A stretch of DNA of 64,000 bases, taken from contig JBEKWR010000009.1 in the NCBI GenBank assembly GCA_049512935.1, positions 28,036 through 92,035 of the forward strand, given 5' to 3'. This DNA is from Candidatus Bathyarchaeia archaeon. GTDB taxonomy: Archaea > Thermoproteota > Bathyarchaeia > Bathyarchaeales > Bathycorpusculaceae. The notes under the pieces were generated by a model. It was not told the DNA's origin, ran no database searches, and worked only from the letters and a program-made list of their open reading frames with translations. Both the position numbers and the translations under genes were made by a program. This document shows positions 1 through 64,000 of this stretch, piece by piece; position 1 is the first letter of the stretch; each line of letters starts with the position of its first letter.

Positions 1-4
1 AGCG

Positions 5-499
5 CTATCTTTCTAAATCGTTTTTAATTAAGTCCCAATGGTTGAAATAATCAGAATAGTCAGTTGTTTCGTCCCTAATCTCAATTGCCTTTTGTCCTTC
101 AAAATAGAAATAGAAGCGGTAAACTCCATTCTGGCCTGTTGGTTTATTCTTAATTAGCTTCTCTAAGTCCTTGGTAGGGATTATGACAAATTTGTTTTGG
201 TAACAATCAGGCTTGCTTTTTTCAAATGTGGGCCATTGAGTTACAAACACAAAAAAATCAATTGAGTTGTTCTTGAAGTCTAGTAAATTGTTTCTGTTAA
301 TATCGGTCCAGCCGTGTCCAATTTTTCCCTTACATTCGTGGGTATGAAATTTGCTTTCGCTAGCTCGAATGAGAATATGATTTTTTCCTTTTTGCACGCC
401 GAAAACGGATCCCTTATTTGATAGAAACTGAATTCTCTTTATGTTGTCTAAAAGGGCTTTTTTGGTTATGTCTACACCCAGGTTTCCCATTTTTGACAC
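5..499 (-). CDS. Hypothetical protein, possibly restriction-endonuclease-like fold
   Basis: 164-aa ORF in AT-rich DNA; DFFVFV/FVIIP strand pattern resembles PD-(D/E)xK-like proteins (weak). Confidence 0.55.
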   Translation of the reverse strand: MSKMGNLGVDITKKALLDNIKRIQFLSNKGSVFGVQKGKNHILIRASESKFHTHECKGKIGHGWTDINRNNLLDFKNNSIDFFVFVTQWPTFEKSKPDCYQNKFVIIPTKDLEKLIKNKPTGQNGVYRFYFYFEGQKAIEIRDETTDYSDYFNHWDLIKNDLER

Positions 500-709
500 C
501 CGTGCTTGTCATGCCCATGCGATAATGTGCCTATTAAACTTACGTTTAGCATTCAATGAACGCTTAAAAGATTAAAGAAAATGATTTGGCCATAGAGCAA
601 ATATTTCAATATTTCAATTTATAGGTTCACGTTTCCGAGGTTAATTGTAGCAAAGAACACGGCGCTAAGCGGCAAGCCAGAAATGGTAGTAAGCTGCAGT
701 CACTTGGAG

Positions 710-1258
710 TTACACGAACATATCCATAAACCTGCTTAATGTTACGTACCCAATTCTAACGACCATTTGATCTCTTTCTATTTCTGGATCTTTAGCTCCA
801 TGAAAAAGGTTGTTTCTTATGCTATACCAAAACTCAACCATGTTTTCCCAATCTGTTAACGAATGCAAAACTCCGCATACTAGCGCTTTTTCGCCTGGTG
901 TCTTCTGAGTTAATTTTTCATGTGAACAATTCCAATATTCAATTTCTGACACCCTACTAGGGTTCCTTGAGACATTACCCAACGGCTTTTTATCTAATTC
1001 AAGTTTAAGCTCCTGCCAAGCTAACCTTATTATTGGGTTCTCATCAACTATTCTGAGATATCTTGATTTCAAATCTTCGTCGCTCTTTAATTTTTGAATA
1101 ACGTCCCGGTCGTGAAAAGTTGAGGCTGGGTCGGCAGGGATATACTTTATCGTTTTGAGGTACGCAATGAACGCCAAGTATTCGAAGATAAATTTTGAGA
1201 AATAGTCCTGCTCCGCTGCTTTGAGATGCCAATTCTTTATTAATTGCGAGTAATCCAA
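710..1258 (-). CDS. HEPN-like protein (putative RNase/toxin)
   Basis: C-terminal RNNLFH = R-x4-H HEPN motif in a helical protein; AT-rich. Confidence 0.6.
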   Translation of the reverse strand: MDYSQLIKNWHLKAAEQDYFSKFIFEYLAFIAYLKTIKYIPADPASTFHDRDVIQKLKSDEDLKSRYLRIVDENPIIRLAWQELKLELDKKPLGNVSRNPSRVSEIEYWNCSHEKLTQKTPGEKALVCGVLHSLTDWENMVEFWYSIRNNLFHGAKDPEIERDQMVVRIGYVTLSRFMDMFV

Positions 1259-1450
1259 ATCTATTCCCTGGTTAACTAAACCTGTTTGTTTGTATCTTAA
1301 CTTAAAACTTATGTCATTCTCTTACAATAAGGGCATTGGTTGAGCCTACCAGCGATTATCTTCTTTAAAGTTGGGGGATTGATTCTTGGCGATTAGGTAT
1401 GCGCGCGCGGAATAAATAATCTTGAATCACTCTCTATTTCAAGAACAGAG

Positions 1451-1524
1451 TGGACTGGGGGGGATTTGAACCCCCGACCTCTTGAGTGCAAGTCAAGCGT
1501 TCATACCAGCTGAACTACCAGCCC
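1451..1524 (-). tRNA. tRNA-Ala(TGC)
   Basis: Cloverleaf GGGCTGG..CCAGTCC-A with the G3:U70 Ala identity pair; anticodon arm CTTGA-CT-TGC-AC-TCAAG; GTTCAAATC T loop. Confidence 0.97.
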
Positions 1525-1666
1525 TTGATACCTTACTATAATCCCCTTTGGTTAACAATCGATGATATTTAGCTTTTGTTCGCAGAAAAAAACCGCTACG
1601 AAAAATCAACGAAAAAACAAAAAAAACAATTGAGATAAATGGGATTTCTATGGGGTAAGCTTTTGC

Positions 1667-1813
1667 TTAATATCGTCTGCTTGGTCTTGCTGGTCGTTTC
1701 TTAGCCCAGCATTCTCGGCAGTAAACTGGCCTGCTTGGGTCGGGTTTGAATGGAACTTCGCATTCTTGACCGCATTCAGAGCAAGTTGCTTTGAACATTT
1801 CTTTTCCGGACAC
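1667..1813 (-). CDS. CxxC-x17-CxxC zinc-binding small protein (48 aa, absent from ORF track)
   Basis: Hand translation MSGKEMFKATCSECGQECEVPFKPDPSRPVYCRECWAKKRPARPSRRY; GGAG upstream of the GTG. Confidence 0.9.
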   Translation of the reverse strand: MSGKEMFKATCSECGQECEVPFKPDPSRPVYCRECWAKKRPARPSRRY

Positions 1814-2077
1814 TACTTTCAACTCCTTCTATGATTTATGGTGCAAAAAGCGTTTTTGCACGACGCATTTATGCACTTCAAAGAGGAATATAAAATTTGT
1901 CTATCAGCTCCCGCGGGGGGGTGAAAAGATGTCTCGGTGCTTATCCTCGGTTTTGAAAGACAGTTGGCGAGCAAAAAAAGGCTTTGCCCAAGCACGAGGA
2001 ACGGTGCCCTCATTTCGGAGATAATTCCTCAAAAATAGTGCGCCGCGTAAACTCTGCCGTAAATGTCGAAGCCAACG

Positions 2078-2320
2078 CTACTCTGGGAGGTCTTCGGCTT
2101 CTTCTTCGCCGCCTTTGCCAGTGGGCATCTTGCCTGTGAGTTTGTACTTGCGGGCTTGGGTTGAGATAATTTCGTGTTCGAACAGTTTCCGCAGCGACCG
2201 GAAGATCTTCTTTGGGCTTTCGCCTGTTTTGTCAGTTAATTCTTGCAGGGTTAATTCTTTACCTTCAGCCTTAAGCGCGGCTACAACTTTCTCGTCGGTT
2301 TTGTTGAGTTTAACCATCAC
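2078..2320 (-). CDS. Small winged-helix DNA-binding protein
   Basis: LTLQELTDKTGESPKKIFRSLRKL HTH pattern followed by a wing; acidic tail. Confidence 0.75.
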   Translation of the reverse strand: MMVKLNKTDEKVVAALKAEGKELTLQELTDKTGESPKKIFRSLRKLFEHEIISTQARKYKLTGKMPTGKGGEEEAEDLPE

Positions 2321-2516
2321 GTTTGCCTCATGCTTTTCTGCTTGTTATGGCAACATAGGCTTTTCAATTTTACGGTTAAAAAGGCACATAGAATAGGAAA
2401 AACGGGTTGGCTCTCTGCGTTCTTTATGGTTTTGGCGCTGCGATGCATCTGTTTTTCATGAAAAATGTGTGTGCTTCAAAACCGCAAAATTACAAAAGAA
2501 ACAGCAGGGATGCACC

Positions 2517-4361
2517 TCATCTTTTCTGCGATTTCAAGAAACCGCCGTTTCTTTTCTTGAGGGCTAGCATTGTTGTCATGGCGCCTACGCATACGGCAGC
2601 TATCGCCACTATGGAGTAGGACAGCGTTGGAAAAGTGCTCAGGGTGGGCGGAGAGGTCGAAGAAGGAGTAGGAGGAGTGGAGTGTTGGGGTTGACTTGTC
2701 GGATGAGGTGTAGGTGTCGGCGTTGAAGTGGTGGACGCTTTGGGTGTAGGAGTTGGCTGGCTTGGATTAGTTGGTGGAGTTATGTCTGATGGTGGCGTGT
2801 AGCCTAACGGAGGCAAAACCGCTAATGTAGCAGGCTGCAGGCTTAGCGGTTCTAAGCTTGAAATTTCCGTCACCGAAACTATGCTGTTCCAATCGTTTGA
2901 GAACTGAACTTGGTACACTCCGCTTAACGGAAAGTTCTCAGTGACTTCTTGCCCGCCGAACATGAAGCCTAAAGTTCCCGCGTTAACTGGGATTCTGATG
3001 GTTCGGTTTTGGTAATTGAATTGCCACTGGTTTACTGGAAAGCAGGTTTGATAGTCTTCGTATAGCTCGTTGCTCATGTTGACGGCTAAACTTCCCGTGT
3101 GCGGCACTATTCCGTAGAGAAATAGAATCATAGCTCCGAGAAGTGAAGCGTCATCGGAATAAGTGTTGGGCGAGCTATCGGATGGGCTGTCGGCTGTAAA
3201 CTGGAACTGACCGTTGCTGTACACGCTGCTGCCAATTAGCCCCTGCCAAGCCTGAGGAAGCATAGTTTGCCAATTTGCTTGATTACCAGAAGTGAAGTTT
3301 TGATAAAAGGTTTGTAGACAACTCAAGGCAGCAAGAGTTTCTTCCAAGCGAAGTTGAGGGTTACCATCTGCGTGCTGAAGGACTCCGACGTTGCCGCCCC
3401 ACCCGCCAGAAGCCCACCCGTTAACCAAAAGCTTATCCTGCAGGTCACTTATTACTCGATCAAAATATGGAAGCGCCCCCAGATAATTCTGGTATTCAGC
3501 TATTAACATTGCAAAGTTCCCCATTTCACACTCAACTGTGCCATCTGGCGCCTGATACCCGTAGACGCCTAAGCCCCAATGGCTTTGTACGTTATTCCAC
3601 ACGTCATCCATAAAGTTGGTAACCGTCACGTTCACGCTGTCAGCGTAGCCGTAGTCATTCATCATGCTATTCTCAAAGGAATCTGTGGCTGCATTCCAAG
3701 GTCCGCTGCTTAAGTCAATCGTGTAGTTTAAGCTTAACCCGTTTAGAGCAAACTCCAAGAAAACCCCAAGAGTTTCCGCGTACTCATCGAAGTACCGTCC
3801 GTAATCGATAGGCGGTTGAGTAAGCGCCAGCATTGCACCGTCTGTTCCGTCTTGAGCGCGACTAGCAAGGTAAGCGTCTGCAAACTGGCAGAAAGCATCC
3901 GTTATGTTCCACCCTGGAACACCGAGTTCCTCCGCGTAGCGGTAAGCGTTAATCATGTACCTGTCATAAACGGAGTAAACAAGCCACGTTGGAAGCGACG
4001 CGGGTAAAGCGTCATCCATCAACTGGTTCTGCAACGCAAGCTTAACGCTACTATTAATTACCTGTGAATTGTACCCGTTCAACTCTGCCAGCCTTGCAAC
4101 CCAAATGGCGTCTTGCCAATCGCTCTGGCTTACAGCCCTTTGAATCAGCGTGTCAAATATGCTTTGGTTGGTGAGACCGAATATTTGACTGTAAATGCTG
4201 CCCCATTCAGGAGACACGTTGTTGAGGTTGATGCCGCTTAAGACATTGTTGATTGTGTCCGCTAAAGTCGTCTGCGTTTGTGCATGCGAAGGAAAACACA
4301 GGTAAAACGTTGAGCTGAGCAAGACGACAAGTAACAGCACAAAAACTTTCTTTGGCTTCAT
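2517..4361 (-). CDS. Secreted, C-terminally anchored protein with Pro/Thr linker (possible carbohydrate-active enzyme)
   Basis: Signal peptide; aromatic/acidic core; PTPTP linker; TM helix followed by KKR. Confidence 0.8.
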   Translation of the reverse strand: MKPKKVFVLLLVVLLSSTFYLCFPSHAQTQTTLADTINNVLSGINLNNVSPEWGSIYSQIFGLTNQSIFDTLIQRAVSQSDWQDAIWVARLAELNGYNSQVINSSVKLALQNQLMDDALPASLPTWLVYSVYDRYMINAYRYAEELGVPGWNITDAFCQFADAYLASRAQDGTDGAMLALTQPPIDYGRYFDEYAETLGVFLEFALNGLSLNYTIDLSSGPWNAATDSFENSMMNDYGYADSVNVTVTNFMDDVWNNVQSHWGLGVYGYQAPDGTVECEMGNFAMLIAEYQNYLGALPYFDRVISDLQDKLLVNGWASGGWGGNVGVLQHADGNPQLRLEETLAALSCLQTFYQNFTSGNQANWQTMLPQAWQGLIGSSVYSNGQFQFTADSPSDSSPNTYSDDASLLGAMILFLYGIVPHTGSLAVNMSNELYEDYQTCFPVNQWQFNYQNRTIRIPVNAGTLGFMFGGQEVTENFPLSGVYQVQFSNDWNSIVSVTEISSLEPLSLQPATLAVLPPLGYTPPSDITPPTNPSQPTPTPKASTTSTPTPTPHPTSQPQHSTPPTPSSTSPPTLSTFPTLSYSIVAIAAVCVGAMTTMLALKKRNGGFLKSQKR

Positions 4362-4617
4362 TTCACCTTCGAACTTTCCTTAGGCAATAATCAACGGCGT
4401 ACCCATAAAAAATTTGCCCAAAAAAAACCAAAGGCAAATTCCAAACGGCTAAACGCACTGCTTTTTGTGGATCTCTTAGCCATCAAATTTTAACGAATCT
4501 TCTTGTTACCGCCAGCACGAAAACGTGGCGGCATACAGCGCTGCGATTATTTTTTAAACCTGCAAAGCCCTTCGGTTAATCAATGCTGTTTCCAAAGATG
4601 CGTTAGGAGAGAAACTC

Positions 4618-5658
4618 ATGCTGCCGAGTGGAAAACTCAGTTTTGTGGTTGTAGGAGCGGGAGCTATCGGTTTGAGTGTGACGGGTTGGGTCGCGCCTAA
4701 GCATGACGGCTTATTCTTGCTTGCACGTGGAGAAAGCGCGAAAGTGATTAGGAATAAAGGATTAAAGTTCTACGTTAAAGGCCAAGAAGCCAGCGCTGCA
4801 CCCGTAGCCGTGAAAACCATTGAATCGTTGAGTGAGGTTTCGGCTCCAGCCATAGTTGTCATCGCCGTGAAAAACTACGACCTTGAGGCGACGGCAGCCA
4901 TGCTTCGGGAGCAACTTGGGTCTCACCAACCCATCATCGTTGCCTTACAGAATGGTGTTGAAAACCAGAAGATCCTTCCCAAGTATTTTGAAAAGATCGT
5001 CTACGGGGTGGTATGTTTCAACGCGTGGCGAGATGCGCCCGGCATGGTGGGACACCAAAAACAGGGATACATCATTCTTGGCACGCCAAAGAACGACCTT
5101 CAAACAGAACAGCGACAGGTCGCAGATATCCTGCGATTAGGGTTAGAATGCAGCCCTACCGACCGCCTCGAAGATGCAGTTCATTGCAAATTGGCTGTCA
5201 ATCTGACAAACGCGTTGACCGCTCTTGTATGCTCCAAATGCAGACCCACGGGATCCCTCGGCGCCCTTGACCACATGACTGCAAGGCTAATCTGGGAAGG
5301 AATCCAAGTCGTCAAGGCAAACGGGTTCAAGGAGCACGAGCTCGGCACCATCCCATCGTGGAAAACGTTTCGAACAAGCGCTGCGCTTCCAGCATTCGTC
5401 ACAGGGATCCTTTACAGGTTCGTTGTGCGGGAAGAACTCGGTCTGAATAGCACCGCTCAGGACCTGGCATCGGGCAAAACCACCACTGAACTAGAATCTT
5501 TAAACGGATACATGCTTTCACTCGCCCAAAAAGCAGGGATTCCAATGCCAATTAACCGCGCTGTCTATGAATTAGCCAAAGAACGTTTTGGCCCTGACTT
5601 TCAACCGATGCCGGAAGCTGAGTTGCTGGAGTCTATCAGGAAACGCATTAAGAAGTAG
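4618..5658 (+). CDS. panE: Ketopantoate reductase family protein
   Basis: GAGAIG Rossmann motif, AVKNYD, LQNG, KLAVN, ELESLNG. Confidence 0.85.
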   Translation: MLPSGKLSFVVVGAGAIGLSVTGWVAPKHDGLFLLARGESAKVIRNKGLKFYVKGQEASAAPVAVKTIESLSEVSAPAIVVIAVKNYDLEATAAMLREQLGSHQPIIVALQNGVENQKILPKYFEKIVYGVVCFNAWRDAPGMVGHQKQGYIILGTPKNDLQTEQRQVADILRLGLECSPTDRLEDAVHCKLAVNLTNALTALVCSKCRPTGSLGALDHMTARLIWEGIQVVKANGFKEHELGTIPSWKTFRTSAALPAFVTGILYRFVVREELGLNSTAQDLASGKTTTELESLNGYMLSLAQKAGIPMPINRAVYELAKERFGPDFQPMPEAELLESIRKRIKK

Positions 5659-5759
5659 ACTGACTTGGCGCGCAAGCCCGCGGCAAAAGAAGTTCTAAAC
5701 CTTGTGGAAGAACACGGGTAAATATGGGAGAATACAGCGCTGTTTTAGTTTTTGGCTGT

Positions 5760-6263
5760 TTAGCTTATTTTCTCTGTTGGCTCTTGGAACAGCTTCTTGA
5801 TCGCGCTGATTCTTGCTTTCTGAGCCAAAACGTCGCTGGTAACCAAGGTTAATGCTTCTTCAGGGCACCATTTAACGCATTGGGGCCCGTCGGCTTTGTC
5901 TCTGCAGAGGTCGCAGACGTAGACCACTTTGGTTTCTGGATGCAACATTATGGCGCCGTAGTCGCATGCTTCGATGCACCAGCCGCAGCCGTTGCATTTG
6001 TCTTTGTCCAAAACTATATTGCCGGTGTCCGCTGACTGTGAGAGTGCATCACGCGGGCAAGCTGCTACGCAGGCTGGATCTTCGCAGAGTCTGCACGTGA
6101 CTGACATGTTAGCCACTTGGTTAACGCGGACAACACGTATGCGCGATTTGAGTGGGTTGAAGGCTTTTTCCTTAGTGAATGAGCAGGCATACTCGCAGAT
6201 TTGGCAGCCTACGCATTTTTCCGGGTCAACTGAAACGAATTTTCTCTCGTGGATTTTAACCAT
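5760..6263 (-). CDS. 4Fe-4S dicluster protein (AOR partner)
   Basis: Four Cys-cluster motifs (CVGCQICEYAC, CRLC..CVAACP, CNGCGWCIEAC, CDLC..CVKWCP). Confidence 0.9.
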   Translation of the reverse strand: MVKIHERKFVSVDPEKCVGCQICEYACSFTKEKAFNPLKSRIRVVRVNQVANMSVTCRLCEDPACVAACPRDALSQSADTGNIVLDKDKCNGCGWCIEACDYGAIMLHPETKVVYVCDLCRDKADGPQCVKWCPEEALTLVTSDVLAQKARISAIKKLFQEPTEKIS

Positions 6264-6265
6264 TT

Positions 6266-8122
6266 CTAATCCCCTTTTCCTTCAATTATACTTGATAAAT
6301 CTTCCAGCCCGAGCTTGTCGAGCAGAGCCTTCGTGGGCACTCCGCCTTGCGTGTAGCCGCGTGCCAAGTAATAATCATCCAGCATCAGGTCAAGCTCAGC
6401 TTGAGTTACCACCGCGCCTTTTGACGGCCCGTCGTCGGGGACTGGTTGGTTCATGACTTTCCAGGGTAACGTGTCGTCTTTGCGGCTTAATCCTTCGCGG
6501 ATGTTGATTAGCCGCGCAAGAGTGTTTATCCGTTCGCCCGCAAGACCTAATTCTTCAGGCGTCATCTCGTAACCAGTAACTAAAGTGTAGAGTTTCGCCA
6601 TGTCAGGCAACTCCTTGTAAAGGGTGCCTCTGGAGTTCTTGCAGATGATCAGCGAATCGATTAACGCGTAAACATCTTCGGAGTCCTTGACCAGTTTGCC
6701 TCTGCCCTTTTCAGCTTTGAAGCGGTCAACTTTACCCGATATGTCAAACGCGTATGCGCCGCTTCGGTTATGGTCAGCCCCGCGGAAGGAAACGGCGAAC
6801 CCTAAGGCTGCTGTTTTGAGGCATCGTAAATCGTAGCCTGTGACTTCTAGACCCTTGATGTTTTGCGCAAGTTTTTCTGAGTCTTTGTCGATTTTCTGTG
6901 ATGCTGCTTTAACGCCGTCTGCAAGGATGTTGCCAATCCCCTCTCGGTTGCCGATTTTCTCTATAAGCTGAATGACCGCTTCTGAGTTGCCGAAGTGAGC
7001 GTCTATTCCGCCGAGTTCCTCATGTGACAAGATGCCCTTTTCGTGGCAGTCCATCACGAAGCTGACGGTCACGCCCGCGCTTTGCGCGTCTAACCCGTAG
7101 TAGTTGCAGAGTTCAGCAGCTTTGATTATCGCGTCAAGCCTGTCAACGCCGCAGTTCGGACCAAGCGCCCAGATATTGTCGTACTCCATCCGAGCCATTA
7201 TTCCCTTGTAGGGTCCGTCACGGACCACCGCTTCGTGTTCGCATCGCATGGCGCACGAGTTGCACGCGATTATTTTCGCGACGTACCGTTCGTTGAGGAC
7301 TTCGCCGCTTACTTTTCCCGCGTGCTCAAAATAAGAGTTAGTGTAGTTGCGTGTAGGCATGCAGTACAGTGCGTTTTGAATCATGACGTTTTCCGCTGAC
7401 CCTAAAGTTCGATACTTCTGCGCTGCGGGTCCCTTCATTCTCTCATGAAACTCTTTCACTAATTCGATGAATTCTTCCGGCTTCGCAACGACAATATCGT
7501 TGGTTCCTCGGACGGCGATGGCTTTGAGGTTCTTTGACCCCATGACTGCGCCGAGCCCTGTTCTTCCAGCTGCCCGAGTTTTCTCGTTGATTATGTTAGC
7601 GATTTTGGATTGCTTTTCGCCTGCTAACCCGATAGACGCCACACGCACGTAGTAGTCGCCGATCTCTTCTTTAATCGCGTCTTCGGTTTCGGAGGGAGAT
7701 TTGCCCCAAATTTTTTCCGCGTCAAGCAACTGGACTGAATCATCGTCAATCCATAAGTAAACAGGTCTTTCTGCTTTTCCAGCTAGAATTATGGCGTCGT
7801 AGCCAGCTCTTTTCATTTCTGCTCCAAACGTTCCGTGGCTCACTGCTTCGCCGACGCCGCCCGTTGCAGGTGATTTTGATATGAAGGCGTGTCCGTTTCC
7901 GCCTGTTGGAAACATTGTTCCCGAGACTGGGCCGACTGCTAGAACTAATGGGTTTTCAGGGCTTAACGGGTCAACGCCCGGTTTCGAGTTGGCGAGCCAA
8001 AGTTTCATGCCTAAACCTATGCCGCCCACGTATTTTTTAGCTGTTTCCTCGTCTAGTTTCTCCACAGTTGTCTTGCCTGTAGATAAGTTAACGCGCAGAA
8101 TTTTCCCTGCATAACCGAGCAA
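6266..8122 (-). CDS. aor: Tungsten aldehyde:ferredoxin oxidoreductase family
   Basis: GYAGKILRVNL, KSPATG, GRTGLGAVMGSKNLKAI, CxxCxxxC. Confidence 0.93.
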   Translation of the reverse strand: MLGYAGKILRVNLSTGKTTVEKLDEETAKKYVGGIGLGMKLWLANSKPGVDPLSPENPLVLAVGPVSGTMFPTGGNGHAFISKSPATGGVGEAVSHGTFGAEMKRAGYDAIILAGKAERPVYLWIDDDSVQLLDAEKIWGKSPSETEDAIKEEIGDYYVRVASIGLAGEKQSKIANIINEKTRAAGRTGLGAVMGSKNLKAIAVRGTNDIVVAKPEEFIELVKEFHERMKGPAAQKYRTLGSAENVMIQNALYCMPTRNYTNSYFEHAGKVSGEVLNERYVAKIIACNSCAMRCEHEAVVRDGPYKGIMARMEYDNIWALGPNCGVDRLDAIIKAAELCNYYGLDAQSAGVTVSFVMDCHEKGILSHEELGGIDAHFGNSEAVIQLIEKIGNREGIGNILADGVKAASQKIDKDSEKLAQNIKGLEVTGYDLRCLKTAALGFAVSFRGADHNRSGAYAFDISGKVDRFKAEKGRGKLVKDSEDVYALIDSLIICKNSRGTLYKELPDMAKLYTLVTGYEMTPEELGLAGERINTLARLINIREGLSRKDDTLPWKVMNQPVPDDGPSKGAVVTQAELDLMLDDYYLARGYTQGGVPTKALLDKLGLEDLSSIIEGKGD

Positions 8123-8379
8123 ACCCTGTTCCTCCAGTTAATTTTGGAATTATTAGTTGGTCAAACAGTATATTAAGTTAATGGGTTTCACTTTTGAAAT
8201 TCATGGCTGAAATGGGATCAAATGCGAAAAACCAGAACAGCCAAGTCGATTTTATTCTTCCAGTTTCTTTGCGATGAATCATCTTTCATATCGCTTTCTT
8301 GCACTGATTAAGTGGAGCGGAGGCAGAAAATTAATATCCCACGCATGTGCACTGATTTAGGAAACGTTGGTGTAAACTA

Positions 8380-8595
8380 ATGAGTTTTGGCACATCAAAA
8401 GTGTTCAGCGGAGTTCAAGAAGCCTTCATCCTGGCGTTGATGCTTGTGTCTGTTTTTGCGATTTTGTACCTTGACATGAGCGTCATGTACAAGGTGGGCA
8501 TCGCGGCTATGGTGTTTTCAGTCATATTTTTGATGACTTTGGCAACCCAGATTCTGCGGGAACAAAAAGAGACACGCAAACAGCAACAAGCCTAA
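8380..8595 (+). CDS. Small 2-TM membrane protein
   Basis: Two hydrophobic helices; GGTG upstream of the ATG. Confidence 0.7.
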   Translation: MSFGTSKVFSGVQEAFILALMLVSVFAILYLDMSVMYKVGIAAMVFSVIFLMTLATQILREQKETRKQQQA

Positions 8596-8714
8596 GCTTT
8601 TTGCGTTTTTCACTTTCAGTCTACCCTCCCCTGCGCCTAGAGGTCGTTACAGCGATGCTTTAAAAAGGGTTAAACGCCGAAGTTGCCCTCGTTGAAAAGG
8701 AGCGCAAAAGTGGA

Positions 8715-9434
8715 ATGACTCAAAATTTAATGGCGAAGCCTGCGATGGCGCAGCCGCTGTTTTCTTTGAACATGCCTGGTGTAGATGAGCTTTTTCCAGG
8801 ATTTGCTCCAGGAGACTTCGCGGTTCTTTACGGGTCACCATCAGTTATTTCGCTGACTTCTCTGCTTTGCATCCGAGCGCAGTTGCCAGCGCAGCTTGGC
8901 GGCTTAGGAAGCAACGTTGTCTTTATCGACGGCGGAAACACGTTTAGACTGTACAAGATTGCCCGTTTAGCCCAGCTTCACCAGCTTAACCCGCGGGAAG
9001 TGCTTGAACGCATCTTTATTTCAAGAGCATTCACCGCCTACCAGTTGACCTCTCTTATACTTGACAAACTTGAAGAAACCGTAAAACAATACGATGCTAA
9101 ACTCGTAGTGATTTCCGACATCGCTGGGTTCTTCTTAGACAACGACGTCGCACATGAAGAAGCACAGAAGATTTACAGCCAAATCGTCAGTTACCTCTCC
9201 AGTTTTGCACGAAAACACCAAATAGTCGTCGTCGCAACTTACCTCCCCTACTCTGACAGCCGAAGAAACATTTTACTTCAGGAAATAACCTGCGCCAAAG
9301 CCAACACCGTCTTATCCTTCAGCAAAACCATGTACACGCGGGAGATAAACTTGGAGAAGCACCCATCCTTCATGCTGGGCACGGCTGAACTTCCATCTGA
9401 AAACCTGACATTAACCGACTTTATGGGTGCCTGA
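8715..9434 (+). CDS. Inactive RadA/Rad51-like RecA-fold protein
   Basis: GVDELFPG, VFIDGGNTF, ISRAFTAYQ; Walker A degenerate (GSPSVISL). Confidence 0.8.
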   Translation: MTQNLMAKPAMAQPLFSLNMPGVDELFPGFAPGDFAVLYGSPSVISLTSLLCIRAQLPAQLGGLGSNVVFIDGGNTFRLYKIARLAQLHQLNPREVLERIFISRAFTAYQLTSLILDKLEETVKQYDAKLVVISDIAGFFLDNDVAHEEAQKIYSQIVSYLSSFARKHQIVVVATYLPYSDSRRNILLQEITCAKANTVLSFSKTMYTREINLEKHPSFMLGTAELPSENLTLTDFMGA

Positions 9435-9465
9435 CAAAAAGAGACGCTTCCGCGCTTAAGGGCAA

Positions 9466-9603
9466 TCAGTTGTTGAGGCTGTCGAACATGTCTTGAGTAG
9501 CTGACTCCGGAAGCTTAAGCTGTAACTTTTCAACTTGAGAGAACAAGAAACTGTAGAATTCATTCGCCATATCCATTCGGCTTCTTGCGTCTTTCGGCTT
9601 CAT
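9466..9603 (-). CDS. Putative small protein (45 aa)
   Basis: MKPKDARSRMDMANEFYSFLFSQVEKLQLKLPESATQDMFDSLNN; purine-rich RBS-like and CTTAAA TATA-like sequences upstream. Confidence 0.4.
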   Translation of the reverse strand: MKPKDARSRMDMANEFYSFLFSQVEKLQLKLPESATQDMFDSLNN

Positions 9604-9746
9604 CAGTTCCACGTCCTTTTCTCTTCTCTATTGTTGAGTTTAAGAATTTTATCCTCAAGATTTGCCTGTTTGCTACATCGATGCCTCTTGCTGCGTTCAA
9701 CGCTTTGTGCTTAAGTTTGTCAGCGTTCAAATAGTGCTTCTGCATA

Positions 9747-10310
9747 ATGGGAGGGAGAGGCACAAAAATGGCTTCATGGGGAGAACACATCGCCTGGAGA
9801 TTTTTCGGAATAATGAGAAAGCTGCAGCTTACAAGGATGCTTCGTTTCGGAACCTCAACCCAGATGTTCCTGGATTACTTTAGGGGATTCGAAAATTCCC
9901 AGGCTGTACGCGGCATTTTCGGTGACAAGACCGATGAGGTGCTCAGAAACTTGAAGGTGGAGTTCATGTGGTTCGGGTACATGGGTGTGAACGACGAGGA
10001 CGGGCACTTGATGGTTAACAAGCGATATTTGAGCGACGGCGACAAAGTAGACATCTACCTTGATGTCGTTCATGAACTGTGCCACGTTAAGCAGCATCTG
10101 GAAGGCAGAGAACTGTTCAGCCCAGAATACGATTACGTGGACAGACCGACCGAGGTGGAGGCCTACCGTTATGCGGTGATTGAGGCTCAGCGGTTAGGAT
10201 TAAGCGATGAACGAATCCTCAATTACCTGCGGACTGAATGGATGAGCGACGAGGATTTGAAGAGGCTTGTCAAGAACATAGGAATCGATCTTCACGTCGC
10301 TGAGAACTAG
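9747..10310 (+). CDS. HExxH zincin-like protein (true start probably further downstream)
   Basis: VVHELCH with downstream EVEA third-ligand motif. Confidence 0.75.
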   Translation: MGGRGTKMASWGEHIAWRFFGIMRKLQLTRMLRFGTSTQMFLDYFRGFENSQAVRGIFGDKTDEVLRNLKVEFMWFGYMGVNDEDGHLMVNKRYLSDGDKVDIYLDVVHELCHVKQHLEGRELFSPEYDYVDRPTEVEAYRYAVIEAQRLGLSDERILNYLRTEWMSDEDLKRLVKNIGIDLHVAEN

Positions 10311-10355
10311 GAAAGAGGGATGGCTTACCAAGAAAAAACTGTTGAAAAAAGGGTT

Positions 10356-11156
10356 TTAGTGGGAGAACAGTTTCTCGTAGGGTCTTTTCGAAACTGGCAG
10401 TATCTTCTTGAATTTCTGCGCCATGATTTCTTTGGGGTCAGCGCCGAAGTGGCTGCAATATTCGTTAACTAAGCCTTCAATTGTTTTTAGGTCGCGTTTG
10501 CCGACTTCCATTGTTTTTGTGCCGTTGACGGGTTCTAAGATTTCTCCGCGTTCGTAGATGACTCCGCCGTGCATTCCTGTTCCGACGAATTTGGCTTTGC
10601 ATTTTTCGCCTTCTTTGAGGTTCAAGCCTAAAATGACCATTACTCCGCCCGCCATGTACTCCGCTAAGAAGTCGCCTGCCGTTTGCCCGATGACTATCTG
10701 GGGGATTTTGCGCTGGTACTCTTTCATGTGTATGCCGACCCTGTAGCCGACGTAGTCGCGGACGAAGATTTTTCCGCCCCTCATCGAGTTTCCCGTGACG
10801 TCACCGGCGTGCCCGTGAATGATGATTTGTCCCTCGTTCATCGTGTTGCCGCAGCCGTCCTGCGCGTTGCCATGAATCACAAGTTTGGGTCCGTTCATGA
10901 AGGCGCCAAGGTCGTTTCCAGGCGTTCCGTAAACGTCAATTTGTATGTTCGTCTCCAAGTCCGTGCCGATGTACCGTTGCCCGCAGACGTTGTGTATCTC
11001 TATTCTTTCAACGCCTGTGCAGATTGCCTGCCTCAGCAGAGCGTTTAGGTCTCTGTAGTAGAGCCCTTCCGCGTTGATTTTCAGCACGTTACCCTCTTCT
11101 TTTACGTATCGAAGGTACTTTTCCTCGATTTCCATTTTGCTTTTTTGTTCAAGCAT
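10356..11156 (-). CDS. gltB3: Glutamate synthase GXGXG (domain 3) subunit
   Basis: GQRYIG, GNDLGAFM, GDFLAEYMAGG repeats. Confidence 0.9.
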   Translation of the reverse strand: MLEQKSKMEIEEKYLRYVKEEGNVLKINAEGLYYRDLNALLRQAICTGVERIEIHNVCGQRYIGTDLETNIQIDVYGTPGNDLGAFMNGPKLVIHGNAQDGCGNTMNEGQIIIHGHAGDVTGNSMRGGKIFVRDYVGYRVGIHMKEYQRKIPQIVIGQTAGDFLAEYMAGGVMVILGLNLKEGEKCKAKFVGTGMHGGVIYERGEILEPVNGTKTMEVGKRDLKTIEGLVNEYCSHFGADPKEIMAQKFKKILPVSKRPYEKLFSH

Positions 11157-11160
11157 GCTT

Positions 11161-12672
11161 TTACTCTCCTGCCAATTTCACTCCGAGGATTCTTGATTCA
11201 GATCTGCTTAATCCGACGCCTCTAAGTGCTAAGCGGTTGCCACGTAGGCTTTCAATGGCGTTTATTCCCATGCCGCCCATCATGTCCTTGATCTCTAGGC
11301 TCCAGCTGTTGAGCAGGTTGACAAGCCGTTTGGAAGCGATGTCAGGGTTGATGCGTTTGCTAATCCACGGATCACTTGTTGCGATGCCCCACGGGCATTT
11401 GCCAGTGTAGCATTTTTGGCAAACAGTGCAGCCCATAGCTATCAAAGCAGCGGTGCCGATGTACACAGCGTCAGCGCCCAAAGCAATTGCTTTGAACACG
11501 TCTGCGCTGCTTCTTATGCCGCCTGCAATAACCACGGAAGCCTGATTGCGTATGCCTTCTTCCCGGAGGCGCTGATCCACCTGTGCAGTAGCCAACTCGA
11601 TGGGTATGCCAACGTTGTCTCGAATCGTTTTCGGCGCCGCGCCTGTTGCGCCTCGAATGCCGTCTAAAGCGATTATGTCTGCGCCTGCCCGAACCATGCC
11701 GCTTGCAATTGCCGCCGCGTTATGAACTGCCGCGATTTTCACGGAAATTGGCTTAGTGTAGTTAGTTGCTTCTTTGAGCGCGTAGATGAGTTGGCGAAGG
11801 TCTTCGATTGAGTAAATGTCATGTTGCGGGTAAGGTGAGAGTGCGTCGGTACCCTCGGGGATCATGCGTGTTTTAGCCACGTTTGGAGTGACTTTTTCAC
11901 CTGGCAGGTGTCCGCCTATGCCTGGTTTCGCGCCTTGCCCAATTTTGATTTCAACGGCTGCCGCGATATCTAGGTATTTGGGGTGCACACCAAACCGTCC
12001 AGATGCAACTTGGACAATGGTGTGGGCGCCGTACTTGTAGAGGCTTTGGTCTAAGCCGCCTTCTCCAGTGTTAAAGTAGGTGCCGCATTCGGTTGCTGCC
12101 CGCGCAAGGGATTCATGCACGTTTAAGCTGATGGCGCCGTACGACATGGCGGAGAACATTATCGGAGTGTCAAGGCAAAGCTGCGGAGTAAGCTGCGTCT
12201 TCAGGACCACTTCGCCGTTTTCCGTTCCCAACTCCAGCTTGTCAGGTTTCGCGCCGAGATAGGTTCTGATTTCCATCGGTTCACGCAACGGGTCAATCGA
12301 GGGGTTTGTGACTTGGCTCGCGTTAAGCAGCAGTCGATCCCAGTAGGTGTAGTAGGGTTTGTCGTTGCCCATGCCTGTTAGAATTACTGCGCCGTTCTCA
12401 GCCTGCTTCTTGACATCCTGAATGGCTTCAAACGTCCAGTTGGCGTTCTCTCGGTTAGCGTTAGGGTTCCTTCTTATGGTAATTGCATGCGTCGGGCAGA
12501 AGGTTACGCAGCGTTGGCAGTTGACACAGTTCTCTTCCTTGCTGCAGACCGTGTCGGTTTCTTCATCGTAGGAGTGGGTCTCGTATGTGCATTGGTTAAC
12601 GCATACCTTGCAGCGTATGCATCGGTTTTGGTCGCGTTCAACTATGTACTCGGGAATCACGTAGGTTTTCAT
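11161..12672 (-). CDS. gltB2: Glutamate synthase FMN-binding (domain 2) subunit with ferredoxin N-terminus
   Basis: MSYGAIS, NTGEGG, QVASGRFG, KIGQGAKPGIGGHLPG, CxxCxxCxxxxCP. Confidence 0.95.
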   Translation of the reverse strand: MKTYVIPEYIVERDQNRCIRCKVCVNQCTYETHSYDEETDTVCSKEENCVNCQRCVTFCPTHAITIRRNPNANRENANWTFEAIQDVKKQAENGAVILTGMGNDKPYYTYWDRLLLNASQVTNPSIDPLREPMEIRTYLGAKPDKLELGTENGEVVLKTQLTPQLCLDTPIMFSAMSYGAISLNVHESLARAATECGTYFNTGEGGLDQSLYKYGAHTIVQVASGRFGVHPKYLDIAAAVEIKIGQGAKPGIGGHLPGEKVTPNVAKTRMIPEGTDALSPYPQHDIYSIEDLRQLIYALKEATNYTKPISVKIAAVHNAAAIASGMVRAGADIIALDGIRGATGAAPKTIRDNVGIPIELATAQVDQRLREEGIRNQASVVIAGGIRSSADVFKAIALGADAVYIGTAALIAMGCTVCQKCYTGKCPWGIATSDPWISKRINPDIASKRLVNLLNSWSLEIKDMMGGMGINAIESLRGNRLALRGVGLSRSESRILGVKLAGE

Positions 12673-13793
12673 TGAGTTTGCCCCCCTGCTAAAGCCTTAC
12701 TTTTTAGTCTGCACACAACGGGTTCTCCTCCTCTTGGTGCCCAGAACTTGTCGAGCTGAGGCGAAACCAATCTCATGGCAGACTCTTCCGACGACAAGTA
12801 CGTGAAGTCGCCGTTTGTGCCAGCCACCAGCGGGCGCAGCTTTATTCGGTCGGTTAACCCTATCATTTCGCCGTGATGAGCGACGACAATGCTGAATGGC
12901 CCGTTCATGAGTAGGCTGCCGTAGGTCTGACGCAGCACTGTCAGCAGATGCGCTTTTTTGGGTTCCATGCGGTCTATTTCACTCCACAGTGGCGCGGCAA
13001 GGACTTGAGCCACCAGCTCGATCGGCAGCTTCTGTCTGCGCATAAGCAAATCAACCGTATAAGCCAAGACTTCAGTGTCAGTCTGCATCGTGCACTTGTA
13101 ACCGTACATCTCAAGGTAGCGGCGATTTATGCCGTAGGATGAGAGTTCACCGTTATGAATCACGGTCCAGTCCAAAATGTTGAACGGGTGTGCTCCGCCC
13201 CACCAGCCAGGAGTGTTCGTTGGGAATCTGCTGTGGCATGTCCAAAGGTACCCCATATAATCCTCAAGGCAGAAGAAGTCTGCAACGTCTTCAGGGAAGC
13301 CTACGCCCTTGAACACGCCCATGTCTTTGCCGCTTGAGAAAACAAACGCCTTTCCCGTTTCAGTGTTGATGCGCATGATAGTTTCGATTATGTAGTCTTC
13401 TTCGGTTTGGTTTTCAGGTCTGTTTTTCTTGGGTTGAACGAAGTAGCGCCAAACCAACGGTGGATTATGCACGTTTGCTGGTCTTGTCTGCATTTCTTCG
13501 TCGTAGATCATGTCAAACCTCGAAGCGAGAATGCGGTTAGTCTGCTCCTTCGCGTCCTTGCTGAGGTACATTATGTGGAATGCATAGTAATCTTTGAAGT
13601 CTGGGTAGATGCCGTAAACCGCGAAGCCGCCGCCTAAACCGTTTCCTCGGTCATGCATGTTCGTTACTGCACGCACAGGATCCTTGGAACTGAAACGTTT
13701 GCCCTCCGTGTTCATCATGCCGAAGATGGCGCAGCCTGAGAAATCCTTGTCGTCGCCGAAGGGATTGATTATTTTTCTATCATCTTGGTTCAT
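12669..13793 (-). CDS. gltB1: Glutamate synthase class II amidotransferase (domain 1) subunit
   Basis: GCAIFG, HDRGNG, HSRFPTNT, AHPF, HNGE, TDTE. Confidence 0.92.
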   Translation of the reverse strand: MNQDDRKIINPFGDDKDFSGCAIFGMMNTEGKRFSSKDPVRAVTNMHDRGNGLGGGFAVYGIYPDFKDYYAFHIMYLSKDAKEQTNRILASRFDMIYDEEMQTRPANVHNPPLVWRYFVQPKKNRPENQTEEDYIIETIMRINTETGKAFVFSSGKDMGVFKGVGFPEDVADFFCLEDYMGYLWTCHSRFPTNTPGWWGGAHPFNILDWTVIHNGELSSYGINRRYLEMYGYKCTMQTDTEVLAYTVDLLMRRQKLPIELVAQVLAAPLWSEIDRMEPKKAHLLTVLRQTYGSLLMNGPFSIVVAHHGEMIGLTDRIKLRPLVAGTNGDFTYLSSEESAMRLVSPQLDKFWAPRGGEPVVCRLKSKALAGGQTQ

Positions 13794-13794
13794 T

Positions 13795-15075
13795 TTATTG
13801 CACCACACTCATTTTCTTCTGCAGAGTAACTGGGAACGCTGCCCAGCTGAAGTCGTCTTCCAAGAGTTGCTGCTTAAGTTTTTTCACGTTTATCGCGTTC
13901 TTCATCAGGTAGAACAGTATGCCCGCCCGTTCAATGGAGTTCACAAGGGTCATCCCAACGATGACGTTGTTCCTGAGAACCAGCTTCTTGTAGACGTTGT
14001 GTTCGGGTTCAAACTTAATGAGCACTTCCAAAGTTGGATCTTCCTTCGGGTTAGCTAAACCTACAGAGACGACGGGTATGCCGAAGTACTTGAGGGCGCT
14101 CATGTTGGTGCCGCCCGCATACGTGGTTTTCCTGCCTGCCATGTTGTAACCCGCAACCTTGCCTTCCAGCACGGCAAGCGGCCAAAGAGGCAAAAGACGG
14201 TTCTGGTTAAGAACAAAGTCGTATGCTTCAGCCACGTCGCCGCTCGCGTAAACGTCAGGCACGCTTGTCTGCATCATGTCGTCAACCACGATTCCCCTGT
14301 TAATTTTCACCGTCGTTCCCGCCACCAGTTCCGTGCGCGGAATAACGCCGATGGCTACCACGACAAGGTCGCAGGGCACCTGGTCACCTTTGGTCAAGAT
14401 TACTCCGCCGACCGCGCCATCGTTGCCTGGTTTGCCGACGATTTTCTGAACCGACTGACCCGTGATGATGTTGACGCCTGCCTTGCGGACAACAGCTTCC
14501 ACAATGTCTGAGCCTTTAGGATCCAGAAGCAGGCTTAGAATTTTGTCCTGCAACTCCACCATCGTGACCTTTAAGCCGCGTTTAACGAGTGCTTCGGTTA
14601 CGCTTATGCCGATGAGCCCTGCACCTATGACCACTGCTGATTTTGCGTTTATGTTGCCGATTTTTGCTGCAAGCAACTGGGCGTCCTTGAGGGTTGTGAA
14701 GGTGAACACTCCATCCTTATCCGAGCCCTCCATCTTTGGAACGAACGGTTTGCCGCCTGTCGCAATCAGCAGCTTTTCGTAAGGAACCTTTTCGCCGTCT
14801 TCAAGCTGGACCAGTTTCTCCTCAAAATTTAGCGCTGTGACTTTTTTTCCTATGAGTGCTTCCACCTTGTTTTCTTCCCAGAACCCCTCTGTTCGGCAAT
14901 CGACCCTTTTGAGGTCCGCTTTACCGCTGACAAAGTCGCTAATCATCGGTCGGCTGTAGTGGGAGCAAGCTTCCTCGGTTATCACGGTTATGGTTCCAAC
15001 TGGATCAACTTCACGGATGGCTTCAACCGCACCTAAGCCCGCTGCTGAAGCACCCACAATCACGTATTTTGCCAT
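13795..15075 (-). CDS. FAD/NAD(P)-dependent oxidoreductase (electron donor subunit)
   Basis: GASAAG, ATGG, GAGLIG, ASGDVA motifs; lies within the gltB operon. Confidence 0.9.
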   Translation of the reverse strand: MAKYVIVGASAAGLGAVEAIREVDPVGTITVITEEACSHYSRPMISDFVSGKADLKRVDCRTEGFWEENKVEALIGKKVTALNFEEKLVQLEDGEKVPYEKLLIATGGKPFVPKMEGSDKDGVFTFTTLKDAQLLAAKIGNINAKSAVVIGAGLIGISVTEALVKRGLKVTMVELQDKILSLLLDPKGSDIVEAVVRKAGVNIITGQSVQKIVGKPGNDGAVGGVILTKGDQVPCDLVVVAIGVIPRTELVAGTTVKINRGIVVDDMMQTSVPDVYASGDVAEAYDFVLNQNRLLPLWPLAVLEGKVAGYNMAGRKTTYAGGTNMSALKYFGIPVVSVGLANPKEDPTLEVLIKFEPEHNVYKKLVLRNNVIVGMTLVNSIERAGILFYLMKNAINVKKLKQQLLEDDFSWAAFPVTLQKKMSVVQ

Positions 15076-15076
15076 G

Positions 15077-15523
15077 TTAGGGCTTCACCTCTTTGAAAAC
15101 CAACGCTTCATTGGGGCAGTTGGCGACGCATGCTGGCGTGTCAAAGCCTTGGCACAGATCGCACTTCGCGACTACATGTCCTTCCTTATCCATCATTATG
15201 GCGCCGTAAGGACAAACCATTACGCAAGTCCAGCAGCCCATGCATTTCTCAGCGTTATGCGTGACCAAACCTGTTTTCTCGTCTTTTTGCATCGCGCCTG
15301 ACAAGCAGGCGGTTACGCAGGGAGCGTCGTCGCAGTGTCTGCACTGGATGGCGAATGAGACGGGTTTGTTCCGTTCTACCTTTACCCTGCTTACGGGTCT
15401 GGGGCGTTCGCTGTTGTAGGCTTTGATCACGTCTTTTGACTTTGAATGTTGAACTATGCAGTACACTTCGCATAGTCCGCAGCCCATGCAGTTTTCTTGT
15501 TTTGCAATTATTCTTTTTACCAT
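15077..15523 (-). CDS. 4Fe-4S dicluster protein
   Basis: Four CxxCxxCxxxC-type motifs. Confidence 0.9.
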   Translation of the reverse strand: MVKRIIAKQENCMGCGLCEVYCIVQHSKSKDVIKAYNSERPRPVSRVKVERNKPVSFAIQCRHCDDAPCVTACLSGAMQKDEKTGLVTHNAEKCMGCWTCVMVCPYGAIMMDKEGHVVAKCDLCQGFDTPACVANCPNEALVFKEVKP

Positions 15524-15546
15524 GGTTTAAACCTCAATTTTCACGT

Positions 15547-15666
15547 TTAGCGTGGACAAGTGAGCATTAAAATGTGCAACTCAACGTCGCTTGTACATAG
15601 GACGCTCTTGGCCGTAGTTGATTGTTTACCATGCGTCACTATTATTTTGCATGTGTTTACAGCCAT
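15547..15666 (-). CDS. Putative 39-aa leader ORF of the glutamate synthase operon
   Basis: AGGTGGTAAAA-ATG; MAVNTCKIIVTHGKQSTTAKSVLCTSDVELHILMLTCPR; stop 23 nt before the first operon gene. Confidence 0.5.
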   Translation of the reverse strand: MAVNTCKIIVTHGKQSTTAKSVLCTSDVELHILMLTCPR

Positions 15667-15795
15667 TTTTACCACCTTTCTGTAAAGAGTTAGCCCCATA
15701 AAATGGCATGTATTCTATATAACTTTGTTGGTAATCATTTATATGACAGTTCATGAACTATGTAATCTAAATGAAACATATATCAGGCGAGAGCT

Positions 15796-16899
15796 TTGGC
15801 AGAAAAAGACTTAGGCTATAGAAGAGTCCAATGCACGGGAAGAGGCTCATACATCACATCCCTGCCCAAAGAGTGGGTACAAGACCTTGACCTCAAACGA
15901 GGCAGCGAAATAGCTTTCTACATAGAACCAGACTCCACGCTGATGCTTGTTCCGAGAAAAATTCAGGAAAAGGAAGGTCGCGGCAACGCGGCTAAACCCA
16001 AAGAGTACTACATCACCATTGACCCGAAGGAAACCGTGCAGTCCGCTGTGAGAATGATAAAAGCCCTGTACGCGATAGGCGCCGACATAATCAGAGTTCA
16101 CATCAAAAACCCGCAGGATGCAGCCAAATACAAAAATGAAATAAAAACCTTAGCCAGAGACAGCTTTCTTGGCTCAGAGATAATCGATGAGACATCAGAT
16201 GAAATCACCCTGCAAATCCTAATAAAACACTCAGAGTTCCCAATTGAAAAAGCCGTTAGAAGAATGGCGATAGTAGCGCTGTCCGCAAACAGAGACGCCA
16301 TCGCAGCCCTCAAAGACCGAAACACCGCACTGTTTGACGGCGTAATCAACGCTCACAACGACGTGAACCGACTGGGACTGTACGTTGTTCGCCAACTCAA
16401 ATACGGCATAGAACGGAACCTCTATCGGGAACTCGGGTTCAAAACACCCAAAGAATTCCTTCTCTACCGCATAGCGGTTAACGATATCGAAAGCATCGCC
16501 CAAAACGCCTTAAACATCATTAACAATTTGGGTTCGCTTCAGAAACTGATTGAGGATGAAACGCTGTTCGTGAAAGACCCAATAGATGAAGAGGTATACA
16601 ATCAGCTCGTGAATTTCAGTTCACTTGCTCAGGGGTCGTATGATGAGGCCATCAAAGCCTTGTTCAAGAGAGATTACAAAGACGCGGAGAGACTGATTTC
16701 GAAATGTGACTCCTTCATCCCGCTTGAAAATGAGTTGGTCATGCTGATGTCAAGCAAGAAACTTGACCCCAACGTGGCTTCGCTGTTGCGCCTAATTTTT
16801 GATAGCTCACGGCGCATAATGGATTACAGCCGAAACATGGCGGAGCTCACGCTGAACCGAACAGTGGAAGAACAGTGCTCGACCTTGGCATACAAATGA
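15796..16899 (+). CDS. AbrB-PhoU family regulator
   Basis: N-terminal RRVQCTGRGSYITSLPKEW AbrB motif; tandem helical PhoU repeats. Confidence 0.88.
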   Translation: MAEKDLGYRRVQCTGRGSYITSLPKEWVQDLDLKRGSEIAFYIEPDSTLMLVPRKIQEKEGRGNAAKPKEYYITIDPKETVQSAVRMIKALYAIGADIIRVHIKNPQDAAKYKNEIKTLARDSFLGSEIIDETSDEITLQILIKHSEFPIEKAVRRMAIVALSANRDAIAALKDRNTALFDGVINAHNDVNRLGLYVVRQLKYGIERNLYRELGFKTPKEFLLYRIAVNDIESIAQNALNIINNLGSLQKLIEDETLFVKDPIDEEVYNQLVNFSSLAQGSYDEAIKALFKRDYKDAERLISKCDSFIPLENELVMLMSSKKLDPNVASLLRLIFDSSRRIMDYSRNMAELTLNRTVEEQCSTLAYK

Positions 16900-16941
16900 A
16901 GCTGCCGCTAAAAACTATGAAAAGTTAGACTGAAGGAATTT

Positions 16942-17050
16942 TGGTGCTCCGGCCGGGATTTGGACCCGGGTCCGCGACTCGAGAGGCCGCTATACTTAGT
17001 CCCTTAGTAAGAAGCCTTAGTAAGGTTTGACCGGACTATACTACCGGAGC
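16942..17050 (-). tRNA. tRNA-Glu(CTC) with a 31-nt non-canonical D-arm intron (16996-17026) and encoded CCA
   Basis: GCTCCGG..CCGGAGC-A-CCA; anticodon arm GCGGC-CT-CTC-GA-GTCGC; BHB GGTC-AA^A / GACT-AA^G. Confidence 0.93.
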
Positions 17051-17129
17051 ATTCGCAAAAGGGTGTGCTCAAAGAAATAAATATGTTTTTATGACCGAAA
17101 ACTAAAGCCATCAATTTTCTCCGAGCGCC

Positions 17130-17483
17130 TTATGTTTCTTCGTCAAAACGCAAGAAAGCCTTTATGGTTGCCATTATCTCAACCAATCCTTTTTCCGTTA
17201 TGGGGGGTTGATAAGGGATTCGTAGCACTTCCCAACCTTGGGCTTCCAGCAATTCATCGATTTCGCTGTCCCGCTTTTGCTGTTTGTCGCTTGAATGCAC
17301 GGGCATGCCGTCCAAGTAAACGATTTTGCGCTTGTTCATCCAGCAGAAGTCGGGAATCGTGGATTTCAGGATGATTGGCTTTTGGGTTACCATGCCGCTG
17401 GTTAACCCAGCTTTGCTTAGTTCATGGAACACTGCGATTTCTGCTTGGCTGACTTTAGGATGCATATTTGCCTTGTAGCTCAA
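17130..17483 (-). CDS. DUF559/Vsr-like endonuclease domain protein
   Basis: SQAE, PDF, YLDG..H, RD..L...GWEVLRI. Confidence 0.8.
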   Translation of the reverse strand: MSYKANMHPKVSQAEIAVFHELSKAGLTSGMVTQKPIILKSTIPDFCWMNKRKIVYLDGMPVHSSDKQQKRDSEIDELLEAQGWEVLRIPYQPPITEKGLVEIMATIKAFLRFDEET

Positions 17484-17575
17484 GTTGTTTCCCGAAAGGA
17501 AGCATTATATCTGACCCTTAATAAATTATATACAAGAAAACGGTTAATCTTTTTGAAACGCGTAACTAAAAGTAG

Positions 17576-17679
17576 TCTTGGCGGATCGCCCACGTTAACC
17601 CAAGACGCGAATCAAAATAAGCACCTGGTTGTCAGGGTTTGCGTAATTCGCGCCCCGTTTAACCGCTGACCCGCCAAGA
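17576..17679 (-). ncRNA. Candidate structured RNA (long irregular hairpin)
   Basis: 12-bp, 5-bp and 14-bp nested helices; most mismatches become G:U pairs only on the minus strand. Confidence 0.45.
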
Positions 17680-17843
17680 ATGGGTGTACCTCTTGGATGG
17701 CTATTTCTCGCAAGAATAACAATCCTTTGCGCCGTATAAATGGAGTTGTGGTTGTCTTGTTGCAACAACAAGCATGCAAGCTTCGCTATGGTAACTTAAA
17801 TTTCAGGTTTGCAAATGATAGAAACAGACGTTCGCTTGCTTCA

Positions 17844-18056
17844 TTATTCATTTGCAATTTGGCGCGTTTCTTCAAAAATTGCTGGCAAAATCGTTACGCC
17901 ATCATCCTTCGGTGCCTTAGGCTTTTCAGATTCTGACCTTTTCCGGTTGCTTATCAAGAACATGCTCCAGCCCATAAAGAAGATAAAGATGAGCGCTGGA
18001 AAGAAAAGAAGTACCATGATGTTTTTGCGTTTACGAGTGCCTTTTTCAGTTGCCAA
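17844..18056 (-). CDS. Small single-TM protein
   Basis: AGGTG RBS; one TM helix flanked by basic residues. Confidence 0.7.
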   Translation of the reverse strand: MATEKGTRKRKNIMVLLFFPALIFIFFMGWSMFLISNRKRSESEKPKAPKDDGVTILPAIFEETRQIANE

Positions 18057-18191
18057 CTTTCACACCTGATAACCCTTCTGCAGATTACAAGATAAGCTTT
18101 GATAACGTCTAATAATGATTCAAAATCCACAAATCCAGGGACAATCAATCCAAAAAAAAGAAAGAAAAAATATGTTAAACAACCTAAGTTG

Positions 18192-20612
18192 TTAGCTTTC
18201 AGTCTTTTTCTGCATTTCGAACCCTGGATATTCCTTCAGTTTAGCAGCCATAACTGTGAGTTGCTTGTCAACTAGGTAATTGACTGTTCCCTCCTCAAAA
18301 GTTCCGTCCGCTGATCTTTCGCCAGCTTTGGTTCCCGTGAGAAACTCGATGCCTTCGTCGATCGTTTTTACCGAGTAAATGTTGAATTTGCCTGCCTTCA
18401 CTGCCTCGATAATTTCTTCTTTCAGCATCAGGTTTTGCACGTTGCTTTCTGGAATCATTACCCCTTGTTGACCAGAGAGCTCCTGCAGCTTGCAGACTTC
18501 AAAGAAACCTTCGATTTTCTCGTTGACCCCGCCTATGGCTTGAACTTCCCCCTTCTGGTTGACTGAACCAGTCACGGCTATGTTCTGCTTTATGGGCAGT
18601 CCAGAGAGCGCTGACAAAATCGAGTACAGTTCGGTGCTTGAGGCACTGTCGCCTTCGACGCCTTCATAGTTTTGCTCAAAAACCAGTCTTGCGGAAAGGC
18701 TCAAAGGTTTGTCTCGGGCGTATTTGTCGTTTATGTACCCGCTGAGGATAAGGACACCTTTTGTGTGTATGGGTCCGCCCATCTTGGCTTCTCGCTCAAT
18801 ATCGATTACCCCTTCCCTTCCTAAGCCTATGCTTGCCGTGACGCGTGAAGGATTCCCGAAAGCAAAGTCGCCCATACCCATGACAGATAAGCCGTTAACC
18901 TGCCCGACCTTTTCTTGAACAGTGTCTATCAGGAAGAACCCGCGTTTTATCATTTCCTGGATTTTTTCTTGGACCAACTTTGAGCGGTAAACTTTTTCCT
19001 CTATAGCCTTCTTTATGTGGCTTCCAGTTATGAACTCGGAATTGTCTTGTACAGCGTAAAAGTTCGCTTCTCGAATTATGTCAGCGGCATAGGCGAATTG
19101 GGTCGATAGCTTGTACTGGTCCTCGGCAAGCCTTGAACTGTACTCAACTATTTTAGCGACGCCTGTCCCGTCTAAGTGTTTGAGGTTTTCCTTTTCGCAG
19201 AGCGAACAGACCCAAGCGGCATACTGCATCACTTTATCCTCAGTTCTATCCATCACACTGTCGAATTCTGCCTTGATTTTGAAGAGGTCTCGGAAGTCAG
19301 GATCCATTTCAAACATCATTTGGTAGAGGTAAGGACTCCCAATCAAGATAACTTTGGCTGTTAAAGGAATAGGCTCGGGCTTGATCGTTTTAACGCTGAG
19401 GAACCCATAACGTTCTTCAGGTTCAGCTATCGTCATGTTTCCGTCTCTGAGGTCTCTTTTTAGGCCGTCGTAGGCTAAGGGGTTTTGCAGCAATTCTTCA
19501 ACTGGAATAATCAGGTATCCACCGTTAGCCTTGTGGATTGATCCCGCCCGAATCATGCTGAAGTCGGTTGTTAAAGCTCCGAACTGCGCTTCTTTTTCTG
19601 TTTTGCCCAAAAGGTTAGTGTACGTTGGGTTTGTTTCCATGACAACTGGGGCGCCCTTGGTTTCGGAGTTGTCGATGACAACGTTCACTTCATACTTCTT
19701 GTAGGGGTCTTCTCTCATCCAAGGCAACTGAAACGGGAATTGCTCTTGCTGTTCACCGCCACTGCTCCGCCTGATGAACTGCTGCAGGTTATCCAACATG
19801 TCGTTCTCAACGGCTTTAAGATATTCCGTCACTTCGGAGAGCCCACGGTATTTCTCACTTAGGCTTTCCACAAGGTTGCCTATGGCGTAGAGCGCAACTT
19901 CCCTGTTGAGCTTCTTTAAAGCTTCATGAATTTGTCTTTCCATATCAATGAGCTGCCGCATCGCGTTCCTAAACTCAATTTCCAGCTTTTCCCTTTTCTC
20001 CTGCAGTTTATCCTTCGTTTTTTGAGGCAACGCCAACATTTCTTCTTCGCTCAGCGGTTTTCCATCTAACACTGGAATCAGCAGCAAACCGATGGGTGTG
20101 GTTTGAATAACGAAGCCTTCACTTTGAGCCTTCTCGTTTGCCTCTTCAATCAACTGTTTTCTCTTTTCTTCCAACCCTCGGACCGTCGCATCTCTTCTTG
20201 CCACGTAGTCATCACTCTCAAAAGCCTTAGGAAGCGCGTTCTTGACGTTTTCAATAAAGTTCTTCATGTCATCTCGAAAATCCTTACCTTTCCCAGCGGA
20301 CAACTGAATGGCTTTCGGTTCGTATTGGTTACTAAAATTGTTAACGTAGCACCAGTCAGAGGGAACAGGCTGGGTTTTAGCTTGCGCTTCAACGAAATTT
20401 TTAACAGTAGTTTTTCTGCCCGTTCCCGGCCAGCCTGCCACGTACATGTTGAAACCGTGATTTTTTATGCCGAGCCCAAACTTTAAGGCTCGAACGGCTC
20501 TTTCTTGCCCGATGATCTCGCTTGAAGGAGTCAGATCCTTGGTTGATTGACATTGAATAAGGTCAGGGTTGCATTCGTTTCGGAGTTTTTCTACAGACAA
20601 TTTGGTTGCCAT
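18192..20612 (-). CDS. Lon-like (LonC-type) protease
   Basis: IIGQERA, GTGRKT, HKANGGYL, Ser-Lys dyad GDSAS / NEKIE. Confidence 0.92.
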   Translation of the reverse strand: MATKLSVEKLRNECNPDLIQCQSTKDLTPSSEIIGQERAVRALKFGLGIKNHGFNMYVAGWPGTGRKTTVKNFVEAQAKTQPVPSDWCYVNNFSNQYEPKAIQLSAGKGKDFRDDMKNFIENVKNALPKAFESDDYVARRDATVRGLEEKRKQLIEEANEKAQSEGFVIQTTPIGLLLIPVLDGKPLSEEEMLALPQKTKDKLQEKREKLEIEFRNAMRQLIDMERQIHEALKKLNREVALYAIGNLVESLSEKYRGLSEVTEYLKAVENDMLDNLQQFIRRSSGGEQQEQFPFQLPWMREDPYKKYEVNVVIDNSETKGAPVVMETNPTYTNLLGKTEKEAQFGALTTDFSMIRAGSIHKANGGYLIIPVEELLQNPLAYDGLKRDLRDGNMTIAEPEERYGFLSVKTIKPEPIPLTAKVILIGSPYLYQMMFEMDPDFRDLFKIKAEFDSVMDRTEDKVMQYAAWVCSLCEKENLKHLDGTGVAKIVEYSSRLAEDQYKLSTQFAYAADIIREANFYAVQDNSEFITGSHIKKAIEEKVYRSKLVQEKIQEMIKRGFFLIDTVQEKVGQVNGLSVMGMGDFAFGNPSRVTASIGLGREGVIDIEREAKMGGPIHTKGVLILSGYINDKYARDKPLSLSARLVFEQNYEGVEGDSASSTELYSILSALSGLPIKQNIAVTGSVNQKGEVQAIGGVNEKIEGFFEVCKLQELSGQQGVMIPESNVQNLMLKEEIIEAVKAGKFNIYSVKTIDEGIEFLTGTKAGERSADGTFEEGTVNYLVDKQLTVMAAKLKEYPGFEMQKKTES

Positions 20613-20793
20613 GTTAAAATCACTTCATTCGGAAGAGGAATTTCCTAATTTTACTCACGTTTTGGTCGGTAATTAAGTTTCTGTTACTCCAAATTTCGAT
20701 TTCCTCAATAGTTTAAGTGGCATAAAAATAAATAGCACTTGCTTGCTAAGAGCTAAACGCATAAACGGCGAATCTACGTTTGGAGACAGAAAC

Positions 20794-21723
20794 ATGCTCA
20801 AGTTAACCAGCGCAACTCCATCGGAAAACCCTGAATTATCAAGTCAGCCAACGCCAGAATCGGCGGGCTCTAAACGGCTTGGAAAAAAAATCTACGGTGT
20901 GATAGCTGCTGTAGCTATTGTCGTCATTGTTGTTGGCGCGCTTTTGATTCCTCAAGGCGCCGCGTCAATACCGCTCACAGTCAACTACGTCGTCGGCGAA
21001 AAAATGGTTTATAACACCACGATGAACGTGAACCTTAATCTGGGTGACACAACGCTTCCCGGTGAATCAGGGCTTAACAACAATGAAAGCGCCAATGGGC
21101 AAATAATCATTGACGTCCTCGGCTTTAATGACCCATACTACACTTTGAACCAGACCGTAACCATGACTGCGGACAATATACCATTTACTTATTCAACCAC
21201 TCAAGTAATGGACAAGACTGGCTGCTCAGCACCCTTTGAAGGGTTTGGAACCAGCACCGGCGGCGTTGACGCAACGAACCCGACGAGCGATTATTATCTT
21301 GCCCAGCTGCTGGACAAGCCGGAAGTTAAAGTCGGCGACACCGTGACCATTCCGTACCCAAGTCTTCCGTCTAGTTTTTCCTCACTATTTGGCATAACTG
21401 GGGATATAACGGTGACTTTCAAGGGCTTTCAGGATTTCACTGTGCCTGCGGGAACCTACAAGGTGTTTGGGGTGGACATAACCAGCAACAACCTGCAAAT
21501 GACCTACAACGATACATCGACAGGAACGTCAAGCAGCTCCAGTTCGCTTCTCAGCGGCTTAAACATGAATATTGGCCTCAACTACGAGATATACTACGAG
21601 TACGGAACAATGCGCATAATCCAGTCATCCATGCAGGAAAACGCTTCGCTCCAATCAAGCCTCCTGAACTACTCAGTGGGCATCACCATGGGCATGACGC
21701 TCAACCAAGACGTTCAACCATAA
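20794..21723 (+). CDS. Membrane-anchored extracellular protein
   Basis: N-terminal TM helix; beta-rich S/T/N domain with TVPAGTY motif. Confidence 0.75.
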   Translation: MLKLTSATPSENPELSSQPTPESAGSKRLGKKIYGVIAAVAIVVIVVGALLIPQGAASIPLTVNYVVGEKMVYNTTMNVNLNLGDTTLPGESGLNNNESANGQIIIDVLGFNDPYYTLNQTVTMTADNIPFTYSTTQVMDKTGCSAPFEGFGTSTGGVDATNPTSDYYLAQLLDKPEVKVGDTVTIPYPSLPSSFSSLFGITGDITVTFKGFQDFTVPAGTYKVFGVDITSNNLQMTYNDTSTGTSSSSSSLLSGLNMNIGLNYEIYYEYGTMRIIQSSMQENASLQSSLLNYSVGITMGMTLNQDVQP

Positions 21724-21768
21724 AAGAACGGGAAACCGTCACCCTCACTCTTTTTTTGTTTTTGAATT

Positions 21769-22311
21769 TCACGCTTGAATGAACCGCTTAAGGATTTCTT
21801 GATTTCGAACCTCAGGATGGAAAAGTACCCCGATGATGTTCTTGCGCTTGTGCTTTATCACTTGGACGCACCTCGCCGATTTCGCCCACACGTCAAACTC
21901 GCCCGAAACGTCAACGCAGACGCTGTGAAGCGAGTAAGCCTTGAAGTCTCCGGAAAAAAACGGGTTCTCCACCATGGTGCTTATCGGGGTCATGCCGATT
22001 TCCACGCATCGCCGCAGACCCGCGTCGAAAACCAAGCCGATTGTTTCCATGCCTGCGCAGACGCCGAGCACGGGCTTTTCTGTTTCTTTGAGCCACTGAA
22101 ATTTCTCAGGCTGGTCTAATGTTGCCGTGTCTTTGAGGGCTGTTCCTGAAAGGATAACTTTGTCGCATCGGCTCAGGTCTTCAGCGGCAACTTCAAGGTA
22201 ATGTCTCACCATGCATCGGTCAAGCGCTCCGGCAACTTGGGCAATCGGCAGCACAAACTCGTAGTAGCCGAGCGAATCCCGCTTCCAGTTCATGTCAACC
22301 AGCAGGATCAT
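21769..22311 (-). CDS. Class I glutamine amidotransferase
   Basis: ILSG, GVCAG (catalytic Cys), FHPE. Confidence 0.88.
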   Translation of the reverse strand: MILLVDMNWKRDSLGYYEFVLPIAQVAGALDRCMVRHYLEVAAEDLSRCDKVILSGTALKDTATLDQPEKFQWLKETEKPVLGVCAGMETIGLVFDAGLRRCVEIGMTPISTMVENPFFSGDFKAYSLHSVCVDVSGEFDVWAKSARCVQVIKHKRKNIIGVLFHPEVRNQEILKRFIQA

Positions 22312-22988
22312 TTTTCAACCAGCCGTGCCCTGTTAATGTTAAAAACCCCGGAGTTTCCCCTTGCGCTGGAGGTGTAATCGAGGATTTCGATTTTCTTCTT
22401 GAACATTGGCGCGTCTAAAACTGCGGTTTCAATTTCCCCGCCTTCGCCGGAAGGGCTTATTCCCCATTTCTGCTGCAGATCCACAAGCCTGCTTATGACT
22501 GCGGCGTCGATGTGCAGTCCAAGCCATTTCTCGTCAAGCGGGTACGCGAAAACCCCTGAAATAACCACGTTGAAGCCCCTTTCAACAAGCTCCTCCAGCA
22601 ACGCCCGCTGGTCATGTTTCCAAAGCGGGTTAAAACACCAGAGATCCAGCTTGTTGCAGATGCGTTGAACCCGTTCTGCCTGATAGACCGACTCCACCGC
22701 GCCTGTCACGACGCCCTCAATCTGGAATAGCCGGGCTGCCTCCGCGATTGCCTCTTCCAGGTCTTGGAGCTCTTTTTCTTTTTCGCCCCGCGTCGTCTTG
22801 GCTACCCGCGGCAGCGCTAAGGCTTCGGCTTGAAGGGCGGTAACGTCGATGTTTGGTGTGTGGAACATGTAGCTTTCCTTGTTCTCTGAAATCAGCGTTA
22901 TGAGGCAGACGACTTCCTCCTTCTCTTTGGCGTATTGAAGGGCAAGCGTCGAGTCTTTGCCGCCTGAAAACAGAACTCCAAGTCGCAT
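22308..22988 (-). CDS. dph6: Diphthine--ammonia ligase
   Basis: FSGGKDS PP-loop, SYMFH, SVYQ, GEGGEIET. Confidence 0.9.
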   Translation of the reverse strand: MRLGVLFSGGKDSTLALQYAKEKEEVVCLITLISENKESYMFHTPNIDVTALQAEALALPRVAKTTRGEKEKELQDLEEAIAEAARLFQIEGVVTGAVESVYQAERVQRICNKLDLWCFNPLWKHDQRALLEELVERGFNVVISGVFAYPLDEKWLGLHIDAAVISRLVDLQQKWGISPSGEGGEIETAVLDAPMFKKKIEILDYTSSARGNSGVFNINRARLVEK

Positions 22989-23012
22989 AGTTACCAAAGA
23001 AAACAGAACTGG

Positions 23013-23537
23013 TTAATATGCCTGATTAAACGGTCGCCCTGCTTCGGAGACTGGTTCGGCACGCTGCGGTTTTGGAGAAACGAAGAACCGCATTGTTGAA
23101 AAAGAATCTTCTGATAGGAGTTGCCTGTTGGTTTCATGTTCCCAGCGCCTGCAGAACCAGATGGTGCTCACGCTGATGGAAGCCGCCAGAGAAAACATGA
23201 AGACGACGAAGAAGCTGATTCCCTGCAGAGTCCACGAACGTATGAAGCCGCCAGCAAAATACGGAAAAACCGCCCAGAACACGACAATCGCCAACGATAA
23301 CAAAACGGGTGGAAAAGGCAACTTGTATTCCCCGTTGTCCTCGACGGACCGCAACATCTTCGCTGTCATCACATACGCAATTGCCACTCCGCCGACCAAA
23401 CCGACCACCACTACTGCTGTTGCCAGCTGCGTGTTGGACTGCAACCTGAAATTCAACAGCACCGCCAAAACCGCTAATAGCACTATGAAAACTGTCCCAG
23501 CATTAAATCTGGACGCTTCTCGAGCACCTTGCAACAC
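23013..23537 (-). CDS. Hypothetical 4-TM membrane protein
   Basis: Four hydrophobic segments. Confidence 0.65.
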   Translation of the reverse strand: MLQGAREASRFNAGTVFIVLLAVLAVLLNFRLQSNTQLATAVVVVGLVGGVAIAYVMTAKMLRSVEDNGEYKLPFPPVLLSLAIVVFWAVFPYFAGGFIRSWTLQGISFFVVFMFSLAASISVSTIWFCRRWEHETNRQLLSEDSFSTMRFFVSPKPQRAEPVSEAGRPFNQAY

Positions 23538-23635
23538 GTTACCACTCGATTAACAAGCTATTGAGCCTATTCGTTTTTAATTCTTGCCCTCAACCGTGCA
23601 AGTGAAAGAAAGAAATCGCGATTTTTGTAGGTTGC

Positions 23636-24823
23636 CTAAATCTTTGCGTTGCAGACATTGGGTACCGCTTTGAGTTTGGCAATAATTTCAGGCGTGGCTC
23701 TCTTATGCAGGACATATACTGAGATGGCGTAGCCGCTGTTTCCGATCTGCCTCGAATAGTTGGCTCTTATGTTTATGTCGTTGTCAGCCAAGACCTTGTC
23801 GATGTTGGCGAACACTCCTGGAACGTCACGGTGATGAATGAACAATGTGTAGACGGGTTTTTCCTCAAGCTCGATGCTTTCACCCGCGTTCACCGCGTTT
23901 AGGAAGTCGCCGCCGAGAAGGTACCCTGAGACCACGCGCGCGATTTCGGTTGATGTTTCCCGCTGCGCTTCAACCGTGGAAGCGCCAAGGTGACTGCTTA
24001 AAACCACGCTGTCCAACTCTTTCAGTTTGCTTTTGAAGTCGGCTCCTTCAGCTTTGGGTTCGTCAACGTAAACGTCGAGGGCGGCGCCAGCGATTTTTCC
24101 GTTCTTCAGCGCCTTGTACAGTGCCTGCTCGTCTATGTTGTTGCCTCTTGACGTGTTAATCAGGTAAGCCGTGGGCTTCATGAGAGCGAGTTCCTTTTCG
24201 CCGATGACCACATCCTTCCCGCCTGGAGTGTGAACGCTCACGTAATCTGCCTTGGCAAGAACCTCTTCTTTAGACATGAATTTTATGCCCGACTCGAAGC
24301 ACGGTTTAATGTCGTAGCCGATGACTTCCATGTCGAAGCCGCGGTGCGCGATTTCTGCCAGTTTCTGCCCGATTCTGCCGCAGCCTAAGATACCCAGGGT
24401 TTTGTAGGTGAGCTCGTTGCCTTTGAGTTTGGCTTTTTTCCACTCGCCGCTTTTAAGTGACTGGTGGGCTTGTGGTGTTTTTCTTGAGATGGCAAGCATT
24501 AATCCGATGGTTAACTCCGCCACCGCGTTGGTGCTCCCGTAAGGCGCAGATTTCACAACTATGCCGTTTTCTGAAGCGGCTGAAACGTCGATGTTGTCGA
24601 AGCCTACTCCCGCGCGCCCGACAATTTTGAGTTTGCCCTTTGCGCCTGCCTCGATGACTTCCCGTGTGACTTTGGTGGCGCTGCGCACGATCAACGCGTC
24701 AAAGCCGCCGACGTCGGCGACAAGCTGAGCCGCGTCTCTTTTCTGCGTGTCCGTCTCTATGCCTGCGTCTTGGAACAGCTGCAAGCCTTCCCTTTCTAAG
24801 CCATCGTTCAACAACACTTTCAT
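23636..24823 (-). CDS. serA: D-3-phosphoglycerate dehydrogenase with ACT domain
   Basis: [35 protein letters not shown]; C-terminal HRDVPGV ACT. Confidence 0.9.
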
Positions 24824-24934
24824 GGTAAGCCAACCTCTCTTGAGTGCATAACAAGTTGGTGATTTAAGCTGATTGGCAACCGACAATAATAAATATTCTC
24901 AACAAAACCAACGGTTTCGCCGTTACCCTTTACT

Positions 24935-25219
24935 TTATGCTTTTCGTTTTAGGGCTGCGACTTGCTGCTTGCTCATGCGGGTTGCGGCTATGTTAAAGGT
25001 TGACACTTCATGGCAGTAGGGGCATTTCAGCCTGCGGGTGTTTCCGCGGTAGAGGGAGATGAAGCTGGCTCCGGGAACCCAGTGGTAGTTGAACTGCCCT
25101 TTGCATTTGGGGCACGTGAGCCTTGACACGGCATGCGGCCCGTAACGTGGAAGAATCATGAAAACTGCTATGAAAACTATCGCCGTCGCGATAACGTAGA
25201 TTATCAGAAGGTCTACCAT
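24935..25219 (-). CDS. Membrane-anchored zinc-ribbon protein
   Basis: N-terminal TM helix; CPKC...CPYC. Confidence 0.75.
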   Translation of the reverse strand: MVDLLIIYVIATAIVFIAVFMILPRYGPHAVSRLTCPKCKGQFNYHWVPGASFISLYRGNTRRLKCPYCHEVSTFNIAATRMSKQQVAALKRKA

Positions 25220-25331
25220 GACTTTTCCGTTTTCAAATGCGGTTGTTTTGCTTATTAATATTTAGCCTTACTTTTCTGCTTTCACAATCAAATTTGCGCG
25301 GTTCCCCGCGATTGCTTGGGAAGAATTGGTG

Positions 25332-26687
25332 CTAAGCCTTTCTTATGTAGCTTAATGCTTCTTCCACGTTTTGGAAGCCGTATTTGACCTCGCTAAACTC
25401 TTTCCTAAGCTTTTGCACGTCTTGCTTGACCTGTTCGGGTTTGCGTTTGCCTTTTATGACGTCAAGCATGAGGTCGCACAGGTACTTAACGTCGCCTTCC
25501 TTCAAGCCACGGCGGGTTATGTCTTGGAAGCCGATTCGCAGCCCTGACGGGTTCTCCTTGCTGCTTTGGTCGTCATAAGGCAGCAGGTTCTTGTTGAGGA
25601 TTATGTTTGCATCTTCGAGGTCTTGAGCAATCTTGTTGCCGCCGCCGAAACTGCGGATGTCAACCGCGATCTGGTGGCTTTTGGTGAAACCTTTTTTCTC
25701 AGCGAGAACTTTAACCCCGTTCTCGTAAAGGTACTGACCCGCAGTCTGAGCGTTCTCCACAATCTGTTTTGCGAGGTCAACCCCGAAGAGCTTCATTTCT
25801 AAAGATGCAACGCCGAGAGCGGGCAACCTGCCCAAGTGCGTGTTTGATGCGGTAAGCGGGAAAATGGCGAATTGGATTTTCTTCACGGCTTTCTCTTGGG
25901 CTGGGTTGTTTTGGTTTCCCATTATGACGCCGCCCTGTGGACCTGGAAAGGTTTTGTGAGTTGAAGAAGTGATAAAGTCCGCTCCTTCCCGAAGGGGATC
26001 TTGGAATTGGCCACCCGCTATCAACCCCAGAACGTGTGACGCGTCGTAGGCAACGTAGGCGCCGACTTCGTCGCAGACGGCTTTTAGCTCTTTAACTGGG
26101 TGCGGAAACAGGAAGAGGCTGCCGCCGAACGTGACGATGCCTGGTTTAGCGGCTCGTATGACGTAGGCTGACTTTTCTGGGTCGATGTTGAATTCGTCTA
26201 CGTCGTAGACGTGGTTGATGTTGTCTAAGCCCAGTATGTTGCCTGCCAACCCCGTGTAGTCGTGCGAGATGTGGGCGCCGCAACTGAGCGGGGTGACGAC
26301 CATCTTGTTGTTTTTCGAAGCCAGGGATAAGCCTTTGAACGTGGCTAGGTTCGCGTGTGTTCCTGAGACAAGGCGCACGTCTGCCCAGTCAGCCTTAAAG
26401 AGGCTCTTCATCAAGTCTGTCGTGTAATCTTCAATTTGGGACATGTACTTCTGTCCCTGATAATACCTCTTTTTGACGTGCCCCTCAGGGTCATTGTCGC
26501 CTTCAGCATACCTGGCTGCAAGGTCATGTGAGAAGCAAAGCATCTGGTTGACCGCGGGCGACTTCAGCCCCTCGCTTGCAATCATGTTAATGCACTCTTT
26601 GTCGCGGTACTGCTCATGCCTGCGGCTTGCCTCGATCAAGTTTTCGAATAGGTTTGAGAAGTTATCCATTTCTGTGTTCTTCCCCAC
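25332..26687 (-). CDS. glyA: Serine hydroxymethyltransferase
   Basis: NMIASE, YAEG, SSTHKTFPGPQGG PLP-lysine motif. Confidence 0.95.
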   Translation of the reverse strand: MGKNTEMDNFSNLFENLIEASRRHEQYRDKECINMIASEGLKSPAVNQMLCFSHDLAARYAEGDNDPEGHVKKRYYQGQKYMSQIEDYTTDLMKSLFKADWADVRLVSGTHANLATFKGLSLASKNNKMVVTPLSCGAHISHDYTGLAGNILGLDNINHVYDVDEFNIDPEKSAYVIRAAKPGIVTFGGSLFLFPHPVKELKAVCDEVGAYVAYDASHVLGLIAGGQFQDPLREGADFITSSTHKTFPGPQGGVIMGNQNNPAQEKAVKKIQFAIFPLTASNTHLGRLPALGVASLEMKLFGVDLAKQIVENAQTAGQYLYENGVKVLAEKKGFTKSHQIAVDIRSFGGGNKIAQDLEDANIILNKNLLPYDDQSSKENPSGLRIGFQDITRRGLKEGDVKYLCDLMLDVIKGKRKPEQVKQDVQKLRKEFSEVKYGFQNVEEALSYIRKA

Positions 26688-26823
26688 GCTTGAATAATCA
26701 ACGGAATTGCACTCGGGACTATTTAGCCGTTACTGGGTTCATTATGAGCTTCAAAGGTTCATTCTTGAGTTACCTCTGGATTGGGCTGAACTGCAAGGAA
26801 AGTATCCTTTTTGGCGGCACATG

Positions 26824-27252
26824 TTAAAGCATGTACATGATTATGTAAAATATTTCTCCCGAAAGGAAGGCAAACCACCAGATGTAGAAAAGTGGCGTCG
26901 TCAGCTTACGGTGATAAGTGTTTGCTTTTCTTGTTCTTAGCTGCCAGAAACCAGTGATGAGTACAAGGATTTCTAGGGACATGACGACAATTGCGACGGG
27001 TACGTGTACAACCATGAAGTAAATGTTGACAAGCGGCGTCATTTGAAGAGTCGCTCCGTTTACTGCCCCACCAAAGGTTCTGTAAAGCATGTAGCCGATT
27101 GAAACAGACAGGTCCCAAACGATGGCGGCGAATCCTGAAACAGGGTGAAAACGCTTCTTTCCCTTCCCGCTCAAGAAGGCGTGGACAAAGAGGAAAGCCA
27201 CGGGAATCAAGGCGATTGCGACAAATGTGCTTGCAAACGGGGCAGTGGTCAT
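26824..27252 (-). CDS. DUF420-like 4-TM protein
   Basis: Four TM helices with His residues (RFHP, VVHV, YHRK). Confidence 0.65.
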   Translation of the reverse strand: MTTAPFASTFVAIALIPVAFLFVHAFLSGKGKKRFHPVSGFAAIVWDLSVSIGYMLYRTFGGAVNGATLQMTPLVNIYFMVVHVPVAIVVMSLEILVLITGFWQLRTRKANTYHRKLTTPLFYIWWFAFLSGEIFYIIMYML

Positions 27253-27295
27253 TATGCTTCACCAATGTTTCAATGGGGTAGGCAGGGCTTGCTAA

Positions 27296-28111
27296 TTAAG
27301 CATATGGCTTTTTTGTTTCCATTTGGTTTGGCGGCTGACTTATTTTTGCGATGACCACTCCGCCCGAGAGGATGCTGTTGTTGAGGAAAGTTACTTCCTT
27401 TCCAGAATCCAAGAGGATAACCGTGTAGAACGCGGTGATTTCCTTTATTGTACCCTGCTCGTTCATGAACGAAGTTGTCACACGGTCGCCGACTTGGTAG
27501 TGCAACCTGCTTTCTTTAGAAGGCCGATATTCACGAACATTGGTTATGATTACTCCCCCTGAAGCGATTGCACTGTTTGGAATAGTAACTTGGCCGACGT
27601 CAGTCTGTATTCTCATAACGAGCGCACTCATTTCTTCGATTTTCCCAGGGATATTGTTTACTATCACGTTATCGCCTTCTTTGAACTTGTAAGTGGTAAA
27701 AACCAAGAGGCCTGATAACAGGCTGCCGACAAACGTGGATATGACCAAACCTACGGTAACGGATATTATTCCAGCGCTTGCTAAAAGGTCTGTTGCGGAA
27801 ACTTTGAGGGTGTTCAGTATTCCGAAGGCCATCACCATAATGGCGATTGCAAGCAGGATATACTGCACTAATGTTGCGGCTTGAACCCCCATTCTCTGAG
27901 TCATTAGCGGCTTAAAACGGCGTATAATTATTATCGCGGTTACCCAAAAAGCCACGATGATAATTATGTCGATAGCCTGCTCAATCAGTTTGGATAAGCT
28001 TATGGGGCTAGCGATGAATTGGTGAAAAACGAAGAGAGCGCCTATGGTTACGATTAACATTGTTATCAAATAGATGAAGAGTCTTCGTAATGACGAAGCA
28101 ACGTTAGCCAT
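27296..28111 (-). CDS. MscS-family mechanosensitive channel
   Basis: TM helices, then FKEGDNV..G.I..IPNS and a second GD-type beta domain. Confidence 0.82.
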   Translation of the reverse strand: MANVASSLRRLFIYLITMLIVTIGALFVFHQFIASPISLSKLIEQAIDIIIIVAFWVTAIIIIRRFKPLMTQRMGVQAATLVQYILLAIAIMVMAFGILNTLKVSATDLLASAGIISVTVGLVISTFVGSLLSGLLVFTTYKFKEGDNVIVNNIPGKIEEMSALVMRIQTDVGQVTIPNSAIASGGVIITNVREYRPSKESRLHYQVGDRVTTSFMNEQGTIKEITAFYTVILLDSGKEVTFLNNSILSGGVVIAKISQPPNQMETKKPYA

Positions 28112-28259
28112 CCTAATCCTTCCTAGCCATAATCGACAAGCATATTTCTATAGTTTTCCCATGTGACCAATCAGACCTTTGTTCGCATCCGACTATAAAC
28201 AAATATGGGTACAGGAAAAAGAGCCGTTCTCTTAATTTCTTAGACAATTAAAGAAATTT

Positions 28260-30113
28260 TTGTGCGAGCCATTTATATCCGAGCGCTATGTGCAGTGGAT
28301 ATTCGAGAAGGATAAGAACAACGTGAAGTCCCCTGGCGCTTCTCGCGAGTTTGGTTATCTCCGAAAATGGGTTCCGATCGCTATTTTGATAGGCATAGTC
28401 TGCGGAGTGGGCAGCATTGTTTTCTACGAAGCAATTCGGCTTGCAAGCGCTGTCCTTCTTGGCGGTATAGCTGGTTTTTTTGCTCCCACGCCAGCAGGAG
28501 AAGGCGGAAGCTTAGGAGTAGCCGCTTCTCGTCTCTACTTGATTCCGTTGGTAACTACTATTGGAGGACTTTGCAGTGGCATACTCGTCTACGGCTTAGC
28601 ACCAGAAGCTGAGGGACATGGAACTGACGCGGCAATAGATGCTTTTCACAACAAAAAAGGTGACATTCGATCCAGAATACCTATAGTCAAAGTTGTGGCC
28701 TCAGCAATAACGATTGGCTCCGGAGGAAGTGCAGGCAGGGAGGGCCCGACAGCACAGATGGGGGCAGGCTTCGGCTCCTTCCTGAGCAAAAGATTCAAGC
28801 TCAGCGCACATGACAGAAGAATCGCCGTTGCAGTCGGCATAGGCGCAGGAATTGGCTCCATTTTCAAGGCTCCCTTTGGAGGAGCCATAATGAGCGCTGA
28901 GATTCTGTACATGGGCGATTTTGAAGTGGAGACATTGCTACCAGCTTTCATTGCTTCTACCGTAGGCTACAGTATATTTGCTTCATATGTTGGATGGACG
29001 CCAATATTTGGCAACATGAATCTGGGTGCTTTCAACAACCCAATTGTTCTTCCCTTTTACGCTGTCTTGGGTATAATCTGCGGCTTAGTCGGCATTGTTT
29101 ACGTCAAAGGGTTCTACGGTACGCGGGCGCTTTTTCAGCGTCTAAGAATTCCGCGTTTCTTAAAGCCGGCGCTCGGCGGACTCTTAGTGGGTATCATTGG
29201 AATGTTTCTTCCGCAAATTCTCGGCATGGGTTATGGTTGGCTTCAGATAGCGATGAGCGGCAACTTTGTCTTACTACCTATAATTTTGATTCCAGTAATT
29301 ATCGTAGCTAAAATAGTGGCGACGTCTCTTACGGTGGGTTCAGGAGGAAGCGGAGGAGTTTTCGCGCCAGCCTTGGTGATAGGCGGCTTTTTAGGAGCAA
29401 CACTCTGGATATTCCTAAACGGGCTTTTCCCGAATTTCGGGTTTGTCATCGCCGCATTTGTTATAGTGGGGATGATGGCGTTTTTCGGAGGCGTAGGCAA
29501 GGTGCCTGTTGCAGTCATAATCATGGTTAGCGAAATGACTGGAGGATTAACTCTGCTGGTTCCCTCAATGATAGCAACTGCTATTGCCTACGTAATCACA
29601 GGAAAGAATACTATCTATAGAAGCCAGGTTGAATCAAGGTCTGATTCGCCAGCCCACAGAAGTGAATACTCTACTCCTCTAATGCAGAAGCTCTTTGTCA
29701 AGGATGCAATGACCAAAAAAGTCATCACAACTACCCCTAACTCACCGCTCTCAGAGGTCGCTGAGGTAATGGCAAAGAACACAATAAAAGGTACGCCCGT
29801 CTTGGATGATAACGGTAGGCTGGTGGGTATGGTTACACTTACGGATGTTCTTAAGATTAATCCAGAGCAGAGAGCCACGACAAGGGTAAGCTCCGTAATG
29901 ACAAAAGAGTTGGTCACAACGATTCCTGATGAAAGTCTTTATACTGCTTTTGGAAAGATGACGAGTAACCAGATTGGGCGCCTGCCGGTTGTTGAGCCAG
30001 GGGACAGCACAAAGCTGATAGGCATAATAGCGCGTGATGATGTCTGGCGAGTCTACAACATAGAGATTATGTCAGAACTGGAAGAGGTTAAACTTTCAGG
30101 AAGCGTCAAATAA
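28260..30113 (+). CDS. ClC chloride channel / Cl-/H+ antiporter with CBS pair (start possibly GTG at 28323)
   Basis: GHGTD, GREGP (gating Glu), GGVFAP, C-terminal CBS domains. Confidence 0.93.
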   Translation: MCEPFISERYVQWIFEKDKNNVKSPGASREFGYLRKWVPIAILIGIVCGVGSIVFYEAIRLASAVLLGGIAGFFAPTPAGEGGSLGVAASRLYLIPLVTTIGGLCSGILVYGLAPEAEGHGTDAAIDAFHNKKGDIRSRIPIVKVVASAITIGSGGSAGREGPTAQMGAGFGSFLSKRFKLSAHDRRIAVAVGIGAGIGSIFKAPFGGAIMSAEILYMGDFEVETLLPAFIASTVGYSIFASYVGWTPIFGNMNLGAFNNPIVLPFYAVLGIICGLVGIVYVKGFYGTRALFQRLRIPRFLKPALGGLLVGIIGMFLPQILGMGYGWLQIAMSGNFVLLPIILIPVIIVAKIVATSLTVGSGGSGGVFAPALVIGGFLGATLWIFLNGLFPNFGFVIAAFVIVGMMAFFGGVGKVPVAVIIMVSEMTGGLTLLVPSMIATAIAYVITGKNTIYRSQVESRSDSPAHRSEYSTPLMQKLFVKDAMTKKVITTTPNSPLSEVAEVMAKNTIKGTPVLDDNGRLVGMVTLTDVLKINPEQRATTRVSSVMTKELVTTIPDESLYTAFGKMTSNQIGRLPVVEPGDSTKLIGIIARDDVWRVYNIEIMSELEEVKLSGSVK

Positions 30114-30197
30114 AATAGCGAAAGAAAGTTCTGAACAGAAAAATAGGCGCATATGACTAGCCTAAAATTGGCAGTTGCCAAAAAGGGCGCTAAATTC

Positions 30198-32759
30198 TTA
30201 TTTTGCCCTTTCTGCAGATGATAAGCCTTTAGCTCTCTTCATTTTTAGGGCTGGAAGATTTTTTAAATTTTTGAGAAAAGATTGTTTAACATGAGAAAAT
30301 GTAGACGAATCAACGTGAGGTTGTTGTCTTTCAGATATAACTTCCGCGTGACCCATTAATCTGAAGAAGTGAATCTTCAGCTGGTCGGTTATCAGGAAAC
30401 TGAGCAATGCATAACCCCAGACGAAGGCGGCGAATCCCCACCCAATCGGATTCATAAATACACCGAAGACAGCAAACAACGTGCCAACAACTTGAGTCCC
30501 CTCTGTGGCTACAAAGAGAATACTGGCTGGAAGGGGGCGTTTCCAGAAGTGTCGCACTCCAGTTCTCGCCAAATAAATCGTGAGGTGCCCCGCAACAGCC
30601 ATTTTAAGGAAAATCAGCGTCTGCAGCGTACTAACGCTTAAGTGGAACACATCTAAGCCAATTAATAAGAGCAAAAAGCTTGAAACGACACCTGTCGTAC
30701 CAAGCAGAGAAGCCACCATCAATACGCCACGCATGTTCCAGCGAACCGGTTTCTCTTGCACCCGTACATTATCGTATGCAATGGTCATGATGGGTATGTC
30801 ATTAAGCAATGCAAGAATGACTATCATAACAGCCGTCACCGGATAGAAATTGAAGACAAGAATTGCAAGACTAATGAAAATTAACACCCGGGAAGTCTCG
30901 GCGATGCGGTAGACGGCGTAATTGGTCATGCGTTCGAAAATCTTGCGGCTCTCTTTTATCGCGTCGATGATGACGGAAAGCCCTGGCTTCGTTAGCACCA
31001 CATCCGCTGCGGATTTAGCTGCGTCAGTTGCTCCGTCAACGGCAACCCCTGCATCCGCTTTCTTTAATGCAGGAGCATCGTTAACTCCATCGCCTGTCAT
31101 GCCGACAATGTGCCCTTTTCCCTGAAGTAACTCAACAATACGATATTTGTGCTCAGGAAAAACTTGAGCAAAACCATCCGCATTTTCAATGATGTCTTTT
31201 GCTTCGCTGTCTGGTTTGTCTATGAAATCGGAAGCAGGTATTATGTTTGTGCCCAGATTAACTTCTTGAGCAACCTGCTTGGCTATTGCAATGTGGTCGC
31301 CAGTGACCATCTTGACGTTTATGCCCATCTGCTGGGCTGTTTTTATTGTCTGGGCCGAGTCTTCGCGGGGTGGGTCGTAAATTGCTAGCAGTCCAACAAA
31401 TTGCCAGTTGCCCTTTTCGTCTCCCTTAATCACGCCTAACGCTCGATGACCCTTGATTGCGAAAGTGTTTACAATTTCGTTAACTCTATCTTCGATTTCT
31501 GTCTTGTTAGAAACAAGAGACAAAACAACTTGCGGCGCACCCTTGGCCACTTTGAAGCGCCCACCATCACGGCTCTCCACGGTAGCTTCCGTTCTCTTCA
31601 AAATAGGGTCAAAGGGCTTAAAATCAACCACGCTGTATCGACCAAGAACGTCAGCAACCGCTTTTACCGACTTGGCTTTGGTTATGACAGCATCATCAAT
31701 GGGATCACGATTTTCTTCCCTAGAAGCCAATGTTCCATACAGGAGAGCGTCGTCGATTTCGAATTTGCCCAAGACTTGCACTTCTGCAATAGCGAGTTCA
31801 TTCTTCGTTATCGTGCCTGTCTTGTCTGAGCATAACACATCAACTCCCGCCATTTCTTCAATTGAAACCAGCTTGCTTACGATTGCTTCCTTTTTGGCAA
31901 GGGCGATTGCCCCAACAGCCATTGTGACTGTTAAGACTGCTGGCAAAGCTACAGGTATCGAAGCTACAACCAACACGAGTGCATACTGCATGATAATTAA
32001 TGGGTTGACATGCCGAAGGAGCGATGCGATGACAACTGCGGAAACCATTATTGTCGCGAGGATGATCAGGTAGTTTCCTATTCTTATGATGGCTTTTTGG
32101 AAGTGGCTTACGGTTCTGGCTTCTGCCACGAGTTTGGCGGTTTTGCCAAAGAAGCTGCTTGTTCCTGTTGCCACGACATAAGCATCCATTTCCCCTTGCC
32201 TAATGATAGCGCCTGCATAAGCTACGTCAGAAACGTGTTTCTCTACCGGTAGGGATTCCCCAGTTAACGCGGATTCGTCCGCGAGCAAATAGTCGCCTTT
32301 CATAAGTTTAACATCAGCGGGGACAATGTCTCCCAAGCGGATCCGTACGATGTCGCCTGGGACAAGTTCCTTTGAAGGTATCTCACGCCATGCCCCGTCT
32401 CTTAGAACTCGGGCTTTGGGGGCAAGCCGCTTTTTCAATAATTCTATGGCGTTGTCGGCTTTCCGTTCTTGCAAAAATCCCACTACGGCGTTCACAATTA
32501 GTAACGTGAAAATAATCGCAAAATCGTCATAGTGCTGTATAATTATAGACAGTACTGAGGCAATTTCTATCATCCAAGGGATGGGACCCCAGAAATAGCC
32601 CACAAACTTGCGAAAAGGGCTAACTTTCTTTTCAGGAATTTCGTTAGGACCATACTCTTGAAGCTTTTTCGCTACTTCTTCAGAAGAAAGCCCAGACTTG
32701 ACATAGATTGAAAATGGCGCTTCTTCTCCAGTTGGTTTTTTGGATTCTTCAGATTCCAG
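30198..32759 (-). CDS. P-type plasma-membrane H+-ATPase, copy 1 (probable CTG start at 32759)
   Basis: DKTGT, TGES, KGAP, GDGVNDAPALKKA, LLND; N-terminal GLSSEEV..YGPNEI motif lies upstream of the ORF-track start. Confidence 0.92.
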   Translation of the reverse strand: MESEESKKPTGEEAPFSIYVKSGLSSEEVAKKLQEYGPNEIPEKKVSPFRKFVGYFWGPIPWMIEIASVLSIIIQHYDDFAIIFTLLIVNAVVGFLQERKADNAIELLKKRLAPKARVLRDGAWREIPSKELVPGDIVRIRLGDIVPADVKLMKGDYLLADESALTGESLPVEKHVSDVAYAGAIIRQGEMDAYVVATGTSSFFGKTAKLVAEARTVSHFQKAIIRIGNYLIILATIMVSAVVIASLLRHVNPLIIMQYALVLVVASIPVALPAVLTVTMAVGAIALAKKEAIVSKLVSIEEMAGVDVLCSDKTGTITKNELAIAEVQVLGKFEIDDALLYGTLASREENRDPIDDAVITKAKSVKAVADVLGRYSVVDFKPFDPILKRTEATVESRDGGRFKVAKGAPQVVLSLVSNKTEIEDRVNEIVNTFAIKGHRALGVIKGDEKGNWQFVGLLAIYDPPREDSAQTIKTAQQMGINVKMVTGDHIAIAKQVAQEVNLGTNIIPASDFIDKPDSEAKDIIENADGFAQVFPEHKYRIVELLQGKGHIVGMTGDGVNDAPALKKADAGVAVDGATDAAKSAADVVLTKPGLSVIIDAIKESRKIFERMTNYAVYRIAETSRVLIFISLAILVFNFYPVTAVMIVILALLNDIPIMTIAYDNVRVQEKPVRWNMRGVLMVASLLGTTGVVSSFLLLLIGLDVFHLSVSTLQTLIFLKMAVAGHLTIYLARTGVRHFWKRPLPASILFVATEGTQVVGTLFAVFGVFMNPIGWGFAAFVWGYALLSFLITDQLKIHFFRLMGHAEVISERQQPHVDSSTFSHVKQSFLKNLKNLPALKMKRAKGLSSAERAK

Positions 32760-32968
32760 TTACAAAACCTTCTATACTGCCTACCGAACAGGTATTTTTT
32801 AACCGAATAAGCAAGCATCAAGATATTTGTTTCTTTTTAATGTTTTTGAAATGATGCACAAGGAAACATTATGTTTGAGAGTCCTTATCGGGAAATAAAC
32901 ATATTTGGCAAGGCGTAAGCCTAATTATTGGCGAACGCCATCTGCTAACAGCGAAGAGGCTGAATTCT

Positions 32969-34741
32969 ATGTCTGTAAAAGATCCTGTTTGCGGAATACT
33001 GTTAGACCCTAAGAAAACCCCTTTTAAAACCCAGTTTCTGGGCAGCCAATATTATTTTGACAGCGAGTACTGCATGAACAGTTTTGTTGAAGGCGCCAAA
33101 ATCGCCTACTTTTCCATGGAAATCGGCGTCAACAACGATATGTCAACTTACAGCGGAGGGCTTGGCGTCTTAGCTGGAGACGTCATAAGGTCAAGCGCAG
33201 ACTTGAGAATCCCCTTAGTTGCGATCACGTTAGTCAGCGAAAAAGGCTACTTGAAGCAGAAACTAACGCTTGACGGATGGCAACTTGAATACCCCGATGA
33301 GTGGGATCCTTCCAAATTCATGAAGCTTCTGCCGCAGACAGTTTCAGTCAAGATTTCTGGGAAGAACGTGAAGATAGGCGCCTGGGTTTATGAGCAGCAG
33401 AGTTTGACGGGCGGAACAATCCCTGTGTTTTTCCTCACAACCGATTTTGAGGACAACAGCCAAGAGGACAGGCAAATCACCGATTATCTTTACGGCGGGG
33501 ACGACCAGTACAGGCTAAAGCAGGAAATTGTCTTGGGCATAGGGGGAGTTCGGATTCTTGACGCCTTGGGAATCAACGTTAAGAAGTACCACATGAACGA
33601 GGGGCACTCTAGCCTCCTAACTCTTGAACTTCTGAAAAACAACCAGCTAAACGCTGACAAAGTGAAAAACCTATGTGTTTTCACAACCCACACACCCGTA
33701 GCAGCAGCTTTCGACCAGTTTTCCTATGACCTTCTCTCGGAAGTGTTGGAAACCGAAGTTTCTCCGGAAATCCTTCAGAAGTACGGCGGAGAAGACAAGC
33801 TGAACATGACCCTCTTAGCCTTGAACCTGAGCAAGTATACTAACGGCGTCACAGAGGCGCACATGGAGTATTCAAATAAGCTTTTCCCAGGGTACCACAT
33901 TCAAGAAATAACCAACGGAGTCCACTCTTACACTTGGACCTGCACGCACTTTAGAAGGTTGTTCGACAAGCACATTCCCAGGTGGGCTAACGAGCCTGAA
34001 CTTCTCGTGAGAGTCGACACCATACCCGAAGAGGAGCTCTGGGAGGCTCACACTAACGCAAAGAAAGACTTGCTCGACTTTGTGTACAACAGTGCAGGGC
34101 TCCAGATGGACCCCGACGTTTTAACGATAGGTTATGCCAGGAGAGCAACCGCGTACAAACGAGCCACAATGATCTTCACGGACATAGAAAAACTCAAGGA
34201 AGTCAAGAGCGAGGGAAGAATTCAATTAATTTTCGCTGGAAAAGCACATCCAAAGGATGAAGAGGGGAAAAAACTGATAAAAGAAATTTACGAGTTCACC
34301 GACCGATTGAAAGGCGAGGTAGACATCGTCTATCTTGAAAACTACAACATGGAGATGGCGGGAAAACTGACTTCAGGCGTTGATGTTTGGCTCAACACGC
34401 CTCTGCCACCCTACGAGGCTTCTGGAACAAGCGGGATGAAGGCGGCGCACAACGGCGTAATCAACTTTAGCGTTTTGGACGGATGGTGGATAGAGGGTTG
34501 CGTGGAGGGGCTAACTGGATGGGCGATAGGACCAACGCCGAATCAATGGCTTGACGAGCAAATGACAAGAAAAAGGGAAATAGATGACCTCTACAACAAG
34601 CTGGAATACCTGATTATCCCGAAATTCTACCATGAGAGGGACTCTTGGACGCGCATGATGAGAAACTCCATCGGAAAAATTGCTTACTACTTCAACACTC
34701 ATCGGATGATGCGAAGTTACGCAACCGACGCGTACCTTTAA
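32969..34741 (+). CDS. glgP: Alpha-glucan phosphorylase with N-terminal YHS domain
   Basis: DPVCG..YYFDSEYC N-terminus; YSGGLG, HMNEGH, RRATAYKR, EASGTSGMK. Confidence 0.92.
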   Translation: MSVKDPVCGILLDPKKTPFKTQFLGSQYYFDSEYCMNSFVEGAKIAYFSMEIGVNNDMSTYSGGLGVLAGDVIRSSADLRIPLVAITLVSEKGYLKQKLTLDGWQLEYPDEWDPSKFMKLLPQTVSVKISGKNVKIGAWVYEQQSLTGGTIPVFFLTTDFEDNSQEDRQITDYLYGGDDQYRLKQEIVLGIGGVRILDALGINVKKYHMNEGHSSLLTLELLKNNQLNADKVKNLCVFTTHTPVAAAFDQFSYDLLSEVLETEVSPEILQKYGGEDKLNMTLLALNLSKYTNGVTEAHMEYSNKLFPGYHIQEITNGVHSYTWTCTHFRRLFDKHIPRWANEPELLVRVDTIPEEELWEAHTNAKKDLLDFVYNSAGLQMDPDVLTIGYARRATAYKRATMIFTDIEKLKEVKSEGRIQLIFAGKAHPKDEEGKKLIKEIYEFTDRLKGEVDIVYLENYNMEMAGKLTSGVDVWLNTPLPPYEASGTSGMKAAHNGVINFSVLDGWWIEGCVEGLTGWAIGPTPNQWLDEQMTRKREIDDLYNKLEYLIIPKFYHERDSWTRMMRNSIGKIAYYFNTHRMMRSYATDAYL

Positions 34742-34782
34742 CTGGAAAATGCACATTGAATGTTTGGGATGACTCTAAGGTT

Positions 34783-34896
34783 ATGTCGGCTCCAAATTGT
34801 CCCTGCCCAAAAAAAGATTGCCCACGCCACAGCAACTGTCAAGAATGCGTAGACCACCACAAGGCAAAGAACGAACTGCCGTTTTGCGCAAGGTAA
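34783..34896 (+). CDS. 37-aa Cys/His-rich metal-binding peptide
   Basis: MSAPNCPCPKKDCPRHSNCQECVDHHKAKNELPFCAR; paralog at 40627. Confidence 0.75.
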   Translation: MSAPNCPCPKKDCPRHSNCQECVDHHKAKNELPFCAR

Positions 34897-34901
34897 GCTC
34901 C

Positions 34902-35411
34902 ATTGATCAAGGAATCAGAAGAAACCCGGAAAAAAGGCAAAAAATACAAGAGTCCTTCTGGAACCAAGTTGGTTCTGCCGAACACATCAACTTGCCGAAG
35001 CTGGAAGACGCGTTCAAAAATGTAATCCAGCACGTAAAGATGCAGAAGGAAATTCCGGAGAATGGGCTTGCGATATTTGCTGGAACCTTCGTCGCAAACG
35101 AATCGGAAAACGAAGTTTTACCGTCGAGGAGCTCACCCCACCAGAGCCAAGTACCACCTATCTCTACGAGGTTGACGACCATTTCCATTTAGAGCTGCTA
35201 AGGGAAATGCTGAGAAACCAAAAAGTTGTGGGAATCATCGCCATGGATTCAAAATACGCTAGCTTCGGGAATACCCAACGGTGAACGCCTCGAATTACTC
35301 GAAAAAATCACGTCAGGGATTCCAGGAAAAACCGTAAAGGGCGGACAGAGCCAAAGAAGATACTAAAGAGGACGCGACATGGAAGTCACATACTTTTTCC
35401 ACAGGATCGCG
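34902..35411 (+). pseudogene. Chimeric pseudogene: 5' part of the 40747 paralog fused to a peptide chain release factor aRF1 fragment
   Basis: FWNQVG..HINLPKLEDA then IPENGLAIFAG, PPEP..YLYEVDDHFHLE, SGIPGK..KGGQSQRRY*; frameshifts near 35120 and 35270, stop at 35364. Confidence 0.85.
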
Positions 35412-35575
35412 AGAACTTTTCCGGGCATTTTATCTTGGGAGCATTTAGTTTGAAACAGCGACACTTTTGACGAACTAGAGCAACTCTTCCACGCTTGAGC
35501 AGTAAGTTAAAATATGCGATTGGCGGCAACGCATTAATAGTTTATTTGATTAATGTTTTTGGGTTCGGTGTTTGT

Positions 35576-35896
35576 ATGTCGTCAGAATTGAAGGTTATGT
35601 TGATTAAGGTCGCCGTAGAAGATAACGTGCGCAAAGAAATAGAATTTGAGGAAGGGATAAACCGTTATAAATCTCTTCTGCTCCGGGTGGCAAAAATTCA
35701 GCCCTTTGATGTACTGGTTTCGTCTGAAGGAACTGAACAGGGCACTTTGAACATAAGGGTGGTAGATTTGGACGTGCTAGAAAGAGCCCACTTATTAAAA
35801 GGACAAACCAAAGAGACTGGTCGCAACGTGTACCGTCAATACGAACTCACAAAAGAAGGAGCTGAATTAGTGGAAAAGCTCTCAAAAGAAACTTAA
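35576..35896 (+). CDS. Hypothetical winged-helix-like protein
   Basis: C-terminal LDVLERAHLL..YELTKEG wing motif. Confidence 0.65.
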   Translation: MSSELKVMLIKVAVEDNVRKEIEFEEGINRYKSLLLRVAKIQPFDVLVSSEGTEQGTLNIRVVDLDVLERAHLLKGQTKETGRNVYRQYELTKEGAELVEKLSKET

Positions 35897-36015
35897 AATT
35901 CAGGGGCTAGCGCGCCGCGCCCTAATTGATTTTCTCTGCTGAATTAATCTTTAAATTTCTTTTTTTCGCCTACTATCGCGGGTCCTATTGGACTGCCTTC
36001 ACGGAATAGGCCTCA

Positions 36016-38463
36016 TCACCTTTTGAATACAATCCCTGTGTGGTCTAGTAGCTTGTATAGGCGCACTTTTGCAAAATCAGTGATGAAGAAAAATGTAAAT
36101 GCGTAGCCCCACACGAGAGCGGCTAGGCCCCAGCCCATTGCGGGAAGCAGAATACCGTATACAGTGATTATTATAGCGGTAGATTGAACTGCTATGGATG
36201 CAAAGAGAAGCTGCTTTGCAGGTTTCACAGACCAAAAATGACCCCTAGTTCTGGCGACAAACACAGTCATATTTCCAGCCACTGCGAGCTTCAGGTATAT
36301 GAAAGACTGAAGTACAAGCAGGTTTAGTTTCAGCACGTCTAATCCGATGTAGAGAATTCCAAAAGTCGAGAACACCCCGATTATTCCAAGAAACGTCGCC
36401 ATACTCAACAGAGTTCGCATGTCCCATTTCTCAGGTTTATCCGAGTATTTCACGTTATCATAAGCTATTGTCATAATTGGCAGGTCGTTTAGAAGCGCCA
36501 ACAAAACTAGCATCAGAGCAGTAATTGGGAAAAAATTGAAAATAACGATCGATGCAGTTAGGAAAAGCAGAATTCGTATCGTTTCAGCGATGCGGTACGT
36601 GCAATAATTCGTCATTCGCTGGAAAATCTTTCGGCTTTCCTTAATTGCATCGATAATAACCGAGAGACCCGGCTTGGTCAAAACTATTGCTGCTGCGGAC
36701 TTGGCAGCGTCGGTGGCGCCCTCAACAGCAATCCCAGCGTTAGCTTTCTTCAAAGCGGGCGCGTCATTAACTCCGTCGCCTGTCATTCCCACAATGTGCC
36801 CTTTTTCTTGGAGAAGCTCCACAATTCTGTACTTATGTTCAGGGAAGACTTCTGCAAAACCTTGTGCCTCTTCAACTATGCCTTGGGCCTGGCTGTCAGA
36901 TTTATCCAAAAAAGCCGCTGGCAATACTATGTCGTTTCCAAGGTTTACTTGGCTCGAAATTTCCTTTGCAATGGCTATGTGGTCCCCGGTGACCATTTTC
37001 ACATTAACACCCATCGATTGAGCCGTTTTTATTGTTTGGGCTGAATCTTCCCTGGGCGGATCAAACAGACCAATTAAACCCGCAAACTGCCACTTATTCT
37101 CCTTATCAGTTCGCGCCACACCCAACGCACGGTACCCTTTCTTAGCGAATTCATTAACATCCTCTGTCAATTTGTCGTTGATTGACTTCTTGTCTTCGAT
37201 TAACGCCAAAATCGCTTGAGGAGCACCTTTAGTAACCTTAAACTGGCTCCCATCGTCTCCTTGCACTGTTGCCTCCGTTCTCTTTATGACTGGATCAAAG
37301 GGCTTAAAACTGGACACTTTGACGTGTTCAATTCTATCAGAAATAGCGGGTGTGCTCTTGGTTTTAGTTAAAATTGCAAGGTCGATTGGATCTTGATCTT
37401 CTTCTCTTGAAGCGAGTGCACTAAAAAATAGTACGTCGTTTTCATTGAATTCGGCATAAGGTTTCGTTCCTCCCAAGGTGAGCGCGTTCTTGGTGATAGT
37501 GCCAGTTTTGTCTGAGCAGAGCACATCCATACTTGCCATTTCTTCAATTGCGACCAATTTGCTAACGATCGCTTCTTTTCTTGCGAGAGCTATGGCGCCT
37601 ACAGCCATGGTAACTGATAGGACCGCGGGAAGTGCAGCAGGTATCCCAGCAACAGTTAGAATCAATGCGAACTGAATGATGCCCAAGATGTTTTGACCTC
37701 GAAAAATCGAGACCAGAACGATTATTATTACGAGTCCTATTGCTAGGAAAATCAGGTAATCGCCTATTTTGCTGATGGCTTTTTGGAAGTGGCTTGGGGT
37801 TTGGGCTTGCTCTACGAGTTTAGCAGTTTTGCCGAAAAATGTTTTGGCGGCGGTATTGACAACAAGCGCGTTCATTTCGCCTTGTTTGACGATGGAGGAG
37901 GCGTATCCAATATCGGAGACATGCTTCTCAACAGGGAGAGATTCGCCGGTTAATGCGGATTCGTCAGTTAAAAGGTAGTCTCCATCAAGTAGTTTTACGT
38001 CAGCGGGGATGATGTCTCCTAACCGCAGTCGAACAATGTCGCCTGGCACAAGTTTTTCAGCCGGTATTCCCTGCCATTTGCCATCTCGCAGAACCCGCGC
38101 TTTTAAGGCAAGTCTTTTCTTTAACAATTCTATGGCGTTTCCTGCTTTGCGTTCCTGCCAAGATCCTACTATGGCGTTTACCAATAACAAAGCTAAAATT
38201 ATTGCAAAATCAGGCCACCGCTGTATGACGGCAGACATTATTACTGCTGCCTCAATCATCCATGGAATTGGACCCCAAAAATAGTGAAGGAACTTTAGTA
38301 GCGGGTTAACTTTTTTCTCTTGAATTTCATTAGGACCATATTGCTGAAGTCGTTTTTCCGCTTCTGAGGAAGAAAGACCATTCTGATTTGCTGCTAGCTT
38401 CTTTAGTAATTCATCACTATCAGCTTTTTTTGCCTCTTCAGTAGTTAAAGAGTTTTGGTCCAT
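36016..38463 (-). CDS. P-type plasma-membrane H+-ATPase, copy 2
   Basis: FWGPIPWMIE, DKTGT, GDGVNDAPALKKA, LLND. Confidence 0.95.
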   Translation of the reverse strand: MDQNSLTTEEAKKADSDELLKKLAANQNGLSSSEAEKRLQQYGPNEIQEKKVNPLLKFLHYFWGPIPWMIEAAVIMSAVIQRWPDFAIILALLLVNAIVGSWQERKAGNAIELLKKRLALKARVLRDGKWQGIPAEKLVPGDIVRLRLGDIIPADVKLLDGDYLLTDESALTGESLPVEKHVSDIGYASSIVKQGEMNALVVNTAAKTFFGKTAKLVEQAQTPSHFQKAISKIGDYLIFLAIGLVIIIVLVSIFRGQNILGIIQFALILTVAGIPAALPAVLSVTMAVGAIALARKEAIVSKLVAIEEMASMDVLCSDKTGTITKNALTLGGTKPYAEFNENDVLFFSALASREEDQDPIDLAILTKTKSTPAISDRIEHVKVSSFKPFDPVIKRTEATVQGDDGSQFKVTKGAPQAILALIEDKKSINDKLTEDVNEFAKKGYRALGVARTDKENKWQFAGLIGLFDPPREDSAQTIKTAQSMGVNVKMVTGDHIAIAKEISSQVNLGNDIVLPAAFLDKSDSQAQGIVEEAQGFAEVFPEHKYRIVELLQEKGHIVGMTGDGVNDAPALKKANAGIAVEGATDAAKSAAAIVLTKPGLSVIIDAIKESRKIFQRMTNYCTYRIAETIRILLFLTASIVIFNFFPITALMLVLLALLNDLPIMTIAYDNVKYSDKPEKWDMRTLLSMATFLGIIGVFSTFGILYIGLDVLKLNLLVLQSFIYLKLAVAGNMTVFVARTRGHFWSVKPAKQLLFASIAVQSTAIIITVYGILLPAMGWGLAALVWGYAFTFFFITDFAKVRLYKLLDHTGIVFKR

Positions 38464-38528
38464 ACTTTAGTTTGCCTCTCACAAATCCAAGAGCCCTTAA
38501 TATTTCAAGGCTACGTCAAAGATATTGA

Positions 38529-39566
38529 TTATTGTTTTGTATTCTTGTTTCTTAACGACAATGATTCCAATCTACTTTTGAAAGATGCTACGGATTGGTT
38601 ATCGGCAAGTACGTAGACGAAGTCTCCTTTTTGGAGTTCAAAGTCTGCTGTCATGTTATGAATTGTTTCATTATTTCTGTAAACTAATAATATTGGGTCA
38701 CCTTTATCGATGTCCCCATATTTTAGGCCTTGAGAAGTTATTTCGAATCCAACAACGTATTTAGATTTTAGTTTTTCAGAAAGAACTATGCTTGTCACTT
38801 CATTCGAAATTATCGAAGATGCTAGCATTTGTCCTATCATGTCATAGATGGGGGCCACGGAATCTGCTCCGGCAGCCTTTGCGCTTTCGATTAGTTCCTT
38901 ATCGTTTATTATTGAAACTGCGTGAATGTTTTTGTTAAGTTTTTTTGCGGTTAAGATGGCGAGCATGTTGTCTCCATCGTCATCGAAAGTGGCTATTAAA
39001 TGGGCTGCTCTCTCTACGCCAGCTTTTTTCAGGGTTTCGTAGATATGCGTGGTTGGCCCGCCTACTGCTTCCACCCCGTCTTTTCTGAGCGTTTCAAGTT
39101 GATCATTATCTTTTGCTATAACAACAAATTCTGAACCTATGGACCTTAAGCTTTCAGCTACGTATTTGCCTAAGAATTTGTAGCCGACTACTATTACGTG
39201 ATTCTTCATTCTATTTATCTTCCTTGCCGAGAGAGTTTGTGTGAGTAGTTCTCTTTTCATCGCCACGGTAAACGTTGCTTGAAGAAGAGAAGCTGCTGAC
39301 CCTACGCTAACTATAATGCCTACTATTAGAAGTACCTTTTCAAGAACAGGCATTATGACAATGTTAGGCGCATAGAGCCCAATTGTCGTAATAGTTGAGA
39401 CGGCACCAAGAAGAGCGCTTAAAGGGTCTAGACCCTGATAGCGCATAAAAATCAAGGCTCCCAAAGCAAACATTGATGCTAATAATATAAGCTGAATCCA
39501 AATAGCTTTGACAATGTAAAACGGTGAATATACCACAATATCCAGATAATCTTTAAGTTTTTTCAC
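38529..39566 (-). CDS. Potassium-channel-like protein with TrkA-N/RCK domain
   Basis: TM-pore-TM with TITTIGLY filter-like segment; HVIVVGY RCK domain. Confidence 0.82.
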   Translation of the reverse strand: MKKLKDYLDIVVYSPFYIVKAIWIQLILLASMFALGALIFMRYQGLDPLSALLGAVSTITTIGLYAPNIVIMPVLEKVLLIVGIIVSVGSAASLLQATFTVAMKRELLTQTLSARKINRMKNHVIVVGYKFLGKYVAESLRSIGSEFVVIAKDNDQLETLRKDGVEAVGGPTTHIYETLKKAGVERAAHLIATFDDDGDNMLAILTAKKLNKNIHAVSIINDKELIESAKAAGADSVAPIYDMIGQMLASSIISNEVTSIVLSEKLKSKYVVGFEITSQGLKYGDIDKGDPILLVYRNNETIHNMTADFELQKGDFVYVLADNQSVASFKSRLESLSLRNKNTKQ

Positions 39567-39981
39567 AATATCCGTTTCACAGGCGTATTATTTAGTCCTT
39601 GCGCATCGGCCCAGAGTGAGAAGTTGCAATCTGTTTCCAAAATGATAGAGGATTTGAATTTATGTATCTTTAAACTCGCAGTTGGTCGTTTTCTGGTTTT
39701 GAGATATCAAACAAACACCTGAATTTGCGAGTTGTGTTACAATCGTATCATAAAAGAACATTTCCACAAGTAACGTTGAAAAGACATTTTGACTTTTTGT
39801 CAAAGAACATGATTTGCCGCTGGCAACACAAGGCAAAAGCCAGCTGCTTCTGGAACTTTACTTGTCTTAACTCAAGCTATACTTACGATTTTAAAAGAGT
39901 TAGTTTGGTGAATGTGGCATGGGAGATAAGTATAAGTCTTAAATCTCAATCTGTAAGCATGCCTAGTAGGTAGTACATACA

Positions 39982-40491
39982 ATGCCCAAAACGATTGCGG
40001 TTCTAGAAGTTGATGATCCCCATTTTACAATTAAACTCTCCAACAGTCTGCTCAAAATCGACTTGAAAGGGAGTTTCAAGAATGAACTTGAGGAAGCGAT
40101 AGAAAATAAACCAGGTCTCAAAGAAACGGTCGGCAGGATACTTAGCATATTTGTTCCTTTGCACATTCGCATAAGCGACATACATTCGGTGCATATGGAT
40201 GAGAATGGAAAAATCAATCTACGCCTCTCTCATCAACGGAATGTTGTCATTCCGCTTGAACGCAAAGAAGATGCTGAAAAACTCTTGGAAAAATTAAACG
40301 AGTTGACTTCAAAAGCGTTGGATGAGAAAATCAAAGAAGGTTTTGAGAGAAGGCGAGCCAAAAGAAGGTCAAAAAGGAAATCTAAGGGGGTCTCTCCGAG
40401 TTCTTATGGTACCGTGCCATACTACTTCCCTACCGAACAAGTCGATATTGTTGACAAGTTCAAACGGAAGAGAAAGAAACAGCAAAAGTAG
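39982..40491 (+). CDS. Hypothetical protein with basic C-terminal tail
   Basis: 169-aa ORF with AGGT upstream; PH-like strand/helix pattern (weak). Confidence 0.65.
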   Translation: MPKTIAVLEVDDPHFTIKLSNSLLKIDLKGSFKNELEEAIENKPGLKETVGRILSIFVPLHIRISDIHSVHMDENGKINLRLSHQRNVVIPLERKEDAEKLLEKLNELTSKALDEKIKEGFERRRAKRRSKRKSKGVSPSSYGTVPYYFPTEQVDIVDKFKRKRKKQQK

Positions 40492-40626
40492 ATTGCTTCT
40501 TTGATCCCCCAATTTTGACGCAAAGTTCAGCCAAATTCGTCGTCTGTTTCGAGTTAAGCAATACTTGATTTGTTCTTCCTTTAACATTAGCAACAGTTAT
40601 ATGAAAAGTTCAAGCTTCTCTTCGTT

Positions 40627-40741
40627 ATGTCTGCTCCTAATTGTCCTTGCCCAAAGAAAGATTGCCCTCGCCACGGCCCAACTGCAATTATGCGTAGTTC
40701 AATACAAGGAAAAGAATGAATTGCCGTTCTGCGAGAGGTAA
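40627..40741 (+). pseudogene. Frameshifted paralog of the 37-aa Cys-rich peptide
   Basis: 115 nt versus 114 nt; MSAPNCPCPKKDCPRHG then shifts; the other frame gives ..KEKNELPFCER*. Confidence 0.8.
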
Positions 40742-40746
40742 GATTA

Positions 40747-40992
40747 ATGGTTAAAGATTCAGACCGCGAAGGAAGAAACAGAAGAGAAAAAATACAGACG
40801 AGGTTTTGGAACCAAGTTGGACTGGTCGAACATATTAACCTGCCAAAGCTGGAAGACGCAGTAAGAAAGGAATTCAACACTGCAGATGACAGGTTTATTC
40901 AAGCGCAGGTTCGGCTAATGCAAACCGAGGGAAGGGTACGAGTGGAAAACAAGGTCAAAGTGTGGATTAAACAGCCCGACGCGGCTCATTAG
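40747..40992 (+). CDS. Small winged-helix-like protein
   Basis: 81-aa ORF; partial paralog at ~34902-35012. Confidence 0.7.
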   Translation: MVKDSDREGRNRREKIQTRFWNQVGLVEHINLPKLEDAVRKEFNTADDRFIQAQVRLMQTEGRVRVENKVKVWIKQPDAAH

Positions 40993-41021
40993 GCTGATTG
41001 GCGACGTTACTTGACTTTCCG

Positions 41022-41777
41022 TTATGGCACCTCATGAATCCTTTTCTGCACCGCTTTCCAGGAATTAGTGGTCAAGAAGCTTTCTTCCATGTTGCTCACC
41101 ATGCGCTTAAACTTGCTTATAGGAACTGAAAAACTAAGCGTGTCCGCTGGAACAAAGGGGCGTGCGGAAGGGTCAAACATACCTATGACGGCTCTGGGTC
41201 GGGGAGAATCTTTCTCCAGGTAGGGGTACGAAACAATCGATGAGCAGCCTGAACCGAACGGGGCAAAGACGCCGTTGGCTTGTGTTTCATCAAAGTTTGC
41301 CAGGATGAAAAGACCTGAGAGAACATCGGGCTTGGCGAAGAAAATCACGACTTCAGGCTTATCCGACTCTTCTAGCGTGTCCCATCTCTTGAAAACGATG
41401 AACTTTGCCGGAGCCTTGAACTTGGGCGCAAGCTTGACAGATTCCGCCGCAATCTCAGGTGTCTTCTTGTACCTTTCGCCTTCAAGTTTGCCAGGTATCC
41501 CGCAGGAAAGGAAATACTCGAAGTCGGGCCTTACTGTTTCGCTGAAGCCCAGATACCTCTGCCCGCCGAAGCAGCCGATTGATTCTGCGTCGAAACACAG
41601 AGGTCTGCCTTTTCTCACAAGCGAAAGCGCGGCGATGACACATCTGGGAACCGTGTTGGGCTTCGCAAGTTCCGCGTGCCCTTCTTCAGCAGTGTAATAG
41701 AATGAAATTGGAAGTTCTGCTTCCCCGAAAAACTTTTTCCAGAGAACAAGGAAATCCTCTTTCAACTTAGCATCCAT
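41022..41777 (-). CDS. DUF169 family protein
   Basis: RCVI, GCFGG..YLG, PFGSGCSS, GMFDPSAR. Confidence 0.82.
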   Translation of the reverse strand: MDAKLKEDFLVLWKKFFGEAELPISFYYTAEEGHAELAKPNTVPRCVIAALSLVRKGRPLCFDAESIGCFGGQRYLGFSETVRPDFEYFLSCGIPGKLEGERYKKTPEIAAESVKLAPKFKAPAKFIVFKRWDTLEESDKPEVVIFFAKPDVLSGLFILANFDETQANGVFAPFGSGCSSIVSYPYLEKDSPRPRAVIGMFDPSARPFVPADTLSFSVPISKFKRMVSNMEESFLTTNSWKAVQKRIHEVP

Positions 41778-41956
41778 AAACCATTCGTCCCTTTCGTTAC
41801 CTCAGTAAAAGTTCTGATGGCTAAATAACTTTCTGCATCTATGAATGACATGCGAGGGTTAGCGCGCGAGATTGCTGCAGTTTATATATAGCTCTTTGAC
41901 AACTCTCGGCGACAAACTGAAGCTGAATTAAACCCTGAACCAAAAAAGCAACGCAA

Positions 41957-42152
41957 AACAAGCCCTGATTGTCAGCGAGAGGGGAGGGGGTCTACTATTT
42001 ACATCAAAAAACCAAGGTAAATATGGGTCAACAAAGACGGAGGAGGGGTCTAGCATTTGTGGTCAAATTCCATCACAAATATGAAGCATGTTGACAATTC
42101 CCGACCCTACAGGGTACCCTACTATTAGTGACAAGAAACCAACACAAAAAGC
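41957..42152. repeat. Dispersed ~200-bp repeat, copy A
   Basis: Aligns along its length with the reverse complement of 51877-52078. Confidence 0.9.
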
Positions 42153-42167
42153 GGATGCCTGACGTCC

Positions 42168-42398
42168 TTAGTAGAAGCTGCGTGCTTCTTTGCGTTTTTC
42201 TGCTTCCTCGTAGAAACGCAGAACCTCATCGATTATCTCAACGTTCGAGAGCAGCATGCGCCTGCAGCAGTACCGTTTGATGCCGAGGCTGTCAAGAATG
42301 TCGCTTGCGTTCTCGCCCGTCTTGATCCGCCGAGTAAACTCATCCCACTGGTCGCCGACGAGTTTGCCGCAGGTGAAACACCTAACAGGAATAATCAC
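42168..42398 (-). CDS. rpoN: RNA polymerase subunit N (Rpo10)
   Basis: IIPVRCFTCGK, RYCCRRMLL. Confidence 0.97.
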   Translation of the reverse strand: MIIPVRCFTCGKLVGDQWDEFTRRIKTGENASDILDSLGIKRYCCRRMLLSNVEIIDEVLRFYEEAEKRKEARSFY

Positions 42399-42413
42399 TT
42401 TTTCAACGCCTCC

Positions 42414-42824
42414 CTACCTGTAACTCTTCTGCTCCTTAGACCTGGCGCCAGCGCCACCGACCTTCTTGGTTTCTTTCGCTCGGCTGTCACCCACAATCAT
42501 GGTACGGTCGTACTCGCTGAAAACCGTGCGCAGATGAGTGCTCTTAGTCCACTTCAACAACGCGTTCGCAACCGCCATACGCGCAGCCTCCGCCTGACCC
42601 ATGTACCCTCCGCCGCTGGTCTGAACATCCATGTCCAGCTGCATCCAAACATCTCCGCCTGCCTCCAACAGCGGCTCCATAATCTTCGCCCGTGCAATGT
42701 CGGGTTCGTAAATTTCAACAGGAGTCCTGTTTATCCGCACTTTCCCGTTGCCTTGCTTCACTACAGCGCGGGCAACCGCGGTCTTTCTTTTTCCACTGAC
42801 AACTAAAACTTTCTTTGCCGGCAT
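42414..42824 (-). CDS. rps9: 30S ribosomal protein S9
   Basis: GKRKTAVARA, GGGYMGQAEA, QKSYR. Confidence 0.96.
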   Translation of the reverse strand: MPAKKVLVVSGKRKTAVARAVVKQGNGKVRINRTPVEIYEPDIARAKIMEPLLEAGGDVWMQLDMDVQTSGGGYMGQAEAARMAVANALLKWTKSTHLRTVFSEYDRTMIVGDSRAKETKKVGGAGARSKEQKSYR

Positions 42825-42826
42825 AA

Positions 42827-43282
42827 TTATTCCATCCTGTTTCTCCAACCAATTTCTTTCGCTAATTCGCCTAGTGTGAAATGTGGACCCTTCAGATTGG
42901 CAGATGAGGCCTCTTCGAACGTGATCATTTCGCGGCCTTTAAGCTCAGCAGGTACGCCTATGAACACTTTGAGGCGCTTGTAGGCACTTTTGCCCTTAGG
43001 CTGCTTAAAAGGAACCATACCTCTCACAGTTTTTCGCAGGAAACGGTCTGGCCTTCGGTAATGGAAAGGACCACGTTCTGGCGCGCCTACTTCAAGGAAT
43101 ATGTGGGCTTCCAAAACTTTGCTTTTCTTTTTGCCTGAGAACACGGCTTTTTCAGCGTTAAGAATGATTACTTCTTCCCCGTTTAGCAGCCGCTTGGCAA
43201 CTTTACTGCACATTCTGCCAACTATCAATCCATCAGCGTTAACGAGCGTAACAGAGGGTTTTGTGGTTTGCATGTTTTTCAC
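42827..43282 (-). CDS. rpl13: 50S ribosomal protein L13
   Basis: GRMCSKVAK, NAEKAVFSG, RKTVRGMVP. Confidence 0.96.
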   Translation of the reverse strand: MKNMQTTKPSVTLVNADGLIVGRMCSKVAKRLLNGEEVIILNAEKAVFSGKKKSKVLEAHIFLEVGAPERGPFHYRRPDRFLRKTVRGMVPFKQPKGKSAYKRLKVFIGVPAELKGREMITFEEASSANLKGPHFTLGELAKEIGWRNRME

Positions 43283-43641
43283 CGAATAATCTTGATGTTT
43301 GCACCCTTAGGATTCTTCTCTAAGAGCTCAGGAATCGAAACATACTTAGCCTTTGCAGCAACCAGCTTCGCCTTAGCCTTCTCAGAAACACCAAACGACG
43401 CAACCGTCACGGCGTGACCTATGCTGCCCGACCCCAAGATCTTGCCTGGAACAACAACGGTGTCAGCCCGCTTTGTGTTCCTGTTTATTTTGCTTAAGTT
43501 TACGGAGATGCGTTGGCTACGTGTCTTGGAAAGGTACTCAGCTATGTCTAGCCAGACAGCCGCTTGTTTTTCCCTGCTCTCCTTCTTGAGCAAAGCGATA
43601 AGCTGGATCAATTCAGGGTTAGTGGTTTTTGAATCTTTCAT
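43279..43641 (-). CDS. rpl18e: 50S ribosomal protein L18e
   Basis: TNP, VNLSKINR, VVPGKILGSG. Confidence 0.96.
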   Translation of the reverse strand: MKDSKTTNPELIQLIALLKKESREKQAAVWLDIAEYLSKTRSQRISVNLSKINRNTKRADTVVVPGKILGSGSIGHAVTVASFGVSEKAKAKLVAAKAKYVSIPELLEKNPKGANIKIIR

Positions 43642-44465
43642 TGTGGTTCAGCCTTTAACAATTCTTCAAACTCATTCAACTGCTTTCCTAACGTCTTAGT
43701 GGCTTCCTGAAGAATACGTTCAGGAGGAAGCGCACCTGTTGACTCAATGTTCATGATAAAAGCGTTCTTCTCCCACTCGATCTTGAGAGGCGAAGGCTTC
43801 TGCGGGCAAGCCTCAACACAGTCCATGCAAAGGTTGCACGCCAAGAGGTCTCGCACATCGACCTTTTCGTCTTTAATGGTTAACACTTTCTTGGGGCAGA
43901 TGTCGACGCATCTTGAGCAATCCTCACATTTCTCTGTTGGAAGAGTAATCTTCGGGTAATACTTGTAAGCGCACATCGAAACAGGCTGCCACTTCGCGTG
44001 GACCTTGCCCCTGCCCAAACGAGCGTAGGCTTCAAGTTTCAGCTTCTGGTTCTTGGCAAGCTTAATTATCGGAATTTTATCTGACACTGGCACAATCTCA
44101 GGGTTTTCAGACACGATTTCCCCCGAGTAAACCGTTCGTGTCCCTTCCTTTGCCTCAGCGTCCAACGTGAGCGTTACTCTGCACTGCGGACAGCCGAATT
44201 CGCTTTTGCACTCGCACTCTTCAGGAAGGTTATAAGCGTCCAAGTCAGTTTTCAGCGGCGTAAGACCCAGCCTGTGAGCGATTATTTCATCCTGCAGAAT
44301 TGAACTGTTCTCAATCATCACGACTTCTTCGATTGCCATGGTCGGCACCTCAGCAAGTGCTATGCGACGCAGAGCATTCATTAACGGAACATCCGCATTC
44401 CTGATGACTATGCGAAGGTTGGTATCGTTTTTTTCAAGGATTTCCATTTTCACTCGCTGAGACAC
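43638..44465 (-). CDS. rpoD: RNA polymerase subunit D (Rpo3) with 2x[4Fe-4S] ferredoxin insert
   Basis: NALRR, DEIIAHRLGL, HAKWQP; CEDCSRCVDICP and CNLCMDCVEACP. Confidence 0.96.
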   Translation of the reverse strand: MSQRVKMEILEKNDTNLRIVIRNADVPLMNALRRIALAEVPTMAIEEVVMIENSSILQDEIIAHRLGLTPLKTDLDAYNLPEECECKSEFGCPQCRVTLTLDAEAKEGTRTVYSGEIVSENPEIVPVSDKIPIIKLAKNQKLKLEAYARLGRGKVHAKWQPVSMCAYKYYPKITLPTEKCEDCSRCVDICPKKVLTIKDEKVDVRDLLACNLCMDCVEACPQKPSPLKIEWEKNAFIMNIESTGALPPERILQEATKTLGKQLNEFEELLKAEPQ

Positions 44466-44556
44466 TCCAATAAAGTTACTGTAACAGGTGTTGCGTTCAA
44501 TAGAGATATAGGTGCATTATTTCAATTTTTCTGTTAATAAAGAGGGTAACTTGAGT

Positions 44557-44961
44557 TTAGACCCTTCTTCCTCTTCTGCCACCTGGCCTTCTTGTGCCGT
44601 CATGCGGAATTGGCGTAACCTCTTCAATGCGTTCAATACGGAACCCGAACCTTGCCAGCGCACGTATAGCAGCCTGTGCGCCTGGACCTGGAGTTCTTGG
44701 TCCGCTGCCGCCTGGCGCTCGAACCTTGATGTGGATGGCAGTAATTCCTTTGTCGCGGGCTACTTCCGCCGCGCCCGTGGCTGCACGCATTGCCGCGTAT
44801 GGTGACGATTCCATGCGGTCTGCTTTGACGAACATGCCGCCGCTCGTTCGGGCGATTGTTTCTGCGCCTGAAATGTCAGTGATGTGGATTAACGTGTTGT
44901 TGTAGGAACTGAAGATGTGGACGATTGCCCACTTTTCGTTTCGTTTGCTGTTGGCGCTCAG
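44557..44961 (-). CDS. rps11: 30S ribosomal protein S11 (CTG start overlapping the rps4 stop)
   Basis: [17 protein letters not shown] upstream of the ORF-track start; [19 protein letters not shown]. Confidence 0.95.
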
Positions 44962-45548
44962 AATCCGCCGCCTCCTCTTCCGCCCCTTCTGCCTCGGGTA
45001 GGCTGCCTAATCTCAGGCTGTTTAGCCACGACTGATAAGCCGACGCGTAAGGGGTGGGCTTGGTTTGCAACGGCGCTTTCCGGCGAATAAACGACTTTGG
45101 GTTCGTCAAGCTTCGCAACCATGTATCCTGGGACTGTGATTCGTCGGTTGTCAATGGTTATGTGCCCGTGCGTGATTAGTTGGCGAGATTGGAAAATTGT
45201 TCTTGCCAAGCCTTTGCGGAAAACGATGGTTTGAAGCCTACGTTCCAGAATGTCCTCAATAGTTAAGTCTAAAACGTTGTCTAACACCGCTGTTTCCGGT
45301 AAAATCCCGACTTTCTTAAGTTTTGTCAGCTGCTCATTTTCCATTTTTGCTCGTTCTTCAGGAGTTTTGCTGATGAGTGAACGGGCGATGCCTCTGGTCT
45401 TTGAAAGGATTGTTTTGTGTCGCCAGAGTTCATGCTTGTTCCGCAGACCATACTGACCTAAAAGTTTGAGTTCTTCTTGAAGGATGTCCTTGCGCCAACG
45501 GAACCTTGGCGTATCAAACTTTTTACGTTGCTTCTTTGGATCACCCAT
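44958..45548 (-). CDS. rps4: 30S ribosomal protein S4
   Basis: [27 protein letters not shown]. Confidence 0.96.
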
Positions 45549-45550
45549 CT

Positions 45551-46042
45551 TTATTTGCCTCCTTCGGCAGGTGCTGCTCCGCCAGGTTTCTGCAAGAGGG
45601 TTTTCTTCTTGACACCCAAAGCTTTGCCTGCTCTTCCAGTGGTTTTCGTGTGTTGACCACGGACTTTGAGGCTGTAAGCATGTCGGTATCCACGCCAAGA
45701 TCTGATGTTTTTGGCGTCGTCAATATCCATCTTTGTTCTCAAAACTAAATCAGCGCTCAAAAGATGCATGTCCTTACCCGTATCCGAGTCTTTTCGCCTG
45801 TTAAAAAGCCAGGTTGGCAAGTTATATTTTGCTGGCTCCCGAATAACATTCTCGATTTTTGAAATGTCTGACTCTGTAAGGAAGCCTACTCGCAGGTCAG
45901 GGTTCACTTCTGCCTTCTTCAAAACCGCGTTCGAAAGGCTCAGGCTTACACCCTTTATTTGCGCTATTGCGTAAGAAGTCTTAAGCGTGCCTGGAACGTC
46001 TGTACCCATGATACGCAGTATATGACGATATTCCTGTGACAT
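45551..46042 (-). CDS. rps13: 30S ribosomal protein S13
   Basis: NRRKD, WRGYRH, KVRGQHTKTTGR. Confidence 0.96.
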   Translation of the reverse strand: MSQEYRHILRIMGTDVPGTLKTSYAIAQIKGVSLSLSNAVLKKAEVNPDLRVGFLTESDISKIENVIREPAKYNLPTWLFNRRKDSDTGKDMHLLSADLVLRTKMDIDDAKNIRSWRGYRHAYSLKVRGQHTKTTGRAGKALGVKKKTLLQKPGGAAPAEGGK

Positions 46043-46501
46043 ACTAAATTTTCATCCGTTTTTTAAATTTGAAGCATATACGAAATGAGTCAGTATTTAT
46101 TTAAACCTTCCCTAGTCATAGAGTTCATTGCAATTTGAGTAGGCACCATCCTCCGAAACCCAAAAGCGTTCACAAATTCAATTTTTCTCACTGGAGACCT
46201 CTGTTTGATTCGAATAAGCGGTCTGACCGATGGGCTCTTCTTAGTCGCTTCCGAAACAACGAAAGCCCAGGTTTAAGCGAGTTTACCAGCAAGATTGACG
46301 AAGTTCCCCTCAGCACCGCTCACAGCTCAAGCTCAGTTAACCTGTCAAAGTGTACCGTCAAACCGTGGAGTCAATTGAACCCTCTTGACCCGCGTGGCAC
46401 ACACAAACCTGGGCAAATACTCAATCAGAATCCAACGCAGAATTGCTGTCGTAAGCGAAACCTAAATACTAGTCGAATTGAGCTATAAGGGCAAGAGCAT
46501 A

Positions 46502-46756
46502 ATGAACGCGATAACAATAATCGGTTTAACCGCCGCAGCCTTTACCACAATCTCGCTTCTTCCCCAGTTGATGAAGGTGTGGAAAACCAAATCAACCAAA
46601 GACATCTCGACAGGAATGTTCACGCTCTATTGTTGCGGCGTGTTTTTATGGTTTGTTTACGGAGTCTACATCAACGATTTACCCATCATACTCGCAAATT
46701 CTTTAGCTTTCATCCAAGCGCTTGCAATCCTCATGTTCAAAGCAAAGTACAAATGA
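46502..46756 (+). CDS. SemiSWEET / PQ-loop transporter
   Basis: TTISLLPQ, TKDIS, WFVYG, ILANS. Confidence 0.9.
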   Translation: MNAITIIGLTAAAFTTISLLPQLMKVWKTKSTKDISTGMFTLYCCGVFLWFVYGVYINDLPIILANSLAFIQALAILMFKAKYK

Positions 46757-46759
46757 ACT

Positions 46760-47485
46760 TTACCATTTAAGAAACAAATCAGCTTTGACGTCTACAAATG
46801 AATCTATTTCTCTTGCTATGCAAGGGTTCGGGCATTTCAAGCCGTAACGGTTCAGCCAAACAGCCTTCATTCCCACGTTGACCGCGGGCAAAACATCATG
46901 GCTCCACGAGTCGCCGACATAAACAGCTTCAGAGGCTTTAACATCAGCCCGTTTAAGAGCTACCTCAAAAATCTCTTTACACGGCTTCTTGCACCCAACG
47001 GCTTCGGAAATTACAATAAAATCAAGCGGCTCAGCAACTTGGCATACGCGCAATTTCTCGATTTGCGGACCCAACAGACCGTTAGATACAACGCCTATAA
47101 CAGCACTCTTCTTAAGCGTAGTCAAGAGTTCTCTGCTGCCTGGAACAGCCCGCCGATTCTTCACGTACTCTGTAGTGTACACGCTCGCAACGGCTTTTGA
47201 TTCCGCCAAATCAGGGATCAAACCATGCAACGCGCAAAGCTTTCCTATGCGCTGCGTCGTTCCGTCAACGATAGATACTTTTCCATCTAAAACCCTGTCA
47301 TAATCAGCGCTTAACAGTGTCTCATGTTCTTTTTCAAGCTCTCCAAGAGAAACCGCGTTTAGCTCAGAAAACTTTTCTTGAAGCGCAGCTAAGCCTTTCA
47401 GGCGACTGAATTTGTGGTCAAACAGGGTATCGTCCAGATCGAAAAGAACCGCCCTCATGCGTCTGTTGTCTACCCAAAAATTCAT
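46760..47485 (-). CDS. HAD-superfamily hydrolase
   Basis: FDLDDTL, SNG, KP, VGDS..D. Confidence 0.9.
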   Translation of the reverse strand: MNFWVDNRRMRAVLFDLDDTLFDHKFSRLKGLAALQEKFSELNAVSLGELEKEHETLLSADYDRVLDGKVSIVDGTTQRIGKLCALHGLIPDLAESKAVASVYTTEYVKNRRAVPGSRELLTTLKKSAVIGVVSNGLLGPQIEKLRVCQVAEPLDFIVISEAVGCKKPCKEIFEVALKRADVKASEAVYVGDSWSHDVLPAVNVGMKAVWLNRYGLKCPNPCIAREIDSFVDVKADLFLKW

Positions 47486-47736
47486 CCAAATCCTCTGCTT
47501 GCGATAGCTTGTTTAACCGTGGTTGTAATACCCTTCTTGAAATCCTCGAGAAATTCGCTCACTTCCTCTGCGTCCTTCTTGGACATGCCTTGTGCCATTA
47601 ACTGCTTTTCAAACATGTGCCTTGCCTTTCGTACTTTCCAGCCTAGCGTGAAGTACGTCCATGAGAGGCTAATGGACAAGCGCGCTAGGTGGGGTGTTGA
47701 TTTCAAAGTTGCCGTGACCAATTCAGCGTCGCTCAT
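47482..47736 (-). CDS. Small hypothetical protein
   Basis: 84-aa ORF with AGGTGA RBS; coupled to the HAD gene. Confidence 0.7.
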   Translation of the reverse strand: MSDAELVTATLKSTPHLARLSISLSWTYFTLGWKVRKARHMFEKQLMAQGMSKKDAEEVSEFLEDFKKGITTTVKQAIASRGFG

Positions 47737-47766
47737 TCACGTTCACCTACAATAGAAAAAGAGGAG

Positions 47767-48087
47767 CTACTCTTCTTCCTCTTCGGAATGCATGTGCTTT
47801 CCCCAGCCGCCTTTGCCGCCGCCGAATCTGAGCATAGAGCCAAAGTTCGTGAATGTCTGCATGTACTCCTGTGTCAGCTTTACAGCTACGTCTTCGGGCA
47901 ACCCGCCTGCTTTCAGTTCTTTGTAGTAGGCTGCGGCTGCCTTGCCCATGTTGCGTCCTGCTTCTTCAGAGAACACCGTGTTCACTATGCTTTTTATCAT
48001 CGCTGGGACCTCGGTTGAGACGACGCTGAGTAGCTCTTTGATGTTTTCAGGGTCCATTTTTTTGTCTTTTCTTTCTTGTTGAGACAT
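47767..48087 (-). CDS. Hypothetical helical protein
   Basis: 106-aa ORF with YYKELKAGGLPEDVA motif. Confidence 0.75.
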   Translation of the reverse strand: MSQQERKDKKMDPENIKELLSVVSTEVPAMIKSIVNTVFSEEAGRNMGKAAAAYYKELKAGGLPEDVAVKLTQEYMQTFTNFGSMLRFGGGKGGWGKHMHSEEEEE

Positions 48088-48114
48088 GTTTTGCGCCTTG
48101 AAACAGTAATAGAG

Positions 48115-48152
48115 TGGTCACTGAAGTTAGGTGTTCTGTACAAAAGTGACCA
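48115..48152. promoter_or_regulatory. TGGTCACT-N22-AGTGACCA element, copy 1
   Basis: Same length, arms and TTCTGYACAAA core as 48883-48920. Confidence 0.65.
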
Positions 48153-48326
48153 GCCAACTGGTCAACTATTTAAGGTGAATTAGCTGGAGGGCTACCTTTA
48201 GGTTCCAAGTGCTAGTATGACCACCAAAAATAAAAACCCAAGTAGCTTGCTTTTTTGCAGCCTGTTTCGGTCAAAGAAAAAAGTTAGAGTTTGAGAAAAG
48301 GGCTGAGAGAATAAAGAAAAATTATG

Positions 48327-48842
48327 CTAACTTTTTGCAAAGCTGTAAGTGTATTTACCCTTCTTTTGAAGCTTGAACAGCCCTGAACCCGTTATTTTGG
48401 AGATTATGTCGTTCTCCTCCAAGTGATGGTCGCTGAACGATAACTGACCGTTTGGCTTCAGCACTCGATGAAGTTCATTTAACACAGCGTCTTGGTCGGA
48501 TAAATCGTGGAAGACATCGTAAAGCAGAACAGCATCCAATTCTTCGTTTTGAAGCCCTGTGGCGCAGTCCGAAAGAATAGCTTCGACGTTCTTCAGCCCG
48601 TTTTTAGCAACAACTTTCTTGACCATCTCAATTGCAATTGGCAAAGCGTCCAATGCGTACAGTTTACCCGTTGACCCTATGGCTTGCGAGACAGCAGGCA
48701 CATAACCGCCTGGTCCACAGCCGTAATCCAGCACTTTAAACCCAGTTTTAAATCCCACTTCGTTCACGATTTCTTGGCGAGGATGACGGTAATCCCTTAT
48801 TCTGAATTCCAACGCCATTAGTCTAAACCAAATATTTGACAT
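48327..48842 (-). CDS. Class I SAM-dependent methyltransferase
   Basis: VLDYGCGPG, LHRVLKPNG. Confidence 0.9.
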   Translation of the reverse strand: MSNIWFRLMALEFRIRDYRHPRQEIVNEVGFKTGFKVLDYGCGPGGYVPAVSQAIGSTGKLYALDALPIAIEMVKKVVAKNGLKNVEAILSDCATGLQNEELDAVLLYDVFHDLSDQDAVLNELHRVLKPNGQLSFSDHHLEENDIISKITGSGLFKLQKKGKYTYSFAKS

Positions 48843-48882
48843 TTTTCAAATCTACTCCAATGCGCTTTGAAAACATGGTGTC

Positions 48883-48920
48883 TGGTCACTTAATTTGTGG
48901 CTTCTGCACAAAAGTGACCA
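48883..48920. promoter_or_regulatory. TGGTCACT-N22-AGTGACCA element, copy 2
   Basis: Paralog of 48115-48152; lies between the wHTH gene and the methyltransferase. Confidence 0.65.
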
Positions 48921-48922
48921 AG

Positions 48923-49369
48923 TTACTGGGCAGTCTTGTTTGCCAAATCGTAAACCGGAGTTTTACCTTCAACCTTAATGAGGATGCCTTGCTGATGCAA
49001 CTTTTGTACTCTTTGCCTAACTATGCGCCTGCTCGCTTTCCCTCGCATGGCAGAGACTTGGCGGGTTATAGCTGAAATGTTTAACGCGCCTTTCACGGCT
49101 AACGCCTGTATGACGCAGCGTGAAATCTCATCTTGGGCGACGGTCTTTTGTTGCAGAAAGGCTTGAGCATCTTTAAGTCGGGCAGCAATTTTTAGGGGTT
49201 CACCATACATCCCAATGCCTACGCGGGTCAACCTCAGGGCAGCAGTTAAGCCTTCATACTCGGGCTTCTCAGTCATCAATTCTTCAAGTAGGCTCAGGCG
49301 ATTTAGTATCTGATCTAGTTTCTTGCTCAGCTCTTCTAGGCTGTTCTCCGAGTCTTTGCTGTTGCTCAT
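48923..49369 (-). CDS. Coiled-coil + winged-helix regulator
   Basis: N-terminal heptads; NISAITRQV..GKASRRIVRQRV HTH. Confidence 0.75.
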   Translation of the reverse strand: MSNSKDSENSLEELSKKLDQILNRLSLLEELMTEKPEYEGLTAALRLTRVGIGMYGEPLKIAARLKDAQAFLQQKTVAQDEISRCVIQALAVKGALNISAITRQVSAMRGKASRRIVRQRVQKLHQQGILIKVEGKTPVYDLANKTAQ

Positions 49370-49471
49370 GTGCTTCTGGTCTACTAAGCGGAGATTTGGT
49401 AGACTTAAGTATTTAAGTTATCATCTGAACTCCCAAAGCAAAAACACGTGATGGAGACGGGGCACAAAAAG

Positions 49472-49729
49472 CTAAACTTGCTCGACCAACGACATGACAT
49501 TGACGGTTGAGCCTATCCACCGTAAATAAGCGTTCAAAGTTGAACGCAAAGCAACCGTGTCCTCTGCATCAACCGCCAAGACGAGAAATAGACCGTCTCT
49601 TTCCAGTTTTACCGCGGCGCGCCTCGTGATGGAAGCTTCGGCTTCGGGATTGAGAGCGGCAAGGAGCGTGCTCAATTGTTTTTCGGATTGGAGTTTTAAT
49701 CGTATACAGGCTTTTGCTTTAGTTGCCAT
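49472..49729 (-). CDS. pcc1: KEOPS complex subunit Pcc1
   Basis: ALNPE, AEDTVALRSTLNAYLRW. Confidence 0.85.
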   Translation of the reverse strand: MATKAKACIRLKLQSEKQLSTLLAALNPEAEASITRRAAVKLERDGLFLVLAVDAEDTVALRSTLNAYLRWIGSTVNVMSLVEQV

Positions 49730-49952
49730 GACGTTGATAAAAGAGAGACTCAAAGTAATAAACAAACTCCAGGGGATGCCATTGTTGAAGAAAACCAGCT
49801 TTGACGTTTCATAATGTTTAGTTTAACCGTGCTTCCTGTCGCCGTAGTATTTTACGAGGCTGAGCGCGCTACTCTTTAGGGAACGGAAATCTGAAAACCT
49901 TATAGCTAAAAAGAACAGTTATTGTGAGTAAACTTGATCGGGTGAGAATTAA

Positions 49953-50639
49953 TTGGCAATTAGCGGCTTTAAGGTTGCAGCTGTGATCGGCATAATAGTC
50001 ACAGTTGCCGCTTTGCTTCTTTCTTGCCCAAGCACTCAGGCGCAAGTCGGCACTGCATTTGAGCCCACCACAGCGTTTAGTGTTCCAGCCTACAATGGAA
50101 CCGTCAACTTTGCGGTTAACGGAACTTACTCCAACGCTGCCTTTCAGAATAACGTGTGGACTTTCACAAATTTGCGGCTTAAAGGTTCCCAGCTTTTGGC
50201 AAACTTCAGCATCTCCGCCCGAAACTGCAATGTCACAGTTTTCTCTTATCAGATGCTTGATCCAATTAATCGTATCTCGTTCTTGCAATATGGTGTTACG
50301 GGGGAAGGCACGCAGATTTTGAACTTTGGTTTTGGCCGTGAAAGCAGCGGAGCGCTAATCAATGCGGAGTGGAGTGTTGTTCTTCACAATCATGTTTTTG
50401 CCAACGAAGGTCAAGGCTGGACTATTGCACATGATGGAACTCTAAGCGTTAGTGGAGCCAACGGCAACGTGACGATAATACACACTGGTAGCGTGTCAGG
50501 TTTTGGGCAAAATTCGAATTTGCCGTTTTATGAGCAGCATTCTGTAGCGATCGTTGTTGTGGTGGCTGTTGTGGCAATCGTAGGGGTCGGCGTCGTAGTT
50601 AACGTGAACATAAAGAGGCGTAAAGATGACGTGGTCTAA
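49953..50639 (+). CDS. Exported beta-rich protein with C-terminal TM anchor
   Basis: Signal peptide; N/T-rich core; TM helix followed by KRRK. Confidence 0.7.
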   Translation: MAISGFKVAAVIGIIVTVAALLLSCPSTQAQVGTAFEPTTAFSVPAYNGTVNFAVNGTYSNAAFQNNVWTFTNLRLKGSQLLANFSISARNCNVTVFSYQMLDPINRISFLQYGVTGEGTQILNFGFGRESSGALINAEWSVVLHNHVFANEGQGWTIAHDGTLSVSGANGNVTIIHTGSVSGFGQNSNLPFYEQHSVAIVVVVAVVAIVGVGVVVNVNIKRRKDDVV

Positions 50640-51843
50640 CCCAACGGACATAGTGCTGCCCATATTCTTTGGGTTGGTGCTGCTTGGAATCTACCTCATC
50701 TTTCGGCTGGCGAAGGACAGAACCAACAAGGTCAGCCGCCTCAGGCTTTTCATTCAGGTAGCCGCCGTCGTCGCGGTGTTCATGGGTCTGATACTTGGCC
50801 CCTTCAACATTCCGCTTTCCATGCCGCTTGGGTCTTCGCCGCGCAGCGCGTTGGTCGGCGGCAATTTGCTGGGCAATCAGTTTCCAGACGGGTTATCGGT
50901 GCCTGTTTTGGCATGTTATTATCCTAACGGGCGAACGGTTACTTGCCCGATTTGGCAGCTTCAAGCCTACATTTTTCCTTTCTGGAATTACCCGAGGGGC
51001 TATGACGTTTTCTATTCGACTTCGGGTTTGGAGAAGATCGGTATCGTCATCGGGTTGGTGGCGGTGGCTGCTATTATTTTGGGTAGGCTTTTCTGCGGTT
51101 GGCTCTGTCCGTTCGGTCTTTATCAGGATGTGCTGACGCGAATTCGTAAGGCTGCGAGGCGGCGTCATCTGAGTTTCTCTGACAAGAACAACAAGGCGCT
51201 TGGGCAGTCACGTTACATCATCATCGCGGTTTTCTTGATTCTCAGCGTCATCTTTGCCTCGTACGCCATTTTCGGTCATCAACTTGTGCCGGGAACCACT
51301 CCGGGTGGTCCTGAAGGGACAGAAGCGAACAATGTGGCTTGGCTTAACGAGCCGTTCTGCCAGGTTTGCCCGATGCGTCCCCTGTGCGTTTTTATCGAAT
51401 GTGCGGTGGGCTCAATGAACTGGTCCTACGTGTCAAAGATAGCTTATGGACCGTTTTGGGTGCTGGGCAGCTACGTCACGTCGCTGAACCTGGCAATCCT
51501 CATCGGGATCACCATTTTGGCGTTGGCTTACAGGCGCTTTTGGTGCCGAATCTGCCCGTTGGGCGCGTTGACGGCGCTGTTCAGCACTTTTACGCCTTTC
51601 AAGCAGATAGCGTTGACCAAGCTGGAGAAAGACGAGCAGAAATGCACCAAATGCGGGGTTTGCAAGCGCGTATGCCCCACTCAGGCGACGGATATGTACG
51701 AGAAGAAGGGCGGCGACGTTACGGAGTCCAGATGCATCCTGTGCGCGAGGTGCGTTGAAATCTGCCCCTACGAGGACGCCTTGTCCCTTCGGCTGGCGGG
51801 TAAGACTGTGATGAAATCGAGGAATTGGCTGGAAGAAAAATAG
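50626..51843 (+). CDS. NapH/MauN-like membrane 4Fe-4S protein
   Basis: FCGWLCPFG, WCRICPLG, two CxxCxxCxxxCP motifs. Confidence 0.88.
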   Translation: MTWSNPTDIVLPIFFGLVLLGIYLIFRLAKDRTNKVSRLRLFIQVAAVVAVFMGLILGPFNIPLSMPLGSSPRSALVGGNLLGNQFPDGLSVPVLACYYPNGRTVTCPIWQLQAYIFPFWNYPRGYDVFYSTSGLEKIGIVIGLVAVAAIILGRLFCGWLCPFGLYQDVLTRIRKAARRRHLSFSDKNNKALGQSRYIIIAVFLILSVIFASYAIFGHQLVPGTTPGGPEGTEANNVAWLNEPFCQVCPMRPLCVFIECAVGSMNWSYVSKIAYGPFWVLGSYVTSLNLAILIGITILALAYRRFWCRICPLGALTALFSTFTPFKQIALTKLEKDEQKCTKCGVCKRVCPTQATDMYEKKGGDVTESRCILCARCVEICPYEDALSLRLAGKTVMKSRNWLEEK

Positions 51844-51876
51844 ACGGCGAATTGGGATAGGAAGTTGGGTTGAAGC

Positions 51877-52078
51877 GCTTTTTGTGGTGGTTTTTTGTCA
51901 CTAATAGTGGAGACCCCTATAGGGTCGGGAAATGTTCAACATGCGCCATATTTGTGACGGAATTTCATCACAAATACTAGACCCCCTCCCCGTCTTCGTG
52001 AACCCATATTTACTTCGGTTTTTTGATGTAAATACTAGACCCCCTCTCAGGGTAGGCGGGTTCCAATCAGGGCTTGTT
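51877..52078. repeat. Dispersed ~200-bp repeat, copy B (inverted relative to copy A)
   Basis: Two tandem TATTT..AAATA hairpin + CTAGACCCC units, matching copy A. Confidence 0.9.
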
Positions 52079-52270
52079 CCTAGCTGGTTTTTTGATTTGG
52101 GGCTTAAAACGCAATTGTGCAGGAGGCGAACTTGCTAGCAGAACACGGAAAACCTCGAAAGTGGTATTTGGGATATCTAGATACGCCAAATAGGCGGCAA
52201 GGCACGTTAACAACTCGTGCGCTTAAGGTTTCGGTTTTGGCAAAAACGGCAGATGTCTCAGCTGCGGATG

Positions 52271-52963
52271 TTACCTCAGTGCGTTCACCAACGCAACCAG
52301 CCCAAGCAGAATCAGCACCGAGGCGCCGCCGATTGAAATCCACTTCCGCAGCAACGGTGCCTTGGCAAGAAGCCAACCTGTGACGCCGCCAAGCAGAAGC
52401 ATCGGGGACAGGGCTGTTCCTAAACCGAACAAGACGGCTAACATGACGCTGCCGAGCGGCGTTGAGAAAGGCAGGGAGTAAACCAGAAGCGCAACCAGCG
52501 GCGGACACAGGATCAGCCCCCTGCTTAACCCCAGCGTGAAAGCCTTGTAGTCGAACCCGAACCTGCCCATTTTGGTTGGCGCCACCAAGTTTTGGGTGTT
52601 CGGTGGGTTGCATTCGCAGGGGGCTCTTGACTTCAGGATGATGCTTGCGCCGATTACCATGGTTAAGACACCGAAGGCGAGGGCGGAGTAGGTCTGGAAG
52701 GGGGAAGTTACGGAGTTGGAAACGGCGAGCCTGAATAGACCGCTGAACAACCCGACTAAGCATCCGATTAAAGCGTAGGCCACTATTCGTCCACTGTTAA
52801 AAATCATAGTTATCCCCAAGCTTCTGCGGAAACCCGCGTTGATGCCTGCAATGTAGCTTGCTATGTATGGTAGGCACGATGCGGTGCATACGGCTAACCC
52901 GTAGAGTAATCCGCCCGCGAACGCCGCCAGAAACGGATTAGAGGATTGAGGTATCAACGACAT
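52271..52963 (-). CDS. DsbD_2/TauE-like membrane protein
   Basis: CTASCLP, FNSGRIVAY, GLILCPP, FGLGT. Confidence 0.8.
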   Translation of the reverse strand: MSLIPQSSNPFLAAFAGGLLYGLAVCTASCLPYIASYIAGINAGFRRSLGITMIFNSGRIVAYALIGCLVGLFSGLFRLAVSNSVTSPFQTYSALAFGVLTMVIGASIILKSRAPCECNPPNTQNLVAPTKMGRFGFDYKAFTLGLSRGLILCPPLVALLVYSLPFSTPLGSVMLAVLFGLGTALSPMLLLGGVTGWLLAKAPLLRKWISIGGASVLILLGLVALVNALR

Positions 52964-53128
52964 GAGGGATTCTCTTGGGCTTTGATGAAGCAATTAGTGG
53001 GGAGAAGCATTTTTAAAGTTTGCATTAATCCGCTGCCGCAGCTGAAACTTTAGTGGCGTGCAGTGTCGTTGGAGTAGGAAACAGGGCTTTTTCACGCAAA
53101 AGTGCTTTTTCCGCAATTTTAGAAAAAA

Positions 53129-53166
53129 TTGCGTTGTTCATGTCAAATTGCGTAGTTCATGTCAAA
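53129..53166. repeat. 19-bp tandem direct repeat x2
   Basis: TTGCGTTGTTCATGTCAAA / TTGCGTAGTTCATGTCAAA. Confidence 0.85.
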
Positions 53167-53310
53167 AATAGTTAGCTCCGCTCCTTCAGCTCCCTGAAGA
53201 GTTTCAGGTGAACTCAGCTAATTAGATAGAAAAGAAGGCTTTTACCCACCTAAAGAGGGAGTTTATTGCCTTAAGACTGTTTAAAACATGATTTATAGAA
53301 CGTAGCCCTA

Positions 53311-53558
53311 TTAGAGATGGCAGGTCGGGGAGCACGCTTTAAACGCAAACCGCATTGAAGCAAGGAGCAAGCCAACCAAAACAGCGGAAAGTTGGTGAGC
53401 GACAAAGACTTTGCAGCAATGGGCTGGACGGAGCTATGTTACAGTGAGGCCGTGAGCGACGTGGTCAAAACGGTGAAAGACCATGAAACGACAAAGACAG
53501 GGCTTCAGTGGGCCGCGGAACATCTTTAAGGCTTAGACCCGACCTGCTTATCTTTTAA
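53311..53558 (+). ncRNA. Candidate BHB-processed ncRNA (predicted excised/circular 201-nt RNA, 53336-53536)
   Basis: TTTATA box at 53292; outer stem GGCAGGTCGGG/CCCGACCTGCT; BHB GAGC-ACG / GCTT-AGA; T-rich tail. Confidence 0.65.
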
Positions 53559-53627
53559 TTAAGTAACAAGTTTTGAAGAGCCCGTGTAAGGCAGGATAGT
53601 TAGTTACTCGCCCTTTTTTGGTAGCAG

Positions 53628-53837
53628 TCATATTCTATTGAAGTATTCTAGAGGCGCATACCAGAAAACCATGATTGATTTTCTACATTCAGGGTTTTTG
53701 CATTTAACCCTTCTTTTGAAAACTTCCCCGTGGTAACTGTTCCTTATCGGTTTTTCTGATGAGAACGCCGTGTGAAGTCTGTCAGGCGGTTCAACTTTAA
53801 AGGGTCTGTAACAGAATGGGCATTCGAGAACGGCCAT
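53628..53837 (-). CDS. Small zinc-finger protein
   Basis: CPFC ... CKNPEC; GAGG upstream of the ATG. Confidence 0.75.
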   Translation of the reverse strand: MAVLECPFCYRPFKVEPPDRLHTAFSSEKPIRNSYHGEVFKRRVKCKNPECRKSIMVFWYAPLEYFNRI

Positions 53838-53915
53838 AACACACACCCTCAAACTAATGAATACGCTGACCAAAGGTAAAAACTTGGCGATTCCCAAAAT
53901 CAGGACGAGTTGTTC

Positions 53916-54593
53916 TCAAGTGGTTGAACACGTCTGTGGATTTATCGCTTTATACACCTCAGAAGCGATAAGCGCTGCTCCTTGACTGTTAGGATGCACG
54001 CCATCCACGAAATAATCTGCATGATTCCCAAACGCCGTGTACACATCAATTATTGGCAAACCCATGTTGTTCGCTAAGTCCTCGATTTTTGGAATTATGA
54101 CCTCGTTGAAGTATGGGATGCTCAGGTCCGAACTGTTGCTGAAAATCGGCGGCGGCTTCACAATGTAGATTCGCGGCGTGCTTACAAGCTGCTGGAATGA
54201 GGCGATGAGTTTAGCGTAGTCTTCTTCGAAGCTTGCGTTGTACGCGCGAAGCATCTGAAGGTCATCGTTTGTTCCAAGCATGATGACGACGATGTTGGGT
54301 TGGAAATTCAAGGCTTTTTGAAATGCTGACTGGTTCATGTATGGTTCCCAAGAATTAAGCAGCACCGTTGATCCGCTGACGCCGAAGTTGCCTACTGAGT
54401 AGTTGTCGCCTAGAAGTGTTTGAAGGTCAGACGGGTACCCCGTAATCTCGGTGATGCTGTCTCCAACGCATGCCACCCGAATGGGGTCAGATGCCTCTTT
54501 GGTTTGCAAGCTTAAAGGATGAAATCTGCCGATTACAGTTGCCAAGATCATTATTGCAATCACTATTGCTATCAACTGCATTTTCTTCTTCAT
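53916..54593 (-). CDS. SGNH/GDSL esterase, exported
   Basis: GDSIT, GVSG, GTND, DGVHP. Confidence 0.9.
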   Translation of the reverse strand: MKKKMQLIAIVIAIMILATVIGRFHPLSLQTKEASDPIRVACVGDSITEITGYPSDLQTLLGDNYSVGNFGVSGSTVLLNSWEPYMNQSAFQKALNFQPNIVVIMLGTNDDLQMLRAYNASFEEDYAKLIASFQQLVSTPRIYIVKPPPIFSNSSDLSIPYFNEVIIPKIEDLANNMGLPIIDVYTAFGNHADYFVDGVHPNSQGAALIASEVYKAINPQTCSTT

Positions 54594-54767
54594 TTGCCGC
54601 TTTTCGACCGAAACTTGTTTTTCGCGTCAAGTACATTGAAATCCATCTCAGTGCTGCTTGCCCAATGTATTTTCAACGCAATGAACCCAGAACAATGGTC
54701 ATGAACCCTATAAGTCTTGCTTGTGAAGCAACTGAACTTGTTTTAAGAAAAAAATTAAATCCTTGCT

Positions 54768-56168
54768 TTGTTGCTTAAATGTTACGCATTGTTTGCGGGA
54801 AGAGTGAATCAGGTACTGAATCGCAGGGGTCTTGGCAAGGTAGGCTTTAAAGCGTGGTTAAGCAGCCATTTTGCGTTGCTTAGCATACTTTTTGGTTCTG
54901 CACTGTTCTCTTTTACAGCGGGTCCATTTCAAAATTGGGATACTGGTCTGGAGTTTCAAGCCGCTTCGGCAGTCATGAAGTATGGCGTACCCTTCAACGC
55001 AAACGCGGGCACCATGTTTAATCAGCCGCCGATGGGCTTCTACATTGACTCACTGGCTTTCCGAATTTTCGGGCTATCAATTAACACTGGAGTAGCCGTT
55101 GTAACTTGCTTTGGTTTAGGCTGCACAGTGCTAGTCTACTTGATTGGCAAAGCGTGGTACGGGAAACTAACGGGGTTGGTGGCTTCAGCAATTTTTGCGG
55201 TGACGCCTTGGCAAGTGATCCTTTCGAGAAGTTTCCTGATTGATGCACAATGCCTGTTCTTCAGCCTGCTGTTTCTGCTCATCGGCTATTACGCCATCCG
55301 CAAAAATTCATTATGGCTCTTCACGCTGTCAGGCGTCTTCTTCGGGGTAGCCCTCATGACAAAGCTTTTCGCGATTCTCATGCTTTTTCCATTAGCCATT
55401 CTCTATTTTCACTACAAACCGAAAAAACTGTGGAACCCACTGCCTGTTTTGTACTTTTCCCTGCCAGTGATAGTTCTTTTGCAGATTTGGTACCATGACG
55501 TCTTACGTTGTAACATACTGACGATTTTTTGGCAGGACGACTTTAAAAATTACAACAGCCCCGCGTCAATGCCGTCGGGTTTCTTCACGTTAAACTTCCT
55601 TTTGGGCGCTTTAGGCGCGTTCTTTTTGGCTGCCGTGATTATTTCCCTGCTTGTTTCCTCTTTTCAAACCAAACTGTTCCGAAACGTCCTCACCGCTGAC
55701 TTGACGTGTTTGGCAACTATCATTCTTGTAGTTGGACTCGACACGTTCTTGGGGTGGGGGCTGAACTTTAGTGCACCGTTCACGTCGGCAGTGAAGTATG
55801 ATTATCAGGCTCTGCCTTTCCTTTGTCTGCTTGCAGGTTCAGTCTTGACTAAATGCCAGCGGCTGTTTAAAGCGCTGGAGACCAAGCTAAGCCGAGGCAA
55901 ACTGCTTTTTGGAGCCGCTTGCCTGGGCGTGGCGTGCCTAGCCATAGCCGTTGCCTCAAACTTATCCGACGTTAACCTGTATTCGCGGCTTGACACCGTG
56001 GCGTTCAATGTTCAGGGAACGGTGAGCTACGGCTTTTCCAATTCTTCCAAGCTTGTGGAATCCAACGGTTTGATTTATCTCCAGTACGCGGGATTCGCGC
56101 TTCTCATTTTAGGGTTGATATGGGCTGTTAAAGAAAATCTCATTAAACCCAAATCTGCCGCTGAGTAA
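54768..56168 (+). CDS. GT-C (ArnT/PMT-like) membrane glycosyltransferase
   Basis: NWDT, QPP, SRSFLID, ALMTK, multiple TM helices. Confidence 0.8.
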   Translation: MLLKCYALFAGRVNQVLNRRGLGKVGFKAWLSSHFALLSILFGSALFSFTAGPFQNWDTGLEFQAASAVMKYGVPFNANAGTMFNQPPMGFYIDSLAFRIFGLSINTGVAVVTCFGLGCTVLVYLIGKAWYGKLTGLVASAIFAVTPWQVILSRSFLIDAQCLFFSLLFLLIGYYAIRKNSLWLFTLSGVFFGVALMTKLFAILMLFPLAILYFHYKPKKLWNPLPVLYFSLPVIVLLQIWYHDVLRCNILTIFWQDDFKNYNSPASMPSGFFTLNFLLGALGAFFLAAVIISLLVSSFQTKLFRNVLTADLTCLATIILVVGLDTFLGWGLNFSAPFTSAVKYDYQALPFLCLLAGSVLTKCQRLFKALETKLSRGKLLFGAACLGVACLAIAVASNLSDVNLYSRLDTVAFNVQGTVSYGFSNSSKLVESNGLIYLQYAGFALLILGLIWAVKENLIKPKSAAE

Positions 56169-56298
56169 ATCAGTCCGAGCAGCCTTTTATGCACGTCGGT
56201 GATAGCCGCTAATTTAGTCGGCGGTTGGTTTTGGGCAGACGGGGAAGCGCAGGCTTTTTAAACATGGAAGTACCAACGTAAAAAAGGAGCAATTAACA

Positions 56299-56472
56299 TT
56301 GCCGTCTTTAGATAAAGTGAAGAAGAAAACTGAGGAAGATACAAAGAAAGCTGCTGCGGACGTGAAAAAAGCCGGAGAAAAAGTCGCTGCAGACGCCAAG
56401 AAAGGCGCCAAGGACATTAAGAAAGCCGGAGAAAAAGTCGCTGCAGATACCAAAAAGAAGTTAAAAAAGTAA
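56299..56472 (+). CDS. 57-aa Lys/Ala-rich repeat protein (LEA-like or nucleoid-like; absent from ORF track)
   Basis: AGGAG RBS + TTG; MPSLDKVKKKTEEDTKKAAADVKKAGEKVAADAKKGAKDIKKAGEKVAADTKKKLKK. Confidence 0.75.
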   Translation: MPSLDKVKKKTEEDTKKAAADVKKAGEKVAADAKKGAKDIKKAGEKVAADTKKKLKK

Positions 56473-56600
56473 AAGAAAAAATGTAAAGTTACATTTTTAA
56501 CTCCACTTTTTTCTTTTTGTAATCGATCGGGTTCACGGCAAGGTTTTTTCCCGCGAAAGGATGTCGGCTCGTAAGTCAACTGTTTGCTGAGAAGTTGGTC

Positions 56601-57128
56601 TCAGATGTGACCGTTTATCATCGCTGCCTCCACTGTTGCCGCGATCGCAAGCAAAGCGAGGTAGAGCAGGAAGGACTTCCAGGTTTGGTTTTTGAGGCGT
56701 TCAAAGAAGGTTCCTTGCTTTAAGGCGTAGGTCAAAAAGAGGCTCTCGGCGATTACTACGGAGTAAGCTGAGGTTTCAATTATGCCGACGGGAATGTAAA
56801 TGCCGATCACGTAGGCTAAAGGGGACATGCCATAAGAGTAGGCCAGTTGCCCTATGGTTTGTCCGGTGTTAATCCATACCCTGCCGAAGAGGATGATGCC
56901 AGCTATGGGTACGATGGCTAGAACGCTTACAAGAAGGTTATTGAAAAAAATGCTTTGCGGCGTGATGTTTTCCCGAAGGTTATTTATTTGCTGTTGAGTC
57001 TGATTCGCAACGGTTGGCGTCGTAGTCAAGTAGGCTTGTTCAGCAAGCCCGTAGGTGGCAATTGCCAAAACAAAAAACACCAGCAAAAACACAAGCACGT
57101 AATTCTTGGTTAAGAAAGCGCCAGCCAT
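56601..57128 (-). CDS. SpoIIM-like membrane protein
   Basis: IFFNN, NTG..G, GIIE, AATVE. Confidence 0.75.
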   Translation of the reverse strand: MAGAFLTKNYVLVFLLVFFVLAIATYGLAEQAYLTTTPTVANQTQQQINNLRENITPQSIFFNNLLVSVLAIVPIAGIILFGRVWINTGQTIGQLAYSYGMSPLAYVIGIYIPVGIIETSAYSVVIAESLFLTYALKQGTFFERLKNQTWKSFLLYLALLAIAATVEAAMINGHI

Positions 57129-57289
57129 TTTGTTCGCCTAAAGTCAAGATCACTTTTGGTTCAAATTGGGATGTTCACAGTTCAAGCGCGACATCAACTA
57201 TTTAGTCTTTCCTTTTTCAGATTACGCAAACGAACCCACCGCCAACAATCAATTTTTCCTGCGGAAAGAGAATGCGTCGCTGAAACTTG

Positions 57290-57835
57290 CTAGAACGGAA
57301 ACCCGAATCCCCTGCGCCTCTGGGATTGCTGATTTGCGGGTTCTTCGCGTGGGAACCTTGAAAGGTGCTCATGAACTATTTTCCAAGTTGAATCTTGCTT
57401 TTTCAGGACGGCGGTGACCCGTGAGGTTACGTCGAACTGTTGGTTTCTCATGCTTGCTCGGTAATGAACCGTGAAGGTTGCTATGGCTGAGCCGTTTAGA
57501 ATTGTGGTTTTCAGGTCTTTCAGCTCGTACGTGTAGTTTGACATTACCTTGAAGGCTGAGAACTCGTTTTTCAAGGCATCTGTGCGCTCCTGCCTCTGAT
57601 AAGGAGCCCAATCGTCAAACTTGTCGTAGCCGTCATCCATGAGCGCCGATACAGCAGCTTCATCCTTATTCTTTATCGCATCAAACCGCTTAACAATGAT
57701 GCTCCTGACGCCCTCGTCGACATTTACGGCACCTTGACCAGCGCTTGCCCCAACAAGCTTGGTTCCACAATTGTTGCAGAACATGTTGCTGTCAAGATTT
57801 TCGTTTCCACAATTTGGGCATTTCATCAATATCAC
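57290..57835 (-). CDS. Zinc-ribbon + SnoaL/NTF2-like protein
   Basis: CPNCG..FCNNCG; RVTAVL..WKIVHEHLS. Confidence 0.85.
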   Translation of the reverse strand: MILMKCPNCGNENLDSNMFCNNCGTKLVGASAGQGAVNVDEGVRSIIVKRFDAIKNKDEAAVSALMDDGYDKFDDWAPYQRQERTDALKNEFSAFKVMSNYTYELKDLKTTILNGSAIATFTVHYRASMRNQQFDVTSRVTAVLKKQDSTWKIVHEHLSRFPREEPANQQSQRRRGFGFPF

Positions 57836-57921
57836 TTCTTTTGATGTTGAGAGCTTTTGTGCTGTCTATTAAATTAAGAGCCTTAAGCCCCTTTTCTTTT
57901 TAAGACTTCCAAAAGGTTGGC

Positions 57922-58887
57922 TTATGCTTTAGGGTTCTGGCTTAACTGCTGCAGTGCTCGAAGACGCTTAGTCATGTTGGGGTGAGTCGACAGCGCTTCA
58001 GCCACCTTGTCCTTGGACGTTAATTTTCTGCCGAGGATTTCTTGAACCATAAATGTGGCATCGATGTTTTTCGCTGCTTGGTCTGAAGTGCCTGGGTCGG
58101 AGATGAAGAGGCATTTGAAAGCACTCACACCTTGCGGCTGCCCCTGCCTTTGTTTGCTGGGTTTCCGCGTAGCGCTGACGATTTTCGCGAGTGCCGTTGA
58201 CAGCTTCCATGCACCGTTATCTACCACTTGGACGCTGTTTCTATCTGCGAAGTACTCGCGTACCCTGCTGAGCCATAACGTGAAGAAGGTAAGCAGATAC
58301 CTGAATCCCATCAAGCCGATGCCAATAATTGCCCCGTTGCCGCCGCCGCTTTTCTTGCTTCCCCCTGAAAGCATTCCTGACCACAAAAATGAATACCCTA
58401 GGTACATGAAAACAGAGGGCAAGACGGAAACAGCCATCATAACTTGCACGTCGTGGTGCCTAAGGTGCCCCAGTTCGTGGCCTAGAACCGCTTCAACCTC
58501 GTCTGTGTTCAACGTCGTTAGCAATCCCGGCGTTACTGCGACCCGGCTGCCTGAAATGGGTGAACCATAGGCGAAAGCGTTTGGAATAGGAATTTGAGCC
58601 AGCATGAGCTCTGGCGTTTTGATTTGGCATTTTTTGCTCAGGTTATCTACGATTTGGTGCAGCTGCGGATTCTCTGCTTGTGAAATTTTCCGAATCTTGT
58701 AAACTGCGCCTAGTAAGTATGGTGCGAAGAGCCATTCAGCGACGTTTATGGCCACTACGATTATGCCTACGGCGATGATGTTGAAAACACCGAAATACAA
58801 CATGATGCCAGTTAAGACTAGCGTAGACAACCCTATGATGATGGTAAGGGTTGCAAGCATTGAAAGTCTAAGTTCAAGTAAACCCAT
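57922..58887 (-). CDS. htpX: M48 zinc metalloprotease HtpX
   Basis: PNAFA, HELGH, SRVREYFAD, STHP. Confidence 0.9.
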   Translation of the reverse strand: MGLLELRLSMLATLTIIIGLSTLVLTGIMLYFGVFNIIAVGIIVVAINVAEWLFAPYLLGAVYKIRKISQAENPQLHQIVDNLSKKCQIKTPELMLAQIPIPNAFAYGSPISGSRVAVTPGLLTTLNTDEVEAVLGHELGHLRHHDVQVMMAVSVLPSVFMYLGYSFLWSGMLSGGSKKSGGGNGAIIGIGLMGFRYLLTFFTLWLSRVREYFADRNSVQVVDNGAWKLSTALAKIVSATRKPSKQRQGQPQGVSAFKCLFISDPGTSDQAAKNIDATFMVQEILGRKLTSKDKVAEALSTHPNMTKRLRALQQLSQNPKA

Positions 58888-59063
58888 GATGAGTCAACTT
58901 ATTGGCATGCGTGACAGACGCTTATATTCTTTACTTTATATAAGAGCGGATTTACCGAGGCATGTAGTTGGGCAGCAAAACAGCCTGTTTGATTGCGACA
59001 CACCGCTGAGCGGCTACAGGAGTGCCAAAGGGGATAAGATGTTTTTCTTCTTTCTCAGCGCCT

Positions 59064-59258
59064 TCAACTCGTGTTCTTGTCGTAGAGCGTGATTGCAACT
59101 AAGCCGACGCCTATCACCAGGAAAATCCCGCCGAAAACTATCAGGACGGCAACGTACTGATGCGAATTGACCGCGTAAGCAGCTATGCCGCCAGCCAAGA
59201 AGACGAGACCTAAAACGGCTAGCACCTCGCCCAGCCGTCTCCAACCTGAAACTTCCAT
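59064..59258 (-). CDS. Small 2-TM membrane protein
   Basis: GTGA upstream of the ATG; two TM helices. Confidence 0.65.
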   Translation of the reverse strand: MEVSGWRRLGEVLAVLGLVFLAGGIAAYAVNSHQYVAVLIVFGGIFLVIGVGLVAITLYDKNTS

Positions 59259-59302
59259 GTTACATCACGCTAAACACTATGCGTCATGTCGGAATTTAAG
59301 AG

Positions 59303-60454
59303 TTATCCGCCACCCGTGACTGTTCCATTCCAGAAAATCAACTTGCCATAGTCGCATGAGTAGTTAGGGAAGGCTGGGTCATCGTAGATTATGTCAAGTT
59401 TGCTTCCGCACTGTTGGAGGGCACTGCTCAGGTTGCCGCATAACTGCAGTGTAAAGTTGTCCGCTTGCCATAAACCCCAAATCTTATCCGTCGGACCCCT
59501 AAAACCGTAGCCGTAATCGGCGGGAAGCACAAAAGCCGTCCTGTTTTGAGGCGAGTTGCTTGGCTGCGGATTAGCCTGCATGTACGCCCAGAACTGCTGC
59601 ATCGCATTAAGGTGCTGCTGGTCAAGAATGCTTCCGGTCCAAGTCGGGTTGCTGTCAAAGACCAGTATGTACTTCGCTCCGCTGTCGTAAGCCAGCATCA
59701 TGTCGCCATAAAGGTCAGGTGCCGATTCGATGTACGGTGGCGCGGTGTAGGTGTAGTCGATCATGACGCCCCAGCTTCTGTTTTGAACCTCAGCGGCGCC
59801 CCTGACGAGGTCGATGTTTAACTGTTTGCTGTAGTTCCAGCCTAACTCCGCGAACAATGTGTCGTACCCCGCCTTGTAATCGAACCAGTAAAGAACGTAG
59901 TCTGAAGTAAACAGGGCAGGGCTGGTTCCATCACCGAAGTTTCCCGCCACGTTTCCAAGCGCTGAAGTCATAACGGCATTGTATGTGGCGGCTGCGTCGG
60001 TGTAGTTGGATGCGTACTTAAACGTCATCTCTCCTTTAGTCTGGTCAAGTTGTCTTCCGCCCGGCTCATCGAAGGCGTACAAACCGAGGAAGTGGTTGCC
60101 CCAGCTGCTCAGGGCGTTTTGAAGCCACTGGCGTGACGGCGGGCCTTCGGTGTAGAGAATAAAGTACAATCCCTTGTCGTACATGAACTGGCAGACGCTG
60201 TTAAGTTGGCTGCTGTACGTTATGCCTGTGCTGCCTAACACGACCAAGTTTATGTAATGGCTCATCTGGTTGATTTGGCTCTCGACAGCCGCCAAGTTTC
60301 CATAAGCCAAGTCGACGCCGACGTAAACCGAAGGCGGCGCCGCGTTCGCGTTCTCGTTTGTGGAAAACGTGTTTTGCACTAGGAGCGCACTGGCGATTAT
60401 GGAAACAACGATGACGACTACGAGGAAGAGCACGACGCGCTTGTTCATTGCCAT
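59303..60454 (-). CDS. Membrane-anchored extracellular protein, possible TIM-barrel glycoside hydrolase
   Basis: N-terminal TM helix; FDEPGG, TSDY, AELGWN acidic motifs. Confidence 0.75.
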   Translation of the reverse strand: MAMNKRVVLFLVVVIVVSIIASALLVQNTFSTNENANAAPPSVYVGVDLAYGNLAAVESQINQMSHYINLVVLGSTGITYSSQLNSVCQFMYDKGLYFILYTEGPPSRQWLQNALSSWGNHFLGLYAFDEPGGRQLDQTKGEMTFKYASNYTDAAATYNAVMTSALGNVAGNFGDGTSPALFTSDYVLYWFDYKAGYDTLFAELGWNYSKQLNIDLVRGAAEVQNRSWGVMIDYTYTAPPYIESAPDLYGDMMLAYDSGAKYILVFDSNPTWTGSILDQQHLNAMQQFWAYMQANPQPSNSPQNRTAFVLPADYGYGFRGPTDKIWGLWQADNFTLQLCGNLSSALQQCGSKLDIIYDDPAFPNYSCDYGKLIFWNGTVTGGG

Positions 60455-60608
60455 CAAAACGGTTTGTGCCGCGTGCAGATAAGAGTTTTCCCAAAAACAC
60501 AACTTCAAAGGCAAACGGCGCCGCGTGCAAGGTTGAGAGGGCACCTGTCGCCTTTGCACAAATCTAATAAACGTAGTTCGCCAACCTAACAATTGGAAGT
60601 GACATTTT

Positions 60609-60998
60609 CTGTCTGAGCAAGCAAGAATCGACCTTCTCCAGCAGCTGGTTAAAGACGCAAAAAACCAGATAAGAAACGGGTTCATCTTGGGCGCAGTCGG
60701 GCTGGTACTTGCCGCCGTGGGCTTCGCCTCCTACGCTGAAGACCTGTTAGGTTTCGGTTCTGGCTGGTTGGCGCTGGGAACGGCTGGCGCAGCAATGCTT
60801 GCTGTGGCTTTCTACTTGATGATTCGCGCTGACACTCAAGCGGGAAAGTGGAAAAAACAGCTCGAAAACGCCTTGCCAGCCGCCGCCCCCGCAGCCGTCA
60901 AAACCGCAGAGGCTGAAGCCGCAGCAGACAACGGCGACGTTTTCTTTGATGAAAACTATGAAAAATGGAAAAACCCCTTTGAAGAAGGCAAAGAATAA
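60609..60998 (+). CDS. 2-TM membrane protein (probable CTG start at 60609)
   Basis: GGAAGTGA RBS then CTG, in frame with ORF 60687-60998; in-frame TGA three codons upstream. Confidence 0.65.
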   Translation: MSEQARIDLLQQLVKDAKNQIRNGFILGAVGLVLAAVGFASYAEDLLGFGSGWLALGTAGAAMLAVAFYLMIRADTQAGKWKKQLENALPAAAPAAVKTAEAEAAADNGDVFFDENYEKWKNPFEEGKE

Positions 60999-61134
60999 AC
61001 GTTAGCGCCTTTCACATCCCTCGCCTGCACGCGACTCAGAAAAAAAGCAAACTGTAAATTCACAAAAATCAAATAATACGGCGCAGTAGTTTAATTTGAT
61101 GCACCGTCACATAAAGGCAGAGGCTAAATCAAGA

Positions 61135-63945
61135 ATGGTCACGAGAAACCTAGACAAGATCTTCAACCCGCGTAGCGTAGCCATCATAGGAGCAAGCGAC
61201 GTTGAAGGCTCCGTAGGCTGCCTGATAGTGCAGAATTTTGTGCGGCTCGGGTACGCTGGCAAATCCTACTTCGTGAACATTCGCAAGCCGGAGATTTTCG
61301 GTGTAAAAACCTACAAGTCCGTGGAGCAAATTTCTGAGCCTGTTGATTTAGCCATAATTGCCACGCCCGCCAAAACCGTGCAGGAAGTAATGGAAGAGTG
61401 CGGAAGGGCACATGTGAAAGGAGCCATCATCGTTTCCTCAGGCTTCAAGGAGACGGGTCCCGAAGGGAAAGCCGTGGAAAAGGCAATATTGGAAATAGCC
61501 AAGAAATACGACATTCGAGTTATCGGTCCCAACTGCATCGGCGTCATTCGACCGAGGAACAACTTGAACGCCACTTTCCTGGACAAGATGCCTAAGCCGG
61601 GCAACATCACCTTTCTGTCTCAGAGCGGCGCGTTGGGCTCAGCGATTCTTGACTGGGCAATTCATGAGAACATCGGATTAAGCAACTTTGTTTCCGTCGG
61701 CTCTATGCTCGACGTTGACTTCGGCGACTTGATCGATTACTTCGGCTCTGACCCTAAAACCAAGAGCATAATCATGTACGTGGAAGGCATAACCGACGCC
61801 AGGAAATTCATGAGCGCGGCAAGACACTTCTCAAGAACAAAACCCATAATCGTGGTTAAGGCGGGCAAATTCCCCGAGAGCGCAAGGGCAGCCGCGTCCC
61901 ACACCGGCTCGGTTTCAGGCGATGACGACATCTACGACGCCGCCTTTAAACGCGCAGGCATAGTGCGAGTCGACGACATAAACGACCTTTTCAACGCAGC
62001 TCAGGTTTTGGGGACACAACCCTTGCCGAAAGGGTCAAGACTTGCCATCATAACCAACGCTGGCGGTGCTGGAGTGATGGCTACTGACGCCTTGATTGCT
62101 CAGGGCGGGAAACTGGCTCAGCTAAGCGACAAAACGATGGATCTGCTTGACAACGTTCTGCCTCACTTCTGGAGCAAGGGCAACCCCATCGACGTTGTCG
62201 GCGACGCCAAAGCCGACTACTACAAGGCTGCGGTTGAAGCGTGCCTTGACGATGAAACAGTCGATGGGATACTGATCATTTTCACTCAGCAAGCGGGCTC
62301 TGAACCTGTTGAAATAGCGAAAAGCATAGTTGACCTTGTCAACAGCAGAACCTACAAGAACAAAACCATCTTGACTTCATTCATGGGTTTTGAGGGGGTG
62401 CTGCACGCAAACAAAATCCTCAACGCCAACAACATCCCGACCTACTCCACCCCTGAACAAGCAACCAAAACGTACATGTACATGTACAATTACCAGCGCA
62501 ACCTCGAACTCCTCTATGAAACTCCTGAAGAATTGCCTGTTGACGCTTCACCGCCGAAACGTCCCATCATGGCTATAATCAGAAACGCAGCTTTCGAAAA
62601 CCGTGACGTACTCACCGATGAGGAAGCAAAAAACATACTCAAGTACTACAATTTCCCGATCCTGAAAAGCACCGTTGCAACCAGCGCCGACGAGGCAGTC
62701 GCAGCAGCGCAGAAAATGGGGTTCCCCGTGGTTTTAAAGATTCTTTCGCCTCAGATTACCAACAAGAGATCCGCAGGCGGCGTCGTGTTGGACCTAAATT
62801 CGCCGGGCGAGGTACGCGAAGCCTACCAACTTTTAATCCAAAGGGCAATGTCGTACAATCCGAAAGCGGAAGTAACCGGCGTTGAAGTTCAACACATGGT
62901 AGAACAAAAAGGGTACGAAATAATAATCGGCGGAAAAAAAGACCCCGTCTTTGGACCAGTAATTCTGTTCGGCACAGGCGGACCAAGCTTGGACCTGTTC
63001 AACGACTACTCAATAGGGCTTCCACCACTAAACATCACGCTTGTACACCGCATGATGGAGGAAACCAAGGTTTACCAGCTGCTCAAAGGGCGCTATAACT
63101 CGCCTCCAGTCGACATAAAAAAAGTCGAGGAAATCCTCCTGCTCTTTTCCAGATTGCTTGTTGATTTTCCACAGATAAAAGAAATCAGCATTAACCCGCT
63201 GCTTGTCAGCGAAAAAGAAGCCTGCATAATCGACGCGCGCATAGCCATCAGCAAGGAAGACGTCTGCAAGAAGTTTGAGCCGCATGAGCACATGGTGATA
63301 AGCCCGTACCCGAAAAAGTACGAGATGATGTGGTCTCTTAAAAACGGGCAAGAAGTCCTGCTGCGACCCATAAAACCCGAAGATGAACCGCTGTGGCTGG
63401 ACATGTTCCAGGGCTTTTCCGAGGAATCCATACGGTACCGATTCTTTGAGATACTCAGGGACACGCCTCATGAAGTTCGAGTGCGCTACTGCAACATAGA
63501 TTACGACAGGGAAATAGCTATGGTCGCTGAAATAATGAAGAGCACGCCGCGAAAAATACGCGGAGTCGCCAGAGTCAGCATAGAAGCCGACGGGAAAAGC
63601 GGCGAAATTGCCTTCATTGTAAGCGACCACTGGCAAGGCTTAGGTTTAGGCACCAAAATGGTGGATTACGTGCTGGACATAGCCAAAGAAAAAGGCCTTG
63701 AAGACGTTTACGCAATAGTTTTGCCTGACAACACCCGCGCGTTGAGCCTACTGAAGAAAATGGGTTTTAACTTTCAATACTTAGCCGATGGAACAGTCAG
63801 ATGCACCTTAAACCTCAAAAACGAGGATTCGGACAATCAATGCCAAGAGCAACCAAAAACAACAGAAAAAACTGAAATGGAAACGCCCACTAACGCTTCG
63901 GAAAAAGCAGACCATGAGAAGCTAAAAGAAATCTCCGCAGCTTAG
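61135..63945 (+). CDS. Acyl-CoA synthetase (NDP-forming)-GNAT fusion, Pat-type protein acetyltransferase
   Basis: IGPNC, SQSGA, SHTGS, NAGG, NPIDV, ATP-grasp domain, C-terminal WQGLGLG GNAT. Confidence 0.9.
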   Translation: MVTRNLDKIFNPRSVAIIGASDVEGSVGCLIVQNFVRLGYAGKSYFVNIRKPEIFGVKTYKSVEQISEPVDLAIIATPAKTVQEVMEECGRAHVKGAIIVSSGFKETGPEGKAVEKAILEIAKKYDIRVIGPNCIGVIRPRNNLNATFLDKMPKPGNITFLSQSGALGSAILDWAIHENIGLSNFVSVGSMLDVDFGDLIDYFGSDPKTKSIIMYVEGITDARKFMSAARHFSRTKPIIVVKAGKFPESARAAASHTGSVSGDDDIYDAAFKRAGIVRVDDINDLFNAAQVLGTQPLPKGSRLAIITNAGGAGVMATDALIAQGGKLAQLSDKTMDLLDNVLPHFWSKGNPIDVVGDAKADYYKAAVEACLDDETVDGILIIFTQQAGSEPVEIAKSIVDLVNSRTYKNKTILTSFMGFEGVLHANKILNANNIPTYSTPEQATKTYMYMYNYQRNLELLYETPEELPVDASPPKRPIMAIIRNAAFENRDVLTDEEAKNILKYYNFPILKSTVATSADEAVAAAQKMGFPVVLKILSPQITNKRSAGGVVLDLNSPGEVREAYQLLIQRAMSYNPKAEVTGVEVQHMVEQKGYEIIIGGKKDPVFGPVILFGTGGPSLDLFNDYSIGLPPLNITLVHRMMEETKVYQLLKGRYNSPPVDIKKVEEILLLFSRLLVDFPQIKEISINPLLVSEKEACIIDARIAISKEDVCKKFEPHEHMVISPYPKKYEMMWSLKNGQEVLLRPIKPEDEPLWLDMFQGFSEESIRYRFFEILRDTPHEVRVRYCNIDYDREIAMVAEIMKSTPRKIRGVARVSIEADGKSGEIAFIVSDHWQGLGLGTKMVDYVLDIAKEKGLEDVYAIVLPDNTRALSLLKKMGFNFQYLADGTVRCTLNLKNEDSDNQCQEQPKTTEKTEMETPTNASEKADHEKLKEISAA

Positions 63946-64000
63946 CCGAGTCTAAAATTCAAAGCTTCAAAAAAAAGGAAAAAATTATTTAGCAAGCTGC

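Follow-up and report, generated by a model that had tools for sequence, protein, structure and literature searches.

Cleavage at a motif termed bulge-helix-bulge (BHB) followed by ligation makes RNA circles from tRNA introns, from pre-rRNAs and from one permuted SRP RNA. The last case was described in Thermoproteus, where, according to the available part of the report, the permuted SRP RNA is circularised (PMC4731332). Circular intermediates of the pre-16S and pre-23S rRNAs, and a circular 23S rRNA as well, are attributed to a long stem carrying a BHB and to the enzymes EndA and RtcB in the available part of a second report (PMC12918454). As far as the available text of a third report goes, the circular C/D box sRNAs of hyperthermophiles are closed by an ATP-dependent Rnl ligase, with no BHB being involved (PMC9014305).

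Here, a 64,000-nt stretch of a Bathyarchaeia contig (the window) was found to carry a locus of related design that serves none of these RNAs. Positions 53292-53560 very probably make up an independently transcribed gene, of which a circular noncoding RNA, produced through BHB cutting and ligation, is the only evident product. All elements listed by an earlier note that was made from the letters alone, namely a TTTATA box, an outer stem of ten pairs, a 4-bp GAGC/GCTT helix between the opposite bulges ACG and AGA, an inner CTT(T)AAA/TTTAAG helix and a T-rich tail, were present (Table 1), and one G.U pair lengthens the outer stem to 10-11 bp, as the note had thought possible. Both 3-nt bulges sit 3′ of their central-helix strand, which is the canonical BHB arrangement, and the inner helix comprises 3 + 3 bp with a single bulged T. 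The minimum free energy (MFE) of the 251-nt stretch was −86.7 kcal/mol versus −66.8 ± 4.3 kcal/mol for its shuffles (z = −4.67; 0 of 200 shuffles equalled it). By scanning the whole 2.3-Mb assembly for the BHB geometry (a Watson-Crick outer stem of ≥8 bp, a 4-bp helix, two 3-nt bulges, an inner helix of ≥3 bp and 50-460 nt spacing), 55 proper arrangements versus 47 mirror-image controls were obtained, which is the chance level, so the reality of the motif rests on its conservation, its covariation and the joint seen in RNA.

Table 1. Features of the circular RNA gene, in window coordinates
Feature	Position	Strand	Sequence	Remark
TATA-like promoter box	53292..53297	+	TTTATA	about 23-28 nt 5′ of outer stem; read from sequence
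Outer processing stem, 5′ strand (5′ exon)	53320..53329	+	GCAGGTCGGG	10 Watson-Crick pairs with 53538-53547
BHB central 4-bp helix, 5′ strand	53330..53333	+	GAGC	pairs with 53531-53534
5′ bulge	53334..53336	+	ACG	predicted cut 53335/53336; RNA joint starts at 53336
Excised 201-nt RNA, ends joined (circle)	53336..53536	+		joint 53536->53336 in RNA contigs
Closing helix, 5′ strand	53336..53344	+		pairs with 53524-53532 after joining; RNAalifold columns 17-23/223-229
Module 1	53353..53426	+		P1 53353-62/53412-21; P2 53367-76/53391-400
Module 1 apical loop	53377-90	+		
Module 1 A-rich hinge	53401-11	+	GACAAAGACTT	
Module 1 pseudoknot	53382-85 with 53423-26	+	CAGC with GCTG	
Module 2	53442..53515	+		P1 53442-49/53503-10; P2 53456-66/53479-89
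Module 2 apical loop	53467-78	+	AAAACGGTGAAA	
Module 2 hinge	53490-502	+	GACAAAGACAGGG	
Module 2 pseudoknot	53471-74 with 53512-15	+	CGGT with GCCG	
BHB central 4-bp helix, 3′ strand	53531..53534	+	GCTT	pairs G.U, A-U, G-C, C-G
3′ bulge	53535..53537	+	AGA	predicted cut 53536/53537; RNA joint departs from 53536
Outer processing stem, 3′ strand (3′ exon)	53538..53547	+	CCCGACCTGC	exact reverse complement of GCAGGTCGGG
T-rich tail, probable terminator	53548..53560	+	CTTATCTTTTAATT	read from sequence

The joint was observed in environmental RNA. Nine metatranscriptome runs from eight studies contained part of the stretch, four of which (X1-X4) were compared, with the contigs placed at 90% likeness. 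One contig of run X1, at a depth of 600, passed from 53536 directly to 53336, i.e. went back 201 nt, with 147 and 18 letters on the two sides, and one 166-nt contig of run X2 crossed the same joint with 84 and 82 letters carrying 0 and 1 differences, respectively; the two runs belong to two separate studies. Concomitantly, loose contig ends after 53536 continued into relatives' versions of the sequence from 53336 onward (1 contig in X1, 2 in X3 and 16 in X4). The joint falls after the second nucleotide of both bulges, which are the canonical cut sites, and junction words of 20-30 nt had 0 occurrences in the genome's own assembly, in which two 20-nt genomic control words were found once each. 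The RNA of this locus is therefore cut at the BHB and joined end to end over 201 nt. This is the piece that the earlier note had named as the likely product, and a junction in RNA had been set beforehand as its test. No contig of the four runs lay over 53250-53333 or 53544-53650, and an uncovered stretch was counted as no evidence. The summed word depth reached ∼1.2-1.4 million over 53460-53487 in runs X3 and X4; as this figure pools numerous relatives and allows no normalisation, no expression level was derived from it.

The genome encodes two EndA-family proteins (PF01974 matches) and one RtcB (PF01139 match). Since assembled contigs are blind to RNA ends, strand, the circular-to-linear ratio and RNase R resistance, we infer rather than observe that EndA and RtcB are the processing enzymes and that the RNA matures as the circle and not as a linear form opened again afterwards. 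Under this model, transcription would start approximately at the foot of the 10-11-bp stem, which would display the canonical BHB to the tRNA-splicing endonuclease; cleavage in both 3-nt bulges, just past their second nucleotide, would release the internal piece, an RtcB-type ligase would close it into the 201-nt circle, and the flanks would form a short hairpin only. The circle itself is predicted to be rod-shaped, with the junction-bearing UUAG helix closing one end, and to contain two tandem ∼85-nt modules.

Homologues retained this layout. The hBHBh′ motif of archaeal EndA substrates was recovered in 43 of 44 loci by a regular expression and, by eye, in one further locus (L032), and one degenerate copy (L052) lacked it as judged by eye. 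The central helix was paired in 68/68 cells of 17 two-module sequences and in 80/80 cells of 20 single-module ones, with its first pair being G-C in nine, G.U in six and A-U in two of the 17 two-module sequences, so the BHB is kept with covariation, a point that the earlier note had named as a check. The pairs of the outer stem were changed on both sides at 4 of 10 positions in the two-module set and at 8 of 10 in the single-module set, and the middle base of the 5′ bulge was variable. In some single-module relatives the inner helix h′ is reduced, by eye, to 1 bp followed by an internal loop, which is a relaxed form. A strict TATA pattern matched at −40 to −18 in 24 of 44 loci, mostly around −29 to −32; the remaining loci largely carry A/T-rich hexamers at the same place, so that the pattern undercounts the promoters visible by eye. 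In 27 of the 44 loci, a T-run lay no more than 30 nt downstream.

The circular MFE fold places the junction in a UUAG tetraloop on an 8-bp helix; the closing helix reads GCUUUAA/UUAAGGC, and this explains why the sequence of the frame is conserved beyond what the BHB needs. In the precursor, RNAalifold thermodynamically favoured a competing 7-bp helix (columns 17-23/223-229) over the BHB form. Inside the closing helix, each module of ∼85 nt is generally built from P1 and P2 of ∼10-11 bp each, separated by a 1 × 8-nt A-rich asymmetric loop (GNCAAAGA), and from an apical loop of 12-14 nt, four nucleotides of which pair with the tail directly after P1 to form a 4-bp pseudoknot. As P1 equals P2 in length, the apical loop would meet the tail if the hairpin bent sharply at the A-rich loop. 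The loop/tail pairs, compared by eye, read CGGC/GCCG, CAGC/GCUG, CAAC/GUUG and CCCAG/CUGGG. For module 1 of the two-module set, both-side changes were found in 8 of 10 pairs of P2 and 3 of 10 pairs of P1, and its pseudoknot was invariant; the counterpart in the single-module set covaried, with 96.3% of the cells paired and one pair being G-C in 16 and A-U in 4 sequences of alignment A3. The pseudoknot of module 2 was paired in 68/68 cells of the 17 sequences, with both-side changes in 2 of 4 pairs. The number of modules per gene varied from one (133-139 nt) through two (219-232 nt), as in this genome, to three (316 nt, in the relative G013), corresponding to predicted circles of mostly 106-111 nt, 192-205 nt and 289 nt, respectively.

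Statistical analysis of the alignments supported this architecture. In the 17-sequence two-module alignment A1, RNAalifold called 61 pairs, of which 26 carried compensatory changes, and an explicit model made up of the BHB and, for each of the two modules, a P1/P2 hairpin and a pseudoknot had 95.6% of its cells paired and both-side changes in 27 of 64 pairs, versus 14.4 ± 2.4 in shuffles (0 of 500 reaching 27) and ≤8 in slid controls. Similarly, the 20 sequences of A3 had 92.4% of cells paired and both-side changes in 36 of 49 pairs, versus 24.1 in shuffles (0 of 500 reaching 36) and ≤18 in slid controls. The gene is single-copy in its own genome, and a DNA search of 61 related genomes detected homologues in 21 of them, with 16 of the 36 genomes from the same genus being positive and the similarity running from the foot of the stem to just past the stem. 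Two covariance models, R1 and R2, picked out the same 25 genomes among the 151 sampled from the class (13 of 79 genera). In a phylum-wide sample of 151 genomes, all 7 positives fell inside the class, and the 131 genomes of other classes gave 0 matches, a result that, given the strict filters and the sampled, partly incomplete genomes, reads as 'not found' rather than 'absent'. In the protein atlas, one protein of the present genome grouped with proteins of Bathyarchaeota. The gene is conserved, highly structured and non-coding, and it is the founding member of a circular-RNA family in Bathyarchaeia.

As the earlier note had suspected, this RNA lies outside the known families. At gathering score, Rfam returned one tRNA only for the whole window, and at the locus two far sub-threshold chance rows only at E ≤ 10. 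An intron-containing or permuted tRNA was rejected, as neither the Rfam tRNA model nor ARAGORN, also with its intron option, matched at the locus, and the ligated exons yielded a plain 10-bp hairpin with a 7-nt loop, as had been foreseen, matching neither tRNA nor rRNA models. An SRP RNA, including a permuted one, gave no match at E ≤ 10, and the canonical SRP RNA was located at G000:C3:55941-56255 (144.5 bits); likewise, RNase P RNA, permuted forms included, had no match at the locus and its own copy at G000:C26:9428-9730 (189.5 bits). Guide RNAs are recognised by C and D boxes spaced by 12 nt, or by a pocket for pseudouridylation whose lower stem is followed directly on its 3′ side by an ACA box; no box C/D or H/ACA boxes and no pseudouridylation pocket were conserved by eye, and among snoRNA-type models Rfam yielded only a chance row of 15.9 bits, which lay on the opposite strand. 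A viroid-like or self-replicating RNA was dismissed as well, for the RNA is encoded by a chromosomal DNA gene that is equipped with a promoter and occurs in 25 of 151 genomes, and the Rfam ribozymes gave no match. Within the full texts that were searched, the RNA is nowhere described. Across the window, the tRNA scan (ARAGORN, also with the intron option, and Rfam) reported tRNA-Ala only. The earlier note had likened the present BHB to that of a tRNA-Glu intron in the window. At about 17051-16946 on the minus strand, a gene resembling tRNA-Glu(CUC) and carrying a ∼32-nt insert was noticed; its MFE fold contained no clean BHB.

The A-rich internal loop was also compared with the K-turn of L7Ae-binding RNAs, in which a 3-nt bulge is followed by tandem sheared G.A/A.G pairs, in the register C-stem/loop/GA. 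The NNGA/AAAGAC loop was rejected as a standard K-turn, because the covariation register is one position off: the G of NNGA and the C of GAC form a Watson-Crick pair (columns 46-90, G-C in 19 of 20), the neighbouring columns 45-91 pair as UA in 9, CG in 5, AU in 3 and UG in 3 sequences, and the G of AAAGAC is replaced by A in several members. A non-standard kink at this loop is possible.

Inspection of the gene neighbourhoods revealed a recurrent protein-coding gene. In 11 of 45 RNA loci, distributed in three families, a protein of ∼210 aa (protein X) is encoded 22-483 nt upstream on the opposite strand. Protein X matched no Pfam or NCBIfam family, and its best match to PDB sequences had E = 0.28. 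Its predicted model (pLDDT 89, pTM 0.86) resembles PD-(D/E)xK folds over residues ∼47-202, with Z scores of 9.6 (3dnx), 9.0 (XisH 2okf), 8.7 (AF1548) and 7.2 (NucS), only moderately above the aligner's typical background best of Z 7-8; Foldseek gave weak PD-(D/E)xK rows with E-values of 1.5e-3 or weaker, and E54, D81, E94, E96 and K119 are invariant. The protein appears to be vertically inherited and single-copy. It was present in 74 of 151 class genomes, namely in 23 of 25 RNA-positive and 51 of 126 RNA-negative ones, with the two RNA-positive genomes that lack it being 85% and 68% complete. In the phylum sample it was found in 59 of 151 genomes, including other classes without the RNA. A neighbouring 68-aa zinc-ribbon ORF had no Pfam match.

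When 31 protein X loci were examined by a motif scan and by the RNA model with its filters switched off, a BHB-framed RNA gene was found divergently adjoining protein X in 17 of the 31. This pairing occurs in eight families (f1, f10, f11, f14, f22, f23, f25 and f27), and in four of the framed genes (f1, f10, f14 and f22) the promoter, stem and frame are kept and the body is unrelated; in 11 loci of two families, protein X instead follows a DUF123 gene. Among 16 loci scanned beside protein X outside the class, the BHB frame was convincing in G309 alone, where a 106-nt framed hairpin gene adjoins protein X, and the 15 others were noise. In the genome studied here, protein X lies on contig C5 next to a 167-nt BHB-framed gene, which had no Rfam match and was detected by DNA search in 7 of 36 genus members, and the studied RNA is unlinked on contig C9. 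A third framed gene was located at C3:149181-149322, with its promoter and frame kept in the closest relative. The gene frame is probably a reusable cassette. Because protein X is unlinked from the RNA here and more widespread than it, their tie is a conserved-neighbourhood lead, not a demonstration.

As for function, our tentative guess is that the circle may act as a stable RNP scaffold or regulator that binds protein, with the modules as repeated binding units and protein X as the likeliest partner. It is quite conceivable that the RNA works independently of protein X, its modules being ligand-sensing aptamers or a sponge (e.g. for L7Ae) and the adjacency reflecting a bidirectional-promoter arrangement: the two genes are unlinked in this genus, protein X is far commoner than the RNA, four RNA genes accompany a single protein X in the complete genome G052, and the compact fold, with its pseudoknot and its invariant unpaired A's, would be reminiscent of aptamers. 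Against such independence stands the divergent pairing that recurs across eight families and in one genome of another class, and against the L7Ae variant the lack of a strict K-turn. Returning to the partnership with protein X, a bolder and rather doubtful extension is that the promoter, the 10-bp stem and the GAGCANGC...GGCUUAGA BHB frame form a circular-RNA cassette for unrelated bodies, all of whose circles would be RNA partners of protein X; this proposal spans Bathyarchaeia and at least one other lineage and takes in three genes of this genome, on C9, C5 and C3. If true, the circles would be guides, regulators or inhibitors of a PD-(D/E)xK nuclease-like protein, and cassette and protein X together would constitute an unrecognised archaeal ribonucleoprotein system based on circular RNA.

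Whatever its role, the circle might be a processing intermediate like that of archaeal pre-16S rRNA, with the mature RNA being linear and possibly permuted. Contigs cannot reveal RNA ends, and re-linearisation of circular pre-rRNA intermediates is the textbook model in the available part of PMC12918454. This is improbable for the present gene, whose junction sits in a conserved helix and tetraloop predicted by the circular fold, in which a second conserved processing motif was not seen, and for which contigs of two runs read across the junction.

Far less credible is that the locus RNA is linear and the joint an artefact or DNA-encoded, arising through template switching, repeat assembly or a tandem-duplicated strain. 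Logan contigs do collapse repeats, the two modules do resemble each other, and the relative G013 has a three-module gene; but the joint coincides exactly with the cut sites of both bulges, two studies contain it and two further runs show it in sequences of relatives, the junction word is missing from the genome's own assembly, and what is duplicated in G013 is a module, not the BHB ends. That the locus serves as a short mRNA encoding the 45-aa ORF at 53392-53529, or that the circle is translated, has a negligible chance and is effectively refuted, since, even though the ORF exists and 201 nt is divisible by 3, the ORF-aligned segments of 16 homologues have internal stops in 13 and lengths that are not multiples of 3 in 14, the circle meets 2-4 stops per turn in each of its three frames, the predicted circle length varies among homologues, and substitutions track base pairing, not coding, in both alignments.

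We therefore retain the reading of a dedicated gene for a circular noncoding RNA. Here the BHB machinery serves a gene whose sole apparent purpose is a conserved circular RNA, which gives a major group of uncultivated archaea a new noncoding RNA family and, with EndA as the presumed nuclease, would mean that the splicing endonuclease has dedicated substrates besides tRNA and rRNA. The gene also offers a compact natural circularisation cassette with exchangeable cargo, and the repeated adjacency provides the nuclease-like protein X family with a testable candidate RNA partner.

Among known systems, the RNAs of type III toxin-antitoxin loci (ToxI) consist of tandem pseudoknotted repeats encoded beside a nuclease-like protein. 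A variable number of pseudoknotted repeats and an adjacent nuclease-like gene are shared here, as an analogy only, whereas the present genes are divergent instead of co-directional, processing is by the BHB instead of by the partner, and protein X looks vertically inherited and single-copy, unlike typical toxin-antitoxin loci. With the circular C/D box sRNAs, as described in the available text, the locus shares a small circular archaeal noncoding RNA and, in protein X, a candidate protein partner; it differs by its BHB, by having no C/D boxes conserved by eye and no Rfam C/D match, and by an internal loop unlike a standard K-turn. The pre-rRNA circles, within what the cited source covers, have in common with it the long processing stem, the BHB and a circular product, with EndA and RtcB as the likely enzymes here, but the present product is 201 nt, non-ribosomal and monocistronic, with no sign of re-linearisation. 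The Thermoproteus SRP RNA, again to the extent of the source, is likewise a stand-alone noncoding RNA gene with BHB processing and circularisation, and is set apart by the lack of an Rfam SRP match at this locus and by the canonical SRP RNA elsewhere in the genome. Archaeal circular tRNA introns and metazoan tricRNAs share excision through a BHB of identical geometry, within both 3-nt bulges, and circularisation of the excised piece; compared with circular tRNA introns, there is no tRNA here, and the 'intron' is itself the conserved structured product, under its own promoter. Thus, the biogenesis is that already known from the circularisation of tRNA introns, pre-rRNA and SRP RNA, and what is new is a gene dedicated to it and an undescribed RNA family.

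A second RNA gene carrying the bulge-helix-bulge (BHB) frame, i.e. an outer stem, a 4-bp central helix and two 3-nt bulges, was observed in the same genome on contig C5, where it adjoins divergently the gene of protein X, a 226-aa PD-(D/E)xK-like protein for which no Pfam family was found. Despite the BHB frame, the body of this 167-nt gene is unrelated to the window RNA, and it gave no match to Rfam; by DNA search, it was found to be kept in seven of the 36 genus members.

Protein X loci elsewhere were scanned for framed genes as well. Among 16 loci outside the class, a single convincing case was identified beside X, in a genome of another class of the phylum (G309). There, a 106-nt BHB-framed gene encoding an almost perfect long hairpin is arranged divergently with X, at a distance of ~155 nt on its upstream side. 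No framed RNA was detected beside X in loci L070-L074, L078-L082 and L085 (families f21 and f24); the gene that precedes X there is of the DUF123 family (PF01986; for L082, E = 4e-28), and it shares its strand with X in 10 of these 11 loci.

Features within the window and elsewhere, with their coordinates
Feature	Coordinates	Strand	Remarks
Zinc-ribbon-like ORF, 68 aa	window 53628-53834	(-)	motif CPFC...CKNPEC
tRNA-Glu(CUC)-like gene	window about 16946-17051	(-)	~32-nt insert near D-arm
Protein X and second BHB-framed RNA gene	G000:C5:110200-111187 = L056:1456-2443		outside window
Third BHB-framed gene, 142 nt	G000:C3:149181-149322 = L115:501-642		outside window
Inverted repeat	G000:C25:27787-27948		outside window
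BHB-framed gene beside X, G309	L128:2288-2393

The family of the window RNA varies between genomes in gene copies and in the number of its ~85-nt modules: a three-module gene of 316 nt is present in G013 (L011), four genes of the family in the complete genome G052 (L038/L053-L055), and a degenerate copy lacking the BHB frame in G025 (L052). In two metatranscriptome runs, the summed contig word depth reached ~1.2-1.4 million over the module-2 hairpin (window 53446-53501), an un-normalised figure that pools many related sequences, from which the RNA family may be very abundant. Directly downstream of the RNA gene lies the zinc-ribbon-like ORF, which was assigned to no Pfam family; its homologue adjoins the RNA in six of 19 loci, falling into two sub-clades with opposite orientations. 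Also in the window, the tRNA-Glu(CUC)-like gene with its insert was missed by ARAGORN, run with the intron option too, and by Rfam at the gathering score.

The third framed gene, on contig C3, has a stem of 11 bp and a central helix GAAC/GTTT, together with a TATA-like box and a T-run. In G035, the closest relative, conservation extends as a block from the promoter to the stem end. Contig C25 holds a perfect inverted repeat of 34 bp, which spans 162 nt and fits the BHB geometry on both strands.
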